Positions 1 through 64,000 of a DNA stretch of 64,000 bases are shown here, piece by piece. Made by a program: the position numbers and the translations under genes. The stretch comes from Myxococcales bacterium (GTDB lineage: Bacteria; Myxococcota; UBA727; JABDBI01). Below the pieces are notes generated by a model. It was not told the DNA's origin. It was given only the letters and a program-made list of their open reading frames with translations, and searched no databases. The first letter of the stretch is position 1, and each line of letters begins with the position of its first letter. The stretch is taken from NCBI GenBank assembly GCA_023898405.1, contig CP060221.1, positions 2,322,481 through 2,386,480 of the forward strand, given 5' to 3'.

Positions 1-449
1 TACTATTCCTCCGCCCACATTAAAATCGACTGAATAACATGTGATTTCGGCTGAATTGGGGGGGCTTGCTAGAGCAGAAATTCTCGCTTCATTTTGAAGA
101 ACTTCTACGTATTTTTTAAAATGCGACCAGGTGTAATTGGTGGTTTTAAGCTCATAGTAGCTATTTTTTCCTTCAGAAACTTTCTTGCAGTAAACAGAAC
201 GCCTTTTAGAATTAAAAAAGGAGTATCTCGAAAAACCGTCCGCGCAATTCTGGTAACCCCATCTCTTTAATCGTAAAGCTTCGAAAAGTTTCTCACTGAT
301 TTTAATGTGGGATGTACATTTTTTGCTGCTGCCTTGTATTTCATAAACAGCATTGAGATCGAGATCTATGATAGAGGAGCCCTGCTGAAAATCTTGAGCA
401 AAAAGTGGGAAAACAAAAGAGATCACGAAGAGAGTATTGATTAAATATT
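1..449 (-). CDS. Partial hypothetical secreted protein. N-terminus is in the window (probable GTG start at 449-447); the C-terminus runs off the window start.
   Basis: Manual reverse translation of 1-449 gives an uninterrupted frame MKYLINTLFVISFVFPLFAQDF... with a signal-peptide-like N-terminus. There is a GGAG about 9 nt upstream of the GTG. The ORF track omits it because there is no ATG start. Confidence 0.3.
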
Positions 450-631
450 TCACAAGCTCGGCTCCAAAAAATTAAAATGACTGCATCTACACAGCATTTT
501 GGCATTTGCCTCGATGCTGTGAATTATTGTACAAAGTCAATTTTGAGAAGCCCTTTTATTTTACTACCTCATCTTGGAAGTGAGTTTTCTTTAAATATAA
601 AAAATCATTTATTGCTGTATTTTGCCGTTTA

Positions 632-1513
632 TTAATCTCTATAACTCAGCATGAAATTTACTGATACTGCCTCGTGATCTGACAGAGGTTCATTATCTTT
701 GGTGACAAAGCGCTTGCTTTCTACTTTGTGGCTCAAGGGAGTAATACTCAATGTTTCGGAGGAACGAAAGAATATTTTATCGATTCTTTCGTGAGATGAA
801 GAACCGAGTGTTACCCATGCATCCCTAAGTCCCGTGCTTAAAAGAAATTCTTCCAATGGACTATTTTCGTCAGAGTAAAGGCTGTTGGTATCTCCTGCTA
901 CAATCACGGCTTGATTTGTTGAACGTTGATTAATAAATTGCGCTAATTGGCGAAAGTTTGATAAGCGAGCTTTTTTATCTTTTCTGTGAGAACCCGCATC
1001 AGCATGAAGATTGTAGATATGCACATAATAATTGTTTGATATTTTATGCGATGCAAATGAAAACCCTTTAGTGGTAAGGCAATCTGAAGAGCGCATTAAA
1101 TAACCAGAACATTTTTTCCATGTAACTCGTTTGAGCTCAAGAAATGGAATTTGGGAAAGACGATTAAGACCATCGCCCAGTCCAACTAAACAATGCCAAG
1201 CATTAAAGCCAAAATGATGTCCTCCTTTGCTGAAGACGTCGCAATCGGGTTTTGAAAGATATCTATGGCGGGAGCGAGAAATTAAATCGCGGTGATAGAT
1301 GAAATCTTCTTGTACCAAAACGACGTCGAATTCATTCAGCAACGGACTTATAAGCTTTGTGTAACGCTTAGGGTGAGATTGAGAAATAAAATCTGGCAAT
1401 CCTGCGACATTGTAGCTCAGTACTGAAATTTTTTTTGTATTTTCACGAGCATGAACATGCAGGCAAATTGTTAGAAAAAATGAAAGGCAAAAAATATATT
1501 TTCCATTGAGCAT
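632..1513 (-). CDS. Secreted endonuclease/exonuclease/phosphatase (EEP) family hydrolase (sphingomyelinase/nuclease-like).
   Basis: N-terminal signal peptide. EEP-type motifs are present (VLSYNVAG..., LVQED, VIVAGDTNS, SDHEAV). A paralog lies at 40626-41474. Confidence 0.55.
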   Translation of the reverse strand: MLNGKYIFCLSFFLTICLHVHARENTKKISVLSYNVAGLPDFISQSHPKRYTKLISPLLNEFDVVLVQEDFIYHRDLISRSRHRYLSKPDCDVFSKGGHHFGFNAWHCLVGLGDGLNRLSQIPFLELKRVTWKKCSGYLMRSSDCLTTKGFSFASHKISNNYYVHIYNLHADAGSHRKDKKARLSNFRQLAQFINQRSTNQAVIVAGDTNSLYSDENSPLEEFLLSTGLRDAWVTLGSSSHERIDKIFFRSSETLSITPLSHKVESKRFVTKDNEPLSDHEAVSVNFMLSYRD

Positions 1514-1662
1514 TTTAGTTCTCCCCTTGATGCCAGCAATTGACGGTGCAGGGGGTTATATCCAGATCTGCTCATTATGTTTAAAAAAGAAAAACCAAGC
1601 AAAAGCTCCAGGCCTGCTTGGCTAAAAGAAATGTTGCTGGGTATAGAAAAATAATCAGCTTT

Positions 1663-2274
1663 TCAGGCTATGCTCCGTCTGATCTCGATGACTTTTCCCA
1701 AAATATGTACGCGTTCTGCATCAAGTTCTAAAATTTTAAAATCATTATTTTCTGGGATAAGGCGAATAAGGCTGCCAATTTTTTCAAATCGCTTAACGGT
1801 AGCTTCTTCTCCATCAATTAGAGCAACTACAATATCATTATTTTTAACAGAAGCTGTTTTGTCAGCGATAACGATATCATTACTTTTGATGTGTGCTTTT
1901 ATCATACTTTCGCCCACAACCCTAAGAGCAAAAAGTTCTTTGGTCGCTGGAAGTTCACTCGTAATGTGTTCTTCAATATTTTCATGGGCTAGAATAGGCA
2001 AGCCTGCCGATACGCGACCAAGCACTGGGATCTGAAGATGATTACAAAGGCTTTGTTTCACTTTTTCTGAAAGGCGCCAGGTGCGACCAGCTCGGGCTTG
2101 ATGCACCAGATAACCCTTTTTTTTAAGAGCGAGGAGATGTTCGTAAGCAGTAGCTTTATTAATTCCGAGCTCTTTAGCCAAGTCTGAGATTGATGGTGGC
2201 ACTTGATAGGTGTTCCAATAAGCTTCTAAGGTAGATAGGACTCTTTTTTGCTTTTCGGTAAGTTCGCGTGCCAT
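1663..2274 (-). CDS. lexA: LexA transcriptional repressor (SOS regulator).
   Basis: N-terminal winged HTH (LTEKQKRVLSTL...). Ala-Gly autocleavage site (VSAGLP). S24 peptidase Ser/Lys dyad context (VGESM...ADKT). Start placed at MAREL (2274), which has a GGAGG 5 nt upstream; the ORF track begins 9 codons earlier. Confidence 0.85.
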   Translation of the reverse strand: MARELTEKQKRVLSTLEAYWNTYQVPPSISDLAKELGINKATAYEHLLALKKKGYLVHQARAGRTWRLSEKVKQSLCNHLQIPVLGRVSAGLPILAHENIEEHITSELPATKELFALRVVGESMIKAHIKSNDIVIADKTASVKNNDIVVALIDGEEATVKRFEKIGSLIRLIPENNDFKILELDAERVHILGKVIEIRRSIA

Positions 2275-2289
2275 GTATGCCTCCGTATT

Positions 2290-2300
2290 TGTGCGGCACA
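2290..2300. promoter_or_regulatory. Perfect 11-bp palindrome TGTGCGGCACA about 16 nt upstream of the lexA start. Candidate LexA operator for autoregulation.
   Basis: The palindrome is seen directly in the sequence. Position relative to the lexA RBS/start is typical of SOS boxes. The motif does not match the E. coli or Gram-positive consensus. Confidence 0.3.
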
Positions 2301-2392
2301 TAATAGCATGAATGAGTTAAAAAATGCCATATGAACATGGGTAAAAAGATGAAAAGAACAGAAAATTCAAATAGTAAGATTAGAAGAGTTTT

Positions 2393-3937
2393 TTAAAGTC
2401 CCAAATATTTATTGCTATGATCTTCGATTTCTTTAAAACGTAAGGCATCTTTGTGAAGCTCAATCCCGTAGGAGGGAACGATTTTCTTAAGCTTATTTCT
2501 CCATGAACGTTCAAACCTATCCTTAAAGCAGCGCGCAATAATATCGATGGCTATTTGAGCGGCTGTCGATGCTCCAGGGGATGCGCCTAAAAGAGCAATG
2601 ATGCTGCCATCCTGTGAGCCAACAAGTTCAGTGCCAAATTGTAAGATGCCACCTTTTTCTTGGTCGTCTTTGATAATTTGTACCCGTTGTCCGGCATTAG
2701 CAAGATGCCAATCTTTGATTTGGGCATTAGGAAAATATTCCCTCAATATTGCGATTCGTTCTTCTGGGGAAAGCCGCAGTTGCTTAATTAGGTATTTGGT
2801 TAAGTCCAGATTATGCCAGCCAGCTTCGAGCATGGGAATTATATTGTTGAAGCTCAAAGAAGAGAACATATCTGTCCATTGACCATTTTTTAAAAATTTT
2901 GTGGAAAAAGTCGCGAAAGGACCAAAAAGAAGCGAAGTTTTTCCGTCGATCACCCGCGTGTCAAGATGAGGAACTGACATGGGTGGAGCTCCAATGCTTG
3001 CTTTTCCGTACACTTTGGCATGATGGAGCTTAACAATATCGGGATTATTCGTTATAAGCCATTGTCCACCGACAGGAAATCCTCCATAGCCTTTTCCTTC
3101 AGCAATATTTGATTTTTGTAGAAGAGGCAGAGCTCCTCCTCCAGCTCCAATAAAAACGAACCGGGCTCTGAATGCTCTTTCTTCATTGTTAAAGAGATTT
3201 TTTACAACCACAGTCCAGGTTTTATCTTGGTTAGCTTTTAGGTTGACGATTTCATGCTTAAGATAAACACGCGTATTGGGACTTTTTTCTAGACTGTTGA
3301 TAAGTTCTCGTGTGAGCATGCCAAAATTGACGTCAGTACCCCGAGAGACGCGGGTAGCTGCAATTTTTTCTTTTGTATCCCGGCCTTCTAGTAAAAGAGG
3401 AGCCCACTTTTTTATTGTCTGAGGATCTTCAGAGTATTCCATCCCGGCGAAAAGCGGGATTTGTTTAAGAGCTTCAAATCTTTTCTTCAAAAAATCTACA
3501 TTTTCTGAGCCCTTAACAAAGCTGATGTGTGGCACAGGATAAATAAAATCCCTGGCAGTTAAATGCTTTTGTGAAACTTCGTATGCCCAAAATTGTTTTG
3601 AAACGAGAAAAGATTCGTTGATGCTAATGGCCTTTTTTATATCGATGGAACCATCGGCTCGCTCAGGTGTATAATTAAGTTCAGCAAACCCAGCATGCCC
3701 CGTACCTGCATTATTCCACGCAGCTGAACTTTCCATGGCTACTTGATCGAGTCTTTCGTAAAGCTCTATGGAAAGATCAGGATCAAATTCTCGTAGGAAA
3801 GTTCCTACAGTTGCACTCATGATCCCTCCTCCAATAAGCACGGCTCCCACAGTAGGGGTGTCGGGGGGTGTCTGTGGCACGCGATCGCATGAGAAATAAA
3901 TCAGACTCACTAAAACTAATAAAAAAAAGTTTTGCAT
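2393..3937 (-). CDS. mqo: Malate:quinone oxidoreductase.
   Basis: 514 aa. N-terminal FAD-binding GxGxxG (VLIGGGIMSATVG). Length and overall composition fit Mqo. Confidence 0.8.
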   Translation of the reverse strand: MQNFFLLVLVSLIYFSCDRVPQTPPDTPTVGAVLIGGGIMSATVGTFLREFDPDLSIELYERLDQVAMESSAAWNNAGTGHAGFAELNYTPERADGSIDIKKAISINESFLVSKQFWAYEVSQKHLTARDFIYPVPHISFVKGSENVDFLKKRFEALKQIPLFAGMEYSEDPQTIKKWAPLLLEGRDTKEKIAATRVSRGTDVNFGMLTRELINSLEKSPNTRVYLKHEIVNLKANQDKTWTVVVKNLFNNEERAFRARFVFIGAGGGALPLLQKSNIAEGKGYGGFPVGGQWLITNNPDIVKLHHAKVYGKASIGAPPMSVPHLDTRVIDGKTSLLFGPFATFSTKFLKNGQWTDMFSSLSFNNIIPMLEAGWHNLDLTKYLIKQLRLSPEERIAILREYFPNAQIKDWHLANAGQRVQIIKDDQEKGGILQFGTELVGSQDGSIIALLGASPGASTAAQIAIDIIARCFKDRFERSWRNKLKKIVPSYGIELHKDALRFKEIEDHSNKYLGL

Positions 3938-4144
3938 ATTATTCTCGAATTCTCACTATTACCTAACAAAACGGCAAAGAGGCTGCATGTTTTTTCTATC
4001 CTGTTGAATTAAAAGCAAAAAAACAGATAGTTTTTGGGGTATAACTCATTTTTGTCCTGCTAACAAAAGACACTTGATAAATATTTATCAAAACTCCCCT
4101 TGTTAGTTTTTTAAATTGCATTAAGAGGAAACTATAGAACTTTT

Positions 4145-4219
4145 GGGCCCGTAGCTCAGCGGTAGAGCATTCGGCTCATAACCGACAGCGCGCTGGTTCG
4201 AATCCGGCCGGGCCCACCA
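4145..4219 (+). tRNA. tRNA-Met (anticodon CAU); an elongator Met or Ile2-lysidine type.
   Basis: Cloverleaf folded by hand. Acceptor GGGCCCG/CGGGCCC, anticodon loop CTCATAA, T-arm GGTTCGAATCC, 3' CCA encoded. G1-C72 argues against an initiator tRNA. Confidence 0.8.
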
Positions 4220-4281
4220 ATATTTGAAGGTGGCAATTAATTTGTTTTGGTGCCCAAAAGTTGAGCTTTTGAGGTTTATAA

Positions 4282-5004
4282 ATGAACACCAATGAACAAC
4301 TATCTCTAATTGCCGAAATCTGTCAGCACGATTTGAAAATGGCCGAAGTTAGAAAAAATCTAGCTCGCCTGAACAAAGATTCCGATCAAGCAAAGAAGAA
4401 TGCGCAAGAACTCGAGGCGGCTATTAATAGCATGACTGGCACGAGAGATGGGGCAATGAAGCAACGCAAAGCCCTGGATGAAAAGCTACAATTGGAAAAG
4501 TCTAATCTAAGAAAATGGGAAGCACGAGCTGAAAAAATTAAAGGTGAGCGCGAATATACGGCATTGATGAGTGAAATTTCCAGTCAAAAACGAACAATCA
4601 GCGGTGTCGAAGCTGAAATGGCTGAACTTGCCAGTGAGATCAAAGCAAGCGAAGAAAAAATGAATAAAGCGACAGGGGCTCATGAAGAAAATGTCGAACG
4701 CGCAAAACATGCCTTCGAGGAAGTTAAAGAGCTTCTTTTTGACGAGGAAAAGCACCTGGAAACGGTAGCTCAGGCTAAGGAAAAGCTTCTTGAAAAATTG
4801 CCGTCTACAATAAAAACACGATATGAGCGTATCTACAAGAGTCGTATGCAGCAAGGAATAGCATTTGTGCGCAATGAAGTCTGCCAGGCATGTCAAAGGA
4901 CAATACCTGCCGAACTCTATATAAAAGTTTGCAAAGGTGAAGTTATTGAGCAATGTCCTTCTTGTCAAAGAATTTTGGTTTCTGATTTTGCGCTAGAAAA
5001 TTAA
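4282..5004 (+). CDS. Coiled-coil protein with C-terminal C4 zinc ribbon (DUF164 / HP0958-like).
   Basis: Long charged coiled-coil region followed by CQACQ...CPSCQ at the C-terminus. Confidence 0.5.
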   Translation: MNTNEQLSLIAEICQHDLKMAEVRKNLARLNKDSDQAKKNAQELEAAINSMTGTRDGAMKQRKALDEKLQLEKSNLRKWEARAEKIKGEREYTALMSEISSQKRTISGVEAEMAELASEIKASEEKMNKATGAHEENVERAKHAFEEVKELLFDEEKHLETVAQAKEKLLEKLPSTIKTRYERIYKSRMQQGIAFVRNEVCQACQRTIPAELYIKVCKGEVIEQCPSCQRILVSDFALEN

Positions 5005-5037
5005 CCTGGAAGCCGCGCGTCTTTTCCATTTTTTCTT

Positions 5038-6270
5038 TTGAATAATGTGAGGAAGCTTATGCCTTTTTACGACCAGGAAATATTTGATTTAATAAGCCTT
5101 GAAAAAAAACGTCAGCTTCATTGTCTCTCTCTTATTGCAAGTGAAAATATAGTCTCTCAAGAGGTGCGCCAAGCAGTTGGTAGCGAATTGACCAATAAAT
5201 ATGCGGAAGGCTATCCGGGTAAACGCTATTATGGTGGATGTGACATCCATGATCAGATTGAGAGTTTAGCGATTGTTCGTGCTCAAAAATTATTTTCTGC
5301 TGAGCATGTCAACGTACAGCCCCATTCAGGATCAAATGCCAATATGGCAGCTTTGTTTACTCTGGCACAACATGGCGATTCGATTTTGGCAATGGATCTC
5401 AACCACGGCGGGCATCTCACTCATGGGTCAAGAGTAAATTTTTCAGGCAAGTGGTTTAATATTGTTGGCTATGGAGTAAGACGCGATGACCAGCATATCG
5501 ATTATGAAATGGTGCAAAAACTCGCGTTTGAACATAAACCAAAGGTAATTATTGCAGGTGCATCAGCCTATAGTAGAACTATTGATTTTGAGCGTTTTCG
5601 CAGCATAGCCGATGAAGTAGGGGCAGCATTTTTGGTGGATATGGCTCATATTGCAGGTCTTATTGCTACAGGTCTGCACCCATCACCTTTTCCCCACGCT
5701 GATATTGTCACAACTACAACTCACAAGACCCTACGAGGCCCTCGTGGTGGCATGATTTTGTGCAAGGAAAGCTATGCCAAAAAAGTAAATAGTTGGGTGT
5801 TTCCCGGTTTGCAGGGAGGGCCGTTAATGCATGAAATTGCAGGTAAAGCCGTGTGCTTCAAAGAGGCCTTATTGCCAAGTTTTGCAGATTATCAAAAACA
5901 AGTGGTGGCAAACTGTCAGCGCCTTGCCGAAATTTTTTTAAGTGCTGGCATTAAACTTGTTTCTGGTGGCACTGATAATCATTTGCTTTTGCTTGATGTA
6001 ACAAGCCTTGGACTTAATGGTCAAGAGGCGGAAGCAGCGCTCGATGAAATCGGCATTGTTGCTAACAAGAATAAGATCCCTTTTGATGAAAAACCTGCCA
6101 CTATTACCAGTGGGCTCCGTTTGGGTACCGCATCTATTACGACGAGAGGAATGGGTCTAAGAGAAATAGATGAGATTGGGCAGATTATTCTGGATCGACT
6201 GAGGAACAATGCCAACAGCAAATTATTGAAGGATAAAGTCGAAAAGCTTGCCTCTAAGTTTGTGGCCTAA
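5038..6270 (+). CDS. glyA: Serine hydroxymethyltransferase.
   Basis: PLP-lysine motif [14 protein letters not shown] and overall SHMT colinearity. True start may be the MPFYDQ methionine a few codons in. Confidence 0.9.
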
Positions 6271-6280
6271 AGGGATCTTT

Positions 6281-7162
6281 ATGAAGCGACGATTAGTAAG
6301 TATCGACGATCTATCAATGAGCGACATTAGTCGCCTTTTTTTTGAGCTGAGATACAAACAGGATGCTTGCAGGCTTCCTCGTGCTCCTATAGTGATGATC
6401 TATTTTTTAGAGTCATCCACTCGAACTCATATAAGTTTTGAGATGGCAGCCGCAAAATTGGGTGCGAAAGTAATCAGTTTCAATTCATCGACATCGTCTC
6501 TTAATAAAGGCGAAAGCTGGTTTGAAAGTTTATTGACACTTGATGCTATGGGGCCAGACGTAATTATTACCCGGACTCCGTTTTTGTTGGAGGAAAACAC
6601 GGTTGAGCAAATTCAGGCAGCGATCATCAATGGGGGCGATGGGTGTAATGAACATCCTACGCAAGCTTTACTTGATTGTTATACATTGCTTGAGCACTTT
6701 GATTGTGAGGATTTGGATGGAAAAAATATTTTGATTGTGGGAGATATCCTGCACAGTCGAGTAGCTCATTCAAATATCAAACTTTTTCAAAAGTTTAAAG
6801 CCAAACTAAGCCTGCTTGCTCCGCCGATTTTTTCTAAGGAAATGTACGGATGCAAACACTATTCAAGTTTTAGTGATGTGGATCACAAAAAATTTGATGC
6901 TGTTATGGTGCTTAGAATTCAAAAAGAACGACTAGAGCGTGAGATCGGTATGAGTGATCAAGATTATTTTTGGCATTTTGGAATGAGCGAAGAACGGTTC
7001 TCAAAAATGGCTGATCATTGTGTGTTACTTCATCCCGGACCTATGAATAACAAAGTAGAAATAGATGGAAATCTACGAGGACATATCCGCTCATTGATCT
7101 CTAAACAGGTTGAAAATGGAGTTTTGGTGCGAAAGAAATTGCTAGAACAATTTTTTATCTAA
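6281..7162 (+). CDS. pyrB: Aspartate carbamoyltransferase catalytic chain.
   Basis: STRTR motif (ESSTRTH), HPTQ motif, and LHPGP (HPLP-like). Start placed at MKRRLVS; the ORF track starts at 6248. No pyrI follows. Confidence 0.8.
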   Translation: MKRRLVSIDDLSMSDISRLFFELRYKQDACRLPRAPIVMIYFLESSTRTHISFEMAAAKLGAKVISFNSSTSSLNKGESWFESLLTLDAMGPDVIITRTPFLLEENTVEQIQAAIINGGDGCNEHPTQALLDCYTLLEHFDCEDLDGKNILIVGDILHSRVAHSNIKLFQKFKAKLSLLAPPIFSKEMYGCKHYSSFSDVDHKKFDAVMVLRIQKERLEREIGMSDQDYFWHFGMSEERFSKMADHCVLLHPGPMNNKVEIDGNLRGHIRSLISKQVENGVLVRKKLLEQFFI

Positions 7163-7173
7163 AGGGGAGAGTT

Positions 7174-8379
7174 ATGAAAAATCCAGGTTATTTAGTTCTG
7201 GCAGACGGAACTATTTTTAATGGAACAATTAGCGGGGAGTTAGCAAAAATATCAGGAGAAGTAGTATTTTCCACTGCAATGACTGGCTATGCAGAAATTT
7301 TAAGTGACCCATCTTTCTTTGGACAAATTGTAGTATTAGCGAATCCGGAGATTGGTAACTATGGAGTCAACCTCAACGATATTCAATCTTGTGGAGTCAA
7401 GGTCAGAGCGCTTGTAGTAAAAAAATTATCGAGCCGAGCCTCATCATTTCGTTCTCATATGACCTTATCTGACTGGCTTATGCGCGAGAAGATTCCAATT
7501 ATTGAAGGGATCGATACAAGGGCATTAATCGCGCACATTAGAGAGAAAGGCGCCATGATGGGTATAGTGACCCATAAAAAAGATTCCTGCCTAGAGGCAT
7601 TAGTAGAAGAGGTAAAGAATTTGCCTCCTATGGCTAACACCCGACTTTCACCCATGGTGTCGGTAAAAACCGCTACCCATGTGGCTGAAAATTTATTGAG
7701 TATTGACGATCAACCCATTAAAGGTAGTGACAAAAAGTTTAAGGTTGTTGTTTTAGATTTTGGCATCAAAAAGGAATTAATTCGCTATTTAGAGCATGTT
7801 GGATGCTCAATTATTTTATTGCCCTCTGATGCGCGTATTGAAGAAATATGGGCTCATCAACCAGACGGAATATTTTTAAGCAATGGACCCGGCGATCCGC
7901 ATACAGAGACCATAGCAGTAAATACGGTCAGGGCATTACTTGCTAAAATTCCAATTTTCGGTGTTTGCATGGGGCATCAAGTATTAGCTCAAGCATTGGG
8001 AATGCAGACATATAAACTCAAGTTTGGTCACCGTGGAAGCAATCAGTCGGTAAAATTAAGCGATGGCTCTGTTATTATGACTGCGCAAAATCATGGTTTT
8101 GCTGTGAAAGTTGGTGAAGCTCCATCATATTCAGACATCAATTTGTCTGATGGAAGTAATGAAGGAATTGATCGCCCAAATTACTTTGCTTTTTCTGTTC
8201 AATTTCATCCTGAGGGAGCACCTGGTCCTAAAGATGCCCTAAATTCTTTTACAAAATTTACTCGCTACATGGAACAATGGAAGAAAAAGACGCTATCTGA
8301 TAGTTGTCCTTCGGCAAAAAACAATGTTTCTTTTAGGGATTGTGAATTTGTTGAAGATCGGGACCAAAGTCGCGCATAG
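7174..8379 (+). CDS. carA: Carbamoyl-phosphate synthase small (glutaminase) subunit.
   Basis: Class I GATase catalytic triad context GVCMGHQ and HPE. N-terminal CPSase small-chain domain. The ~30-aa C-terminal extension may be a read-through artifact. No carB is adjacent. Confidence 0.8.
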   Translation: MKNPGYLVLADGTIFNGTISGELAKISGEVVFSTAMTGYAEILSDPSFFGQIVVLANPEIGNYGVNLNDIQSCGVKVRALVVKKLSSRASSFRSHMTLSDWLMREKIPIIEGIDTRALIAHIREKGAMMGIVTHKKDSCLEALVEEVKNLPPMANTRLSPMVSVKTATHVAENLLSIDDQPIKGSDKKFKVVVLDFGIKKELIRYLEHVGCSIILLPSDARIEEIWAHQPDGIFLSNGPGDPHTETIAVNTVRALLAKIPIFGVCMGHQVLAQALGMQTYKLKFGHRGSNQSVKLSDGSVIMTAQNHGFAVKVGEAPSYSDINLSDGSNEGIDRPNYFAFSVQFHPEGAPGPKDALNSFTKFTRYMEQWKKKTLSDSCPSAKNNVSFRDCEFVEDRDQSRA

Positions 8380-9652
8380 ATATATTATTCGCCACCACCT
8401 TGCTCAAGGGGGAATGGCAGAGATTTATTTGGCCCAACCTGTTGGTGATGAAGAAACGCTGGTTGTGTTAAAGCGCTTAAAAAATAATTTTTTGGCTCAT
8501 GATAAGGCTATCAGATTATTTTTTGCCGAGTCTAGGTTGATCACACAAATGAGTCACCCGTACATCGTTCGCGGTTTTGAATTTATAAGCGAAAATGAAA
8601 ATAAATTTATTGTTATGGAGTACATCGTTGGAAGGTCTGTCCGACATTTTGCTTATCAAGATCTAAATTTTGATTTTCGCATGCATCTCGCTTTGGTTGT
8701 GGGGATAGAAGTCTCTGAAGCGCTTATCTATGCTTATAATTTTAAAGGGGAAGACGGACAACAACTCAGGCTCGTACACAAAGATATTTCACCACAAAAT
8801 ATTATTGTTTCAAGCAAGGGCTGTATTAAGATAATTGATTTCGGAGTAGCGCAAACAAGTTTACACCAAGGCGAAAACGATGAAATATTGCACGGCAATT
8901 TATTTTTTATGTCGCCGGAACAGCAAAGGGGAGAGCAACTCTCTCAAGCAAGTGATGTTTATTCCCTCGCGTTGGTTATGCTTGAGGTGTTGAGCGGAAA
9001 AAAATGTTGCGGCTATGATGAAAACCAAGTGTTACCAGCTTTCTTATTAAAAGATGAAAATGGTCAAAAGCTTTTTAACCTTTTAAAAAAAGCTCTCGCC
9101 CACGAAGTTAGCAATAGAATTGATGAATGTGAGAAATTTGTTAAGCACTTATACAAGATAAAAAAAACTCTAGGGATTGATGAAAAAAACATACTAAAGC
9201 AATCTCTGTACCACTCTTTGGTGCAACAGAAAGATGAAAAGAATATATTTGTTTTGCTAAAAAGTAGGATAAGAAAAATTGCGTTATTTACTGCGGCATT
9301 ATTTGCAGCGGTCTTTGTTTTTTTTGTCTTTGTTGATGGTTTGCTTAGAGAAAAATCCTTCATCGTGAGTCCAGTAGTGCAATATACGCCTTTTAAACCG
9401 ATTGAAAAAAATAAATTCAGTTCATTTAAAAACTCCAATTTGCGAGCAACGGGGAAATTAAAGGTGTTGGTGCATCCATGGACTGAAGTCTATATCGATG
9501 AAGAATTTTTAGGAATAACTCCAATGAGTGATATATATCTGCCGCCAGGGGATTATATTGTTCGATTGCAAAACCACAATTATTCATCCATTGCACTTCG
9601 CAAGGTTAGGATTTACGCCGAAAGAGAAAGCGAGCTTGTTCATAATTTTTAA
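8324..9652 (+). CDS. Ser/Thr protein kinase with a transmembrane segment and C-terminal PEGA domain.
   Basis: Kinase subdomains are present: GGMAEIY, VLKRLK (VAIK), HKDISPQN (HRD-like), DFG, SPE. A hydrophobic TM follows (AALFAAVFVFFVFV). The C-terminus has the PEGA-like LKVLVHPWTEVYIDEEFLGITP...PGDYIVRL. The ORF overlaps the carA 3' end by 56 nt, so the true start may be an in-frame GTG/TTG slightly downstream. Confidence 0.75.
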   Translation: MFLLGIVNLLKIGTKVAHRYIIRHHLAQGGMAEIYLAQPVGDEETLVVLKRLKNNFLAHDKAIRLFFAESRLITQMSHPYIVRGFEFISENENKFIVMEYIVGRSVRHFAYQDLNFDFRMHLALVVGIEVSEALIYAYNFKGEDGQQLRLVHKDISPQNIIVSSKGCIKIIDFGVAQTSLHQGENDEILHGNLFFMSPEQQRGEQLSQASDVYSLALVMLEVLSGKKCCGYDENQVLPAFLLKDENGQKLFNLLKKALAHEVSNRIDECEKFVKHLYKIKKTLGIDEKNILKQSLYHSLVQQKDEKNIFVLLKSRIRKIALFTAALFAAVFVFFVFVDGLLREKSFIVSPVVQYTPFKPIEKNKFSSFKNSNLRATGKLKVLVHPWTEVYIDEEFLGITPMSDIYLPPGDYIVRLQNHNYSSIALRKVRIYAERESELVHNF

Positions 9653-9676
9653 CATTAGCCTAAGGGTGTCAAAAGC

Positions 9677-11005
9677 ATGAAAACAGTAAAGTCAGGATAT
9701 GGAATAGTAGTTGTAGGCGGACAGTGGGGAGATGAAGGAAAAGGGAGAATAGTCGACATCCTTGCTCAAGACTGTGATATTACTGTGCGATTTCATGGCG
9801 GAAATAATGCTGGCCACTCTCTTCATTTCGAAAATAAATCAATAGTTTTGCATGTGATTCCCTGTGGAATTGTAAGATCTCGCAATGTTTCGGTCATAGC
9901 TAATGGGGTAGTTATCGATCCAGAAGTACTTTTAAAGGAGATCGATCATTTAAAATCCATAGGTATAGAGTGCTCACCTGATAATCTTAAAATTTCTGTT
10001 CATGCTCATGTGATTTTGCCTTGGCACAAAATGCTCGATCAAAAACGGGAAGCTGAAACTAATGCATTTTTGGGTACTACAAAACGGGGAATAGGGCCTT
10101 GTTATGAAGACAAGATTGCTCGCATTGGTTTGCGAATTCAAGATCTCGTACAACCGCAGCACCTCAATTTTAAACTCAAGCGTCTCTTCGAACACCATGG
10201 TGTTTCACATAGCGATTCGTTGAAGCAATGCTATGAACAGCTTCTTTTCTATGGAGAGAAACTCAGAGCTTTTATGTGTGATAGCGGTGAATACATTGAA
10301 AAAGCTCTAAAGCAGGGAGCAAGGGTCCTTTTTGAGGGAGCACAGGGGGCTTTATTGGATGTTGATCATGGAAGCTATCCATTTGTCACTTCCTCAAACT
10401 GTGTTGCAGGGCAGGCTTCTGTTGGAAGTGGCATCGGACCTAAATGGTTGCAAGAAGTATTGATGGTAAGCAAGGTATATTGCACGCGAGTGGGAGAAGG
10501 TCCATTTCTCAGCGAGCTCGATCAAAAAAATCAAGAAATATTTCGTCAAGTAGGAAATGAATTTGGTGCAACTACGGGTAGGCCCAGGAGGTGTGGATGG
10601 CTTGACCTCCCAGCCTTGCGTTATGCCTCACAGATCAATGGTGCTACTGGTATTATTTTAACAAAACTTGATGTCCTATCGGCCTTGGGGCAAGTCAAAG
10701 TAGTGAGCGGGTATCAGGGGGCAGGTGGTGAAGATCTTTCATTTCGTGAAGCGATGGATCGTGTGATCTCAGGTATTGAGGTAAAAACTATTTTTAAAGA
10801 TTTTGGAACTATAGAAAAGATGCCTCACTCAGTGGAATCTTTTTCGGCCTTACCATTTGCTGCCCGCGATCTTTGCGAGTACATAGAGAATTTTGTCGGA
10901 GTGCCTGTTGTAATGCTTTCATATGGCAAGGAACGAGGGCAAGAAATAAATTTAAAAGAAAATTGTAATGAAAAAGACATTAGGAGATTGACAACTGCTG
11001 GTTAA
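9677..11005 (+). CDS. purA: Adenylosuccinate synthetase.
   Basis: P-loop GGQWGDEGKGR. GNNAGH and TTGRPRRCGWLD motifs. Confidence 0.9.
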   Translation: MKTVKSGYGIVVVGGQWGDEGKGRIVDILAQDCDITVRFHGGNNAGHSLHFENKSIVLHVIPCGIVRSRNVSVIANGVVIDPEVLLKEIDHLKSIGIECSPDNLKISVHAHVILPWHKMLDQKREAETNAFLGTTKRGIGPCYEDKIARIGLRIQDLVQPQHLNFKLKRLFEHHGVSHSDSLKQCYEQLLFYGEKLRAFMCDSGEYIEKALKQGARVLFEGAQGALLDVDHGSYPFVTSSNCVAGQASVGSGIGPKWLQEVLMVSKVYCTRVGEGPFLSELDQKNQEIFRQVGNEFGATTGRPRRCGWLDLPALRYASQINGATGIILTKLDVLSALGQVKVVSGYQGAGGEDLSFREAMDRVISGIEVKTIFKDFGTIEKMPHSVESFSALPFAARDLCEYIENFVGVPVVMLSYGKERGQEINLKENCNEKDIRRLTTAG

Positions 11006-11049
11006 AATTCTAGGGCTATTCTTCTAGTTGTCGCTTGCGACACCAAGAA

Positions 11050-11124
11050 GCTGACGTAGCTCAACGGTAGAGCGCCTGCCTTGTAAGCAGGGGGTTGCGG
11101 GTTCGAATCCCATCGTCAGCTCCA
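11050..11124 (+). tRNA. tRNA-Thr (UGU).
   Basis: Manual cloverleaf. Anticodon loop CTTGTAA. T-arm GGTTCGAATCC. CCA encoded. Confidence 0.8.
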
Positions 11125-11139
11125 AAATTTATTTTTTTT

Positions 11140-11225
<86 letters not shown>

Positions 11226-11229
11226 GGAT

Positions 11230-11305
11230 GCGGGAGTAGCTCAGTTGGTAGAGCGTCAGCCTTCCAAGCTGAATGTCGCGGGTTCGAATCCCGTCTCCCG
11301 CTCCA
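11230..11305 (+). tRNA. tRNA-Gly (UCC).
   Basis: Acceptor GCGGGAG/CTCCCGC. Anticodon loop CTTCCAA. CCA encoded. Confidence 0.8.
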
Positions 11306-11314
11306 TTTTTGTAG

Positions 11315-11390
<76 letters not shown>

Positions 11391-11393
11391 TTT

Positions 11394-11421
11394 GAAATGC
11401 TGTATTAGGGCATTTTTTTTA
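11394..11421 (+). terminator. Rho-independent terminator after the tRNA cluster, at the position where tuf normally sits.
   Basis: Hairpin AAATGC-tgtattagg-GCATTT followed by a T8 run. Confidence 0.55.
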
Positions 11422-11475
11422 TTATTTGGCTCGCCTTCATTTGGCTTTTGAGTTATGAGTAGAGAGTGCAATTGT

Positions 11476-11551
11476 AGGTCACTAGCTCAACTGGTAGAGC
11501 ACCGGTCTCCAAAACCGGGGGTTGGGGGTTCGATTCCCTCGTGGCCTGCCA
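11476..11551 (+). tRNA. tRNA-Trp (CCA).
   Basis: Acceptor AGGTCAC/GTGGCCT. Anticodon loop CTCCAAA. T-arm GGTTCGATTCC. CCA encoded. Located immediately upstream of secE, as in the canonical cluster. Confidence 0.8.
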
Positions 11552-11582
11552 AACTATCTGCTTTTTTATCGGGGAGGCTCTG

Positions 11583-11972
11583 ATGCGAGCGAAAAGCACC
11601 TGGGTATTTGTATTTTTCCTTTTGAGTTCATTAGTTGTTGCGGTAGCCCTTAATTATGCTGCCAGCGACATGTTTTCTTGGTTTCAGATTAATAATACCG
11701 CTGTTTTAGGTGATAGCTTTAGATTGAGCACGCTGGTGGCGGTGGGTCTTGCTTTATTGTTGGGCGTCTTTTTTGGGGTGTTTTCCTCAAAGTCTCGAAA
11801 CTATGTGGAACAATGTGTTGCTGAATTTAACAAAGTGGCTTGGCCGGAATGGAAAGAAACTAAGCTTGCTACTTTTACAGTGGTGGTTGTTTCATTGGTT
11901 GCGTCAGTGATTCTTGGTGTGTTTGATAGCTTTTTTTCATGGTGGACAAATAATAACCTCTTTATCTGGTAG
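11583..11972 (+). CDS. secE: Preprotein translocase subunit SecE.
   Basis: Conserved C-terminal SecE region (EFNKVAWPEWKETKLATFTVVVVSLVASV) and TM helices. Start moved to MRAKS because the ORF-track start lies inside tRNA-Trp. Confidence 0.7.
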   Translation: MRAKSTWVFVFFLLSSLVVAVALNYAASDMFSWFQINNTAVLGDSFRLSTLVAVGLALLLGVFFGVFSSKSRNYVEQCVAEFNKVAWPEWKETKLATFTVVVVSLVASVILGVFDSFFSWWTNNNLFIW

Positions 11973-12008
11973 TTATTTGTTTTTTTATGTTTATCTATTG
12001 TATGTTTT

Positions 12009-12035
12009 GCCCGCTTAAGCGGGCAAAAATTTTTC
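12009..12035 (+). terminator. Hairpin (GCCCGC-ttaa-GCGGGC) plus A/T run between secE and nusG. Possible attenuator or terminator.
   Basis: 6-bp GC stem seen directly. The T-run is separated from the stem by AAAAA, so strength is uncertain. Confidence 0.35.
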
Positions 12036-12225
12036 TAGAAAAGTTTTTGTTTAAGCATATTTAATGTGCTTTTTGAGGGCTTCTTAATAAGTTAGAATTA
12101 TAGGAATTTAGAAAAGCAATGCTGAAGGCCCTTGCGTTTACATGTATTGATGGCACACTGCAGCTACCTTTGGCGGGCATTTCATGCCGCGTGATTCCAT
12201 AACATTTAGCATAGGGCTTTATTTG

Positions 12226-12822
12226 ATGAATGAAGAAAATAAATCTGCTCTTCCTCCAGAAAACGAAGATAGTGCAGAAGAGTTAAAAAATACTAATATG
12301 AAATGGTATGTTGTTCATACGCACTCTGGTATGGAAAATAAAGCCAAAAAGTCTTTGCAAGAGCGAATTGTTCAATATGGGTTTGAAGATAAATTTGGCG
12401 AAATTTTGGTGCCAACAGAAACCATAGAGCATGTAAAAAATAATGTACGCAGGGTTCAAAGTCGTAAATGTCTTCCAGGCTACATGATCGTCCAGATGGA
12501 GCTTAGTGCCGAGACAAGTCAGCTTGTGCGTGGAACTTCCAAAATAGCGGGTTTCGTAGGGGGAAGTAAGATGCCTTCTCCTATTACTCGTGCTGAAGCC
12601 GAGCGCATGATGCAATTGTCAAAAGGGATAAAAACAACTGTGGTGACGTTGGAGTTTTCTGAAGGCGAAAACGTTAAGGTTACAGATGGCCCATTTGCAA
12701 ATTTCCAAGGTACGATTGAAGAAGTTAAGCCCGAGAAGAAGAAATTGAGAGTGTTGGTTTCTATATTTGGCCGTTCAACTCCGGTTGAGCTTGATTTCAA
12801 TCAAGTTGAAAAAATAGGTTGA
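12226..12822 (+). CDS. nusG: Transcription termination/antitermination factor NusG.
   Basis: NGN domain ([19 protein letters not shown]) and C-terminal KOW motif ([21 protein letters not shown]). The start is ambiguous among 12184, 12226 and 12298. Confidence 0.85.
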
Positions 12823-12928
12823 AAACGCTTTTAAAGTAAATCGTGCCCTATTGCCAGTATAAAGAAGAACTGAAAAGCTCGAACAACTGTGGGAGCCTTA
12901 GAAGGCGATTACCACGTGAGGAGAAAAA

Positions 12929-13372
12929 ATGGCTAAAAAAGCTACAGCGTTTATTAAGTTACAAATTCCTGCTGGTAAAGCAACTCCAGCGCCACCAGTG
13001 GGACCCGCGTTAGGTCAGCATTCCCTGAATATCATGGCTTTTTGCAAGGAGTTTAATGCAAGAACGCAAGACCAGGGTAACATGTTGATTCCGGTTGTGA
13101 TTACAGCCTATCAAGATAAATCTTTTACTTTTGTTACCAAGGTTCCTCCTGCTTCTACTTTGATCAAGAAAGCTGCTGGTCTCAAGCTTGAGAAAAAACC
13201 TGGTGCAGGTGCAAAAAATCCGGGTAAAGAGAAGGTCGGTAAACTTACTCAGCAACAGTTGGAAGAAATTGCCAAAACCAAGATGGCGGATCTTAATTGT
13301 TATGATGTCAAGGCTGGGGCAAAAATTATCGCTGGTACAGCACGCTCGATGGGTATTGAGATTGTCGGTTAA
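12929..13372 (+). CDS. rplK: 50S ribosomal protein L11.
   Basis: MAKK...[21 protein letters not shown] signature. Confidence 0.9.
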
Positions 13373-13402
13373 CAATAGTGTAGTTGGAACAAGGAATTAA
13401 TA

Positions 13403-14107
13403 ATGTCAAAACGTGGAAAAAATTATATTAATGCGCACAAAAAAGTTAACCATGATCAACGCTATGGTTTAGAAGATGGGTGTGCAGTTCTTAAAGAGAC
13501 TAAACGTGCAAAGTTCGATGAGTCTGCTGATGTTGCCATTAATCTCGGAGTAGATCCTCGACATGCCGATCAGATGGTTCGTGGTGCTGTTGTTTTGCCT
13601 CACGGAACAGGAAAGACCGTTCGTGTAGCAGTATTTGCTAAAGGCCCTAAAGCTGAAGAAGCAAAAAATGCTGGAGCCGACTTAGTTGGAGCCGAAGATC
13701 TGGCTGCAAAAATTGAAGGAGGATTTCTCGATTTTGATCGTGTGATTGCTGAACCTTCAATGATGGCTGTTGTTGGTAAGCTTGGAAGAGTATTGGGGCC
13801 TCGCGGTTTGATGCCAAACCCGAAAGTCGGTACCGTTACAGTTGATATCGGTCGTGCAGTTGAAGAAGCTAAAGGCGGTAAGATCGAATTTCGTGTTGAT
13901 AAGACTGGTACATTGCATGCTCCTTTTGGCAGAGCTTCTTTTGCCAAAGAGAAATTACATGAAAATTTGAAGGCTTTGCTTGAGTCAGTGCAGAGAGCGC
14001 GTCCTCATAGTGTTAAAGGGCAATATATGCAAAAAATTGTTATCTCTTTAACTATGGGGCCAGGTGTAAAACTTGACGTTCAGCAAATCGCTGCGCTTCT
14101 TGCATAG
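13403..14107 (+). CDS. rplA: 50S ribosomal protein L1.
   Basis: L1 colinearity (KRGK...[12 protein letters not shown]...[10 protein letters not shown]). Confidence 0.9.
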
Positions 14108-14134
14108 TTTCTCAAAAATTAAAATTTTTTTGTG

Positions 14135-14165
14135 AAAGCCAAAGTTTTTCTTTGGCTTTTTTATT
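14135..14165 (+). terminator. Rho-independent terminator after rplA.
   Basis: Hairpin AAAGCCAAAG-ttttt-CTTTGGCTTT followed by TTTATT. Confidence 0.6.
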
Positions 14166-14394
14166 GAACTCATGTATCAGGGCTTGCCAAAGCATTATTT
14201 CTATGCAAAGGCTAGGCTGTGCTTACGAGACATTCTAGTCAAAGAAAGCAGGTGGTTCCCTTAAATGTTTTTTATAAAACAGCCGGCCGAGATTAAGGAT
14301 GAAAAGACACTTCTTTCTTTTCCTTTAATTTTTGGTGCTTTTGAACAGATAGAATGATCTGTTATGTGGTTTTTTGTGTTTTAGGGAAGGCAAA
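14166..14394 (+). promoter_or_regulatory. Approximately 230-nt untranslated leader of rplJ-rplL. Candidate L10(L12)4 autoregulatory leader.
   Basis: A long noncoding gap lies between the rplA terminator and the rplJ start. This matches the established organisation of the L10 operon. No structure was computed. Confidence 0.3.
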
Positions 14395-14916
14395 ATGGAT
14401 AAAGCAAATAAAGAACAGCAGATATCTTTTGTGAAGGATCTGGTGGCGAACGCTGAGTGTTTAGTGCTTGCCAATATTGAAGGTTTGAACGCATCCCAAG
14501 TAGCAGAGCTGCGTCGTGGACTTCATGATGAAGGTGTTGGTCTCAAGGTTATCAAAAATAAACTTGCACGTATTGCTATCGCTGATACGAATGCCAAAGA
14601 TCTGAGCAATGATTTTGTGGGTTCTACCGCAATAGCGTGGAGTAATGATAATCCAGTAGCTCCGGCAAAGGTTCTCGTTAAATTCGAGAAAGAATTTGAA
14701 AAGCTTGAATTGAAGGCAGGCTTTAGCTCTGATGCTCGTATTGATGCTCAAGGCATTAATGCTCTTTCAAAATTGCCGAGTTTGGACGAATTGCGTGCAC
14801 AGTTGCTTGGACTGTTTACATCACCTGCTTCTCAGTTGCTTGGTCAAATTAATGCAGTGGCAGCTAATGTTGTCGGTGTGTTGCAAGCAAAGATTGATAA
14901 GGACAAAGACGCTTAA
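14395..14916 (+). CDS. rplJ: 50S ribosomal protein L10.
   Basis: L10 colinearity. Start placed at MDKANKEQ, which has a GGGAAGG RBS. Confidence 0.85.
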   Translation: MDKANKEQQISFVKDLVANAECLVLANIEGLNASQVAELRRGLHDEGVGLKVIKNKLARIAIADTNAKDLSNDFVGSTAIAWSNDNPVAPAKVLVKFEKEFEKLELKAGFSSDARIDAQGINALSKLPSLDELRAQLLGLFTSPASQLLGQINAVAANVVGVLQAKIDKDKDA

Positions 14917-14958
14917 GGCGTAAAAATTTTTTAAAGCTTACTTTTTTTGGAGGAAAAA

Positions 14959-15342
14959 ATGGCTGATTTAGAAAAACTAGTAGAAGGACTGTCATCACTT
15001 ACCCTTATGGAAGCTGCTGACTTGGTTAAACAACTTGAAGACAAATGGGGCGTTAAGGCTGCTACCGGTGGTGGCATGATGATGGCTATGGCTCCAGGAG
15101 CTGGTGGTGGTGCTGCTGCTGCTGAAGAAAAAACTGAATTTGATGTGAAATTGGCTGCAGCTGGTGACAAGAAAATTCAGGTAATCAAAGTTGTTCGTGA
15201 AATCACTGGTCTTGGTTTGAAAGAAGCCAAAGACTTGGTAGATGGTGCTCCTAGCGTTGTTAAAGAAGGTATCGCTAAAGCAGATGCTGAAGCTATGAAA
15301 GCTAAGCTTGAAGCTGAAGGTGCTAAAGTAGAGATCGTCTAA
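14959..15342 (+). CDS. rplL: 50S ribosomal protein L7/L12.
   Basis: N-terminal dimerisation region. Ala/Gly-rich hinge ([21 protein letters not shown]). C-terminal domain [25 protein letters not shown]. Start placed at MADLEKL with a GGAGG RBS. Confidence 0.9.
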
Positions 15343-15398
15343 TTAGGATATCTCAATGCATACCTTTAAATAAAGAAAACTAGGTTTGCACAACGTTT

Positions 15399-15435
15399 AA
15401 ACGCCTCACAAGAATTATGTGGGGCGTTTTTGTTT
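15399..15435 (+). terminator. Rho-independent terminator after rplL.
   Basis: Hairpin AACGCCTCACA-agaattat-GTGGGGCGTT followed by TTTTTGTTT. Confidence 0.6.
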
Positions 15436-15446
15436 GGGGTTCTAGA

Positions 15447-16298
15447 ATGGAAGGAATTTTATTAGTTGATAAACCTGTTGGGCCGTCTTCATTTGATGTT
15501 GTTCGCGCAGTGCAGCGCTTAAGCAAGCAAAAAAGAATAGGGCATGCTGGAACTCTCGATCCTTTGGCAAGCGGATTATTAGTTATATGCCTTGGACGAT
15601 ACACTAAATTTGCAAGCTTTCTGACCAATACAAGCAAAGTTTATGAATCTATTTTTACTTTGGGAAAATCCACTACCACCGATGATGCTGAGGGGGAAAT
15701 AATAGAAGAAAAATCGATTGGGCATCTTAGTGAATCTGATATTAATGATGCATTGATGAGTTTTAAGGGAAAGATTGAGCAGGCACCTCCACAATTTTCT
15801 GCCATAAAAATCAATGGACAAAGAGCTTATAAAATGGCGCGCGATAATCAGGAATTTGAAATTACGCCACGTTCGGTTGAATTGTTTGAGCTTGTGCTGA
15901 TGGCGATTAATTTGCCACAGATAAGCATTGGCGTGCATTGCTCTAAAGGAACCTATATTCGTGCTCTTGCTCGCGATTTGGGTGAGAAACTTGGGACTGG
16001 TGCATTTGCTTCGCAGATTAGGCGCATTAAATCAGGTAACTATTGCATTGAAGATGCACTCTCACTGAATGATCTTGATGAAGAGAGTATTGCCAAAACT
16101 CTTAAAACAGGAAGAGAAGCTGTTGGAACTTTGCCTATTGTAGAGCTGGATGAAAAAAACACACTCTTAGCTAAGCATGGAAAACAGCTAGAGATCAATG
16201 CTTCTTTTTCTGATTGTTTTGTAGGTTTTTTTCAATCAGAGCCCATAGCTATTTTAAAAAATGAAAATAGTGCAATAAAAATTGTGCGAGGAATCTAG
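15447..16298 (+). CDS. truB: tRNA pseudouridine(55) synthase TruB.
   Basis: Motif GHAGTLDPLASGLLV with the catalytic Asp. Start placed at MEGILLVDKP. Confidence 0.85.
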   Translation: MEGILLVDKPVGPSSFDVVRAVQRLSKQKRIGHAGTLDPLASGLLVICLGRYTKFASFLTNTSKVYESIFTLGKSTTTDDAEGEIIEEKSIGHLSESDINDALMSFKGKIEQAPPQFSAIKINGQRAYKMARDNQEFEITPRSVELFELVLMAINLPQISIGVHCSKGTYIRALARDLGEKLGTGAFASQIRRIKSGNYCIEDALSLNDLDEESIAKTLKTGREAVGTLPIVELDEKNTLLAKHGKQLEINASFSDCFVGFFQSEPIAILKNENSAIKIVRGI

Positions 16299-16697
16299 GT
16301 TTTAAGTTAATTGTTGTTAGCTTTAGCTTGAACCTGTTTTTCAATCTGTTGATGAAGCAATGGCAGTCCTAATACCGGTACAAAGCCCGATATGCGGTAA
16401 TAGTCAAGTTTGCTCGCAGGCACAACGAAAAGCAACACTACCTCTGCCAGTCATTGGGGGGGCATTGAAATAGTAGGCTGCGCACAAGAATTGAGCGCTT
16501 GATGCGAAAAACTATTTGCTTTTCAAAGTGTTAAAGAATGCATGATATCGTTATCTGTTTATTTGTATATATATATTAATTTTGATTTCTTCTGTAGTTT
16601 TAATGTTTTATCAGTACGAATGGCATTGTATGTGTTGCTTTTTACTCTAAAAGGTGTTAGTGGTTATTTGTTGTATAAAAATAAATGAGAAAATAAT

Positions 16698-17906
16698 ATG
16701 TTCTTAATAAGAATAATAATTGTTGTTTGTTTTCTTTTTATTATAGTCATTGGTTGCGGTAAGAATGATGTGAAGTTAGTGATCGATAGCGAACCAGTTA
16801 AAACTACAGGCCTATTTCAGATAAATCCAGAAAAACAGCCAGATTTCCCAAAAAATCTTCCGCTGGAAGAGCACATGAAGGATAATTTTGATTTTTCCCA
16901 ATTTGAGAGTGTTAATTGGCAAGACATTAATACTTTTGGCGAAACTTGTGACTGCATTGGAACTTCAAAAGAAGAAATTTCGCCATATGGTTTAAAACCT
17001 GATTTTGGTATTACGAGAGATAACTATTTTGCCGTAAAAATCGCTGGGGATGGATCATGTTGGATTCGTTCTGCTACCCAAGTTGTGCTATTTCATGCAT
17101 TTCAATCAGACTTGGCCTTTGATACACTTATAAACAATATCCAGCAGCATGCAGTTAGCTATGCAAAAATTCCAGGTTTTAGTCAACGTTTTCGTCATCA
17201 TGATTTAATTGCTTTATTAAAGACCCTAAAAACCCTCTCACCTAAAGAGCGTTTAAAGCAGTATAATAAAGTAAAAGTCGATTTGTTATTGGATTATTCA
17301 ATGAGAGCACTTCTTCATGTAAGATTAGTTACTGAAAATGGAGAGTTAAGCGAGATTTATAAAATCGAAGCAAAAAAAATCCTAACTAGTAAAGAATGGG
17401 GTGATGGCTCTGAAGCGAGCATTAAGTTAGCAGCTATGCTTTTAAAGAGTGATCAGATTTTTGCTGCTATTCATGCTGAGTCACATGATCGAAAGTTAGA
17501 TTACTTGCTCTTATTTTATGTTGAGCCAAGGGAACTAGTATTTTTAGATTTTAAGGGGAAAGCAAAAATAGATTCAGTTAACGAGAAAATAAAAATAGAT
17601 TTAGCTAGAAATTACATTGAAAGCCGTGAAACACTGTCTCAAGTTAAAGAAGAGTGCCGAGCCAAAAAAGCTGATTATGAGGCTACTCCCCAAGAAAATT
17701 CGTCGTTGCGGAAGCAAAGAAGAATTGAGTTTTATTATTGCGAAAATTTTAAACTTAAGGTCAAACAACTAGCAGAGCTGTGGCATCTTAACTCGCTTGC
17801 TGACTGTCATAAAAATCAAGCTTTTAGAATTTTTACCTACATGCCGACAAATAACCATTATGAACTTTTAATCCGCAATGATGCCGCAAGAGATTTTGGC
17901 ATTTAA
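16698..17906 (+). CDS. Lipoprotein with an OTU-like cysteine protease (deubiquitinase-like) motif.
   Basis: Lipobox VIGC|G. Cys-box IAGDGSCWIRSATQ matches the OTU DGNCLFRA consensus. No other recognisable domain. Confidence 0.4.
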   Translation: MFLIRIIIVVCFLFIIVIGCGKNDVKLVIDSEPVKTTGLFQINPEKQPDFPKNLPLEEHMKDNFDFSQFESVNWQDINTFGETCDCIGTSKEEISPYGLKPDFGITRDNYFAVKIAGDGSCWIRSATQVVLFHAFQSDLAFDTLINNIQQHAVSYAKIPGFSQRFRHHDLIALLKTLKTLSPKERLKQYNKVKVDLLLDYSMRALLHVRLVTENGELSEIYKIEAKKILTSKEWGDGSEASIKLAAMLLKSDQIFAAIHAESHDRKLDYLLLFYVEPRELVFLDFKGKAKIDSVNEKIKIDLARNYIESRETLSQVKEECRAKKADYEATPQENSSLRKQRRIEFYYCENFKLKVKQLAELWHLNSLADCHKNQAFRIFTYMPTNNHYELLIRNDAARDFGI

Positions 17907-17989
17907 TAGTGGCCTTATTTGCTTTTTTCAGACCCTACCATAATGGGCTCATTGAGGTATCTAGAGCCCTTTAACAAAACAAGTACGAA

Positions 17990-18556
17990 TCAATTTTGAA
18001 TGAGAGATTTTTCGCGCATCCAGTCTAGGGCGGTTTTATTATTTTCATGAGCAGCGACTTTTTGTGGTGTCCACCCATCGCTGTCCTCTGCCAAAAAATT
18101 ACCACCATGCTGGTATAAAAGGTTAAAAATTTCAGTTTCGGAATGCCTTCTTACTGCGATATGAACGGGCGTCCATCCTTTATAAAAACAGCCGTGAGAG
18201 TTGACGGTATCTTCTAAAGTCGCGTTTGGATCGGCTCCATTCTCAAGTAAAAGCCTAAGTATTTCAATGTTTACTTTTTTATACCTAAGAAGATTATGAA
18301 GGGGACTAAAACCATGCTTTAGACGGCAATTTAAGATATTTTCTCTTTGACTATCGGTAAGACGAGAAATAAAATTCTCAACCTTTTGATCATTGTTTTT
18401 GCTTATCAGACCATTAAGAGTTTTTCCATCTAGGGGCTGAGCAGAATGGCGGGAGTAATGATTTTGTGAACGATGCCTTCTTTGGGAAGTATTTGATGCG
18501 TGTAGAAGAGACGAACAAAAAAATAGGGTGCCAAGCACCAAGACTAAGTTTTTCAT
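17990..18556 (-). CDS. Secreted ankyrin-repeat protein.
   Basis: Signal peptide. Ankyrin repeats (GFSPLHNLL..., GWTPVHIAVRRHSETEIFNLLYQHGGN, DGWTPQKVAA). Confidence 0.7.
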   Translation of the reverse strand: MKNLVLVLGTLFFCSSLLHASNTSQRRHRSQNHYSRHSAQPLDGKTLNGLISKNNDQKVENFISRLTDSQRENILNCRLKHGFSPLHNLLRYKKVNIEILRLLLENGADPNATLEDTVNSHGCFYKGWTPVHIAVRRHSETEIFNLLYQHGGNFLAEDSDGWTPQKVAAHENNKTALDWMREKSLIQN

Positions 18557-18717
18557 AAATCCTCAATATAAAACGACAATTGCTTGTATGAATGTGAACT
18601 TAATCGTCAAGTGAGTTTATGATAACTTAAAGATTCTCGATAACAGATTGGTGTGCCTCGTAAAAAAAATACGCCAAAATTTACGCAAGTTCACTATCTC
18701 CTATGAAGGAGAAAATT

Positions 18718-19203
18718 ATGAAAAGTTTATTAATTATTTTTACTCTGCTTACTACGCTGAATATAAACGCAAATAGTTTGTCAAACCGGTGTGCTTCACT
18801 GGAAACAGAATTGCAAGAAGCTTTATCTCAGCCAAATTTAAAGGCTGAGTTCCTCGATCAGGAGAGCATCAAAAAGTGCTTTAATGCAAAATTGGTTTTA
18901 AGCAACAACTATGACGGGTATTCCAAGGATAACTACGAATTATTTATGAATGAATTGAATGGAGTGTTGATCGATATTGATCAGAGCTTGACTATTATGG
19001 ATCAAGTAAACGAAAATTTGGCTCAGAGTAATCATACATTGGAAGAGTCTCAAGCATTGGTAAATACTATAAATCTTTGGCAATTCACAAAATTTGGAAA
19101 GAAATTTTACCTTGTAGCAAGCGGTTTTGGCGATGATGACTTTTTTGTGAATACGCTTTTTAAAGGTGACGAGACAAAAATATTGTTGATGAGAGCTGAA
19201 TAA
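18718..19203 (+). CDS. Hypothetical secreted protein.
   Basis: Signal peptide MKSLLIIFTLLTTLNINA. AAGGAG RBS before the second ATG. No recognisable domain. Confidence 0.4.
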   Translation: MKSLLIIFTLLTTLNINANSLSNRCASLETELQEALSQPNLKAEFLDQESIKKCFNAKLVLSNNYDGYSKDNYELFMNELNGVLIDIDQSLTIMDQVNENLAQSNHTLEESQALVNTINLWQFTKFGKKFYLVASGFGDDDFFVNTLFKGDETKILLMRAE

Positions 19204-19283
19204 ATTTAATTTGAGTGCCCTAAAGCCAATTTCTTTGTAGTATGCAGACCTGATTCTAAGAAAGAGCGCTCAAAGGAGAGATT

Positions 19284-20063
19284 ATGTCTGCATTGCTTAT
19301 AAATTACGAGAAGGATATCGTTCACATTGTGCTCAACCGGCCAGAGGTTCGCAATGCACTCAACAAGGAACTTTTGACCGAGCTTTCTCATGAGCTAGAA
19401 AGCATAAATAAAAATTCAAAGCTGCGTGCGGCACTCTTTTATAGCAGTAGTGAGAAAGCATTTTGTGCGGGAGCAGATTTAAAAGAGCGCGCGGCAATGT
19501 CAGAACAGGAGACCTTTGGATTTGTAAAACTGATTCAGTCAACAATTAACAAAATTGCACTTTTAAAAATTCCAACTATAGCCGCAGTCAATGGTGAAGC
19601 ATTTGGTGGAGGGCTTGAGCTTGCATTAGCATGCGATATGCGCATCGGATCAGAGGATATTCAGCTTGGCCTTACTGAGTGTTCATTAGGAATTATACCG
19701 GGGGCAGGAGGAACTCAACGGCTCCCAAAAATTGTAGGAATCTCTCGAGCTATGGAGATGATATTCATGGCTAAGCGAATGAAAGGCAAAGAAGCCTACG
19801 CTATAGCTTTGCTTAATGAGTTGGTAACTTCTCGCAGTGAGGTGGTTGGCAAAGCACAACAATGGGCGACAATTATTGCCAATAATGCGCCACTAGCGAT
19901 TAGAGCTGCCAAAAAGGCTCTTACAAAAAATAATGCCAAAACTTTTAATGATGCCTTGGCTTTTGAGCTTGAATGCTATCAAGAAATAATTTCCACCAGC
20001 GATCGTTTAGAAGCTCTGCGCGCTTTTAGAGAAAAAAGACTGCCACAATTCCGTGGTGAATAA
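19284..20063 (+). CDS. Enoyl-CoA hydratase/isomerase (crotonase) family protein.
   Basis: Crotonase fold motifs (FCAGADLKE, AAVNGEAFGGGLELALACDMRI). Confidence 0.8.
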   Translation: MSALLINYEKDIVHIVLNRPEVRNALNKELLTELSHELESINKNSKLRAALFYSSSEKAFCAGADLKERAAMSEQETFGFVKLIQSTINKIALLKIPTIAAVNGEAFGGGLELALACDMRIGSEDIQLGLTECSLGIIPGAGGTQRLPKIVGISRAMEMIFMAKRMKGKEAYAIALLNELVTSRSEVVGKAQQWATIIANNAPLAIRAAKKALTKNNAKTFNDALAFELECYQEIISTSDRLEALRAFREKRLPQFRGE

Positions 20064-20111
20064 ATTTTAGGCTATTTGGCTACAAATTTTACCAACACCC
20101 AAGTAAAAATT

Positions 20112-20609
20112 TTATTTAGTTGGAGTTTTCTGTGGTGTCTGTGGAGGCCTCATATACATGTGTCCTCTTCCATGATGCATCATCCAATCTTGATTGTTTT
20201 GGTGCATTGGCATTGGAGCTGAATAGTTATGCATTGGATGTGGTTGAGGTAGTGTCTGGGGTTTTAAGGTTTTTGCAGGCTCATCGGGATCGGCAGATTG
20301 GTCTGGTTGATAACCATACATGTGCATGAAGGGCATGCTGCTTCCCATGTGATGCTGGTGCCAAGGCTCATTCATCATTAAGGGATGGGGAAAGTTCCAA
20401 GAGGAGCCTTCATCGTTCATGATGATAGAGTGTGAGCTTAAGAAGCTTAGGTAGCCAAGGCCCACAAAGGCGATGAGGGTAACTAAAAATCCTAGCACTT
20501 TTGCTAGAATAACACCGCGACCATGCGAGCGATAAGCCCAGATGCTGATCGATACTCCAAGAGTAAAAGTAATTAAACCTAAAAAAAATGCTGCGATAAT
20601 GGTAATCAT
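20112..20609 (-). CDS. Small membrane protein with a Met/His-rich C-terminal tail; a putative Cu/metal-binding protein.
   Basis: Two N-terminal TM helices. The tail is rich in HxxM/MxM/MH motifs (HQHHMGSSMPFMHMY, MPMHQNNQDWMMHHGRGHMYM). Confidence 0.45.
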   Translation of the reverse strand: MITIIAAFFLGLITFTLGVSISIWAYRSHGRGVILAKVLGFLVTLIAFVGLGYLSFLSSHSIIMNDEGSSWNFPHPLMMNEPWHQHHMGSSMPFMHMYGYQPDQSADPDEPAKTLKPQTLPQPHPMHNYSAPMPMHQNNQDWMMHHGRGHMYMRPPQTPQKTPTK

Positions 20610-20998
20610 ATGTATGTTCTTTTGAATTGATTAAAAAACTACGCTCGTTATCCTATTAAAAACCCAGATCTGAAACATTAAAAAATAGGATCATTTAGAC
20701 TGAATATTTCTAATTTATTGATTTAGAGACTGTTTTGAAAATAGTTTTTCGCTAACCAAAGAAAGCATTTTTTGACCACTATCACGTGTCATTACCTCTA
20801 TCCCCTGTCATCCACGCGCAGGTGGGGAAGCAAATAGAGGGTCATAGTTGCTCTTTTAGTTCAATGAGTGACACTTTTTTTAACTATGCAGCACTATCGG
20901 CTCTATTTCTATATTCAAAAAGAAACGGCTGACTTTATGTCGGAGGTAGCAATGACTTGTTTCATAGGAGTTATATGGCAAGCGAAGAAGTTATTTAC

Positions 20999-21150
20999 AT
21001 GGAATGATTTATATTTTCATTTTTACTAGACAGTTAGCTGTTTTTGCTGGATCCCCGCCTGCGCGGGGATGACAAGTGATAATAGTCAAAATGATGGGTG
21101 GTCGAGCACACCTTAGTTTGGTTAAACAAATCAAGGAGATTTTCAAAAGA
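20999..21150. repeat. Copy A of a ~150-bp dispersed repeat (MITE-like) containing the GC-rich palindrome GGATCCCCGCCTGCGCGGGGATGACAAG.
   Basis: Aligns at roughly 88% identity with 62461-62564 (inverted) and with 62596-62700 (direct). Confidence 0.55.
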
Positions 21151-21280
21151 CTAAGAATAACTGCCTGCTTATACTTAATTTTTATATTCATTTAGCAATT
21201 GCATATATTTTGCTAGCACGGCTTAACAACACCATTTTGATTTTCCAAACAGTCTTTTGAAGATTGTTTTGAAAATAGGG

Positions 21281-23923
21281 TTAACAGCCAGTATCGATTT
21301 CAAAACAATAAAGGTGTCTTGGTTGATTGCAATTTCCAACCCCGTAGTGAATCCAAACGGGACCAGCATAGTTTGAGCGTCCTCGATAGCCTCGATGGAA
21401 TTGTTTTGCAGATGTCCAGTTGTTGCAGTTATTGGATAGTTCAGCGGTACCATCAGGTTTGGTGCCGGTCCAAACGAAATTATTGCCCACATTATTGCCG
21501 AATTCGTCTACATTTATAGCTTGGTCTAAAACTCCATCAAAGAGATCAGCTTTGCTGTGTGCTATGACATTCGGTGGCCCACTGAGCATGACCCAGGCTT
21601 TATCGTTGCAGTTTATTAATCTGTCAAATGCATTAGAGGTGTCATCAGAGATAAGAGCTACCCAGGTACCTCCTAGTGAAGCAGCATCTGCTCTCGCTTG
21701 GCACAATGAATCAGCAGTGACAACTTCTAGTGTTGTTTCGCTGTTATTAAATTTTTTGGAGTTTCCAAAAGAACCGTCATAGGTTGTACTTGTAATAAAT
21801 ACATTGAGGGTTGATGGGGCACAATCATCATCAAATTCATCGATATTATCGTCGCAGTCATCGTCGATACCATTATCGCAGATTTCTACGCCAGGAGTAC
21901 CAGAGCAGACACCGCCACTGCATACATCGCCGCTCGTACATGTCATTCCATCATCGCAAGGAGAAGTATTATTGGGGTGAGTACAATTGCCGAGTTGGCA
22001 GTAGTCATCAGTGCAAACGTTGGTGTCAGCAGTGCAAGGAGTGCCATTAGTTAGAGGAGTGAATTGGCAACTACCCAAGAAACACGCACCTGTGGTGCAT
22101 TCATTGCCATCATCACAAATTATGGCGGTACTGTTACATATTCCTGCGCTGCACAAATCATTGGTGCATGCATCGCCGTCGGAGCAAATATTGCTATCGT
22201 CATTTGTGCTGAGACATGACCCTGCACTGCATGCATCGTCGGTGCAATCATTGCCATCAGAACAGGTATTGCTATCGTTGTTAGTAGCATTGCACAGCGT
22301 GGCGAGGCATGTGTTATCGGTGCAAGGATTTCCATCGTCTTGACACGTAGTTCCTGTAGGGCAATCGAGAGTATCAAGACAATCGACTAACAAGTCTCCG
22401 TCGTTATCTACGCCATCATCGCAGATTTCTCCGCCGCAATCGGGGTCAAGTCCATCGATTAAACCATCGCAATCATCATCTATGCCGTTAGCGCAATTTT
22501 CTATTCCTGGTGTTCCCGCACAAACACCATCGGTACAAATATCGCTTGATGTACAGGCCTGGCCATCATCACAAGAAGTTCCATTGGAGACATTGGTTGA
22601 TTGGCAGGTTCCTGTTATCAAACATATGTCAGTAGTGCACTGATTAGAATCAGTGCATAGATTGGCATCGTTACCTTGATTTACGCAAAAACCTGTTGAT
22701 GGATCGCATGTGTCGTCTGTGCAGCTTTCACTATCGTTACAATCTATTGCCACAGCTCCAAGGCAAGATCCTGCACTGCAACTTTCACCGGTGGTGCAGA
22801 GGTCGCCGTCTTCACAACTTTGTGCATCGCAATCTGGGTCTTCACAATCTATGAGTCCGTCAAAATCATTGTCGATCAAATCGCTGCAGTTAGTTTCATC
22901 GAGATAGCAATCCCCTCCACAAACACATCCGGTAGGGACAGGAGTAGCACCATCACATTCTTCATAAGGGCGATTAAAAGCCAAACCATCGAGGCCATCC
23001 TGCACGAGTGTTGCAGGGAGCTTTATAAATGAAAACTCTCCAGTTGTTGTATTAAAAGTGCCGAGATAATTCTCTGAAGGAGAGGACATACCTGAAGCTT
23101 TATTGTTGATGGAAGCATAAATAATACCCGTTAAAAAATCAGCTTCCAGGCCATTGGTACGTGGACGGTTATTGGCAGGGTCAAAGAAAATCAAATCGGT
23201 TATGGGGGTAGCCATTCCTGTTGAGGTATCAAGTTTCGAGAGCTTAAAATTACCGGCTTGATAAAGAGGTTGAGATGGGTAGGTAGGAAACTCGGCAAAA
23301 GTAAGGCCATTGCCTATTTCAGCTTGGGCAAAATTGGGATCACCAACTTCGGTATAAGCGCCAGTGCTGACATTTATTGTACCGAGCCTGTCTTCGTTAA
23401 CACTGTTTTGTGGACTTTGTTTTTTATAAACGAATAATTGCCCGTATTGATTAAAGCTCATATCAGTCAGAGCGGTGCCTGTTGCTAAAGCCACTCCAGT
23501 TTGTCCAATCACGGTGGCTTGCGCAGTTTGGCAATCGATGGTCATTAGAATACTTTTGTTATTGTAGGGATTTTGTGTACCAGTACCGAGAGCATAGAGC
23601 ACGCCTTCAGGAGAAAAATCGAGACTTGTAACCCTTCGAATCTGCATTCCTGTGCCGCTTTGGGCTATAGCTCCAATATCGATTACTTGTCCATCATAGG
23701 CATTGACTGCATAGAGATGGCTTTGAGTCTGTGGGTTGATAGAGTCAGTCGCATAGAGTTTGTATGGGCAATTAGGGTTCATAAAGTTGTAGGGCAATAC
23801 TTCTTGAATTCCGTTGCCGCAGCCGCAAACCTGAGCAGATTCACCTTCATCTGATTTCTTTGCGTTAAGTGCAGAGGCAAAAGTAATCGATAATAAAAAT
23901 AGTGCTACAAAAAAACGCATCAC
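21281..23923 (-). CDS. Secreted cysteine-rich repeat protein, 880 aa, paralog 1. Beta-propeller-like N-terminal region, MopE-like metal-binding motifs, Myxococcus-type Cys repeats, C-terminal C-type-lectin-like (DUF1554-like) domain.
   Basis: Signal peptide MMRFFVALFLLSITFASALNA. Four CxxG(I/V)D(N/D)DCDGxxD motifs. About 10 repeats of the C(T/S)DDxC...G.C type. C-terminal WIHYG...C...LYCFE lectin-fold pattern. Confidence 0.7.
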   Translation of the reverse strand: MMRFFVALFLLSITFASALNAKKSDEGESAQVCGCGNGIQEVLPYNFMNPNCPYKLYATDSINPQTQSHLYAVNAYDGQVIDIGAIAQSGTGMQIRRVTSLDFSPEGVLYALGTGTQNPYNNKSILMTIDCQTAQATVIGQTGVALATGTALTDMSFNQYGQLFVYKKQSPQNSVNEDRLGTINVSTGAYTEVGDPNFAQAEIGNGLTFAEFPTYPSQPLYQAGNFKLSKLDTSTGMATPITDLIFFDPANNRPRTNGLEADFLTGIIYASINNKASGMSSPSENYLGTFNTTTGEFSFIKLPATLVQDGLDGLAFNRPYEECDGATPVPTGCVCGGDCYLDETNCSDLIDNDFDGLIDCEDPDCDAQSCEDGDLCTTGESCSAGSCLGAVAIDCNDSESCTDDTCDPSTGFCVNQGNDANLCTDSNQCTTDICLITGTCQSTNVSNGTSCDDGQACTSSDICTDGVCAGTPGIENCANGIDDDCDGLIDGLDPDCGGEICDDGVDNDGDLLVDCLDTLDCPTGTTCQDDGNPCTDNTCLATLCNATNNDSNTCSDGNDCTDDACSAGSCLSTNDDSNICSDGDACTNDLCSAGICNSTAIICDDGNECTTGACFLGSCQFTPLTNGTPCTADTNVCTDDYCQLGNCTHPNNTSPCDDGMTCTSGDVCSGGVCSGTPGVEICDNGIDDDCDDNIDEFDDDCAPSTLNVFITSTTYDGSFGNSKKFNNSETTLEVVTADSLCQARADAASLGGTWVALISDDTSNAFDRLINCNDKAWVMLSGPPNVIAHSKADLFDGVLDQAINVDEFGNNVGNNFVWTGTKPDGTAELSNNCNNWTSAKQFHRGYRGRSNYAGPVWIHYGVGNCNQPRHLYCFEIDTGC

Positions 23924-24094
23924 GATTTGCTCTTTATGTTTTATGTGACTGTCTTATGGTACAAATTTTATTGTGATAATTCTAAAAAATAGTTTTGTTT
24001 TAAAGATTTTTTATTTTTATTAGCATATATCGATTAAATTACGTGTTTAATCATCGTTAGTGCTGTCTGAATTTTATGTTGAAATATTGTTTTT

Positions 24095-26701
24095 CTAACA
24101 GCCAGTATCGATTTCAAAGCAATAGAGGTGTCTTGTTTGATTGCAGTTATTCGAGCCGTAATGGATCCAGTAATTATCAGTATAGAACGAGCGCCCTAAG
24201 TAACCCCTTTGAGTGTTACTCCCTGAGCTCCAATTGTTACAGTTAAAAGATGGCTCAAACGTGCCATCGATTTTTGTTCCGGTCCAAACGAAATTATTGC
24301 CCACATTATTGCCGAATTCGTCTACATTTATAGCTTGGTCTAAAACTCCATCAAAGAGATCAGCTTTGCTGTGAGCTATTATATTGGGTGGGCCGCTCAG
24401 TAAAATCCATGACTTATCGTTACAATTGAGCACTCGATCAAAAGCATTGGAAGTATTATCAGATATCATTGCTACCCATGTTCCACCCAAAGATTGTGAA
24501 TCAGCTCGTGCTTGGCATAAGCCATCTGCCCCTGAGACTCCACCTAAGTTTCCATTATAGCTTGTACTGGAAACAAATACCCTTAGGTTTTCTGCAAAGC
24601 AATCATCATCAAATTCATCGATATTATCGTCGCAGTCATCGTCGATACCATTATCGCAGATTTCTACGCCAGGAGTACCAGAGCAGACACCGCCACTGCA
24701 TACATCGCCGCTCGTACATGTCATTCCATCATCGCAAGGAGAAGTATTATTGGGGTGAGTACAATTGCCGAGTTGGCAGTAGTCATCAGTGCAAACGTTG
24801 GTGTCAGCAGTGCAAGGAGTGCCATTAGTTAGAGGAGTGAATTGGCAACTACCCAAGAAGCACGCACCTATGGTGCATTCATTGCCATCATCACAAATTA
24901 TGGCGGTACTGTTACATATTCCTGTGCTGCACAAATCATTGGTGCATGCATCGCCGTCGGAGCAAATATTGCTATCGTCATTTGTGCTGAGACATGACCC
25001 TGCACTGCATGCATCGTCGGTGCAATCATTGCCATCAGAACAGGTATTGCTATCGTTGTTAGTAGCATTGCACAGCGTGGCGAGGCATGTGTTATCGGTG
25101 CAAGGATTTCCATCGTCTTGACACGTAGTTCCTGTAGGGCAATCGAGAGTATCAAGACAATCGACTAACAAGTCTCCGTCGTTATCTACGCCATCATCGC
25201 AGATTTCTCCGCCGCAATCGGGGTCAAGTCCATCGATTAAACCATCGCAATCATCATCTATGCCGTTAGCGCAATTTTCTATTCCTGGTGTTCCCGCACA
25301 AACACCATCGGTACAAATATCGCTTGATGTACAGGCCTGGCCATCATCACAAGAAGTTCCATTGGAGACATTGGTTGATTGGCAGGTTCCTGTTATCAAA
25401 CATATGTCAGTAGTGCACTGATTAGAATCAGTGCATAGATTGGCATCGTTACCTTGATTTACGCAAAAACCTGTTGATGGATCGCATGTGTCGTCTGTGC
25501 AGCTTTCACTATCGTTACAATCTATTGCCACAGCTCCAAGGCAAGATCCTGCACTGCAACTTTCACCGGTGGTGCAGAGGTCGCCGTCTTCACAACTTTG
25601 TGCATCGCAATCTGGGTCTTCACAATCTATGAGTCCGTCAAAATCATTGTCGATCAAATCGCTGCAGTTAGTTTCATCGAGATAGCAATCCCCTCCACAA
25701 ACACATCCGGTAGGGACAGGAGTAGCACCATCACATTCTTCATAAGGGCGATTAAAAGCCAAACCATCGAGGCCATCCTGCACGAGTGTTGCAGGGAGCT
25801 TTATAAATGAAAACTCTCCAGTTGTTGTATTAAAAGTGCCGAGATAATTCTCTGAAGGAGAGGACATACCTGAAGCTTTATTGTTGATGGAAGCATAAAT
25901 AATACCCGTTAAAAAATCAGCTTCCAGGCCATTGGTACGTGGACGGTTATTGGCAGGGTCAAAGAAAATCAAATCGGTTATGGGGGTAGCCATTCCTGTT
26001 GAGGTATCAAGTTTCGAGAGCTTAAAATTACCGGCTTGATAAAGAGGTTGAGATGGGTAGGTAGGAAACTCGGCAAAAGTAAGGCCATTGCCTATTTCAG
26101 CTTGGGCAAAATTGGGATCACCAACTTCGGTATAAGCGCCAGTGCTGACATTTATTGTACCGAGCCTGTCTTCGTTAACACTGTTTTGTGGACTTTGTTT
26201 TTTATAAACGAATAATTGCCCGTATTGATTAAAGCTCATATCAGTCAGAGCGGTGCCTGTTGCTAAAGCCACTCCAGTTTGTCCAATCACGGTGGCTTGC
26301 GCAGTTTGGCAATCGATGGTCATTAGAATACTTTTGTTATTGTAGGGATTTTGTGTACCAGTACCGAGAGCATAGAGCACGCCTTCAGGAGAAAAATCGA
26401 GACTTGTAACCCTTAGAATAGGCATAGCGGTACCTGTTTCTGCTATAGCTCCAATATCGATCATTTGCCCATCGTAAGTATTGACAGCAAAGAGGTGACT
26501 TTGACTCAGTGGGTTAATAGTATTTGTTGCATAGAGTTTGTATGGGCAATTAGGGTTCATAAAGTTGTAGGGCAATACTTCTTGAATTCCGTTGCCGCAG
26601 CCGCAAACCTGAGCAGATTCACCTTCATCTGATTTCTTTGCGTTAAGTGCAGAGGCAAAAGTAATCGATAATAAAAATAGTGCTACCAAAAAACGCATCA
26701 C
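24095..26701 (-). CDS. Secreted cysteine-rich repeat protein, 868 aa, paralog 2. Same architecture as paralog 1 but with a divergent N-terminal patch and a divergent C-terminal lectin-like domain.
   Basis: As for paralog 1. C-terminal domain is about 65% identical to paralog 1 (my by-eye estimate from the two C-terminal sequences). The central ~600 aa are identical. Confidence 0.7.
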   Translation of the reverse strand: MMRFLVALFLLSITFASALNAKKSDEGESAQVCGCGNGIQEVLPYNFMNPNCPYKLYATNTINPLSQSHLFAVNTYDGQMIDIGAIAETGTAMPILRVTSLDFSPEGVLYALGTGTQNPYNNKSILMTIDCQTAQATVIGQTGVALATGTALTDMSFNQYGQLFVYKKQSPQNSVNEDRLGTINVSTGAYTEVGDPNFAQAEIGNGLTFAEFPTYPSQPLYQAGNFKLSKLDTSTGMATPITDLIFFDPANNRPRTNGLEADFLTGIIYASINNKASGMSSPSENYLGTFNTTTGEFSFIKLPATLVQDGLDGLAFNRPYEECDGATPVPTGCVCGGDCYLDETNCSDLIDNDFDGLIDCEDPDCDAQSCEDGDLCTTGESCSAGSCLGAVAIDCNDSESCTDDTCDPSTGFCVNQGNDANLCTDSNQCTTDICLITGTCQSTNVSNGTSCDDGQACTSSDICTDGVCAGTPGIENCANGIDDDCDGLIDGLDPDCGGEICDDGVDNDGDLLVDCLDTLDCPTGTTCQDDGNPCTDNTCLATLCNATNNDSNTCSDGNDCTDDACSAGSCLSTNDDSNICSDGDACTNDLCSTGICNSTAIICDDGNECTIGACFLGSCQFTPLTNGTPCTADTNVCTDDYCQLGNCTHPNNTSPCDDGMTCTSGDVCSGGVCSGTPGVEICDNGIDDDCDDNIDEFDDDCFAENLRVFVSSTSYNGNLGGVSGADGLCQARADSQSLGGTWVAMISDNTSNAFDRVLNCNDKSWILLSGPPNIIAHSKADLFDGVLDQAINVDEFGNNVGNNFVWTGTKIDGTFEPSFNCNNWSSGSNTQRGYLGRSFYTDNYWIHYGSNNCNQTRHLYCFEIDTGC

Positions 26702-26886
26702 GATTTGCTCTTTATGTTTTATGTGACTGTCTTATGATACCAATTTTATTGTGATAATTCTAAAAATATGAACTTACACTGGTTTTAAAAGATAAAAAAT
26801 AAAACCCTTTTTGTTTAAAATTACTCCAGTGATTTTAAATAAATAACTGCAATAAAGAAAAAAGGGTTTTTATGGGCACTGTAGAA

Positions 26887-29379
26887 TCACAACATTTCTG
26901 AATTTGTTATTTTTTCTTTCTTTGAAGGGACGGCTAAATCATGCTCAGACTTATTTGAGCGATGCCGTTCGCGCATGTAATTAAAGTGTTTGAGTGTTTC
27001 CAATGTTCGAGCCTTAATGGATTGTGGACTACCATCCCATGCGATTCCTGTTAAAGCTTCCATAGCATCAGATACGGTATCAACGGCTATAATATTAAAT
27101 TTGCCGGCCTTAGCACTTTTTAGAATTTCATCGCTTACCATCAAATCCGAGACATTTTGAGAAGGAATAATTACACCATGAATCTCTTGGCTTTGTTTTT
27201 CTTGGCATACTTTAAAGAAGCCTTCTATCTTTTGATTGACTCCTCCGACAGCTTGAACATGGCCCATCTGATCGATAGCACCCGTCATAGCAAAACGCTG
27301 TTCTATAGGGATTTGCGATAGGGCAGAGAGTAGGGTGCATGCCTCTGCCATTGAGGCAGAGTCTCCATCCACGTCACTATAGGTTTGTTCCATACAAAGG
27401 GTTGCTGAAAAGGCGAAAGGTAGCGAACGACCAAAAAGGCTTGCAAGTAAGCCTCGAATAATGAGACGGCCTTTGGAGTGAAAGGTACCTCCTTGTTCTG
27501 CTTCTCGCTCAATATCAATAATTTCACCTTTGCCGCAACCAGTCTGGCACGTAACCCTCAGAGGAATGCCAAATTCATAGGTACCGACTTCAACTACGGT
27601 AAGAGCATTAGCTTGACCAACAACGCTCCCCGAAGTTTGGATCATAAGTTTGCCATTTTTAACTTCATCGAGAATTTGCGTTTCTACAAAACCTTCTCGT
27701 TCACATCGAGCTCTTAATGCGTTCTGAATATGTTGGGGTTCAATTTTTTTAGACTTGTCTTTACGGGCCCAAAAATTTGATTCTCTCAGTAAATCAGCAA
27801 TTTCCCCTAGTCGACATGTAATTTTGTTTTTATTTCCTGAGAGACGTATGGCATGCTCCATAACACTTCCTGCGCCCTCTGGACTGAGTTTGAGTAAGGA
27901 CTCCTCGCTGCAGAGTGCATTGATGAATGAAATATAGCGCTCGAGATTATCTTTGGAACGATCAACTTCCAAATCAAAATCGGCCTTAACCTTGAATAGA
28001 ACTTGAAAATCAGGATCATTACGAGCAAGGGCGTAATATATTTCTGGGGTACCAATCAAAATAATTTTGAGGTGCAAGGGAACTGGCTCGGGACGCAAGG
28101 ATGCAAGAGAGACCATTCGACCAGGCTCACCAGGATCATCAAGTTCAATTTCACGATTTTTAAGTGCTCTTTTGAGGCCTTCCCAGGCTCCAGGATCTCG
28201 TAACAGTTCTTGGGCCTCAAGAATAAGAAATCCTCCATTGGCTCGGTAAAGTGCGCCGGCTCTGATACGTGTGTAGTCTGTGATGGTTTCGCCAGCACGA
28301 ATTCTTTGCTCGATGCGGCCAATGATGTTTGAAGCTGTAGGATGAGTTTCGAAAACGACTGGAGCCCCAGCATCTTTTGCATGAGATACAAGCACATTGA
28401 CCCGATAACGCAGCCAAAGTGGCTCATCGTATTCATTGTCATCATCTTCATCAAGATTTTTTTTCCTAAGTTGCCCTGCAGAAATTCCTTCGTGATTTTC
28501 AGGCTGCAGGTTTTTATCTTCATGAATAAATCGACGGATTCGATTCAGTATATCGTCTTCTATCAGGTTCAGATGATTTACAATCCGTTTGTGTGCTTTC
28601 CAGGTTGATCGTGTAGTTTCAAAAATACCCTCGATAGCTTGCCTTGCAGTTTCTCTTTCTAGTTCCTCATAGGCATCCTCGCCTTCTTTTTCAGCCAATC
28701 GTACTTTGCGCATGGATTCTTCCAATTTGGCTTCTAATTTTTCGGCTGACATTTCTAATTTTTGTTTTTCTTTGTTGCTGAGTTTATCAAATTCATCCTC
28801 AGTCAGAGCATCACCCTTTTTATTGGCGGGGGTCAGGGTAATGGCTGCGCCGCTATGAGAGAGCACAAAAGAATTTTGTGAAGCTTCTTCTTCTATTTCT
28901 CTAAGTGCAAGGTCTGTTCTTTCTCTGCACTCATCTTGAATAACCTGCCGAGATAACAGATAGCTGTCAGCTTCAAATGCTTTTTCTAGATGAATGATAA
29001 CTTTCTCAATTAATGTTTCGTAACTTTTTTTGAGTTTAGGCCCTAGAGATGGAGGGAGCAAAACAGAAAGTGGCCGATCTTTGTCTGTGAAATTATAGAG
29101 AAGTACCACATCTTGCGGGGTAATTTCTTTTTTAGATCTATCGCTCAGCAGCCTTTCAATTGTTGAAGTGCGCCCTGTACCTGAAGCTCCCACCACAAAA
29201 ATATTGTAGCCGCGCTGTTTGATGCCAAGGCCAAGTTCCAAGGCAGACATTGCACGATCTTGTGCCACAGCACCAATACGCCCAGTTTTTTTGCTTCGAC
29301 GCTGTTCAAGAATGTGCCGAGCCCCAGCAAAATCTGAAAAGCGCCAACGTAGTTCTTCAAGTGGTAAATAATGAATCAC
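26887..29379 (-). CDS. Lon-related ATP-dependent protease (AAA+ ATPase domain plus C-terminal S16 Lon proteolytic domain).
   Basis: Walker A GASGTGRTS. C-terminal Lon S16 signature (GDSASMAEACTLLSAL...GAIDQMG..AVGGVNQKIEGFFKVC) with a Ser-Lys dyad. Confidence 0.7.
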   Translation of the reverse strand: MIHYLPLEELRWRFSDFAGARHILEQRRSKKTGRIGAVAQDRAMSALELGLGIKQRGYNIFVVGASGTGRTSTIERLLSDRSKKEITPQDVVLLYNFTDKDRPLSVLLPPSLGPKLKKSYETLIEKVIIHLEKAFEADSYLLSRQVIQDECRERTDLALREIEEEASQNSFVLSHSGAAITLTPANKKGDALTEDEFDKLSNKEKQKLEMSAEKLEAKLEESMRKVRLAEKEGEDAYEELERETARQAIEGIFETTRSTWKAHKRIVNHLNLIEDDILNRIRRFIHEDKNLQPENHEGISAGQLRKKNLDEDDDNEYDEPLWLRYRVNVLVSHAKDAGAPVVFETHPTASNIIGRIEQRIRAGETITDYTRIRAGALYRANGGFLILEAQELLRDPGAWEGLKRALKNREIELDDPGEPGRMVSLASLRPEPVPLHLKIILIGTPEIYYALARNDPDFQVLFKVKADFDLEVDRSKDNLERYISFINALCSEESLLKLSPEGAGSVMEHAIRLSGNKNKITCRLGEIADLLRESNFWARKDKSKKIEPQHIQNALRARCEREGFVETQILDEVKNGKLMIQTSGSVVGQANALTVVEVGTYEFGIPLRVTCQTGCGKGEIIDIEREAEQGGTFHSKGRLIIRGLLASLFGRSLPFAFSATLCMEQTYSDVDGDSASMAEACTLLSALSQIPIEQRFAMTGAIDQMGHVQAVGGVNQKIEGFFKVCQEKQSQEIHGVIIPSQNVSDLMVSDEILKSAKAGKFNIIAVDTVSDAMEALTGIAWDGSPQSIKARTLETLKHFNYMRERHRSNKSEHDLAVPSKKEKITNSEML

Positions 29380-29655
29380 TGGTGTACCTCTTTAATGCGC
29401 CTGGATAGCAAGCTTAGAAAAATTTTGAACAAAATTTTTTCTGCGCCCAACTAGTTTATCTAAAAGTGTTCAAAAAAAGTATCAAAGCAGAGTTATAAGA
29501 ATAAAAGCTAGGCTTGCATTCCTGGTAAAAAAGCTTGAATTATCCCGTAGAATCAGGCTTTTTAACTGTTTATAAAATGAAATCTTTTAAGATGGTTTGC
29601 TTATTTTTAAACTCAAAATTTTGTATTTTATTAAGCAAAACATAATCCTAACAGA

Positions 29656-30267
29656 TTATTTTTCATCAAGATCTTGGTTGCATATTTTTTTCCAAATATT
29701 TTTTATCTTTAAATAGAGATCGTCTTTGGTTCCGCTATTATCAATAATTTCGTCAGCCTTCATTATTTTTTCTGAATTAGGCATTTGTCTTTCCAAGCGT
29801 CTTTTTGCTTCTTCATAACTAATATCGTCACGCACCATAGCTCTTTTAATCATTTTTTGCTGGGGAGCCGTTATGAGAATTATTTTATCGAAATGCAACT
29901 CAAGATTTTTTTCAAAAAGCAGGGGAGCCATGTAGACTACCACGCTTTCTTTGTGAGCTTTATGTTTTTTAAGTTCTTCAAGAAACAATTGGTGAACAGC
30001 CGGGTGTACAATCGCTTCTAATTTTTCGAGCTGCTCTTGGTCGTTAAACACAATAGAGGCGAGCGCTTTGCGATTGAGGGATAAATTGGCGTTGAGTATG
30101 TTGGGTCCAAATGTACTTACGATTTTCTTTAGGCACATAGAGCCAGGAGAACATACGCTGCGTGCAAGCTCGTCAGCATCAATTACCGGCACGTGTGCTT
30201 TGATCAGAAACTCGGCAACCGTACTTTTCCCGCTGGCAAAGCTACCGGTGAGACCGATAATCATCAT
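29656..30267 (-). CDS. coaE: Dephospho-CoA kinase.
   Basis: P-loop IIGLTGSFASGKST. The ORF-track TTG start is 19 codons upstream; start moved to MMIIGLTG, which has an AGGAA RBS. Confidence 0.8.
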   Translation of the reverse strand: MMIIGLTGSFASGKSTVAEFLIKAHVPVIDADELARSVCSPGSMCLKKIVSTFGPNILNANLSLNRKALASIVFNDQEQLEKLEAIVHPAVHQLFLEELKKHKAHKESVVVYMAPLLFEKNLELHFDKIILITAPQQKMIKRAMVRDDISYEEAKRRLERQMPNSEKIMKADEIIDNSGTKDDLYLKIKNIWKKICNQDLDEK

Positions 30268-30572
30268 GTGAATGTTCCTCAAAAATATTGCTGCCGCTAT
30301 GGCATCGATTATTGCAAGCCGCAAAGTCTAACTAAGCTAAGTAATTTGTAAAGATGCGATAAAAAGTAAAACCATTGATAGTGTAATTGTGGCTGCCATC
30401 CATTCAGAGAGATGCATCAAACTCAATTGGTGTGGTTGATTGATAAGATCTACTTTTGAATGATTTGTGCTTCTATTTGATGAGATTATATTTATTTTTT
30501 AATATTATGTGATTAAAATGTTACAATTGTGGAATCATATTGCTTTTTTTGTCTCTTGATTGGGTTAAGTTG

Positions 30573-31979
30573 ATGTTAAATTTGCTCAGGTTTAGCTGTT
30601 TTGTTTTTGCTGTATGCTTGTTATTTGTTTTGGCATGTTCGTCAGAGGAAAATAATAAAAATTTAACACCAAAAAATAGAGTAAATAGCGAGCAATATTC
30701 GAATTTTAATGAAACAAAATCTAAGGCAAAAAAAGAACTTGCAGCTTATAAGTCTGAATATAGTAAAATAGATTCATTGATTAATGATAAATATAGCGGT
30801 TTTAATAATCATTACCGTATCTCTAAGGGGGAAAACAGCTTTTTTACTCGATTAGATTATAAACAGGTGCAATTTTATGCTGATCTTTCTGACTTAATTT
30901 ACGTTAAAAAATATAAAGAATTTGATGATGTTGTTAGAGAGTTAGAGTTGAAATTAAAAGATGATAACTACAAAGAATATGAATTGTTGAGCACACTGGA
31001 AAGAAATTTTGGAAAAAATTCCAAAGAACTGTCAGCAATTTTTCTTTACAATGAATCAATAAACCACCTCATCGTTGTGTTTAAGGGGACAGTTACGATG
31101 GCGGATTGGTTAAAAAATATTTCCTTTAAAAACTATAGTGGTTTAGATCCAAGTGAGTCACTCAAAGCTATCGATGGGTCAAGTCTGAATATCCATGAAG
31201 GCTTTGCCCGCGCATATATTGAGGGGCTTAGTTCGGCATTCCTATACAAGTTTGATGATTTTTTTATAAATCGTTATACCGTTCCCGCTGATAGTACGTT
31301 GCCACTTCGAATAACTACTACGGGACATTCATTAGGAGGAGCATTGGCTCTTATTTTGGCGAACGATTTACCCAGACTTTTAATTGGTGTTGGGAAATTT
31401 TTTGATGATTCCCAAGTGTTGATCGAAACCATAACTTTTGGTGCTCCTCGAGTCTATGATGCTCAATCGTCAAGAATAGTAGAACAAGCTTTAGCTGGGG
31501 CCCACAATATTATTCGTATAGTAAATGAAGGAGACCCTGTTCCTGATATGCCGAGCAAAACTCTGCTTGGGGGAGCAGACATTGGAACCCCAATCTACAT
31601 ACCATATTCAGGCTTTGTCAAAAATCCTTTGCAGCATATGATGGGTAAATATGCCAAAGAATCTGCTCATGTTTTTAAAAAAATCAAGCAAGATGCGCTT
31701 AAAGCTCGTGAAGTCAAGGACAAAATAATTGAGCTAAAAGCTGAATTAGGTGACAAAAGTGAAAATTTATTTGATAAAGTCGACGAAAGAGAAAAATTAA
31801 AGATGTTATTAGATAAAAATAAATCAAGGCTCATGCTTACGAGAAGAGTTTTAAAAATGGTAAGAGATGAACACTTTCATCTTCCGCTATCCGATTTGAA
31901 AGAATTTGAAAGAGAAGAAAAACTCTTAATTGAAAACAATAAAAAATTATTAAGTGAATTAGGGCGCTTATCGAACTAG
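30573..31979 (+). CDS. Class-3 (fungal-type) lipase lipoprotein with a C-terminal coiled-coil tail.
   Basis: Lipobox LAC|S. Nucleophile elbow GHSLGGALA. The C-terminal ~100 aa are charged and heptad-like. Confidence 0.7.
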   Translation: MLNLLRFSCFVFAVCLLFVLACSSEENNKNLTPKNRVNSEQYSNFNETKSKAKKELAAYKSEYSKIDSLINDKYSGFNNHYRISKGENSFFTRLDYKQVQFYADLSDLIYVKKYKEFDDVVRELELKLKDDNYKEYELLSTLERNFGKNSKELSAIFLYNESINHLIVVFKGTVTMADWLKNISFKNYSGLDPSESLKAIDGSSLNIHEGFARAYIEGLSSAFLYKFDDFFINRYTVPADSTLPLRITTTGHSLGGALALILANDLPRLLIGVGKFFDDSQVLIETITFGAPRVYDAQSSRIVEQALAGAHNIIRIVNEGDPVPDMPSKTLLGGADIGTPIYIPYSGFVKNPLQHMMGKYAKESAHVFKKIKQDALKAREVKDKIIELKAELGDKSENLFDKVDEREKLKMLLDKNKSRLMLTRRVLKMVRDEHFHLPLSDLKEFEREEKLLIENNKKLLSELGRLSN

Positions 31980-32150
31980 TTCTCATGTTTGAGTAAACTA
32001 AGAAACTTTTTTGTGGGTTTTAGAAACCATTGAAATTTAGATATCGTGCAACTGGGTTCCAGCTAAAAACCTGATGACTTTTAAACGCCAAAGCAGATCT
32101 AGTTAGTTTTTAACTGTGTTCAAAATAGTCTCTAATAGATGTGAATAGCG

Positions 32151-33653
32151 ATGAGTGTGATAGCTTTTCTTTTTGATAGCATCACACATAAAATGAATGC
32201 ACGAGTTAAAAGTACCTGCATTGTCATTTTCACGAGTGAAACTTATGTTGCCAGGCGTACTTCATTAAATGAGGAGCGCTTAGTGAACAGCCGTTCGCGA
32301 AAAATTATTGATGCACTGTGGCGGTTATTTATTTCTCTAAAGCTTACCTTTGTATTGCTTGTGTTCATTTCTTTAGGCGCAGTGCTTGGCATGTTTTTTG
32401 ATCAAACCATAAGTTATGAAGAGTTTTATCAGAATCATTCAGCTACAGGTTTTACATCATGGTTTTTAAGTTTTTTTGAACTTTACGATACCTTTCATTC
32501 ATGGTGGTTTTCTTGCGCTTTATTGTTGCTGGCAGCGAACTTAATTGCTTGCTCTATAGAACGGCTGCCTAGAATTTATTTTGATGCAATAAGGCCCAGA
32601 CCATTTCTTACTGATAGGCGTTTAAGCGGACTAAAGCTCAAAGCTCATTTGCAGTTTTCCTCACTGAGTGAAGCACAGGCACGTGTGCGCTCTTTTCATA
32701 AGTCTCTGAAGCAGCCTATCGGCACCATTAACGGCAGTGAATTTTATTTTTTTGATTCCAAAGTGGTAGGACGTTTTGGGGTTTACATTGTTCACATCGC
32801 TTTGTTAATAATCATGTTTTCGTCAATTTATGCCACTCAAAATGGGGTTGATGGACATGTTTTGATCGAAGAAGGCAAAAAAACTCGCTTTATCACGGCT
32901 AAAGGTGCGGGTGGTGTAAGCTATACGCACGATTTAGGTTTTTATATTGGCTGTAATGATTTTCGCCTGCAAACTTTTGTTGATAATAGCCCCATGGAAT
33001 ATGAATCTGATTTATTTATTGATAATGAAGATTTAGATCGAGTTATTCAAAAAACTGTAAGGGTAAATGAGCCACTGAGTTTTCAGGGCTACACATTTTA
33101 TCAATCAAGTTTTAAACCGATAGTATCTGAAAAAAAAGTCGAGATAGAAGTTGCCGATCAACATCATTACAAAAAGCGAGTAAATCTGCGTTTGGGTGAG
33201 GCCCTGAGCTTGCCCAATGGTGATAAAATAATCCCTGAAAAAATTTATGAGGATTTTGCTGGTCTCGGTCAAGCACTACGGCTGCAGCAGAAAAGTCCTG
33301 ACGATAGTGCAACTTATTTTCATATTTTTAGACGCTATCCTGATTTTGATCGCGTGGTTCGCAATGATATATATTTTGTCAATTTCTTGGGAGCAGATCA
33401 GCAGTACGCAACGGGGTTGAGCATTGGCAATGTGCCAGGCATTGCTCTTATCTTTGGTGGTTTTGTGATTTTATTGCTTGGTCTTTATTTGTGTTTTTTT
33501 GTAAGCCCAGTGCGATTTTTTGCACGTATAGATGCAAAAGATTCGGGATACCAGGTGATAGTAGCCGCTCAAGGATTTAGGCACCTAACAGCTGTAGAAG
33601 AAGATTATCTAAAACGGATCAAAACTTTGAATAAGGGTAAACAATATGGATAG
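32151..33653 (+). CDS. ccs1: Cytochrome c biogenesis protein ResB/Ccs1 (System II).
   Basis: N-terminal TM. Large periplasmic domain. C-terminal TM. Immediately upstream of and overlapping ccsA. Confidence 0.65.
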   Translation: MSVIAFLFDSITHKMNARVKSTCIVIFTSETYVARRTSLNEERLVNSRSRKIIDALWRLFISLKLTFVLLVFISLGAVLGMFFDQTISYEEFYQNHSATGFTSWFLSFFELYDTFHSWWFSCALLLLAANLIACSIERLPRIYFDAIRPRPFLTDRRLSGLKLKAHLQFSSLSEAQARVRSFHKSLKQPIGTINGSEFYFFDSKVVGRFGVYIVHIALLIIMFSSIYATQNGVDGHVLIEEGKKTRFITAKGAGGVSYTHDLGFYIGCNDFRLQTFVDNSPMEYESDLFIDNEDLDRVIQKTVRVNEPLSFQGYTFYQSSFKPIVSEKKVEIEVADQHHYKKRVNLRLGEALSLPNGDKIIPEKIYEDFAGLGQALRLQQKSPDDSATYFHIFRRYPDFDRVVRNDIYFVNFLGADQQYATGLSIGNVPGIALIFGGFVILLLGLYLCFFVSPVRFFARIDAKDSGYQVIVAAQGFRHLTAVEEDYLKRIKTLNKGKQYG

Positions 33654-35040
33654 CACCACTTTGTATAATCTTTCTACTGGTGGTTATGTAGCAAGCCTTG
33701 CGCTTTTTGCTGTGCACCTCGTAAAAGCTCGGAAATTAATTATAAAAACTGGCCTCATAGTAGTTGCCTGTTCATTTTTAATTCAGACAGGTGGAATGTT
33801 GCTACGCTGGATTGAGGCTGGCCACCTTGAAGTTAATGCTACAGAGCTTGCTATTGGGCAAAAATTAAGTGGTTGGTCGTGGTTTGTGGTTTTTACCCAG
33901 CATCCGCCGTGGTCGAATCTTTATGAAATCATGATCTATATGAGCTGGGGCATCGTGATGGTGACTTTGTTTGCAGAGATCAAATGGCAGTTTGCTTGGT
34001 TGCGTCAGACAGGAATTATTTTGGCCCTAATGACACTTGGTATCGCAGCGCTTACCGATGCCTCTATCAAACCCTTAGTTCCTGCCTTGAAAAGCTGGTG
34101 GATAATGATCCATGTGATTTCCGCATCGGTAGCTTATGCTGCAGGCTCTATTGCAGCATTTATCAGTCTGTTTGCTCTTATGAAAGATGAAAAGCGTGTG
34201 CCTCGCAAAAAGTTTGCAGCTTTTAGCATGCTGCTCATGGCTGTGCTTTTGTTTTGTTTGGGTGGAGGAGGGCATCTTTTAACAGAGCAGTCTTATTTCG
34301 TAAAACTTCTGGCTCATGCAGGCGACAGCATCGTCAATGTTTTTGACTTGGCAAATAATTCTGCTGCCTATTTAACACCTATGCCAAACGCTGGCTGGTT
34401 AATTATTTTTGCTGTGCTTGTTCATGTCTTTGGTGCAGCGTCTTTATTGCTATCACCCTCCAAAAAACAAGTTAATTCAATTTTTTTATTAAGCCTCTTG
34501 AGCACTGTTGCCGTGTTTGGAAACATGATTTTTCATGACATGCGTCGCACCACTATTGTTTTAGAAGATTCGCTCTCTCATCATTTATCACCAGCCGGCC
34601 CATGGTTTATCAGTTTTAAATCTCATGTGTGGAGTTTTTCATTATTAGTGTTGGTGTTGTTGTTGGAATGCTTTATTGCCTATTTTTTGCTGTACAGTGA
34701 AAAAATTACCAATAAATTGGCGGCGGTAGAAAAGCTTGAGGGTGCAGCATACAAAGCGATTTCGCTGTCGTTTTTTCTCATGTCGATCGTTTTGATTACC
34801 GGAGCATTGTGGGCACATTACGCTTGGGGCCGATACTGGGCATGGGATCCCAAGGAGACGGGGGCCTTAGCAATTTGGCTTATTTATGCTATCTATTTGC
34901 ATGCACGCAGAACTGCCGGGCTTTTTGGCCCTTTTAGTTCAGTTCTGGGGGTTTTAGGTTTTTTTGTCATTATCATTGGATTTTTGGGGGTAAACTTAGG
35001 TTTATTTTCCGATGGACTTCACACCTATGGCAATGGTTAA
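33646..35040 (+). CDS. ccsA: Cytochrome c-type biogenesis protein CcsA/ResC (System II heme handling).
   Basis: Polytopic membrane protein. Contains the Trp-rich WAWDPKE motif and conserved His residues. Confidence 0.8.
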   Translation: MDSTTLYNLSTGGYVASLALFAVHLVKARKLIIKTGLIVVACSFLIQTGGMLLRWIEAGHLEVNATELAIGQKLSGWSWFVVFTQHPPWSNLYEIMIYMSWGIVMVTLFAEIKWQFAWLRQTGIILALMTLGIAALTDASIKPLVPALKSWWIMIHVISASVAYAAGSIAAFISLFALMKDEKRVPRKKFAAFSMLLMAVLLFCLGGGGHLLTEQSYFVKLLAHAGDSIVNVFDLANNSAAYLTPMPNAGWLIIFAVLVHVFGAASLLLSPSKKQVNSIFLLSLLSTVAVFGNMIFHDMRRTTIVLEDSLSHHLSPAGPWFISFKSHVWSFSLLVLVLLLECFIAYFLLYSEKITNKLAAVEKLEGAAYKAISLSFFLMSIVLITGALWAHYAWGRYWAWDPKETGALAIWLIYAIYLHARRTAGLFGPFSSVLGVLGFFVIIIGFLGVNLGLFSDGLHTYGNG

Positions 35041-35081
35041 TATTGTGAGATTTTTCAAAGGTATAAATTATTTTTGAGGCA

Positions 35082-35687
35082 TTGATGGAAATTAAAGTTT
35101 TAGACAGTCATTTTTTGTATTCGGTGCCTAAACTTGCGATAATGCGTGAATTGGGGGGCGAGATAGCTTTCATCGGACGTTCCAATTCAGGAAAATCTTC
35201 CTTGATTAATGCTGTGTGTCAAAAGAAAGATTTGGCCAGAACATCAAAATTGCCAGGGCGCACACGCCATGCGGTGGTATATCAAATGGTGATGAGCGAT
35301 GACACTCAACAAAAAAATATTACTTTGGTAGATCTGCCAGGATTTGGTTTTGCCAGCATGTCCAAAAAGGAAGCTCAAGAGTGTGAAGATTTAATTTTTT
35401 CCTACTTGGAAAAACGCCATTCTCTAAAGCAAATTTTTTTACTGTTGGATATTCGCCGAGATCCGGATGAGCGAGAGAAACATATTGTAAAAATTGCTAA
35501 AAATAGAGGAATTGATTTGTTTTTTATCCTGACCAAGTGCGACAAAGTCTCGCTTTCAGCTCGCAAGCCCATTGTAAAAAAACTTGTTGAAACTCTGGAA
35601 CTTGATTCCGATAGAGTTTTTCTTCATTCCACTCATGACGAAAAATATAAGCACGTTTTACAGACTAAGATTTTTGAATCTTTTTAG
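35082..35687 (+). CDS. engB: Ribosome biogenesis GTPase EngB/YihA.
   Basis: G1 GRSNSGKSSLIN, G3 DLPGFG, G4 TKCDK. Confidence 0.75.
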   Translation: MMEIKVLDSHFLYSVPKLAIMRELGGEIAFIGRSNSGKSSLINAVCQKKDLARTSKLPGRTRHAVVYQMVMSDDTQQKNITLVDLPGFGFASMSKKEAQECEDLIFSYLEKRHSLKQIFLLLDIRRDPDEREKHIVKIAKNRGIDLFFILTKCDKVSLSARKPIVKKLVETLELDSDRVFLHSTHDEKYKHVLQTKIFESF

Positions 35688-35696
35688 GTCCGTCGG

Positions 35697-36668
35697 ATGA
35701 AAAATTTATTTGTATTAATATTTTTATTTTTTGTTTTTTCCTGTGCGCACATTCCTAAAATAAGTGAGAAAAAATTTAGTGAGCTTGAAAGAAATGACAT
35801 CTATGCTGTCATGGCTAAAGAAATAGAAAAAATAAATGGAAAAAATTTAAAAGAATGCAATTGTATGAAGGCTTTTTATCGTGATTTTTATGAAAAGCCT
35901 GATAAAAGTGCTCGCTATCTTTTTGATAAAAAAATAGTGGAGCATGTGCTCAAAAAAACCGCGCATAAAAGCACTGTAGATATTTTGGCCTTTGGTTCAG
36001 GGCAGTTGTTGAGCGAACTTGCGGTTTTTGCCAATCTCATTAAAGAGGGAAAGAATTTAAATATTTATCTCTATGATTATGTCTACCTTTTTTATGGAGA
36101 AGAAAATTATAAAACCAAGGCTTTGGACTTAGCCAAAAATCCAGAAAAAATTCCCGATGGCTGGAAGAATTATTTGTTGGATCATATTGTTTGGGATTAC
36201 ATAAAAAAACACCCTCGCACTTTTAGCAAGATGTTTGATGAAGTGCATGCTGCTATTGATGAATTCAAAGGGGTGATTGCTGCTCTTAGCGCAAAGTACC
36301 AGACTAAAACAAAGGTTCACATATTGAAAAAGCCACAAGATGGTAAGCTCGAGCTACCTTATCTTGATAGCATTATCGCCATCGACGCATACACGACTAT
36401 ACCCAACCTCGTGTGGAATTTTGAGTACAATCTTTCACCATTAAAGGCTCCTGCTCAATTTATGGCGCTCAACAAAATCTCTCCTCAAGGAGTTTTCTAT
36501 GAGCCTGTATCCAATGAACCAGTGAACATATCCGTATACGATATAGTCCACAGCACTACGGGGAATTATCGTTTAAGTTTGATAGAGGAACAGAGAATAA
36601 AACCAACGCAAGCGCAAGAGGCAAAAGTGCCAGAAAAGGATTATGTTCGAAACATCTTTGGGAATTGA
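35697..36668 (+). CDS. Hypothetical lipoprotein.
   Basis: Lipobox VFSC|A. No recognisable domain. Confidence 0.4.
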   Translation: MKNLFVLIFLFFVFSCAHIPKISEKKFSELERNDIYAVMAKEIEKINGKNLKECNCMKAFYRDFYEKPDKSARYLFDKKIVEHVLKKTAHKSTVDILAFGSGQLLSELAVFANLIKEGKNLNIYLYDYVYLFYGEENYKTKALDLAKNPEKIPDGWKNYLLDHIVWDYIKKHPRTFSKMFDEVHAAIDEFKGVIAALSAKYQTKTKVHILKKPQDGKLELPYLDSIIAIDAYTTIPNLVWNFEYNLSPLKAPAQFMALNKISPQGVFYEPVSNEPVNISVYDIVHSTTGNYRLSLIEEQRIKPTQAQEAKVPEKDYVRNIFGN

Positions 36669-36701
36669 AAAACTCACATTTTTTGCAAACCAAAGGCTCG
36701 A

Positions 36702-36736
36702 TAAAAAAAAGACCCAGGAGTATGGGTCTTTCCTTT
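36702..36736. terminator. Bidirectional rho-independent terminator between convergent genes, including rpsT.
   Basis: A8 run, then hairpin AGACCC-aggagtat-GGGTCT, then T-rich run. This yields a T-tract on both strands. Confidence 0.6.
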
Positions 36737-36758
36737 ATTGTCTTTAATAAACTCTCAG

Positions 36759-37025
36759 TTATGCGGCGCAGGCATTAGCTTGACGCATCAAACGAGAAGT
36801 TCTTCGTGCTGCTGCCTTTTTATGCAAAATACCTTTGCGTACAGCAACTGCCAAGCTACTGACGGCTTTTTGAATTTCGCCTTCATTTACTTTAGCTGTT
36901 TTGTTGGAAATTTCTTGACGAGCTTTTTTGAGTTGTGTTGCAAGCGCAGCTCGTGCGGAACGGTTACGTGCATTCCTCTTTAGGGATTGCCTATGTCTTT
37001 TTAATGCTGATGCGTGGTTCGCCAT
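36759..37025 (-). CDS. rpsT: 30S ribosomal protein S20.
   Basis: 88 aa, basic. MANHASALKRHRQS... is typical of S20. Confidence 0.85.
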   Translation of the reverse strand: MANHASALKRHRQSLKRNARNRSARAALATQLKKARQEISNKTAKVNEGEIQKAVSSLAVAVRKGILHKKAAARRTSRLMRQANACAA

Positions 37026-37168
37026 ATAAAACCTTTTCGCTCTTTGATAGAGCCTAAAAAAATCGAATCGGAATCTTCAATAACGAAAAATAAATATTTG
37101 TCAAAGGAGCTAGCATTAGAATTTCTTTGGAAAAACCTGAAAAAAACAGGCTTAACTACGCAAGAGTA

Positions 37169-37948
37169 TTATGGGAATTGGTAGCGTGTTTTCATGATAA
37201 ATCGAGATTTTTTTTTGTAATGATGCATTTCATCACCAGGTAACACCAAGATTTTTTTATCTTTTTGATCGATAAAATAGGGTTCGATAGGAAAAAGCGG
37301 TGAATCAATATAAGAAATAAATTCCTCAATATTTTTAGAAGAGTTCATTCTTTCTAAGACGGATCGGGTAGGGGGAGCAAGGAAGAGCTTATGCTGTTCA
37401 TAGCTGTTGAGCGCTTCATTGGGAGAGAGCCAAAGGGGGTTTTTAGTCTCACCTTGGCAATGAGCACTTTGTTCTTGAGGTAAGAGCGCAAGAAAAAAAT
37501 TAGTATCAAAACGTCTGCTTTCACCTGAGGGCGTAATCCACCATGAAATGGGCCAAATATGATCAAGTCTAGCTTGGTAAGGAACCTCAATATTGCTCAG
37601 AAGATCTTTAAGCTCATAGGGTTTAAGAAAAAAATCCTGACCATTGAGTGTGGCTTTAGCCACACTGATTGCGGATTCTTCAAGGGTTTCTCTCATAGCG
37701 CAGGCTAGATGTTCCAAAACTGGGTGCTGAGCGGGGAAAAATTGTGCGATGCGATCTAAGCCATCCTTATCGCTTTCTAGCCAACGAGCTAATTTTTGGT
37801 CATTTTTATCCAAACGACCACCTGGGAAAACGTAGGCCCCTGGTAAAAAGGCTGATCGCTCATTTCTTTTTAGTAGAAGGATTTTATGTGGCCAATCCGT
37901 GGTTATGCTACAGCAGACGAGTGTTGAGGCTGGTTTGGGAGTTTGCAT
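37169..37948 (-). CDS. Nudix-like hydrolase with a degenerate Nudix box.
   Basis: MRETLEESAI resembles REUXEEXGU, but the upstream Gx5E portion is imperfect. Confidence 0.35.
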   Translation of the reverse strand: MQTPKPASTLVCCSITTDWPHKILLLKRNERSAFLPGAYVFPGGRLDKNDQKLARWLESDKDGLDRIAQFFPAQHPVLEHLACAMRETLEESAISVAKATLNGQDFFLKPYELKDLLSNIEVPYQARLDHIWPISWWITPSGESRRFDTNFFLALLPQEQSAHCQGETKNPLWLSPNEALNSYEQHKLFLAPPTRSVLERMNSSKNIEEFISYIDSPLFPIEPYFIDQKDKKILVLPGDEMHHYKKKSRFIMKTRYQFP

Positions 37949-38100
37949 GAATGTGTCCTATTTCTTAAAAAAGTAAGCTATTGATGGGGGACCTTATTTG
38001 CAAGTATTGAACAATGCGGCACATTTCGAAAATGTTTCTTAATAATTTAGATTTATTGCCGCTTTTATTTGTTTGATATCAAGAGGTTTGTGGCAGAAAA

Positions 38101-40278
38101 ATGTTGAAACTTAGTGATATTTTAGATCTCGTGAAAACCTATCATCCGCAGCCCGATTTGGATCTGATTCGCAAGGCTTATGTTTGTTCTGCCAAATATC
38201 ATGAAGGACAAGTGAGAAAAAGCGGAGAGCCTTATTTATCACATCCTTTAGAGGTAGCTAAGATTTTAGCTGAACTTAAGCTCGATGAAGCGAGTATTTG
38301 TACAGGTTTGCTCCACGATACAGTAGAGGATACCGCTGCGACTCAGGATGAAATCGAGGAAGTTTTTGGCCATGATATTGCCTATTTGGTGGATGGTGTT
38401 ACTAAACTTTCCCAGATAAAATTCTATAGCAGTGAAGAAAAGCAGGCCGAGAACTTTCGTAAAATGCTTGTGGCCATGTCTCGCGATATCCGCGTATTGT
38501 TGGTGAAGTTAGCAGATCGCCTTCATAATATGCGTACGCTGCAATACATGATCCCTGAAAAGCAAGAAAGGATCGCAACAGAAACCATTGAAATATATGC
38601 TCCGCTTGCTAACCGTTTAGGGATCGCATGGCTTAAAGCAGAGCTTGAGGATTTAAGTTTTAAATACATCAAGCCTTGGGATTATAGAAATTTAAGAGAA
38701 AAGATCGGTAAGACAAAAAATGAGCGAGCCCGTTTCATAGAGGATGTCTCAAGAGAACTTGAAAAGACGCTCAATGATGCAGGAATGAAAAATTTTGAAG
38801 TGGAAGGGCGCCCGAAACATTTATGGTCTGTTTTTAGAAAAATGAGTGATAAGGGCCTGTCGTTCGATGAAATACATGATCTGATCGCATTTAGAGTGGT
38901 GGTGGAGACTTTAGGGCAATGCTACGAAGCATTGGGTCATATTCATGCTCAGTGGCGACCAATCCCCGGGCGTTTCAAAGATTATATAGCTATGCCCAAG
39001 CCCAATGGGTATCGTTCACTTCATACGACATTGGTAGGCCCCAAGGGCGAGCGTATTGAAGTACAGATTCGTACAAGACGTATGCATGAAGTGGCTGAGT
39101 CGGGTATTGCTGCTCATTGGAAGTATAAGGCTCATGGCGGTGGAGTCCCATTGACCGTGGACGAAGCCTCAGAAAAAAACTTCCAATGGCTTCGTCAGCT
39201 GATGAATTGGCAAAAGGATCTCACCGATCCTAATGAGTTTCTTGAATCGGTAAAAGTAGATTTATTTTCAGAAGAAGTTTATGTTTTTACGCCGCGAGGG
39301 GATGTTATTGAGCTTCCTCGTGGAGCGACTCCGGTTGATATGGCTTTTGCTATTCACTCAGCAGTAGGAATGCAGTGTATTGGTGCAAAGGTAAACAATC
39401 GCATAGTGCCATTGCGATATGTGTTAGAAAATGGTGATAGCTGCGAAATCATCACGCAAAAAAATCAACGGCCCAAAAAAGATTGGCTTGAGTTTGTAAA
39501 GACCTCTCGTGCACGTACAAAAATCAGAGCTGTGATGCGGCAGCTTGAGCGTGATCGCAGTAAGGAGATCGGTCGTGAATTGCTTGAGCGTGAACTGAGG
39601 CGTTACGGCACCAGTATCCAGCGTGAGCTGAAGTCTGGCGCATTAGACAGAGCAGTAAAAAATAAACGCTGCGCAAATTTTGATGAAGCCTTGGCACTTG
39701 TTGGTTATGGCAAGCTAGAAGCTAAAGCATTTGCAGAAGAGTGTATTCCCGAAGAAGAAAAACGTGAAATTTTACCAGAGCAGAAACGCTCTCGTATAAG
39801 CCAGCTATTTGATAAGTTAGCGCGCAGAGGTTCTGGGGGTATCAGAGTTGAGGGAGTTGATGACGTTTTAGTTCATTATGCGCGATGCTGTAGTCCTGTT
39901 AAAGGTGATCCTGTAATAGGTTTTGTTACGAGAGGACGCGGGGTAAGCATTCACAGACGCAATTGTCCTAAGATCATGGAACTCGATGCTGATCGTAAAA
40001 TTAGTGTGAGTTGGGTGAGTGACTCGGAATTGGTGCGCCCGATTTCTATAACTGTTTTAAGTGATGACCGAGAAGGAATGCTCACAGATTTATCTGCAGT
40101 GTTTGCACGCATGAATATAAATATTTCGGAGGCTAAGTGTAGAGGCTTGGGAGATGGGCAAGCCATTAATACCTTTAAGTGCGGAGTACATGATCTTGCT
40201 CAACTCAATCTGGTTATGCGTAAGCTGGGTTCACTCAAGGGGGTTCACAGAGTAGAAAGATCCTCGAGCAATGAATAG
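38101..40278 (+). CDS. spoT: Bifunctional (p)ppGpp synthetase/hydrolase (Rel/SpoT).
   Basis: HD hydrolase motif (HPLEVA...HDTVEDT), synthetase domain, TGS and C-terminal ACT region. 725 aa. Confidence 0.85.
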   Translation: MLKLSDILDLVKTYHPQPDLDLIRKAYVCSAKYHEGQVRKSGEPYLSHPLEVAKILAELKLDEASICTGLLHDTVEDTAATQDEIEEVFGHDIAYLVDGVTKLSQIKFYSSEEKQAENFRKMLVAMSRDIRVLLVKLADRLHNMRTLQYMIPEKQERIATETIEIYAPLANRLGIAWLKAELEDLSFKYIKPWDYRNLREKIGKTKNERARFIEDVSRELEKTLNDAGMKNFEVEGRPKHLWSVFRKMSDKGLSFDEIHDLIAFRVVVETLGQCYEALGHIHAQWRPIPGRFKDYIAMPKPNGYRSLHTTLVGPKGERIEVQIRTRRMHEVAESGIAAHWKYKAHGGGVPLTVDEASEKNFQWLRQLMNWQKDLTDPNEFLESVKVDLFSEEVYVFTPRGDVIELPRGATPVDMAFAIHSAVGMQCIGAKVNNRIVPLRYVLENGDSCEIITQKNQRPKKDWLEFVKTSRARTKIRAVMRQLERDRSKEIGRELLERELRRYGTSIQRELKSGALDRAVKNKRCANFDEALALVGYGKLEAKAFAEECIPEEEKREILPEQKRSRISQLFDKLARRGSGGIRVEGVDDVLVHYARCCSPVKGDPVIGFVTRGRGVSIHRRNCPKIMELDADRKISVSWVSDSELVRPISITVLSDDREGMLTDLSAVFARMNINISEAKCRGLGDGQAINTFKCGVHDLAQLNLVMRKLGSLKGVHRVERSSSNE

Positions 40279-40625
40279 AATTTTGTGGAAATTAGATGTA
40301 AGTCAAATTTAAATGAACATTAAATTGTTTCCTAGTTATCGCGTGCGCTTCGTATGTTCAAAAATTGAATGCTTATCTAAAATTGTTATAGTTTTTATGG
40401 TTTGAGCTTTTAGAAAAACTCAAGTTATTATCTTTTGTTGTACTCAATTGTTTGCTCTATCCAAAGAGTGCTTTAATAATTTCAGAGCATTTGCAACGCC
40501 CACAATGTGCTTAGTCATGCCTATGATAACTGGCCTAGGCCCTTTTCTAACTCGTACTTCCCTTTGCTTTTAGGGCTTTGAAGGTACACGCGCCCATGCT
40601 AAGCTGACTCGTTGGAGCTGGGGGG

Positions 40626-41474
40626 TTAGGGCAGACTTAGCTGGAAAATTGCAACATTGGGATTGCCGTCGCTCAGTCTCTTCCCTTTATCGTTTAGAAA
40701 GCGATCTGCATCCTTTCTAAGTCCTAAAAGCTTTAGTTTGTACTTGCCGGGTCTATACAGAATACGGTCGATCTCATCAGGTTGTTGGCGGCACGTACCT
40801 CCTTTTGCTTTTTTACTGGTTATTTTCTCATAGTTCTCCTTGCAGATGGCAGTGACATTTTTATTTTCGGTTATACTATCGATTGCATCAGTGAATCCTA
40901 GACCCTTTATCAGCTGGTCAAAGGCGCTGGTTCTTCGTATCATGTCTTCCTGATCGGAATAATGACCACTAGGTTTTAGTTGCTTTCTTGTTTTACCTTC
41001 CCGTTTTGGACTCATATTAAAGTCACCCATAAGGATAACGGAGCTGTCGGGACTAGAATTATCATTAATAAAATTGATTAATTGCTTAATTTGCTTAAGC
41101 CGAGCCTCATGTTCGACAATTTTATCACCTGCATGCATATGCGTATTATATACGTCTATAATAGCGCCATCGATATTTAAGCGCGTCATTATGACACCCT
41201 TTGACGCCAACATATCACCAGCGCATTGTGTAGGAAGACAGTTAGCAATTGCCTCGTAAAACGTATACTTGCTGCTTACAATAGGAAATTTAGAAAAAAC
41301 AGCGAGGCCAGAATTGGTAAGGAAGGTGTTAAGGAGAAAAAGAGGTCTTTTTTTGGATAGATAAAATTTATGTTTGTGTTGCAAGTTTTCTGTCAATAAA
41401 TCGTATTTCCGCTTATCAATAGTAAAAACAGCCCAACTGCAGGCATTAACGTTTTTTTCATTACAATTCTCCAT
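40626..41474 (-). CDS. EEP-family hydrolase (sphingomyelinase/nuclease-like), paralog of 632-1513.
   Basis: EEP motifs (NTHMHAGD, ILMGDFNMSP). Confidence 0.55.
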   Translation of the reverse strand: MENCNEKNVNACSWAVFTIDKRKYDLLTENLQHKHKFYLSKKRPLFLLNTFLTNSGLAVFSKFPIVSSKYTFYEAIANCLPTQCAGDMLASKGVIMTRLNIDGAIIDVYNTHMHAGDKIVEHEARLKQIKQLINFINDNSSPDSSVILMGDFNMSPKREGKTRKQLKPSGHYSDQEDMIRRTSAFDQLIKGLGFTDAIDSITENKNVTAICKENYEKITSKKAKGGTCRQQPDEIDRILYRPGKYKLKLLGLRKDADRFLNDKGKRLSDGNPNVAIFQLSLP

Positions 41475-41661
41475 TTAATATTTTTTAGAATGCCCATTTC
41501 AATAGTGCGAAGGATTGCTTCAAAACTTGAGTTTATCTAGTAAAATCAGCATAGCTGTGCACTTGTTTGATCCGCATAACTGATAAGAGTGGCTGCGTTG
41601 ATATTGCCAAGCAAAAAAGCCCAAGTTGAAGTTTCTTAGAATTTCGTGAGCAATAAGGGGC

Positions 41662-42924
41662 TCAGGGCTTTTTAACCACTACACCTGCTTTGGAATCAAT
41701 AAGTCTTTGTGGTCCGTCAGGCATTTTTAGGCCCATAAAATCAATATTAAGAAGCTCCAAAGTAATAAAATTATGCTTTTCAAATAATTGTCCGAGTTGT
41801 TCTGCTGTAAACAAATTATATATGGTGTGATGCCAATCAGTTATAACTACACACTTACCTGCTTCTCCGGTATCAGATCGGACGATGTCAATTGGTTTTG
41901 ATTTGGTTATCATATCATTGTGAGTGAGCGTGCCGTCCTCTTGTAAAAAACCAGGTGTAAAAAGAGCCGGTACCAGATCTGGCGACCCAGTAATATTAAC
42001 CATGAGTGTTTCTTCAGTGATAATTGGAGGGCATCGGTTTGGGGATGATGCTCTGGTGATGATATTGTTAAAACAGTAAGCACAAAAATACGTAGGTTCA
42101 TTTCTAATGCCAAAACCTGGGTAAGTGCAGTTAGATTCTTTATTATTTTCATAGAAGTCTAGCAATTGTTTTTTTTCTTGAGGTGAGTCAGTTAAAATAT
42201 ATGCGATCCCTTGGCTTTTTAGCCAACCGTGAATTTTTGAGATAATTATTTCATTTTCATGCGGTGTATAAAAGTGCATGACGTTTTTACAAATAATAAT
42301 GTCAAAAAAATTTTCCTCTAGTCGTAAATTATCGCTGAGAATTGAGTTGGGGTTTATTTTGTATAAATCTTTAGAAACTTCGCCATCCATAGTCCAAAGT
42401 GTACGATGTTTCCATATTTCTCTATTTGCCTCTAGTGCAATATTTTTCAGGTGCTCTACGCCTTTGTAATGCCCACCAGCAGCTAAAATTAAAGGAGCCA
42501 AGAAGGCATAACCACAGCCTAAATCCAAAACTTTAGGCCGGATTCTGCTCTCATCGAATAGCTGGGCGATTTTTTTTAAAATATCTACGTCAAAAGCAGA
42601 TAGTTTAAAAAAGGTGTATCCCCAGTTCTTGTCTTGATTGGCTATATCTCTTGAAACGTAGTTATAGGATCCTAAATAGTCGCTAATTCGTTCATAGGTG
42701 GTAGTTCTAAGCCATGTGCTAACTTCGCTTTGACTCGTGTGATCTATTTTTCTTGGTAAAGCAGACAGGATATAAAAAGTCTTCACTTTGTTTTGCTCGA
42801 TCATACTTTGGCGGTCTGCCTCGTTAGTGAGCTTAAAATCTATATCTTCTACGGGATATTTTAAGAAGTCTTGGCTCGTTACCCTAGAACAAAAAATAAG
42901 AATGAGTAAAAATAATATTTTCAT
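41662..42924 (-). CDS. Secreted class I SAM-dependent methyltransferase with a C-terminal extension.
   Basis: Signal peptide MKILFLLILIFCSRVTSQ. Motif I VLDLGCGYAF. Motif II FDIIICKNVMHF. Confidence 0.5.
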   Translation of the reverse strand: MKILFLLILIFCSRVTSQDFLKYPVEDIDFKLTNEADRQSMIEQNKVKTFYILSALPRKIDHTSQSEVSTWLRTTTYERISDYLGSYNYVSRDIANQDKNWGYTFFKLSAFDVDILKKIAQLFDESRIRPKVLDLGCGYAFLAPLILAAGGHYKGVEHLKNIALEANREIWKHRTLWTMDGEVSKDLYKINPNSILSDNLRLEENFFDIIICKNVMHFYTPHENEIIISKIHGWLKSQGIAYILTDSPQEKKQLLDFYENNKESNCTYPGFGIRNEPTYFCAYCFNNIITRASSPNRCPPIITEETLMVNITGSPDLVPALFTPGFLQEDGTLTHNDMITKSKPIDIVRSDTGEAGKCVVITDWHHTIYNLFTAEQLGQLFEKHNFITLELLNIDFMGLKMPDGPQRLIDSKAGVVVKKP

Positions 42925-43256
42925 GAAATTTCCCTAAAAAAAATAATTATGCTGCGCACTGGTCAAATAATTGTGGGCACATTTTTGCCTGGAAATTGCT
43001 TTTTTGGAGAGCAAGAAAAAAAACATTTTGTTAAGTTTATCTAGGAGAATCATTAAAAAAAGCCACTTAGGTGAGATATTTTGGAAATCGTAACTAAAAA
43101 GTTTGAATATTTTAGTCAGCTCGCTAAAAAAATATTTATGATGCTCGATATAGATTTGCAGTTTTATTAATTATCTAAGACGTTTCCAACATATACATCG
43201 AATAAATCTAAGAATATTTATCAAGTGAATGCCAAAAGCAAAATCCATGTTTGTTA

Positions 43257-44161
43257 GAGGCTGTAAAAAAAATCAAATCTCAGGTGGTAAGCCAATTTTC
43301 CAATCGTCTGATACATAATCTTGCATTAGCGATGTAGTTCATTGATTCCTGATGCTTTGTATTCTTCTCATAGTTACGCACCAGACGCCTATTTCGATTC
43401 AGCCAAGCAAAAGTTCGTTCTACGGCCCAACGAAATATTTGTGGTACAAACCCCTTTTGCCCTTTTAAACGTTCCGCAGTTTCTGTGCTTACGCCTACTC
43501 TCAAGCCTGAAGACAAATTCTTATATGCGTTATCTCCAAGAATCTTCGCTAATCTGGGAAACTTCTCGCGCTTATTGAGCTCAGTAACCAATTCCTCGCC
43601 GGCAACCCTATCAGATACATTTGCTGCGGTACAAATGCATAGGAGCATCAATCCCATCGTATCAACAACGATGTGGCGCTTTCTTCCATTAATCTTCTTT
43701 CCCCCATCCAAACCACGCTCATCTACTCCTGGTTCCGCTGTCTGTGATTGGGAGTCGATGGAAACAAGTGAGGGGCTTGCATCTCTGCCAGCACAGGTTC
43801 TGACTATTGCCACGAGAATGCAGTTTAAGACCGCCCACAAACCAGAAACAGACCAGGTGCGAAAATAGTGATAGACAATACCGTGAGGAGGAAAGTCATT
43901 GGGTAAACAACGCCACACACAGCCGTTCTTTAAAACATAGAATATGGCATCAACTATGCTCCGAAAGCTATAGACACGACGTCTGCCTCGTTTGGCGTTA
44001 GCAGGAAAAAGTGGCTCAATCACTTCCCAGGCACAATCTGACAAACAGGTCTCATACAAGCACGACATGATATTTCCTTTCAAAAAGGTTTTCACGTCAT
44101 ACTTTCGTCACAGCGACATTTATTGAACCAGAATTGCCAAATTGATTTTTTTTACAGCCTC
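43257..44161 (-). mobile_element. IS5-family insertion sequence, 905 bp, with 20-bp terminal inverted repeats and a 3-bp TTA target-site duplication.
   Basis: IRL GAGGCTGTAAAAAAAATCAA at 43257-43276 is the reverse complement of IRR at 44142-44161. TTA at 43254-43256 and at 44162-44164. A single transposase ORF lies inside. Confidence 0.75.
43280..44095 (-). CDS. IS5-family DDE transposase.
   Basis: 271 aa. N-terminal LSDCAWEVIEPLFP...RSIVDAIFYVLKNGCVWRCLP is typical of IS5/IS427-group transposases. Confidence 0.8.
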   Translation of the reverse strand: MKTFLKGNIMSCLYETCLSDCAWEVIEPLFPANAKRGRRRVYSFRSIVDAIFYVLKNGCVWRCLPNDFPPHGIVYHYFRTWSVSGLWAVLNCILVAIVRTCAGRDASPSLVSIDSQSQTAEPGVDERGLDGGKKINGRKRHIVVDTMGLMLLCICTAANVSDRVAGEELVTELNKREKFPRLAKILGDNAYKNLSSGLRVGVSTETAERLKGQKGFVPQIFRWAVERTFAWLNRNRRLVRNYEKNTKHQESMNYIANARLCIRRLENWLTT

Positions 44162-45044
44162 TTATCGTGCAATTATTTTCCCCAATAAGAAACTCGTCGA
44201 GGATCAGAGGGCTTCAGTTTTCGTGAGCAAATTGCTCGTAACTAACGCGCTCGAAATTTCGCGTTCGAATCACTTGACGATAGCATCTACTGGAAAGGTA
44301 CTGGTCACTGATGCTTGGAAGGCGAGTACCGCAAAAAAAACCGGTTTGACTGTTGATTCTCCTCGGCGCCTTGTTGATAAATCCGATTTATGGCGTTTGT
44401 GGAGTCCTTCGATTAATTTATACGAATCAACTATAACAGCTCCGTCAATTCGCGTTTTAAGAAACAGTTCAGCTACTCTGAACAGTGCTCGTATTGTGGC
44501 CGACGAGTTTGAAACTGTTGGCGCAGTTGTCAGTGTCGTTGGAGAGTCAAAAATAAAAAGCAATTTGGTTCTTTCAGGCGATAGTTACCTGTTCTTCGAT
44601 GAAAACAGCGATTACAAAAAGAAAGCTAATAGCTCCGATTTTGAGCTTGTAGGAATGCGTATGGGGTTGCTTGAAATAGAAGGATCTGCAAAAGTCGATG
44701 CAAAAATCTCGATGCATGTGCTTTGGCAGCCTGGCGACGTAGAGAAAAGTCGAAAAGATTATGGGACTATTTTTAGTAAACAGCAGAAAATTGTATTACT
44801 AAAAGCACAGAAGCTTTCAGGACATGCGTCGCTAATCAGTCAAGATGAGGCTCAAAAAGAGCTCGGGCACTACCAACGTGACATCAACTACGTCGAAGAA
44901 TTTGCGCGTTATTACAATAAGAAGTTCGCGTTGGAACATGATTACGACAAAGGAACAATATCGCTTCGTATCATAGATAAAGGAGACCCTCTAGCTCGGC
45001 AGATAGATTCTCATGGCTGCCTACCCGACATTGGAAGGCATTAG
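44142..45044 (+). CDS. Hypothetical protein with no signal peptide. N-terminus may be truncated by the IS insertion.
   Basis: The ORF begins inside the IS right inverted repeat. Local GC is higher than the surroundings. No recognisable domain. Confidence 0.3.
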   Translation: MIFFTASYRAIIFPNKKLVEDQRASVFVSKLLVTNALEISRSNHLTIASTGKVLVTDAWKASTAKKTGLTVDSPRRLVDKSDLWRLWSPSINLYESTITAPSIRVLRNSSATLNSARIVADEFETVGAVVSVVGESKIKSNLVLSGDSYLFFDENSDYKKKANSSDFELVGMRMGLLEIEGSAKVDAKISMHVLWQPGDVEKSRKDYGTIFSKQQKIVLLKAQKLSGHASLISQDEAQKELGHYQRDINYVEEFARYYNKKFALEHDYDKGTISLRIIDKGDPLARQIDSHGCLPDIGRH

Positions 45045-45749
45045 CTGAATCACTCAATGTATGGGTACTTGAACTCGAACCACTGTAAATCACGTATGCA
45101 GAGAGTTTCTTTCATTCAAGATCCAAGAGCAATTTTAAACATTCTGGTAGTGTCACATTTGGAAAAATTGCATACAACAATTCTGCGTTATTCAAATACT
45201 TTTTCTGCCGTATCTCGATTTTTGTTTTGTGATCCTTATTATATGATTTGATGGCAGCTCGATTTGCACCGCTTTTATCTTGTGGGCAATACCATATAGT
45301 TTTTAATAGCTTTGGCTAAAGATCTCCTGGCTGCACTTTTATCACCTTTGGCGGTGAGAAGAAAATCAATGCTTTGGCCGGATTTATCAACTTCTCGATA
45401 AAAATATTTCTACTTGAGCTTAAGCTTGGATTATAGCTCATTTTTTATAAGTCTCCTATGGAGGAATGAGCGACACTACCATCAGAACAGTGAGTATGGT
45501 GCTTGGCTTATTTTAAGTGCTGTAAATAAGACTGAAATCGCTAAAATTATTTTGTATTGGAGTTATATGGGGATTATTTTTTAATAAAAATATTTTTTGT
45601 TGGATTGTATAATTGGTTTTTATTTATTGTGATTATTTGGTTTTATTTGATGGTTTGAGATGATTTGTTTACGATGTTGAAGTTGATAGCTGTTTTGTTA
45701 TGTTTAGAAATTTTTTTGGAAAAATATTTTTTAGCAAAATAGGTTTGTT

Positions 45750-47039
45750 ATGAATTCGGGCTCTAAAGGTGTTTGGCTCTGTTTAGTTTTTCTGTGCGCT
45801 CCCATAATGTCGATGGAAAACGAAATAGCAGCATTATTTAATTCCTACTATTATTTGACGACTGCAGAAGCCCAAGATAACAATGTCCGGCAAATTAAAA
45901 TAGAGGAGTTTTTAAAAGCTAATCCTCAATTTCGTGACGTGCGCGATGTTTTTTTTATGTCTTGCCAATTGCTATTGGAGGAAGGGCAGTTCAAGGCAAG
46001 TGAGCTATTGAAAAATACACCCATTATTTTTTCTGCTCTGTTTTTATCGAATGTTAAAGAATGGAGCTATCTACTTGAACACATTAATCCCAATGATTTT
46101 AGGACGTATAGATTAGGTATTATCGAGCAAATCTATAGTGTTTTAAAGACTTATGCATTTTGTAAGGGGAACCCCTTTAGTGAAGAGCGGCTTTTACCCT
46201 TGCTTGAGAGAAATGTTGAATGGCTGCTGGGCGCGTATACTGCTCATGATTTATCTATGCGTATCAATGTTTTCCTTAGATTGAACGGCTATGAAATGTC
46301 GCATCTTTACGTGAAATATGACGCCCGCAGTTACACACAACCCGGGGATGAAAAAAGTAATCCATCTAGTTATGATATTTCTATTGCTCATCTTTTACCT
46401 GATAAAAAAACATTTTTTATTGCTTTTAATAAATTTACTAATCATTCTGAAAATGAATTAACACAAGCACTACTTCATTGCTTCAAAGAACAACACAATA
46501 TTATTATAGACATGCGCAACAATGTTGGTGGCTTGGGAACAGCTCTTAACAGTATTCTTAGTTTATTTTTTGACCCACAAAAATTTGCTGTAACAGCAGA
46601 CAGAGAGACTGTGGCATTGGCATGCGACAATAACTTATCAGTTGATTACAACAATCACTATGTTTTTTTTGCAGAAATGGGGCGGGTTAAAGAAGAAGAT
46701 GTCTTCTCAGTATTTTTTGATAATTCTCTCAAAAGTTATCTCGGTCGAATTGCTTTGTTGGTTGGTTGCAGAACCTCAAGCGCTGCTGAGATTTTGGCTT
46801 ATGTTCTTCAAAAAAGTAATAAAGCAACAATCATTGGCCAAACAACAGCAGGAGCTGTATTGGCTGCCCGAACGTTCTCATTGAATTGCGGTTTAAAAAT
46901 TACCTGTCCCATAGGAGATGTTATTTTTTATGACGGAACTACCTTAGAAAAAAACGGGGTTCAGCCAGATATTGAGGTGAATGAAAATATGTCTTGGCAG
47001 CATGCTCTTCATGGATGGATACAATCTGCTTCCCTCTAG
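45750..47039 (+). CDS. Secreted S41-family (C-terminal processing/tail-specific) peptidase-like protein.
   Basis: Signal peptide. IIIDMRNNVGGLG matches the DLRNNPGG motif. LVGCRTSSAAEILAYVL matches the SASASE nucleophile region. Confidence 0.5.
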   Translation: MNSGSKGVWLCLVFLCAPIMSMENEIAALFNSYYYLTTAEAQDNNVRQIKIEEFLKANPQFRDVRDVFFMSCQLLLEEGQFKASELLKNTPIIFSALFLSNVKEWSYLLEHINPNDFRTYRLGIIEQIYSVLKTYAFCKGNPFSEERLLPLLERNVEWLLGAYTAHDLSMRINVFLRLNGYEMSHLYVKYDARSYTQPGDEKSNPSSYDISIAHLLPDKKTFFIAFNKFTNHSENELTQALLHCFKEQHNIIIDMRNNVGGLGTALNSILSLFFDPQKFAVTADRETVALACDNNLSVDYNNHYVFFAEMGRVKEEDVFSVFFDNSLKSYLGRIALLVGCRTSSAAEILAYVLQKSNKATIIGQTTAGAVLAARTFSLNCGLKITCPIGDVIFYDGTTLEKNGVQPDIEVNENMSWQHALHGWIQSASL

Positions 47040-47391
47040 TTTGTTTTAAATAATTATTGTTCATTATGTTGATTTACTTTGATTAAAAAGTGTGTTTGAT
47101 GTGTTTTGCAATTTTAGATTGCAGTACTCTTTATCAAGAAATAAAAATATGGAAAATTATTTAATAGCTTTTAATTATTTTCAGTTAGATCAATCAACTT
47201 GTGTTTATGAAAAAGCGCAGTTGCTGAAGAAAATTGCAGAGCTTCAAAGCGTAAGAAAAGATATTATAGAAAATCCTAATCAGAAATATCAAAGTTGTGT
47301 ACCAAAGAGCGAACTCTAGTCATTTTCAAAAAAGAGGGGTAAAAATGGAGAAAAATTCAAAGAATGGCTTAAGAAAGGTGGACTTGACAAG

Positions 47392-47643
47392 ATGATAATG
47401 CTTGATTTTACCAGAGCTAATTTGGATTATACAATATTTTCACCAAAAAATCACAATAACAACAATAACAACAATAACAACAATAATGCAGTAGTTGTGC
47501 AAGTTGATGACAAAAATAGTGTCAATGATGAGCAAGATAAGCAAGAAGAAATAAAGGAGGTAAGCTTGACTCTTGAGCAATTGGAAAGTGGGAAGGTTAA
47601 ACCTGTTGATAAAATGAATATAAATTATCTTCTCAATGAATAG
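47392..47643 (+). CDS. Small ORF with a poly-Asn tract. Possibly a fragment of a decayed gene together with 47092-47319.
   Basis: 83-aa ORF with a run of about 12 Asn. Neighbouring short ORFs in other frames suggest frameshifts. Confidence 0.2.
   Translation: MIMLDFTRANLDYTIFSPKNHNNNNNNNNNNNAVVVQVDDKNSVNDEQDKQEEIKEVSLTLEQLESGKVKPVDKMNINYLLNE
47455..47490 (+). repeat. AAC/AAT trinucleotide microsatellite, about 12 units, encoding poly-Asn.
   Basis: aat aac aac aat aac aac aat aac aac aat aat, seen directly. Confidence 0.8.
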
Positions 47644-48035
47644 CGCGTTAGCTTATAAAACTAGGTTTTTGAACCTATAGCACTTTAAAGCTCTCTTTGC
47701 TTATTGCTTAGAACTGCCTCTTTCAGGTTGGGCTTACGCCCCCATTAAGAAGGGGGCTGCCACATTAATTATTTTCTAACTTTATTGGAATATGGTGAGT
47801 TATAGACGCACGATATATTCCTGTTCATTTCTAAATTTTAATCAGCTTCTAGTTCTTCGTAGTTTTACTCAAGATAAGCTCCACATAGAGTTGATACAAA
47901 TCTTGCTTGATAAAGAAGAATTACTGCAAGAATAGTGACTGATAATCTGCAAAAATACTGAGAAGAACGCCGCTCTATTGTAACTACTATTTAGTTATGC
48001 ATAGGCTCCAGTCATACATACTAAAAGGATGTGAT

Positions 48036-48353
48036 ATGAAATTATTTTTCGCTCTTTTTTCTGTTGTGTTCTCGCTCATTGTCTTTGCTGCTGATATAGA
48101 AAGCACTACCCCCACTGATACAAAAGCATTAACGGTCGAGCAAATTAAAGGCCTGATTGCAAAACATATTAATCTTTACAAAGCTTTGATCGACCTAAGG
48201 TTCGAGGGCTGTGGTGGTACGAAAAGAGATGAGGAACTTTGCTTGGAGCAAAATAAAATTAAAAAGACATTAAAACTGCAACGCGAGAACAAAGCAATAG
48301 AAGAGCTCTCTATTCAAGAACAAATAGAATTTTTTACTTTAGTCTCCAACTAG
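48036..48353 (+). CDS. Small secreted hypothetical protein.
   Basis: Signal peptide MKLFFALFSVVFSLIVFAA. AAAGGA RBS. Confidence 0.4.
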   Translation: MKLFFALFSVVFSLIVFAADIESTTPTDTKALTVEQIKGLIAKHINLYKALIDLRFEGCGGTKRDEELCLEQNKIKKTLKLQRENKAIEELSIQEQIEFFTLVSN

Positions 48354-48626
48354 CAAATGCAAGAGGTTTATTATTTTAAGACTGGGTTTTTTGGGTAAAG
48401 AACTAAATCTGGACCCAAAGCAGTCATGCCAGATAAAAATCTGGCATTAAATTTTTGGGATAATGATTTTTGTAGTTTGATGCTGGTAGCTCATCAATTT
48501 TATCTGCAGCATCTTTTTTATTGAGGCTAACATCACTTTATATCAAGTGGAATCTAGTTAAAGAGTTGACAGCTTTTATGGGTATTGTAATCAGTGCTTA
48601 ATTAATTATATTTTTTAGGCACAATT

Positions 48627-49442
48627 ATGAAAAAATTAATATTTTTTATTACATGTTTTTCTTTTTATTCTATTTGTGGTGAGACTCCTCACAAAAATAT
48701 TGCCTCAGCACTTGTAATAAAGCCAAGCATGGCGGTGCAACCTCAAGGACCTGATCTTCCAGGAATGCTGGCTGAGCTTATTCGATATATTGATGACAAT
48801 GAAAATTTAAGTGATTCTCGCTATGAGCAATTTCTCAGCCAAGCAAACAATGCAGATTTTATTTTAGCTCTTGAGTATTTATTTAATAATTATTTTATAT
48901 CAGGTTATGAGTTTAGTAGTGATTGGCTTTTGACTCACTTTGAAAAAATGGCAAAAATAAACTGGGAAAAAGCTTTTGAGCTCTGGAAAATTCAATTTAA
49001 TAAAATACAAAATATTCAAAATGTTTTGATTATGAATGCTAATAAAGACTTTTCCCCAATAGATGCAACATTAACTTTTGCCGATTCTTTGCTTAATGAA
49101 TCACTTAAAAATGGTTTTACTGCTCCTTTATATTTTCTCAAAGAATTTGGTGGGAGACTTTGTTCTCTTGTCAGAAACTATAGCTTTTTTGAAATTAGCG
49201 ATGACGAGCAGCGTATTGATTTTCCTAAGACTATTTATGGTAGATTGTCCATGTTCAATAACGAATCTGGGGAAATGCTTGTTGATGCGTTCATTTCTTT
49301 ATTTTATCAGAGAGATTCTATTGCTTATTCAGGTTTAGGGGACCAGTTACAACAAATCTGGAAAGAAAGCAGCGAACAGTTCAAAGAAAAGGTAAGAAGA
49401 AACTTAGAAGAGCTTGATGATTGGGAGCCAAGTTTTTATTAA
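48627..49442 (+). CDS. Secreted hypothetical protein.
   Basis: Signal peptide MKKLIFFITCFSFYSICG. No recognisable domain. AT-rich. Confidence 0.4.
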   Translation: MKKLIFFITCFSFYSICGETPHKNIASALVIKPSMAVQPQGPDLPGMLAELIRYIDDNENLSDSRYEQFLSQANNADFILALEYLFNNYFISGYEFSSDWLLTHFEKMAKINWEKAFELWKIQFNKIQNIQNVLIMNANKDFSPIDATLTFADSLLNESLKNGFTAPLYFLKEFGGRLCSLVRNYSFFEISDDEQRIDFPKTIYGRLSMFNNESGEMLVDAFISLFYQRDSIAYSGLGDQLQQIWKESSEQFKEKVRRNLEELDDWEPSFY

Positions 49443-49609
49443 GAGTATAAAATAGCTAATTTTCACTAAATGGCTTTCATATTCTGAGGTAAAAAAAATA
49501 GTTCTTTTTCTATAGAGGCTAATTTGTATCTTTAATCAAGATCTTGGCTCTGGATGTAGAGATTTTCCTTTTATGTTACTTAGCCTTAAAATATAGGAGT
49601 ATCGAAATA

Positions 49610-51313
49610 ATGATAAGGATATATTTTTTTTCTATGACTCTTGCATCTATTTTTTCTTATGCAGGAAACCTGGAAAATAATATCGAAAACAAACAATATA
49701 AAAATTCACAACAAGAAGTATTTAATTTACCAAATTTTTTACTATCTATAGGCGAGTTAGAATTTTACAGAACTTCTGATGTTAAAGATATTGATGATGG
49801 AAATAACAATATAATAAATGATGAAAGTTCTTTAAAAAGTATCAAAAATAATTTTTCAACATATCTTATGATTAAAAAGAAAATTTTATATGTGCAAAAG
49901 TTTTGTACATCCTCAGTGGAGTCTTTAGTGGAGTCTTTCAAAAAAAACGATGTATGCTTTGCATCTTCCCAGGAAACAAACCTTAAAGGAAAGCATATTT
50001 TATTTTTGAATTATGTATTTTGTGAGATTTTAAACTATGAGGATACAACTCAAACAAACAAGCTTTCAGAAGCTCATGATGTTCAAATCTCTCAGCTCAT
50101 TAGTCTTCTCTCTTCTGCGCCTACAGTTGTTTTTGATGATGAGAAAGATTTGCATAAAAGTTATCCCCATTTTTATCAAGACTATCAATCTATTAATTTA
50201 AGTAGGGATACTGATACTAATAAAACACAAAAAATACTGTCAGGACAAGCTAATCATTTAAACATCAGTGATGATTTTATGCAGTCATTTAAAGTAGTTT
50301 TTGATGATTTTAATTGTAATGACCACACAAATATTACAGATGAAAAATGGATAGAAATTACAAAAGCCCTAAAAGAACGTTGGGGTTCTTTAAAAAGTAA
50401 TAAAAAATTTAACCAAACTCTCCGTAATCTTCCGTTTAAAAATGATCAAAAATATGGTCCTTATTTGGCAAAATTAATCACAGTAAGTAAAACGCTTTTT
50501 TATGATGAGGATAGTGAAACGATAATAGCCTTTGGAAAAAATGGTGAACCATTTAATTTTTATAAAGAGTTTTTAGATTTTTATGGAGAAAACCCTGGCA
50601 TTATAGACTTAACTAATTTTTGTTCCACAGACGATGAAAAGCTTAACTTCTTGAAAGAAGGCGCCGAGAAACTTAAAGAGCGTTGGGATCCCGAAGGGAG
50701 TAAAAACTACAAGGGATTGGAGTCAGCGCTTAAACGCATCGCCGAAAAGAAAAAAATTTCTCCTGAAATAAATTTATTTATTCAACAAATGCTCAACACA
50801 TGCCAGCTGATAAGAATACCTCGTACTCCTTTTTCATGGAATAATGATTTATTAGAACTCAAGAGAAGAACGAGAATAAATTTTTATTATAAAGAAAATA
50901 GATTGTTAGATGCGTTAAAAAATCATTTTAAAAATGAATGTAATATGTATAATTATTCTCACTCAACGGTGGATAGAAAAAGTAATAAATATTGGAAAAA
51001 TGTGGCTACCATAATAAAAGAAAAATGGGATATAATTTGCGATGCAAAAAAAGAAGTAAGTAACTATGAAGAAAAAAACTGGCATAACTTTAGAGACGCT
51101 ATGAGTAGGGTAATAAAGATAAATAATGATGCTGAAATAGAAGAAAAACTTGCAAAAATTAAGCTCGCTGCATGCAAGATTTATACCGATAAATATAATG
51201 CAGCAACTGCCCAGAAAAGGCGTGAAAAAAGGAAGAGAGACAATTTAAATGGGAAAGATGAATTGGCGCTTCCTTCAAAAAAAGTCAATAGTGAGATAGC
51301 ATCAGAGACATGA
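49610..51313 (+). CDS. Large secreted hypothetical protein (about 567 aa from the revised start).
   Basis: AGGAG RBS before MIRIYFFSMTLASIFSYAGN. Lys/Asn-rich. No recognisable domain. Confidence 0.4.
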   Translation: MIRIYFFSMTLASIFSYAGNLENNIENKQYKNSQQEVFNLPNFLLSIGELEFYRTSDVKDIDDGNNNIINDESSLKSIKNNFSTYLMIKKKILYVQKFCTSSVESLVESFKKNDVCFASSQETNLKGKHILFLNYVFCEILNYEDTTQTNKLSEAHDVQISQLISLLSSAPTVVFDDEKDLHKSYPHFYQDYQSINLSRDTDTNKTQKILSGQANHLNISDDFMQSFKVVFDDFNCNDHTNITDEKWIEITKALKERWGSLKSNKKFNQTLRNLPFKNDQKYGPYLAKLITVSKTLFYDEDSETIIAFGKNGEPFNFYKEFLDFYGENPGIIDLTNFCSTDDEKLNFLKEGAEKLKERWDPEGSKNYKGLESALKRIAEKKKISPEINLFIQQMLNTCQLIRIPRTPFSWNNDLLELKRRTRINFYYKENRLLDALKNHFKNECNMYNYSHSTVDRKSNKYWKNVATIIKEKWDIICDAKKEVSNYEEKNWHNFRDAMSRVIKINNDAEIEEKLAKIKLAACKIYTDKYNAATAQKRREKRKRDNLNGKDELALPSKKVNSEIASET

Positions 51314-51608
51314 AGATTAAAAACTATTAGATTAGTGAACAGTTTAAATAATTATTTGTGAATGGCTTGAGATTATGTTTGGCATTCTCTTTTTTGGTTC
51401 CGCCAATAAGTTTGGTATAATCAATTGGAGAAAATTTTTGGCGATATAAAAATAACAAAAAAAATTATCAGGGTATAAAAATATTTAAGCCAAATTTTCA
51501 TTTCTCAAGTTCCTTTTTTAGAGCCTGCTAAATGCCTGGTTAAACAGTACACATTTATTTTTTATGCCAAGAGAATTTTTTGAAAAGATATTTTTTGTGC
51601 TTTGATTT

Positions 51609-52001
51609 TTACCAGGCCAGGGAGCGGCATTCAAAAATAATTGTCTCTAATACTCGCCTGCGGTCCTGGGTATCAGGTTGTCGGTAAAGTACAGTAGTTG
51701 AATTTTCTTCTTTTAAAATTAAACTATCTCTTAGCCCACCTTCTAATCTATAACTGATGCCTAGTTCATTAGGTCCTAAATCTGTTGCAGTTAGACTATC
51801 TTTTTCAGCGAACCATTCTCCGTTAGAATTTTTGTACGTAAAGCTCGTAAGAACTCGTGCATTGCCATTTTTTTCTACTTGAAAAATAATTTTTTCTTGA
51901 CCATTAACAATGCCTGAGCGGATGCAAACATATTTTACGTTTTGTGCGTATGAAATCTGGCTTAACATAAAGACCAAAATAAAGCTTATTTTCTTTCGCA
52001 T
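51609..52001 (-). CDS. Small secreted hypothetical protein.
   Basis: Signal peptide MRKKISFILVFMLSQISYA. Confidence 0.4.
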   Translation of the reverse strand: MRKKISFILVFMLSQISYAQNVKYVCIRSGIVNGQEKIIFQVEKNGNARVLTSFTYKNSNGEWFAEKDSLTATDLGPNELGISYRLEGGLRDSLILKEENSTTVLYRQPDTQDRRRVLETIIFECRSLAW

Positions 52002-52129
52002 TTTTTTATCCTTTACTCCAAAATCTGAAAGTTTATTCCTAGAATAATTTAAAAACTTTGGGAGTAGATTTTAAAACAAACAAAGAAAGTATCCTGGATT
52101 CTTCGCTGCATGAAATTGCAAAGAAGATG

Positions 52130-53182
52130 TCAAAGCGAAGCCATGTCTATGACGAAACGATATTTTACATCACCTTTGAGCATTCTTTCGTATGCTTGGT
52201 TGATAGAGTTCATCGATATCATTTCTATGTCTGCAGTAATTCCGTGTGCAGCGCAAAAATCGAGCATTTCTTGGGTTTCGGCAATTTCACCGATAACAGA
52301 TCCTGCGATAGAGCGGCGGGCAAAAATTAAATTAAACGCAGTGGGCGAGGGGTGAGGCTGTGCTGGAGCACCCACTAAGGTTAAGGTAGAATCACGCTTC
52401 AATAGTTGTACATATACATCTAAATTATGGGATGCTGCTACTGTGTTGAGTATGAAATCAAAGCTCGAAGCATGGTGCGCCATTTGTTTTTCATCTTTGG
52501 AAATCACTACCTCATGTGCTCCCAAATTAATTGCTGTATCGATCTTTGATGTAGAAGTTGTAAAAGCAACAACATGTGCACCCATAGCACGAGCAAGTTT
52601 AACTCCCACGTGTCCAAGACCGCCGATACCAGCAATGCCAACTTTTTTTCCCGGCCCTGTATGCCAATGGCGTAAAGCAGAATAGGTTGTAATGCCTGCG
52701 CAAAGTAAAGGCGCTACGGCGGCAAGCTCTTTTTCATGATGGCTTATCTTTAGAACAAAATCTTCATCAACTACGATTGAGCGGGAATAACCACCATAAG
52801 TATTAGGTCCTTCACCATGCAAAAGCCCATTATAAGTTCCAGTAGCTCCTCCTGCGCCCTGACAATATTGCTCTAAATTATTTGTACACGACGGGCAGAC
52901 GCGGCAACTGTCGACAAGGCATCCAACACCTACTATATCCCCCACCTTGTATTTTTTTGTTTCATTGCCAACTGCACTCACTCGGCCAACTATTTCGTGT
53001 CCAGGAACACATGGATATTTTGTGTTTCCCCATTCGTTTCGCGCGGTATGAAGATCAGAATGGCAGACACCGCAGTATAGTATGTCGATCGCAACGTCCT
53101 TTTGGCCAACTTCTCTTCGTTCGATTGTAAAGGACTCAAGAGGGAGGTGAGCTCCATTAGTGGCATATGCTTTCGTGTTCAT
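52130..53182 (-). CDS. Zinc-dependent alcohol dehydrogenase (cinnamyl-alcohol dehydrogenase-like, MDR family).
   Basis: GVCHSDLH zinc-binding motif. GHEIVG. Structural-zinc Cys cluster (CRVCPSC). Rossmann motif GIGGLGHVG. Confidence 0.8.
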   Translation of the reverse strand: MNTKAYATNGAHLPLESFTIERREVGQKDVAIDILYCGVCHSDLHTARNEWGNTKYPCVPGHEIVGRVSAVGNETKKYKVGDIVGVGCLVDSCRVCPSCTNNLEQYCQGAGGATGTYNGLLHGEGPNTYGGYSRSIVVDEDFVLKISHHEKELAAVAPLLCAGITTYSALRHWHTGPGKKVGIAGIGGLGHVGVKLARAMGAHVVAFTTSTSKIDTAINLGAHEVVISKDEKQMAHHASSFDFILNTVAASHNLDVYVQLLKRDSTLTLVGAPAQPHPSPTAFNLIFARRSIAGSVIGEIAETQEMLDFCAAHGITADIEMISMNSINQAYERMLKGDVKYRFVIDMASL

Positions 53183-53592
53183 CTGATATTCTCTCATTTG
53201 TTGATTATCGATAAAGCCAAAAATGATAAAAGACAAAACCTAGTTATTCAAACGCGAAAAAAGTAAAGATTATTCTTTGATGCTCATTAAATTAATTTTT
53301 CGTTTACGATGCTGCAAAAATTAAGAGGCTGTTTTGAAAGTATTTAACAAATGATTTTTGAGGAAATTTTTTGCAAAATCGACGAGAGGTTTGCTGATAA
53401 TATCCAGCATATTAGCAAAAATTTCTTGTTGATTAGGGGGGAAATTAACCTAAAATGCTTTGCTAAATACTTTTAAAACGTTTCTAAAACACGATATGAC
53501 AGCAAATAAAAGAAATTCAAAAAATACCGAACGGTATTTTTAAATAAAATTGAACGATAAATTTGTTATTCATAGTACAGAGGAAAATTTTC

Positions 53593-54027
53593 ATGAAATC
53601 TCATTTAGTGATGCTGATTCTTATGTTTTTTTTACCAGGCCATTTTGTAATAGCGGGACATGCAGATAAAAATACAGCGGATAAAACGGCTGGGCCAACA
53701 TATTCTGAAATAGCTCAAATAATTATTACGGAAATTGAGCTTTATGAATATGTCCTGAATGCTTGTTTGGGGTGTAAAGTGTGCAGGGCGTGGAAAAAAC
53801 TTATTGGCTCAGACAAGAGTAATCATGTAGAAACTCGGCTTGATGAACTTGTTCAGCTCAAAAATAGTATTACTAAAACTAATTTTAATGAGCGCCAAAA
53901 AAAATCTCAGTTTAAAGAGAGATTTGAAGCGATGTATAGACGTAAAGAATTTTCTGGGAAGTTTGGCCAGGCATTTTTTAAAAATATCACGACACAAGCC
54001 TGGTTAAAGAAATCAAAAGACCAATAA
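53593..54027 (+). CDS. Secreted hypothetical protein.
   Basis: Signal peptide MKSHLVMLILMFFLPGHFVIAG. GAGGAAAA RBS. Confidence 0.4.
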   Translation: MKSHLVMLILMFFLPGHFVIAGHADKNTADKTAGPTYSEIAQIIITEIELYEYVLNACLGCKVCRAWKKLIGSDKSNHVETRLDELVQLKNSITKTNFNERQKKSQFKERFEAMYRRKEFSGKFGQAFFKNITTQAWLKKSKDQ

Positions 54028-54151
54028 CTGTTTGCTTATACTAATCTTTTATATTTATTTAGCGATTGTTACTATTTCGCTAAAACGGCTTAGAAACGCT
54101 GCTATTTTGATTTTTTAAACAGTCTCTAAGTACAAGCAATGTGTCGATCTA

Positions 54152-54188
54152 AATAAAAAGCCTTCACAAAAATGAAGGCCTTATTTTT
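54152..54188. terminator. Bidirectional terminator between the convergent 53593-54027 gene and rho.
   Basis: Hairpin GCCTTCA-caaaaa-TGAAGGC flanked by A-run and T-run. Confidence 0.55.
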
Positions 54189-55557
54189 AACGACTCATGG
54201 AGGCAATAAAGTCAGCATTAGATTTGGTATCTTTGATACGGCTCTTCAAAAATTCCATCGAGTCAATGACGTTCAACGGATGGACGAGCTGTCTTAAAAT
54301 CCAAACACGGTTTAATACCTCAGGAGCTAGCAATAGTTCTTCCTTTCTAGTGCCTGATTTGTTGATGTCGAGGCAAGGGAAAATACGTTTTTCCATAAGC
54401 TTTCGATCAAGAACAATTTCGGCGTTACCTGTACCTTTGAACTCTTCAAAGATAACTTCATCCATACGGCTACCAGTGTCGATCAATGCGGTAGCGATGA
54501 TGGTCAACGAGCCTCCGCGCTCAACGTTACGCGCAGCACCAAAAAAACGCTTAGGTTTATGAAGTGCATTGGAATCTACGCCACCTGATAAAATTTTGCC
54601 GCTCGGAGGAACAACGGTGTTATAGGCGCGGCCTAAGCGGGTAATATTATCCAAAAGAATAACAACATCTTTTTTATTTTCAACCAAGCGTTTAGCTCGC
54701 TCGATGACCATTTCCGCAACTTGAACATGGCGTTGAGGAGGCTCATCAAAAGTAGAAGAAATCACTTCGCCTTGAACGTGACGCTTCATATCGGTTACTT
54801 CTTCTGGACGTTCATCGATGAGTAAGACGATCAAAACAACATCAGGATGATTGGTGGTAATAGCGTTAGCAATTTCTTGCATCAATACTGTTTTACCAGT
54901 TCGTGGCGGAGCAACAATTAATGCTCTTTGTCCCTTTCCGATTGGGCACAAAATATCGATAATTCTGGTAGATATGGCATTATTGGTAGTTTCAAGATTA
55001 AATTTTTCAGTGGGATATAGCGGTGTGAGATTTTCGAAGGAAACTTTTCTTCGGTGTTCTTCTGGAGAGACGCCATTGATAGACTCTATCTTTAATATTG
55101 AGTAATAGCGCTCTTTTTCGGCTGGTGGACGGATTTGTCCACGGACGGTATCGCCAGTTCTGAGGCCATAGACTCTAATTTGCGAGGGAGCAACATAGAT
55201 ATCATCGCTTGACGGCTCATAATTGTAAGCTGGTTCACGCAAAAAGCCATAACCATCGGGAAAGGTTTCTAAAACACCTTCGCAAATGATGGCACCCTTC
55301 TGGGCTGTTTGCGCCTTGAGCATAGCAAAAACAAGATCCTGTTTACGCACCAAACTTTCGGTAGAGAGTCCTGCTGCTTCAACTTTGTCTCTAAGATCTT
55401 CGATCTTGTCATGTTTGAGAGCTGATAGATCCAATGTAGGAATAGCAGGGTCAATTTCTGGCTGAACTCTTTCCTGGCGATTAGAAGAATAATTACGAGA
55501 TTTCTTCCTAACTGGTTCGCGTGGAGGAGAAGGGCGATTAACTTTTTCTTCGTTCAT
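54187..55557 (-). CDS. rho: Transcription termination factor Rho.
   Basis: N-terminal RNA-binding/OB region. Walker A (GKTVLMQ context: PPRTGKT). RecA-like core. 456 aa. Confidence 0.9.
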
Positions 55558-56368
55558 ATTTTACTGATTTCCTTTATGGATTCTATTATTGACATCGTCA
55601 AGAATGCTAAAACACCATGAAACAGGACCAAGCTGCTTAAAAAATTTAGTATATTCCTGACAAAACCAAGAGGCCTGATTGATGCTTTGCACGAGCTTCA
55701 GGCACATTATGCATACACTGTAGTTGTAGATGCGTTATGTCAAGAGTTACAGAAGAAAAAGTTGTTTAAAGTACATAATATCAATGGTTTATAAAGAAGT
55801 GTTTATATACTTCTTTAAGGGGAGATCGTGAATAAAATGCTGACTATTGCTGGATACATTAGCAATGAATGAAGCTCACAATGTCATTAATCACAGGAAG
55901 TATAAACTGCACAAGCTCTAAAATAATTTATTGAGGGTGGAGGCTCATAAGATCTTTAGTCTTAATCATAGCGAATGAATACAGGGAAGCATTATGTTTG
56001 TTTAATATCAACGGCGATATATTTCTCATTTTCTAAGCTCGTAAGTCCAACTTACACATCATAAAGTCCCAATTTTTCTTGAATGTACTTTCCATTTAAA
56101 TTGAGCGTCTTCGAGGTTTCGTTACTATCACCAAATTCACAGCTGATATTCATGCCATCATCAAAAGACGTAAACGAATTAGATAAAAAATGGTAGTCAG
56201 CACGGTTTTCATATTTATCTCCAAAATGATCTCTAAACTGGTTAGGCTGATGATATCAAGTTTAAATATTTGTAATTAATATGATAAAAAATATTTTTTC
56301 ATTTTTTTATAAAAAATATTTTTAATAGCATTAGTATTGCTGGGAAAAAATAAACAAGGCTGTGCATT

Positions 56369-56893
56369 ATGTTTACCAAGTTGCTTGCGAAAATTAGTGC
56401 CGATGTAGCATTGAGAGCTAGCATAAGTTTTATGCTTACGTGTTTTATGGGGCAGGCGATTCATGCTGCGACCGATTCAACAACTATGAATGTGACGGCA
56501 ACCGTACAGGCCACCTGTGTATTTGATTCTATTGTAGATTCTGGTTTTGGCAATATTTCAGGACTATTTACTGCAGATGCGGATATTTCTTCTGGTTCAA
56601 TCAGTGTTCAATGTACCAATTTGGCTGGCTATTCGATTGGCATTGATAATGGGAGTAATTTTTTGGTAAATCGTCGAATGGCATTTAGTGGAAATTTTAT
56701 TAATTATGAACTCTATCAAGATTCTGGATATACCCAGGTTTGGGGGGATATTAGTTCGGGTAATGAGAAATTACTGCAAGTGGGGGATGGAGCAGTACAA
56801 GCTCATACAGTGTATGCAAGAATTCCTTCAGGACAAAGTCCAGCTGGTGCAGGTTCTTATTCTGATCAGGTCACAGTGACTGTAAATTTTTAA
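56369..56893 (+). CDS. Spore-coat-U (SCPU) domain pilin, CsuA/B-like.
   Basis: Signal peptide. Conserved Cys pair. YELYQDSGYTQVWGD signature (YxLYxD). Confidence 0.6.
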   Translation: MFTKLLAKISADVALRASISFMLTCFMGQAIHAATDSTTMNVTATVQATCVFDSIVDSGFGNISGLFTADADISSGSISVQCTNLAGYSIGIDNGSNFLVNRRMAFSGNFINYELYQDSGYTQVWGDISSGNEKLLQVGDGAVQAHTVYARIPSGQSPAGAGSYSDQVTVTVNF

Positions 56894-57414
56894 AAAGTGA
56901 CCGTAACTTGGATGGTTTGGCTATAACTGCCAGCGGTGACCGTTTGTGATGCTGGAATGCGCCCGTAAATAATGTGGTCTGAACTGCAGCTACGAGGGCC
57001 ACAAACAATTATTATGGGGCAAGTCTGCGAACAGGATCCACTTACGGTGGAAGTTCCATTGAGGCCATCACCAAATATATTGGTGTGATTTATATCTGTA
57101 TACAAATTGTATAATAATTGCGATGAACTTGGTCCGCTCATATATCTTTGAGTGGGGGGATTGCCATCAAATCCACCACTAATGGTATAGCTCGCTGACA
57201 AATCAGAGAGTCCACCACTGCTGCATGATACTGTAACGGTAGCTTGGCTATCTGTGGGGCTAGCAGTTGAAAATTGATAGTTTCCAAAAGGCATATTGGT
57301 AGTAGCAATGGTACAGGTACAAGGGGCGGTTCCGTTGCAAGTTGAAAAAACTACTTTGCTCGATAGTAAGATTATGATCGAGATGAAAATAATATTAGAA
57401 TGTGCACGTAACAT
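56890..57414 (-). CDS. SCPU-domain pilus subunit (minor or tip subunit).
   Basis: Signal peptide. YNLYTDINHTNIFGD signature. Last gene of the chaperone-usher operon on the minus strand. Confidence 0.55.
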   Translation of the reverse strand: MLRAHSNIIFISIIILLSSKVVFSTCNGTAPCTCTIATTNMPFGNYQFSTASPTDSQATVTVSCSSGGLSDLSASYTISGGFDGNPPTQRYMSGPSSSQLLYNLYTDINHTNIFGDGLNGTSTVSGSCSQTCPIIIVCGPRSCSSDHIIYGRIPASQTVTAGSYSQTIQVTVTF

Positions 57415-59677
57415 TACCTAAATCCTCTAAAATATCTTGTGATTTTTTAGGAAGCTTTATTTCAAATCCGCATTTCGGTTCAGTCAGTTTGCCTGAGTAG
57501 GTTGATAGAGAAGAAGGAACATTGAGATATACCAAACCATCATTGGCCACAAACCCACTTTCACTGCCATCATTTGAGTAAATCCTTGTGCCTGCAAGAG
57601 CGGCTTTCCCGTTGATAACTAAGCGAAATAAAACATGTCGAACTGTTTTTACCAAAAAATCTACTCGGTGCGCTGATTTATATCCAGGCACAAAAATAGA
57701 ATTTTTATTGAGGTCTTCGATTTCAATATGAGAGTCAAGATTTTTTGAATTAATGCTAAGCCTGGTAGGTTGATAAGGGGGTAAGTCGCTTAGGATTAGG
57801 TGCCCATCTGCATTGGTTTGGCCGAGATATACTGAGTTGTCTTTATAGATTTCAATCTCTTTTTGCATGGGGATATTTATGAGCGTAATGCCTTTTTCAA
57901 TTGGTTTCGAATAAAAAAATTGATTTTCAATGACGCCAAAAGAGCCATCAAATTGTCCCAAGTATGAGAGTGATTCTTTACTGGCTTGAACATCAAGCCT
58001 GCTGCGCATGTAATTATTGCCAAAGCCAATATTTCCATGTCCCATAATCTTGCGTTCAAATTGGGCCATCAAGGCATATGATAGGCGATTATTTCGATTA
58101 TTATCGGCGCTTTTATAATAACTTGCTGCTGATGAATAACTGCCATCATTTTTTTGTACTCCTAGAGACATAGAGTGCCGGTTCGCGGGCGTGTATGAAA
58201 AATACAAAAAAAAGTCAAAATTATTTTGGTTGAAGTTATAGGTGCTGCTTAAGTGTAGATTTAAATTTCCATCCAAAAAGAGAGCTTGTTTAAGGCCGAT
58301 AGAATGATAATCATCATCCTCACCACGGCTAAATAAATAATTTATGGAAGAGTGCTGCAGGTAAGTTTTGTTGAGGCGAAATGCACTTGAAATTCTCAAT
58401 TTTTGTTTGTTAATTTTTTTTAAAGGGGAGGAGGGGAAATCTTTGGATACCAAAACTCCTCTTGAGCTCCAGTAAATGTCAAATTTTCTCAGGTTGAATT
58501 CAGCTGCAACAAGATAACCAGAGTTTTTTTCCCTCATCCCCAAGCCCAAAGCTATCGCTGCGGAACCAAAATCAAATAGTCTAAAACGATTTTCTGCCCC
58601 TAAAGAAAAAAGAGTCCTCCCAATTAAAGAATAGAATGAGGGGGTCCAAAAATCTGCTACTCCAATTTTGTGGTTGCCAATGAAAATGGGTTCACCATAT
58701 GAAAAACTTTTAACGCCGTAGTCTTTTCGCAAAAAGCCAAAGCTATAGCTGAAAGCAGAAAGACCTGGCTTTAAAATTTCTGGATCAGCAAAATATGAAA
58801 AGGGAATAACGCTGGCAATTCCTGATTTATCTTTAACTATGAGCTTTCCGCTCTGCGCGCCGCTAGGTAAATTTAAATTATCTAGAATAAATTTCCCTGT
58901 ATCTAAATTATTTTTATGTCTGAGATTTTCATTGATCCAAATTTCTGCGCTTCCTGGCATATGTGCCACTCCAGAAAGCTCTGTGGTGGGATAACTTAAA
59001 AAGCCGCTCTGAAATGAAAAATTTTTAACAATTTTTAAACCACCGCAAGCAAAAAGCCCGCCCCAACTTGGCGCATCAGTGGCATAATCGCCAACGATGA
59101 GTCGCATATTATTTTTATAGAGATCTAGATTATACGAAGTCTCGAGCCGAACAATATTGTTATAAGTACCGTTAGTCGTACTAAATTGATTAGAAAGAGC
59201 GCCAAATGGAGTGGCAAAAACTGGGTGATGGGCGCTTTCAAAAGAAATATTATTTGTGTTTATAGCGTGATGCAGGCTTAGGTGATGATTCCAGTAAAAA
59301 GCGTAAGTGAGATCGTTGACTTCAACACTTGGCGCCTGAAAATCAATTCTATTTGTGGTTAAATATTTTGATGGTATTTCTAGTCGCAAACTAAGATCAG
59401 ACATGGAAAGCTCTTTTTTAATGTCCTTTGGAAGCAAATAGAGAGATTCATTATTAATTAATTTACTGCTAAGAATATCTGATTGTAAGTGTAGTAAATT
59501 TATTAAGTCATGTTTGATCCAGTAATCATGATTTTGATCAAGTATTTCATGCACTCCATCTATCTTGTTTTGGTTTGCATAAACATCAAGATAAAGCTGT
59601 TGGGTGGCATCGTTACTTTTGCAGAGCCCTGCGGTGTTAAATGAAATAAATAGTGTAAAAAATATTCTTACAAACAT
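57395..59677 (-). CDS. Outer-membrane fimbrial usher protein (Csu/sigma-type chaperone-usher pathway).
   Basis: 760 aa. Signal peptide. Beta-rich, Tyr/Phe/Asn-rich composition. Position between chaperone and SCPU subunit genes. Confidence 0.55.
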   Translation of the reverse strand: MFVRIFFTLFISFNTAGLCKSNDATQQLYLDVYANQNKIDGVHEILDQNHDYWIKHDLINLLHLQSDILSSKLINNESLYLLPKDIKKELSMSDLSLRLEIPSKYLTTNRIDFQAPSVEVNDLTYAFYWNHHLSLHHAINTNNISFESAHHPVFATPFGALSNQFSTTNGTYNNIVRLETSYNLDLYKNNMRLIVGDYATDAPSWGGLFACGGLKIVKNFSFQSGFLSYPTTELSGVAHMPGSAEIWINENLRHKNNLDTGKFILDNLNLPSGAQSGKLIVKDKSGIASVIPFSYFADPEILKPGLSAFSYSFGFLRKDYGVKSFSYGEPIFIGNHKIGVADFWTPSFYSLIGRTLFSLGAENRFRLFDFGSAAIALGLGMREKNSGYLVAAEFNLRKFDIYWSSRGVLVSKDFPSSPLKKINKQKLRISSAFRLNKTYLQHSSINYLFSRGEDDDYHSIGLKQALFLDGNLNLHLSSTYNFNQNNFDFFLYFSYTPANRHSMSLGVQKNDGSYSSAASYYKSADNNRNNRLSYALMAQFERKIMGHGNIGFGNNYMRSRLDVQASKESLSYLGQFDGSFGVIENQFFYSKPIEKGITLINIPMQKEIEIYKDNSVYLGQTNADGHLILSDLPPYQPTRLSINSKNLDSHIEIEDLNKNSIFVPGYKSAHRVDFLVKTVRHVLFRLVINGKAALAGTRIYSNDGSESGFVANDGLVYLNVPSSLSTYSGKLTEPKCGFEIKLPKKSQDILEDLGNVTCTF

Positions 59678-59679
59678 AT

Positions 59680-60402
59680 TTATTTTATTTCACTTTTTAT
59701 TATTGGGATAGAAATGGAGTTTTTTTGGTTAGACGATGAATAATCTATCGTTAGGTTTTTAGGAGTTGCATCATTTTTTAAAGGTATTTCCCAAGAATAA
59801 AAGCTTCCCGGTAAAATATAACGCAATTCCTTAAAGCTCATAGGGCTTATATTAGTCGTCGTTAGGTTCTCAAGTACTATGTGTTTATTTGAATTATTGC
59901 TTAATGTTAATTCTATTTGTTTTTTATCCTTTTGGATGATGGCTTTCCATTGAAGCTGCTCATCAAATTTAAAATTATCAGCATAAATAAATAGAGGAAT
60001 GCTTATTTTTAGGTTAAATATAAATCCATTTTTATTTTTTTTGTTGTTTGAAATTTGATTGAAATAAACTCTATAAGAGGCTTCTTTTTGTAGATCAGCT
60101 TTAGTGCTTAATATAATTCTAAATTTTTGTTTTGATTGGGCTGAAATCTTAGCAGTAACCGGCAATATCAATATATCCTTGGTATCTTCATATATATCTT
60201 GTCCATTTTTTTGGCTCCAACGCTTAAGTGAGGCCTCAAAGAAAACATCTTCATTACCTTTGTTTTCTAAGCTCATCTCTTGGATAGAGTTTTTGGGAGA
60301 TAGATCAATTTTTGTTGGGCTTATAGCAATTTTTCCATGAAGATTGAATGCTAATATAAAGCTGGGCCACAGTTTGCTCATGAATAATTTTATCTTTCTC
60401 AT
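59680..60402 (-). CDS. Periplasmic pilus chaperone (PapD-like).
   Basis: 240 aa with signal peptide. Immediately upstream of the usher with a 2-nt gap. Confidence 0.5.
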   Translation of the reverse strand: MRKIKLFMSKLWPSFILAFNLHGKIAISPTKIDLSPKNSIQEMSLENKGNEDVFFEASLKRWSQKNGQDIYEDTKDILILPVTAKISAQSKQKFRIILSTKADLQKEASYRVYFNQISNNKKNKNGFIFNLKISIPLFIYADNFKFDEQLQWKAIIQKDKKQIELTLSNNSNKHIVLENLTTTNISPMSFKELRYILPGSFYSWEIPLKNDATPKNLTIDYSSSNQKNSISIPIIKSEIK

Positions 60403-60539
60403 GTTTTAAATTTAGCTTAATTTTATAAAAATATTAATTATTTTGAGTTGGATTAATGGGTTGTATTGAGTTTGATAAAATGGAGAAAAATTAGTTGTAA
60501 GCCATGTTCGCTTGGAGAGACTACTGTGTTAAATGCCAC

Positions 60540-60660
60540 AGTGAAACAACAGTATGGCGGCTCCTGGCTTTCGTAATCACTATGAAAATGGTTATTATTC
60601 AGCTTTTGTTTTAGACCCCGATGGGCATAATATTGAAGCGGTGTTCAAAGAACTGTGCTG
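60540..60660 (+). pseudogene. C-terminal remnant of a glyoxalase/VOC-family gene.
   Basis: Manual translation gives ...NHYENGYYSAFVLDPDGHNIEAVFKELC* with no upstream start. Confidence 0.3.
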
Positions 60661-60742
60661 ACTATGAATAATACGTTATAAATTTTCCCATGAGTTTGTT
60701 TTATATTTTACAGTAAAATCTGCTGTTTTAGGGTGTAAGATT

Positions 60743-61303
60743 ATGGAAAGATATAAAGAATATCGACTAATTATAGATGCTAAAAAATTATTTTTTAATA
60801 TTCTTATTATGCTGTCATTAGCAGGGTGTACGGATGCTGAAAATTCTCCTAAAGCTCCTCGAAAATCTGTGAAAAAGTGGTTGGACAGGTTTGAAATTGC
60901 ATTTAAAGCGAGTTGCAAAATTGATCAAGATGAATGGAGCAATAGTGAACAGTTTAAGCTGATTTTTCCTGAAGATGAACAAAAAATTAGTGCCTTTATT
61001 TTGAAAAAAGGCAGCAATGGATGGTCTCTCTTAAGTCCAAAATTTGCAAATGAAAATGACTTATCGCGCCTGCATTTGCTTTCTGAGCAAGGAAGCTTAT
61101 GCCTTAAGATGGTTAGGCGCAAGGATCAAAAAATTAATGCTGTAGCGATCACTTCTGATTCTTTGGGAACTGATAAAGGTATTAAACAAAATGTTTTTGA
61201 GGATTATGTAGCCCAAAAAATAAAAAGTGGTTCTTGGAAAATCTTTTTCCCAAAAGGTTATACCAAACAGCTGGATGATAAGGGTGATTTCATCCTTGAA
61301 TAA
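60743..61303 (+). CDS. Hypothetical lipoprotein.
   Basis: Lipobox LAGC|T. Confidence 0.4.
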   Translation: MERYKEYRLIIDAKKLFFNILIMLSLAGCTDAENSPKAPRKSVKKWLDRFEIAFKASCKIDQDEWSNSEQFKLIFPEDEQKISAFILKKGSNGWSLLSPKFANENDLSRLHLLSEQGSLCLKMVRRKDQKINAVAITSDSLGTDKGIKQNVFEDYVAQKIKSGSWKIFFPKGYTKQLDDKGDFILE

Positions 61304-61904
61304 GCTGTAAAAATAAAATTCCAAAATTGCTGGAATAACAAAACCAAAAAAAATTAACACCTTATTATAAGTTTACAATTAAGCCCAAAGATATAGCGGC
61401 ATCTGCTATTTGATAGATTAAATCTATGCAAGCAAATCTGGTGGAGATGATGCTGGTGATAAGGAATTACTCAGGTTCTAGCTAAAATTAGGCTAATAGC
61501 GAGCATTGTTCACTTTCAAAAAATTATAATTTAAAAGCCGACAAATACCAAAACGGCTGTGAGAGTGAATTCTGCTCTTCACTATAAACCCATAATTAAA
61601 ATTATGTTAAGTTTTTATTCGGAAAATTACTTAATAAAAGGGGATAGGGTAGCTTTTTGAAAAGTATAGTGCTGTTGGTAAAAGATCTGCTGTTAATATT
61701 TTTATAGGACTTCGAGCAAAGTCTTTATGTGCTTTTAGTAGGGATAAACCACGCTTAGAGAGCGGCCGCTTCATCCACGCATGGCTGCCCAAAAGCTGAA
61801 GTTTGTACTGCTAAAAATTATGAATGATAAAAGCAAAATAAATCTACCATCAATAATGAAATATAGCTGTGCATAGCCAACTATGAAGCCAGAATTACTC
61901 TTAA

Positions 61905-62336
61905 TTGTGCAATCATCTCTCAAAAATTGTTTTAGGGGCTGAAGTAGCTAAGACCTGGACTAAGGTTTACATGGCTACAGTGTATATACGCAAGAGCAGG
62001 TTAACTTTCCGTCAACAAGATCGATTAATAGAGTATTTCGTTGCCAGCACCACAGCGCGAGCTGCTGGAGAATTGATTGCTATTCAGTCTAATACTGCGA
62101 TCAAATTCTTTGTGGGCTTACGAAAATTGATTGCCGGCAAATTGCCCTCATATGATTTATCTGGCGAAATAGAAGCAGAGGAAAGCTATTTTGGAGGAGT
62201 TCGTAAGGGCAAACGAGGGAAAGGGCTGGTGGCAAAGTTTACACAGCCATTATTCCCAATGCAAAAACAGAAATCTTGTCAGCAATCATCGAAGAAAAAG
62301 CAGCTAAAATATTGGTATAAAAACACTAAGCACTAA
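61905..62336 (+). pseudogene. IS1595-family (IS1016/ISXO2-like) transposase remnant, truncated with an internal deletion.
   Basis: LTFRQQDRLIEYFVASTTARAAGEL...EIEAEESYFGGVRKGKRGKG matches the conserved N-terminal half of IS1016-type transposases. The catalytic DDE half is absent. Confidence 0.6.
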
Positions 62337-62460
62337 CTCTTAGCTACTTCATCCCTTGTTTAAAAATCAAAATGGCGTTGTTAAGCCGTTTTAGAAAAAT
62401 ATTTACGATTGCTAAATGAATATAAAAATTAGCAGAAGCAAATAAATGCTCATAGTCTTT

Positions 62461-62564
62461 TGAAAGTCTCTTTGATTTGTTTAACCAAACCAAGGTGTGC
62501 TCGACTATCCATCGTTTTGACCATTATTCTTGTCATCGCCGCGCAGGCGGGGAGAGCAATGACT
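62461..62564 (-). repeat. Copy B1 (right-half, inverted) of the ~150-bp palindrome-bearing repeat.
   Basis: Reverse complement aligns with 21053-21146, including the CCCCGCCTGCGCGG core. Confidence 0.55.
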
Positions 62565-62595
62565 CGTCTCGAAGGGTTTACGGCAAGAGAATAAG

Positions 62596-62700
62596 CTCTT
62601 TACAGGGAATGATTTATATTATTCATTTTAACTAGACGGTTAAGCATTTTGCCTGGATCCCCGCGATAGGGATAATGGTCAAAATGACACATGATAGTGG
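62596..62700 (+). repeat. Copy B2 (left half plus partial right half, direct) of the same repeat.
   Basis: Aligns with 20999-21095. There is an internal deletion across the palindrome. Confidence 0.5.
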
Positions 62701-62803
62701 ACAAAAATGATTTCTTTGATTAGCGAAAAATTATTTTTAATACACTCTTTAAGCTTTGACCTCAAAAAATAACTAATGCCGTTACGAAACAATAGTTTTA
62801 ATT

Positions 62804-63967
62804 TTATTTAGAGGCTCGTACTCGTCTTAATCCATGCCATCCGCTTTGCATGAGATTAGATAACAAAACCCACAAAGGGCTTGCGTTAGGGTTTGGCTTT
62901 TTTCCAAGCCCCATTCTTTTAAGCTGAGCTGTATACCAAAAAATTTCCAATGGTGCTCTTTTGTCAAAAGCTCTGATACCAGATTTTATTGGACGAACCA
63001 TGCTTTGGCTGTTCTTTTGCAGTAATAAATTATTGGCAAAGTCTGGATCAAGAGCAAGGCTGCGCGCAAGCCCAATAAGATCACAAGCGCCCCATTCTAA
63101 TGCGTTATTCATGGCTTGAGCTGTTCTAAAACCGCCTGTTAACATGATTGGGGTTTTAATAAGGCTTCTTACCTTTGCGCAATACTCTAAAAAATAAGCT
63201 TCTCTTTTTATTGTGCTTTCATTCGCTTCGGAACCCATCATCATTTTTGGGGATTCATAGGTCCCACCAGAAATTTCTAAAAGATCGATTCCTTCTTCAG
63301 ATAATCTTTTTACTACTTCCATGGATTCTTCTTCACTAAATCCACCTTTTTGAAAATCCGCTGAATTTAATTTTATTCCCACTGGAAAATCATTTCCTAC
63401 AGCATGACGAATGGCTCTATAAACTTTAATTGCAAAGCGCATGCGATTTTCTAAACTTCCCCCAAAAGAATCGCTGCGTTGATTATGAATGGGAGATAAA
63501 AATTGACTAAGCAAATAACCGTGTGCTCCATGAATCTGAACGCCGCCAAACTGGGCTTTTTTGCACAGTTCTGCGGCATAGGCAAAGCGTTCAATAGTGT
63601 CATAAATTTCTTCTTCGTTCATTGCTCGGGGGGCATTAAAAAAATTAGAGAGAGGAGAAGCGTAACCAATGGCAGAAGGAGCCATAGGTTTTTTGGAAAG
63701 AAATCGTGGGCTTTGTTTGCCTGGGTGATTAAGTTGCACCCAAAACTGAGTGCTATTTTTTGTGCCGGCTTCAGCCCATGCTTTTAGAGCTTCCAAATTA
63801 TCAAGGCCTTTTTCTATAACGACATTGTTGGGCTCACCCAAGGCATTGGAGTTAACCATGATATTTCCGCTGATGAGAAGACCAGCTCCTCCTTGAGCCC
63901 AGCGTTGATATAGGGTGCAGAGATTTTTTGTGGGAGAATGATTTGTATCAGCCATGTCTTCGCTCAT
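62804..63967 (-). CDS. NADH:flavin oxidoreductase (Old Yellow Enzyme family).
   Basis: OYE motifs (GVQIHGAHGYLLSQFLSP; catalytic His/Tyr context). Confidence 0.85.
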   Translation of the reverse strand: MSEDMADTNHSPTKNLCTLYQRWAQGGAGLLISGNIMVNSNALGEPNNVVIEKGLDNLEALKAWAEAGTKNSTQFWVQLNHPGKQSPRFLSKKPMAPSAIGYASPLSNFFNAPRAMNEEEIYDTIERFAYAAELCKKAQFGGVQIHGAHGYLLSQFLSPIHNQRSDSFGGSLENRMRFAIKVYRAIRHAVGNDFPVGIKLNSADFQKGGFSEEESMEVVKRLSEEGIDLLEISGGTYESPKMMMGSEANESTIKREAYFLEYCAKVRSLIKTPIMLTGGFRTAQAMNNALEWGACDLIGLARSLALDPDFANNLLLQKNSQSMVRPIKSGIRAFDKRAPLEIFWYTAQLKRMGLGKKPNPNASPLWVLLSNLMQSGWHGLRRVRASK

Positions 63968-64000
63968 AGCTGATTTGGCGATGCGGTTTTTTATTTTAAC

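Follow-up and report, generated by a model that had tools for sequence, protein, structure and literature searches.

Organization and domain architecture of the gene pair

The window analysed here is a stretch of 64,000 nucleotides, with a GC content of about 39%, from the unusually small genome (2.5 Mb) of an uncultured bacterium labelled Myxococcales. As the initial annotation of this DNA had proposed, two adjacent genes encoding proteins of 880 and 868 amino acids are found on the minus strand, and they are separated by a unique spacer:

24095..26701, minus strand: gene B, the upstream copy, ORF of 868 aa (NCBI USN50696.1; cluster member P0121)
21281..23923, minus strand: gene A, the downstream copy, ORF of 880 aa (NCBI USN50695.1; P0122)
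23989..24094, minus strand: B-to-A intergenic spacer, unique, with no counterpart 3' of A or 5' of B, spanned by an independent scaffold (L044)

The flanks 3' of A and B are unrelated, and the similarity on the 5' side ends about 65-70 nt before the start codons. The same protein as A was also recovered from an independent ENA scaffold (P0001). Plus-strand ORFs within the repeat (e.g. 22011-22343) were taken as shadows of the coding strand.

Both proteins have one architecture, composed of a signal peptide, a beta-propeller, a Cys/Asp-rich stalk and a DUF1554/endostatin-like domain. The signal peptide reads as Sec-type, with an AxA-type cleavage site between ASA and LN and no lipobox Cys. No cell-surface anchor was seen when the sequence ends of A and B were read, so the label of adhesin that had been given to them was a guess. 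As judged from their sequences, A and B are old tandem paralogs for large modular proteins that would be secreted, by a route that we infer.

The N-terminal domain was modelled (pLDDT 79) as an all-beta propeller, whose structural matches are of the generic Kelch/TolB kind (TM ~0.48). The Pfam match of this domain to DUF4394 is under the cutoff (23 and 18.7 bits vs 29.6); a profile of the domain found 14,606 representative proteins and, among eight sampled top hits, six carry DUF4394 and/or DUF6923 above the family cutoffs, one is sub-threshold and one has neither. The N-terminal domain is a predicted beta-propeller, probably of the DUF4394/DUF6923 superfamily. The stalk that follows counts 371 residues, with 55 Cys, 80 Asp+Glu and no Lys/Arg, and is presumably disulfide-bonded. 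The motif C-x-[DNG]-x-[IV]-D-[ND]-D occurs four times in it, and the stalk has four repeats of acidic double-disulfide type, which probably bind Ca2+. The scores of the stalk against NF033662 (acidic double-disulfide repeat; 35.8-35.9 bits, cutoff 41) and Dicty_CTDC (19.7-21.6 bits, cutoff 27) are both below threshold, and its kinship to these repeats is a resemblance only.

The C-terminal domain of B matches Pfam DUF1554 (PF07588) with 44.7 bits for a cutoff of 27.5, and that of A gives no match at E <= 0.01 though it is 74% identical to the domain of B. The AlphaFold2 model of this domain (B) has a pLDDT of 94.7, and its best PDB matches are the endostatins 1koe, 1dy1 and 1bnl (E ~3e-12, TM 0.75-0.76), Foldseek giving for 1koe an E of 2.5e-12, a TM of 0.76 and an rmsd of 2.7 A. 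The likeness to mammalian endostatin (the NC1 domain of collagens XVIII and XV) lies in the fold; the sequence identity is merely 16-20%, there is no collagen context here and the Pfam Endostatin match is under the cutoff (20.2 vs 29.4 bits). C-type lectin structures match the model weakly (E 0.04-5, TM ~0.3, compared with 0.76 for endostatin) and the canonical C-type lectin family PF00059 (Lectin_C) gives no match at E <= 0.01. The description of the C-terminus as C-type-lectin-like therefore holds at the level of the superfamily fold but not for a canonical PF00059 lectin, the domain having an endostatin fold and belonging to DUF1554.

Shared and divergent segments of A and B

The comparison of A with B confirmed the whole series of segments that had been delimited before, namely the shared 5' block, the N-terminal patch, the central block and the C-terminal domain:

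26529..26766, minus strand: shared 5' block, B copy; about 65 nt 5' of the start and codons 1-57 (signal peptide, start of the mature protein)
23751..23988, minus strand: shared 5' block, A copy; 238 nt, mismatches with B at 23909, 23959 and 23963
26415..26528, minus strand: divergent patch, B copy; codons 58-96, approximately the first blade of the predicted propeller
23637..23750, minus strand: divergent patch, A copy; codons 58-96
24600..26414, minus strand: homogenised central block, B copy; rest of the propeller and whole Cys/Asp-rich stalk, codons 97-701
21822..23636, minus strand: homogenised central block, A copy; 1815 nt, 3 mismatches with B, dS 0.005
24095..24599, minus strand: divergent C-terminal DUF1554/endostatin-like domain, B copy
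21281..21821, minus strand: divergent C-terminal endostatin-like domain, A copy
21465..21559 in A, 24279-24373 in B, minus strand: 95-bp identical island in the C-terminal domain

The initial annotation had described a promoter/5' block of about 240 bp and a central block of 1815 bp as byte-identical. Both blocks exist, the second with exactly the coordinates proposed, but neither is byte-identical, since the 5' block (238 bp) and the central block each contain three mismatches. The 5' block includes a promoter-like -10 TAAAAT (B copy), and one of its three mismatches leads to F5L in the signal peptide. The mismatches of the central block (22082, 22092 and 22147; two of the three nonsynonymous) all fall within 66 nt, and this clustering suggests abutting tracts. 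In the A copy, the central block ends on its 3' side with the final Cys codon of the stalk, at a domain boundary. The longest identical run between A and B reaches 1489 nt, whereas permuting the variable sites 100,000 times gave no run above 192 nt (0/100,000), so that the pattern lies far outside what chance would give.

The divergent patch, formerly estimated at about 120 bp, measures 114 bp, of which 29 nt differ (dS 1.09, dN 0.167, omega 0.15), and it maps to model strands E31-35 to E69-78. Its amino acid identity to the orthologs P0002 and P0003 is higher for A (59% and 50%) than for B (46% and 34%). The divergence of the C-terminal domain is likewise confirmed (dS 1.76 or saturated, dN 0.197, omega 0.11), with an amino acid identity of 74-75% over aligned positions, or 69% when a 12-residue indel is counted, in place of the roughly 65% estimated by eye. 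This indel is a 36-nt insertion in A relative to B (21725-21760), encoding a 12-residue loop; it had been overlooked, as had the 95-bp island. The island (codons 786-818) has a dS of 0.11 between flanks that are saturated on both sides, and it would be a separate short conversion tract.

Age of the segments and selection

Along the alignment of A and B, the dS is graded in steps, being 0 for codons 1-57 and 97-330, 0.01 for the stalk, 0.11 for codons 786-818 and 1.09 for codons 58-96, and saturated for codons 702-785 and 819-880. Between adjacent segments it differs more than 200-fold, from 0.005 for the central block to 1.1 for the patch and 1.8 or saturation for the C-terminus. Selection on the protein cannot produce such a contrast, which supports the recombinational homogenisation invoked earlier to explain the mosaic. 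The same data do not bear out the diversifying selection that had been postulated for the tips: dN/dS amounts to 0.15 for the patch and 0.11 for the C-terminal domain, and third codon positions are in excess, with 98 of the 175 A/B mismatches. Since dS is tiered up to saturation and dN/dS is 0.11-0.15, the tips are old and under purifying, not diversifying, selection. The possibility that positive selection made the tips after a recent duplication was ruled out by a dS above 1 and an omega of about 0.1.

In a tree of the whole C-terminal domain, A and B are sisters with 100% bootstrap, and outside codons 702-785 their grouping likewise has 100% support. For codons 702-785, the dN between A and B (0.254) is close to that between B and P0002 (0.244), and B groups with P0002 at 61% bootstrap, P0002 being the single outgroup and 60% identical. 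With this single, moderately close outgroup, a split of A and B as deep in codons 702-785 as the split from the P0002 ortholog points to an old duplication.

The repeat in independent assemblies

The window is matched by the other assemblies of the same organism with an identity of 99.96-100%. The ENA scaffold L044 corresponds to positions 24333-19107 of the window with two mismatches, and runs from the 3' end of B through the spacer and over the entire gene A; it carries A-type bases at all three variant sites of the central block and ends at 24333, inside the B copy of the 95-bp island. The GenBank contig L051 ends exactly 127 nt inside the A copy of the central block, and the Logan contig L053, which is 100% identical to 35379-26707, ends 30 nt into a shared 49-mer. 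The tips are the same in both other assemblies that cover them, namely L044 (patch and C-terminal domain of A, 3' end of B) and L051 (C-terminal domain of A). Each of these three independent assemblies stops at an edge of the repeat or runs across the junction from B to A, and this speaks against an artefact such as the collapsed repeat of which the initial annotation had warned.

An assembly or polishing artefact would mean that the repeat was falsely duplicated, or that diverged copies were made identical by consensus polishing. This reading is in agreement with the presence of the complete two-copy arrangement in a single assembly, the 2.5-Mb NCBI contig, which is also the only one to show the central block of copy B, and with the short-read assemblies all breaking in or next to the repeat. 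However, the breaks lie exactly where a true two-copy repeat predicts them, at distances that match k-mer sizes. In L044, an independent scaffold, the 3' end of B continues through the spacer into a complete A with its three private bases, and the differences between the copies preserve the frame and are consistent with selection (36-nt indel, third-position bias). We regard such an artefact as very unlikely; the identity of the repeat could be slightly inflated if the NCBI assembly was built from long reads with short-read polishing.

Relatives of the gene pair

The genes for P0002 and P0003 are each followed by an unrelated gene, and that for P0003 is also preceded by one. P0003 is single-copy; P0002 may have an upstream copy, its contig beginning 133 nt before the start codon. 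The sole other tandem pair found (P0008 and P0007, on L048) shows about 72% nucleotide identity along its entire length, and this divergence throughout indicates that homogenisation is a trait of the present lineage and not of the family. In both pairs, the downstream gene has a loop insertion that its upstream neighbour lacks, and P0152 and P0011 also have this loop in expanded form. The trees group A and B apart from P0007 and P0008, which rules out an ancestral long-loop/short-loop pair common to the two loci and, together with the expansions in P0152 and P0011, indicates that the insertions are independent.

When the C-terminal domain of B was searched against the protein database, nothing closer than 44% identity was obtained, and the search also missed the cluster of the query itself. 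Since single-domain word-index searches behaved in this way, the lack of a closer cassette is weak evidence. Metagenome scans gave no confirmed relative with the C-terminal profile and one chance match only with the degenerate pattern TDMSF[ND]QYG. Among the matches listed for protein B against genome contigs were distant Cys-repeat proteins from MAGs of Myxococcota and Bdellovibrionota, and the source genome was not among these.

Origin of the mosaic

We propose, with a probability of about 0.72, that A and B go back to an old tandem duplication and are subject to partial gene conversion, the mechanism being read from the pattern of segments in these two genes and in one outgroup of moderate closeness (60% identity). 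An ancient duplication would have given A and B, its age following from the saturation of synonymous sites in the unconverted parts. Non-reciprocal homologous recombination between the direct repeats would then, time and again, have overwritten parts of one gene with sequence of the other, and the middle was probably homogenised recently in several events. The youngest tracts would comprise the propeller body and the larger part of the stalk (dS ~0), slightly older ones the promoter/5' end and the 66-nt piece of the stalk, and a still older short tract the 95-bp island (dS 0.11). Conversion would have spared two regions for a long time, approximately the first propeller blade and the greater part of the endostatin-like domain. 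The difference of the ends could be maintained either by selection keeping two binding specificities or by a divergence of at least 25-30% that would now block the extension of heteroduplexes.

The block pattern of near-identical and old segments is also compatible with a recent tandem duplication of the whole gene, after which the patch and the C-terminal part of one copy would have been replaced by imported, diverged homologous DNA, giving a mosaic by horizontal transfer. The tips of the two copies are approximately equidistant from P0002 (dN of 0.355 vs 0.333 for the patch, and of 0.63 vs 0.65 for codons 819-880), and the single-copy state of P0003, as well as the unrelated gene that follows P0002, fits this scenario. 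For this to hold, however, no fewer than three pieces must have been imported separately, with ends lying within sequence that would differ by more than 25% in the donor, a divergence at which RecA-dependent exchange is very inefficient. Such imports do not account for the stepwise ages seen among the shared blocks (dS of 0, 0.01 and 0.11), and no donor-like allele appeared in the protein database or the metagenome scans, whose sensitivity is limited. An import therefore seems to us unlikely, though clearly less so than a locus of programmed variation, in which the tips of a cassette- or hypermutation-type variable adhesin would be under diversifying selection and switched by recombination. 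A conserved scaffold with variable ends and two genes in tandem would suit such a locus, and the C-type-lectin superfamily fold is a classic target of diversity-generating retroelements. In contrast, the omega of 0.11-0.15 at saturated dS in the tips and the sameness of these tips in L044 and L051 speak against it. So does the composition of the locus: the initial annotation had seen a cassette-style variable locus, but what is found is a pair of complete genes, both preceded by an upstream region of their own, and the 64-kb window holds neither another gene copy nor a silent cassette. A scan from 12 kb to 64 kb, which took in ORFs of 150 aa or more, showed no reverse transcriptase, invertase or recombinase. 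These lines of evidence make programmed variation highly improbable. A diversity-generating retroelement as such was ruled out, since no reverse transcriptase occurs among the scanned ORFs and the A-side bases at the A/B mismatches (C 57, A 44, T 42, G 32), spread over 540 nt, show no adenine bias.

Under partial conversion of an old tandem duplicate, the organism would make two proteins with a common scaffold and different heads, and the near-identical upstream/5' sequences of A and B suggest that they are co-regulated. A further, rather speculative idea, to which we give little credence, is that blade 1 and the endostatin-like domain, about 1.9 kb apart, are kept different together as one co-adapted functional head. 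The two could for example touch each other or the same ligand, conversion being tolerated elsewhere. If this were true, the pair would be a natural case of domain-by-domain concerted evolution giving two specificities on one scaffold.

Comparison with known systems

The pattern had been presented as undescribed, but it is known in the tandem genes ligA/ligB (PMC7821625), and recombination between paralogs is known for the Len proteins (PMC2063517). The ligA and ligB genes of Leptospira are identical from -266 to +1890, with minor differences in the coding part, and have gene-specific C-terminal parts; this is generally put down to gene conversion, helped by the position in tandem, in addition to shared regulation (PMC7821625). 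The resemblance to A and B lies in the tandem paralogs for large secreted or surface proteins, the identity beginning upstream of the start and the unique C-terminal parts. The domains are unrelated, with Big_2 repeats in Lig and a propeller, a Cys-rich stalk and an endostatin-like domain here. The lig genes have one identical block, whereas A and B have at least three shared blocks of differing age broken by an old patch of 114 bp, and ligA is a truncated derivative, whereas A and B are both full-length.

The Len proteins of Leptospira are DUF1554 (PF07588) proteins (PMC2387172), so that the C-terminal domain of A and B belongs to the same family and has the same predicted endostatin fold. 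The paralogs LenA-F are endostatin-like proteins of the outer surface, and recombination between them left the leader and the flanks untouched; they differ in affinity for laminin, fibronectin and factor H (PMC2063517). By analogy with these proteins, a binding of ligands by the C-terminal domain of A and B may be suggested. Len proteins are lipoproteins of about 25-50 kDa with one or two Len motifs (PMC2063517, PMC2387172), whereas the domain studied here ends a protein of about 870 aa with a propeller and a stalk, lacks a lipobox and comes from an environmental uncultured bacterium.

For babA/babB and homA/homB of H. pylori, PMC2795765, citing Pride and Blaser (2002), describes a segment-wise concerted evolution by intragenomic recombination, in which the divergent segment carries the specificity. 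As in A and B, some segments of the paralogs are homogenised within the genome and another stays divergent. The bab and hom loci are dispersed and not in tandem, the divergent segment is central and its allelic diversity is tied by the authors to antigenic variation, whereas the divergent parts of A and B lie near the ends and are under purifying selection.

The case of A and B is clean but ordinary, the process being well known in bacterial surface-protein genes, among them ligA/ligB, bab, hom and len, and it brings no new mechanism. As an instance of partial conversion between tandem paralogs it is clear and can be quantified, it comes from an uncultured bacterium, and its tract ages form at least four tiers. 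Approximately the first blade of the propeller and the endostatin-like domain are probably the parts that determine specificity, and this could guide binding experiments on DUF1554 and DUF4394 domains.

Mosaic structure of the gene pair

Two tandem genes, A (downstream) and B (upstream), were compared, with the following features.

21281-23923, minus: gene A, ORF of 880 aa
24095-26701, minus: gene B, ORF of 868 aa, adjoining A
23751-23988 (A) and 26529-26766 (B), minus: shared 5' block, 238 nt, 3 mismatches
codons 58-96, minus: divergent patch, 114 nt, 29 mismatches between A and B
21822-23636 (A) and 24600-26414 (B), minus: central block, 1815 nt, 3 mismatches
541 nt in A and 505 nt in B, minus: divergent C-terminal stretch, about 52-74% identity
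21465-21559 (A) and 24279-24373 (B), minus: identical island inside the C-terminal stretch, 95 nt, 0 mismatches

The base-by-base comparison shows that similarity ends at about -65, further upstream sequences being unrelated, as are the downstream flanks. The 5' block runs from the proximal upstream region across the start codon to codon 57, the three mismatches of the central block (22082, 22092 and 22147) all lie inside 66 nt, and the C-terminal stretch of A carries a 36-nt insertion (21725-21760, residues 722-733). When the variable positions were permuted 100,000 times, no identical run was longer than 192 nt, compared with 1489 nt for the longest one in the real alignment, indicating that the block pattern is not due to chance. 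The block coordinates of the initial annotation were confirmed; its term "byte-identical" was not, given 3 mismatches in each block, and the 95-nt island is absent from its description. A homopolymer in codons 3-5 (23905-23915 in A, 26683-26693 in B) reads T7 in A and T6 then G in B, from which the F5L difference arises, and there is no evidence that this T-run at the gene starts causes phase variation.

In the NCBI assembly, A (USN50695.1) and B (USN50696.1) are both on a 2,515,055-bp contig, "MAG: Myxococcales bacterium". The repeat was compared with three further assemblies (ENA, GenBank and Logan), whose source organism is essentially the same, an assembly artefact having been raised by the initial annotation. 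The ENA scaffold L044 corresponds to 24333-19107 with 2 mismatches, runs from the 3' end of B through the unique spacer and the complete A, and carries the three private bases of A. The GenBank contig L051 (GCA_020430645.1) corresponds to 21948-14547 and breaks exactly 127 nt into the central block, and the Logan contig L053 corresponds to 35379-26707 at 100% and breaks 30 nt into a 49-nt stretch common to both 5' blocks. All three behave as expected of a true two-copy repeat, and a false duplication is an unlikely origin of the pair. Since the B copy of the central block is seen in the NCBI assembly only, polishing could have slightly inflated the identity.

Predicted architecture of the proteins

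A and B encode proteins that are predicted to be secreted and to consist of propeller, stalk and endostatin-like domain. A Sec signal peptide (MMRFFVALFLLSITFASA|LN) lacking a lipobox can be read at the N-terminus. The model of residues about 26-330 (pLDDT 79) shows a propeller made up of beta strands only, with generic Kelch/TolB matches at TM about 0.48, and the patch is roughly its predicted first blade. The Pfam DUF4394 match of this domain is sub-threshold; 14,606 representative proteins match its profile at E <= 0.001, and 6 of the 8 top matches sampled have DUF4394 and/or DUF6923 above Pfam cutoffs, one of the six with a PEP-CTERM anchor. The stalk (residues 331-701) contains 55 Cys, 80 Asp+Glu, 0 Lys/Arg and four C-x-[DNG]-x-[IV]-D-[ND]-D motifs, its scores against the acidic double-disulfide repeat and Dicty_CTDC profiles both being under cutoff. 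The C-terminal domain is DUF1554 (44.7 bits in B, cutoff 27.5), and its model (pLDDT 94.7) matches endostatin structures (TM 0.76, E about 3e-12) and, only weakly, canonical C-type lectins. The protein ends with this domain, and reading of its C-terminal sequence revealed no anchor motif. Between its first strand and its first helix, the endostatin-like domain has a loop with insertions that differ in length and sequence in several lineages (A residues 722-733 and the homologs P0007, P0011 and P0152); this loop looks like a hot spot of length variation in the family.

Surroundings of the pair

11050-11548: five-tRNA cluster, upstream of nusG and ribosomal-protein genes (rplA/rplJ/rplL region)
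4145-4216: sixth tRNA
17990-18556: ankyrin-repeat protein
20112-20609, minus: 165-aa ORF between A and the enoyl-CoA hydratase gene, without Pfam match
43280-44095, minus: IS4/IS5-family DDE transposase (DUF4096 + DDE_Tnp_1), about 16 kb from the pair
56369-60402: chaperone-usher pilus cluster with two SCPU (spore coat protein U) subunit genes, usher and PapD-like chaperone

In the 165-aa ORF, two hydrophobic segments occupy the N-terminal part, and the tail is highly enriched in His, Met and Pro, a composition suggesting possible metal binding. The non-coding stretch directly downstream of A (20723-21255) recurs elsewhere in the window (62357-62752 and 54013-54125) at 77-85% nucleotide identity, partly inverted. 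It includes a GC-rich hairpin (CCCCGCGCAGGCGGGG) and resembles small dispersed elements of the MITE or REP type; Rfam gives no match there, the only Rfam matches in the window being tRNAs. The G+C content of the window is about 31-45%, and the source is labelled "Myxococcales bacterium" with a largest contig of 2.5 Mb; such values are atypical for the order Myxococcales. Ankyrin-repeat proteins occur in the window and in related contigs, and one relative (L049) gives a weak T3SS-needle match. The lineage may be taxonomically misplaced or host-associated.

Divergence, relatives and origin of the mosaic

dS, dN and omega between A and B by segment (Nei-Gojobori)
codons 1-57: dS 0; dN 0.008; omega -
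codons 58-96 (patch): dS 1.09; dN 0.167; omega 0.15
codons 97-330: dS 0; dN 0; omega -
codons 331-701 (stalk): dS 0.01; dN 0.002; omega -
codons 702-785: dS saturated (pS 0.85); dN 0.254; omega -
codons 786-818 (island): dS 0.11; dN 0.013; omega -
codons 819-880: dS about 3; dN 0.25; omega -

Taken as a whole, the C-terminal domain has a dS of 1.76 and an omega of 0.11, and third codon positions hold 98 of the 175 mismatches. The high dS, low omega and third-position mismatches indicate that the divergent parts are old and under purifying selection. Diversifying selection on the tips (patch and C-terminal domain) after a recent duplication, the selective part of which the initial annotation had proposed, is rejected by dS above 1 and omega of 0.11-0.15. 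The several age classes of the shared parts argue for several conversion events over time, not one.

Full-length homologs are rare (11 clusters at >=96% coverage among 5.8 billion proteins), the closest cluster being 60% identical. Next downstream of P0002 (60% identity) and P0003 (50%) lies, in each case, an unrelated thrombospondin-type-3-like repeat protein gene, and the upstream neighbour of P0003 is also unrelated; the P0002 contig begins just 133 nt before the start codon, so that an upstream copy is possible there. The P0003 neighbourhood and the window have in common the NusG/ribosomal-protein cluster (about 71% nucleotide identity), TruB, enoyl-CoA hydratase and an ankyrin-repeat protein. 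A tandem pair also occurs in a more distant relative (L048, 7124-12757), as P0008 then P0007; this pair is diverged over its entire length, reaches about 72% nucleotide identity in patches and lacks a homogenised block, and an S8 peptidase gene comes next. Neighbour-joining trees of the propeller, of the C-terminal domain in full and of codons 819-880 all join A to B at 100% bootstrap. In the tree of codons 702-785, B groups with P0002 at 61% and with A at 30%, and dN(A,B) is 0.254 versus 0.244 for dN(B,P0002), the A/B split being as deep as that from P0002.

A and B are probably a real, well-resolved case of gene conversion acting on parts of two old tandem paralogs, a mechanism that the sequence comparison supports well (probability about 0.7). 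Its main rival, in which a recent duplication preceded the import of foreign segments, is less parsimonious than gene conversion and appears improbable. Cassette-style variation, also proposed initially, is unsupported and was rejected: none of the three domains was found a further time in the 64-kb window, nor any site-specific recombinase or reverse transcriptase among scanned ORFs of at least 150 aa (12-64 kb), the IS4/IS5 transposase being the only mobile-element gene seen. A DGR is likewise unsupported, with no reverse transcriptase in that scan and no adenine bias in the 175 mismatches, as is phase variation of the pair. Single-domain queries of a large protein collection gave very few candidates (40 and 1493) and missed the cluster of the query itself and known full-length homologs, so negatives from sub-sequence queries call for caution. 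A functional coupling of the two protected regions, patch and C-terminal domain, is doubtful.

Relation to known systems

The pattern agrees almost point for point with that of the tandem ligA/ligB genes of Leptospira, identical from -266 to +1890 with minor coding differences only and with unique C-terminal parts, for which gene conversion favoured by the tandem arrangement was inferred (PMC7821625). The C-terminal domain belongs to the family of the characterised endostatin-like Len proteins (DUF1554, PMC2387172), which bind laminin, fibronectin and factor H and whose paralogs exchanged Len motifs by recombination while keeping leader and flanks (PMC2063517). The segment-wise homogenisation also resembles the concerted evolution of H. 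pylori babA/babB and homA/homB (PMC2795765). Given these precedents, the initial view that the pattern was undescribed holds for the exact domain architecture only. For the lineage itself, the gene contexts of the relatives and the trees fit an old duplication whose middle would have been repeatedly homogenised.
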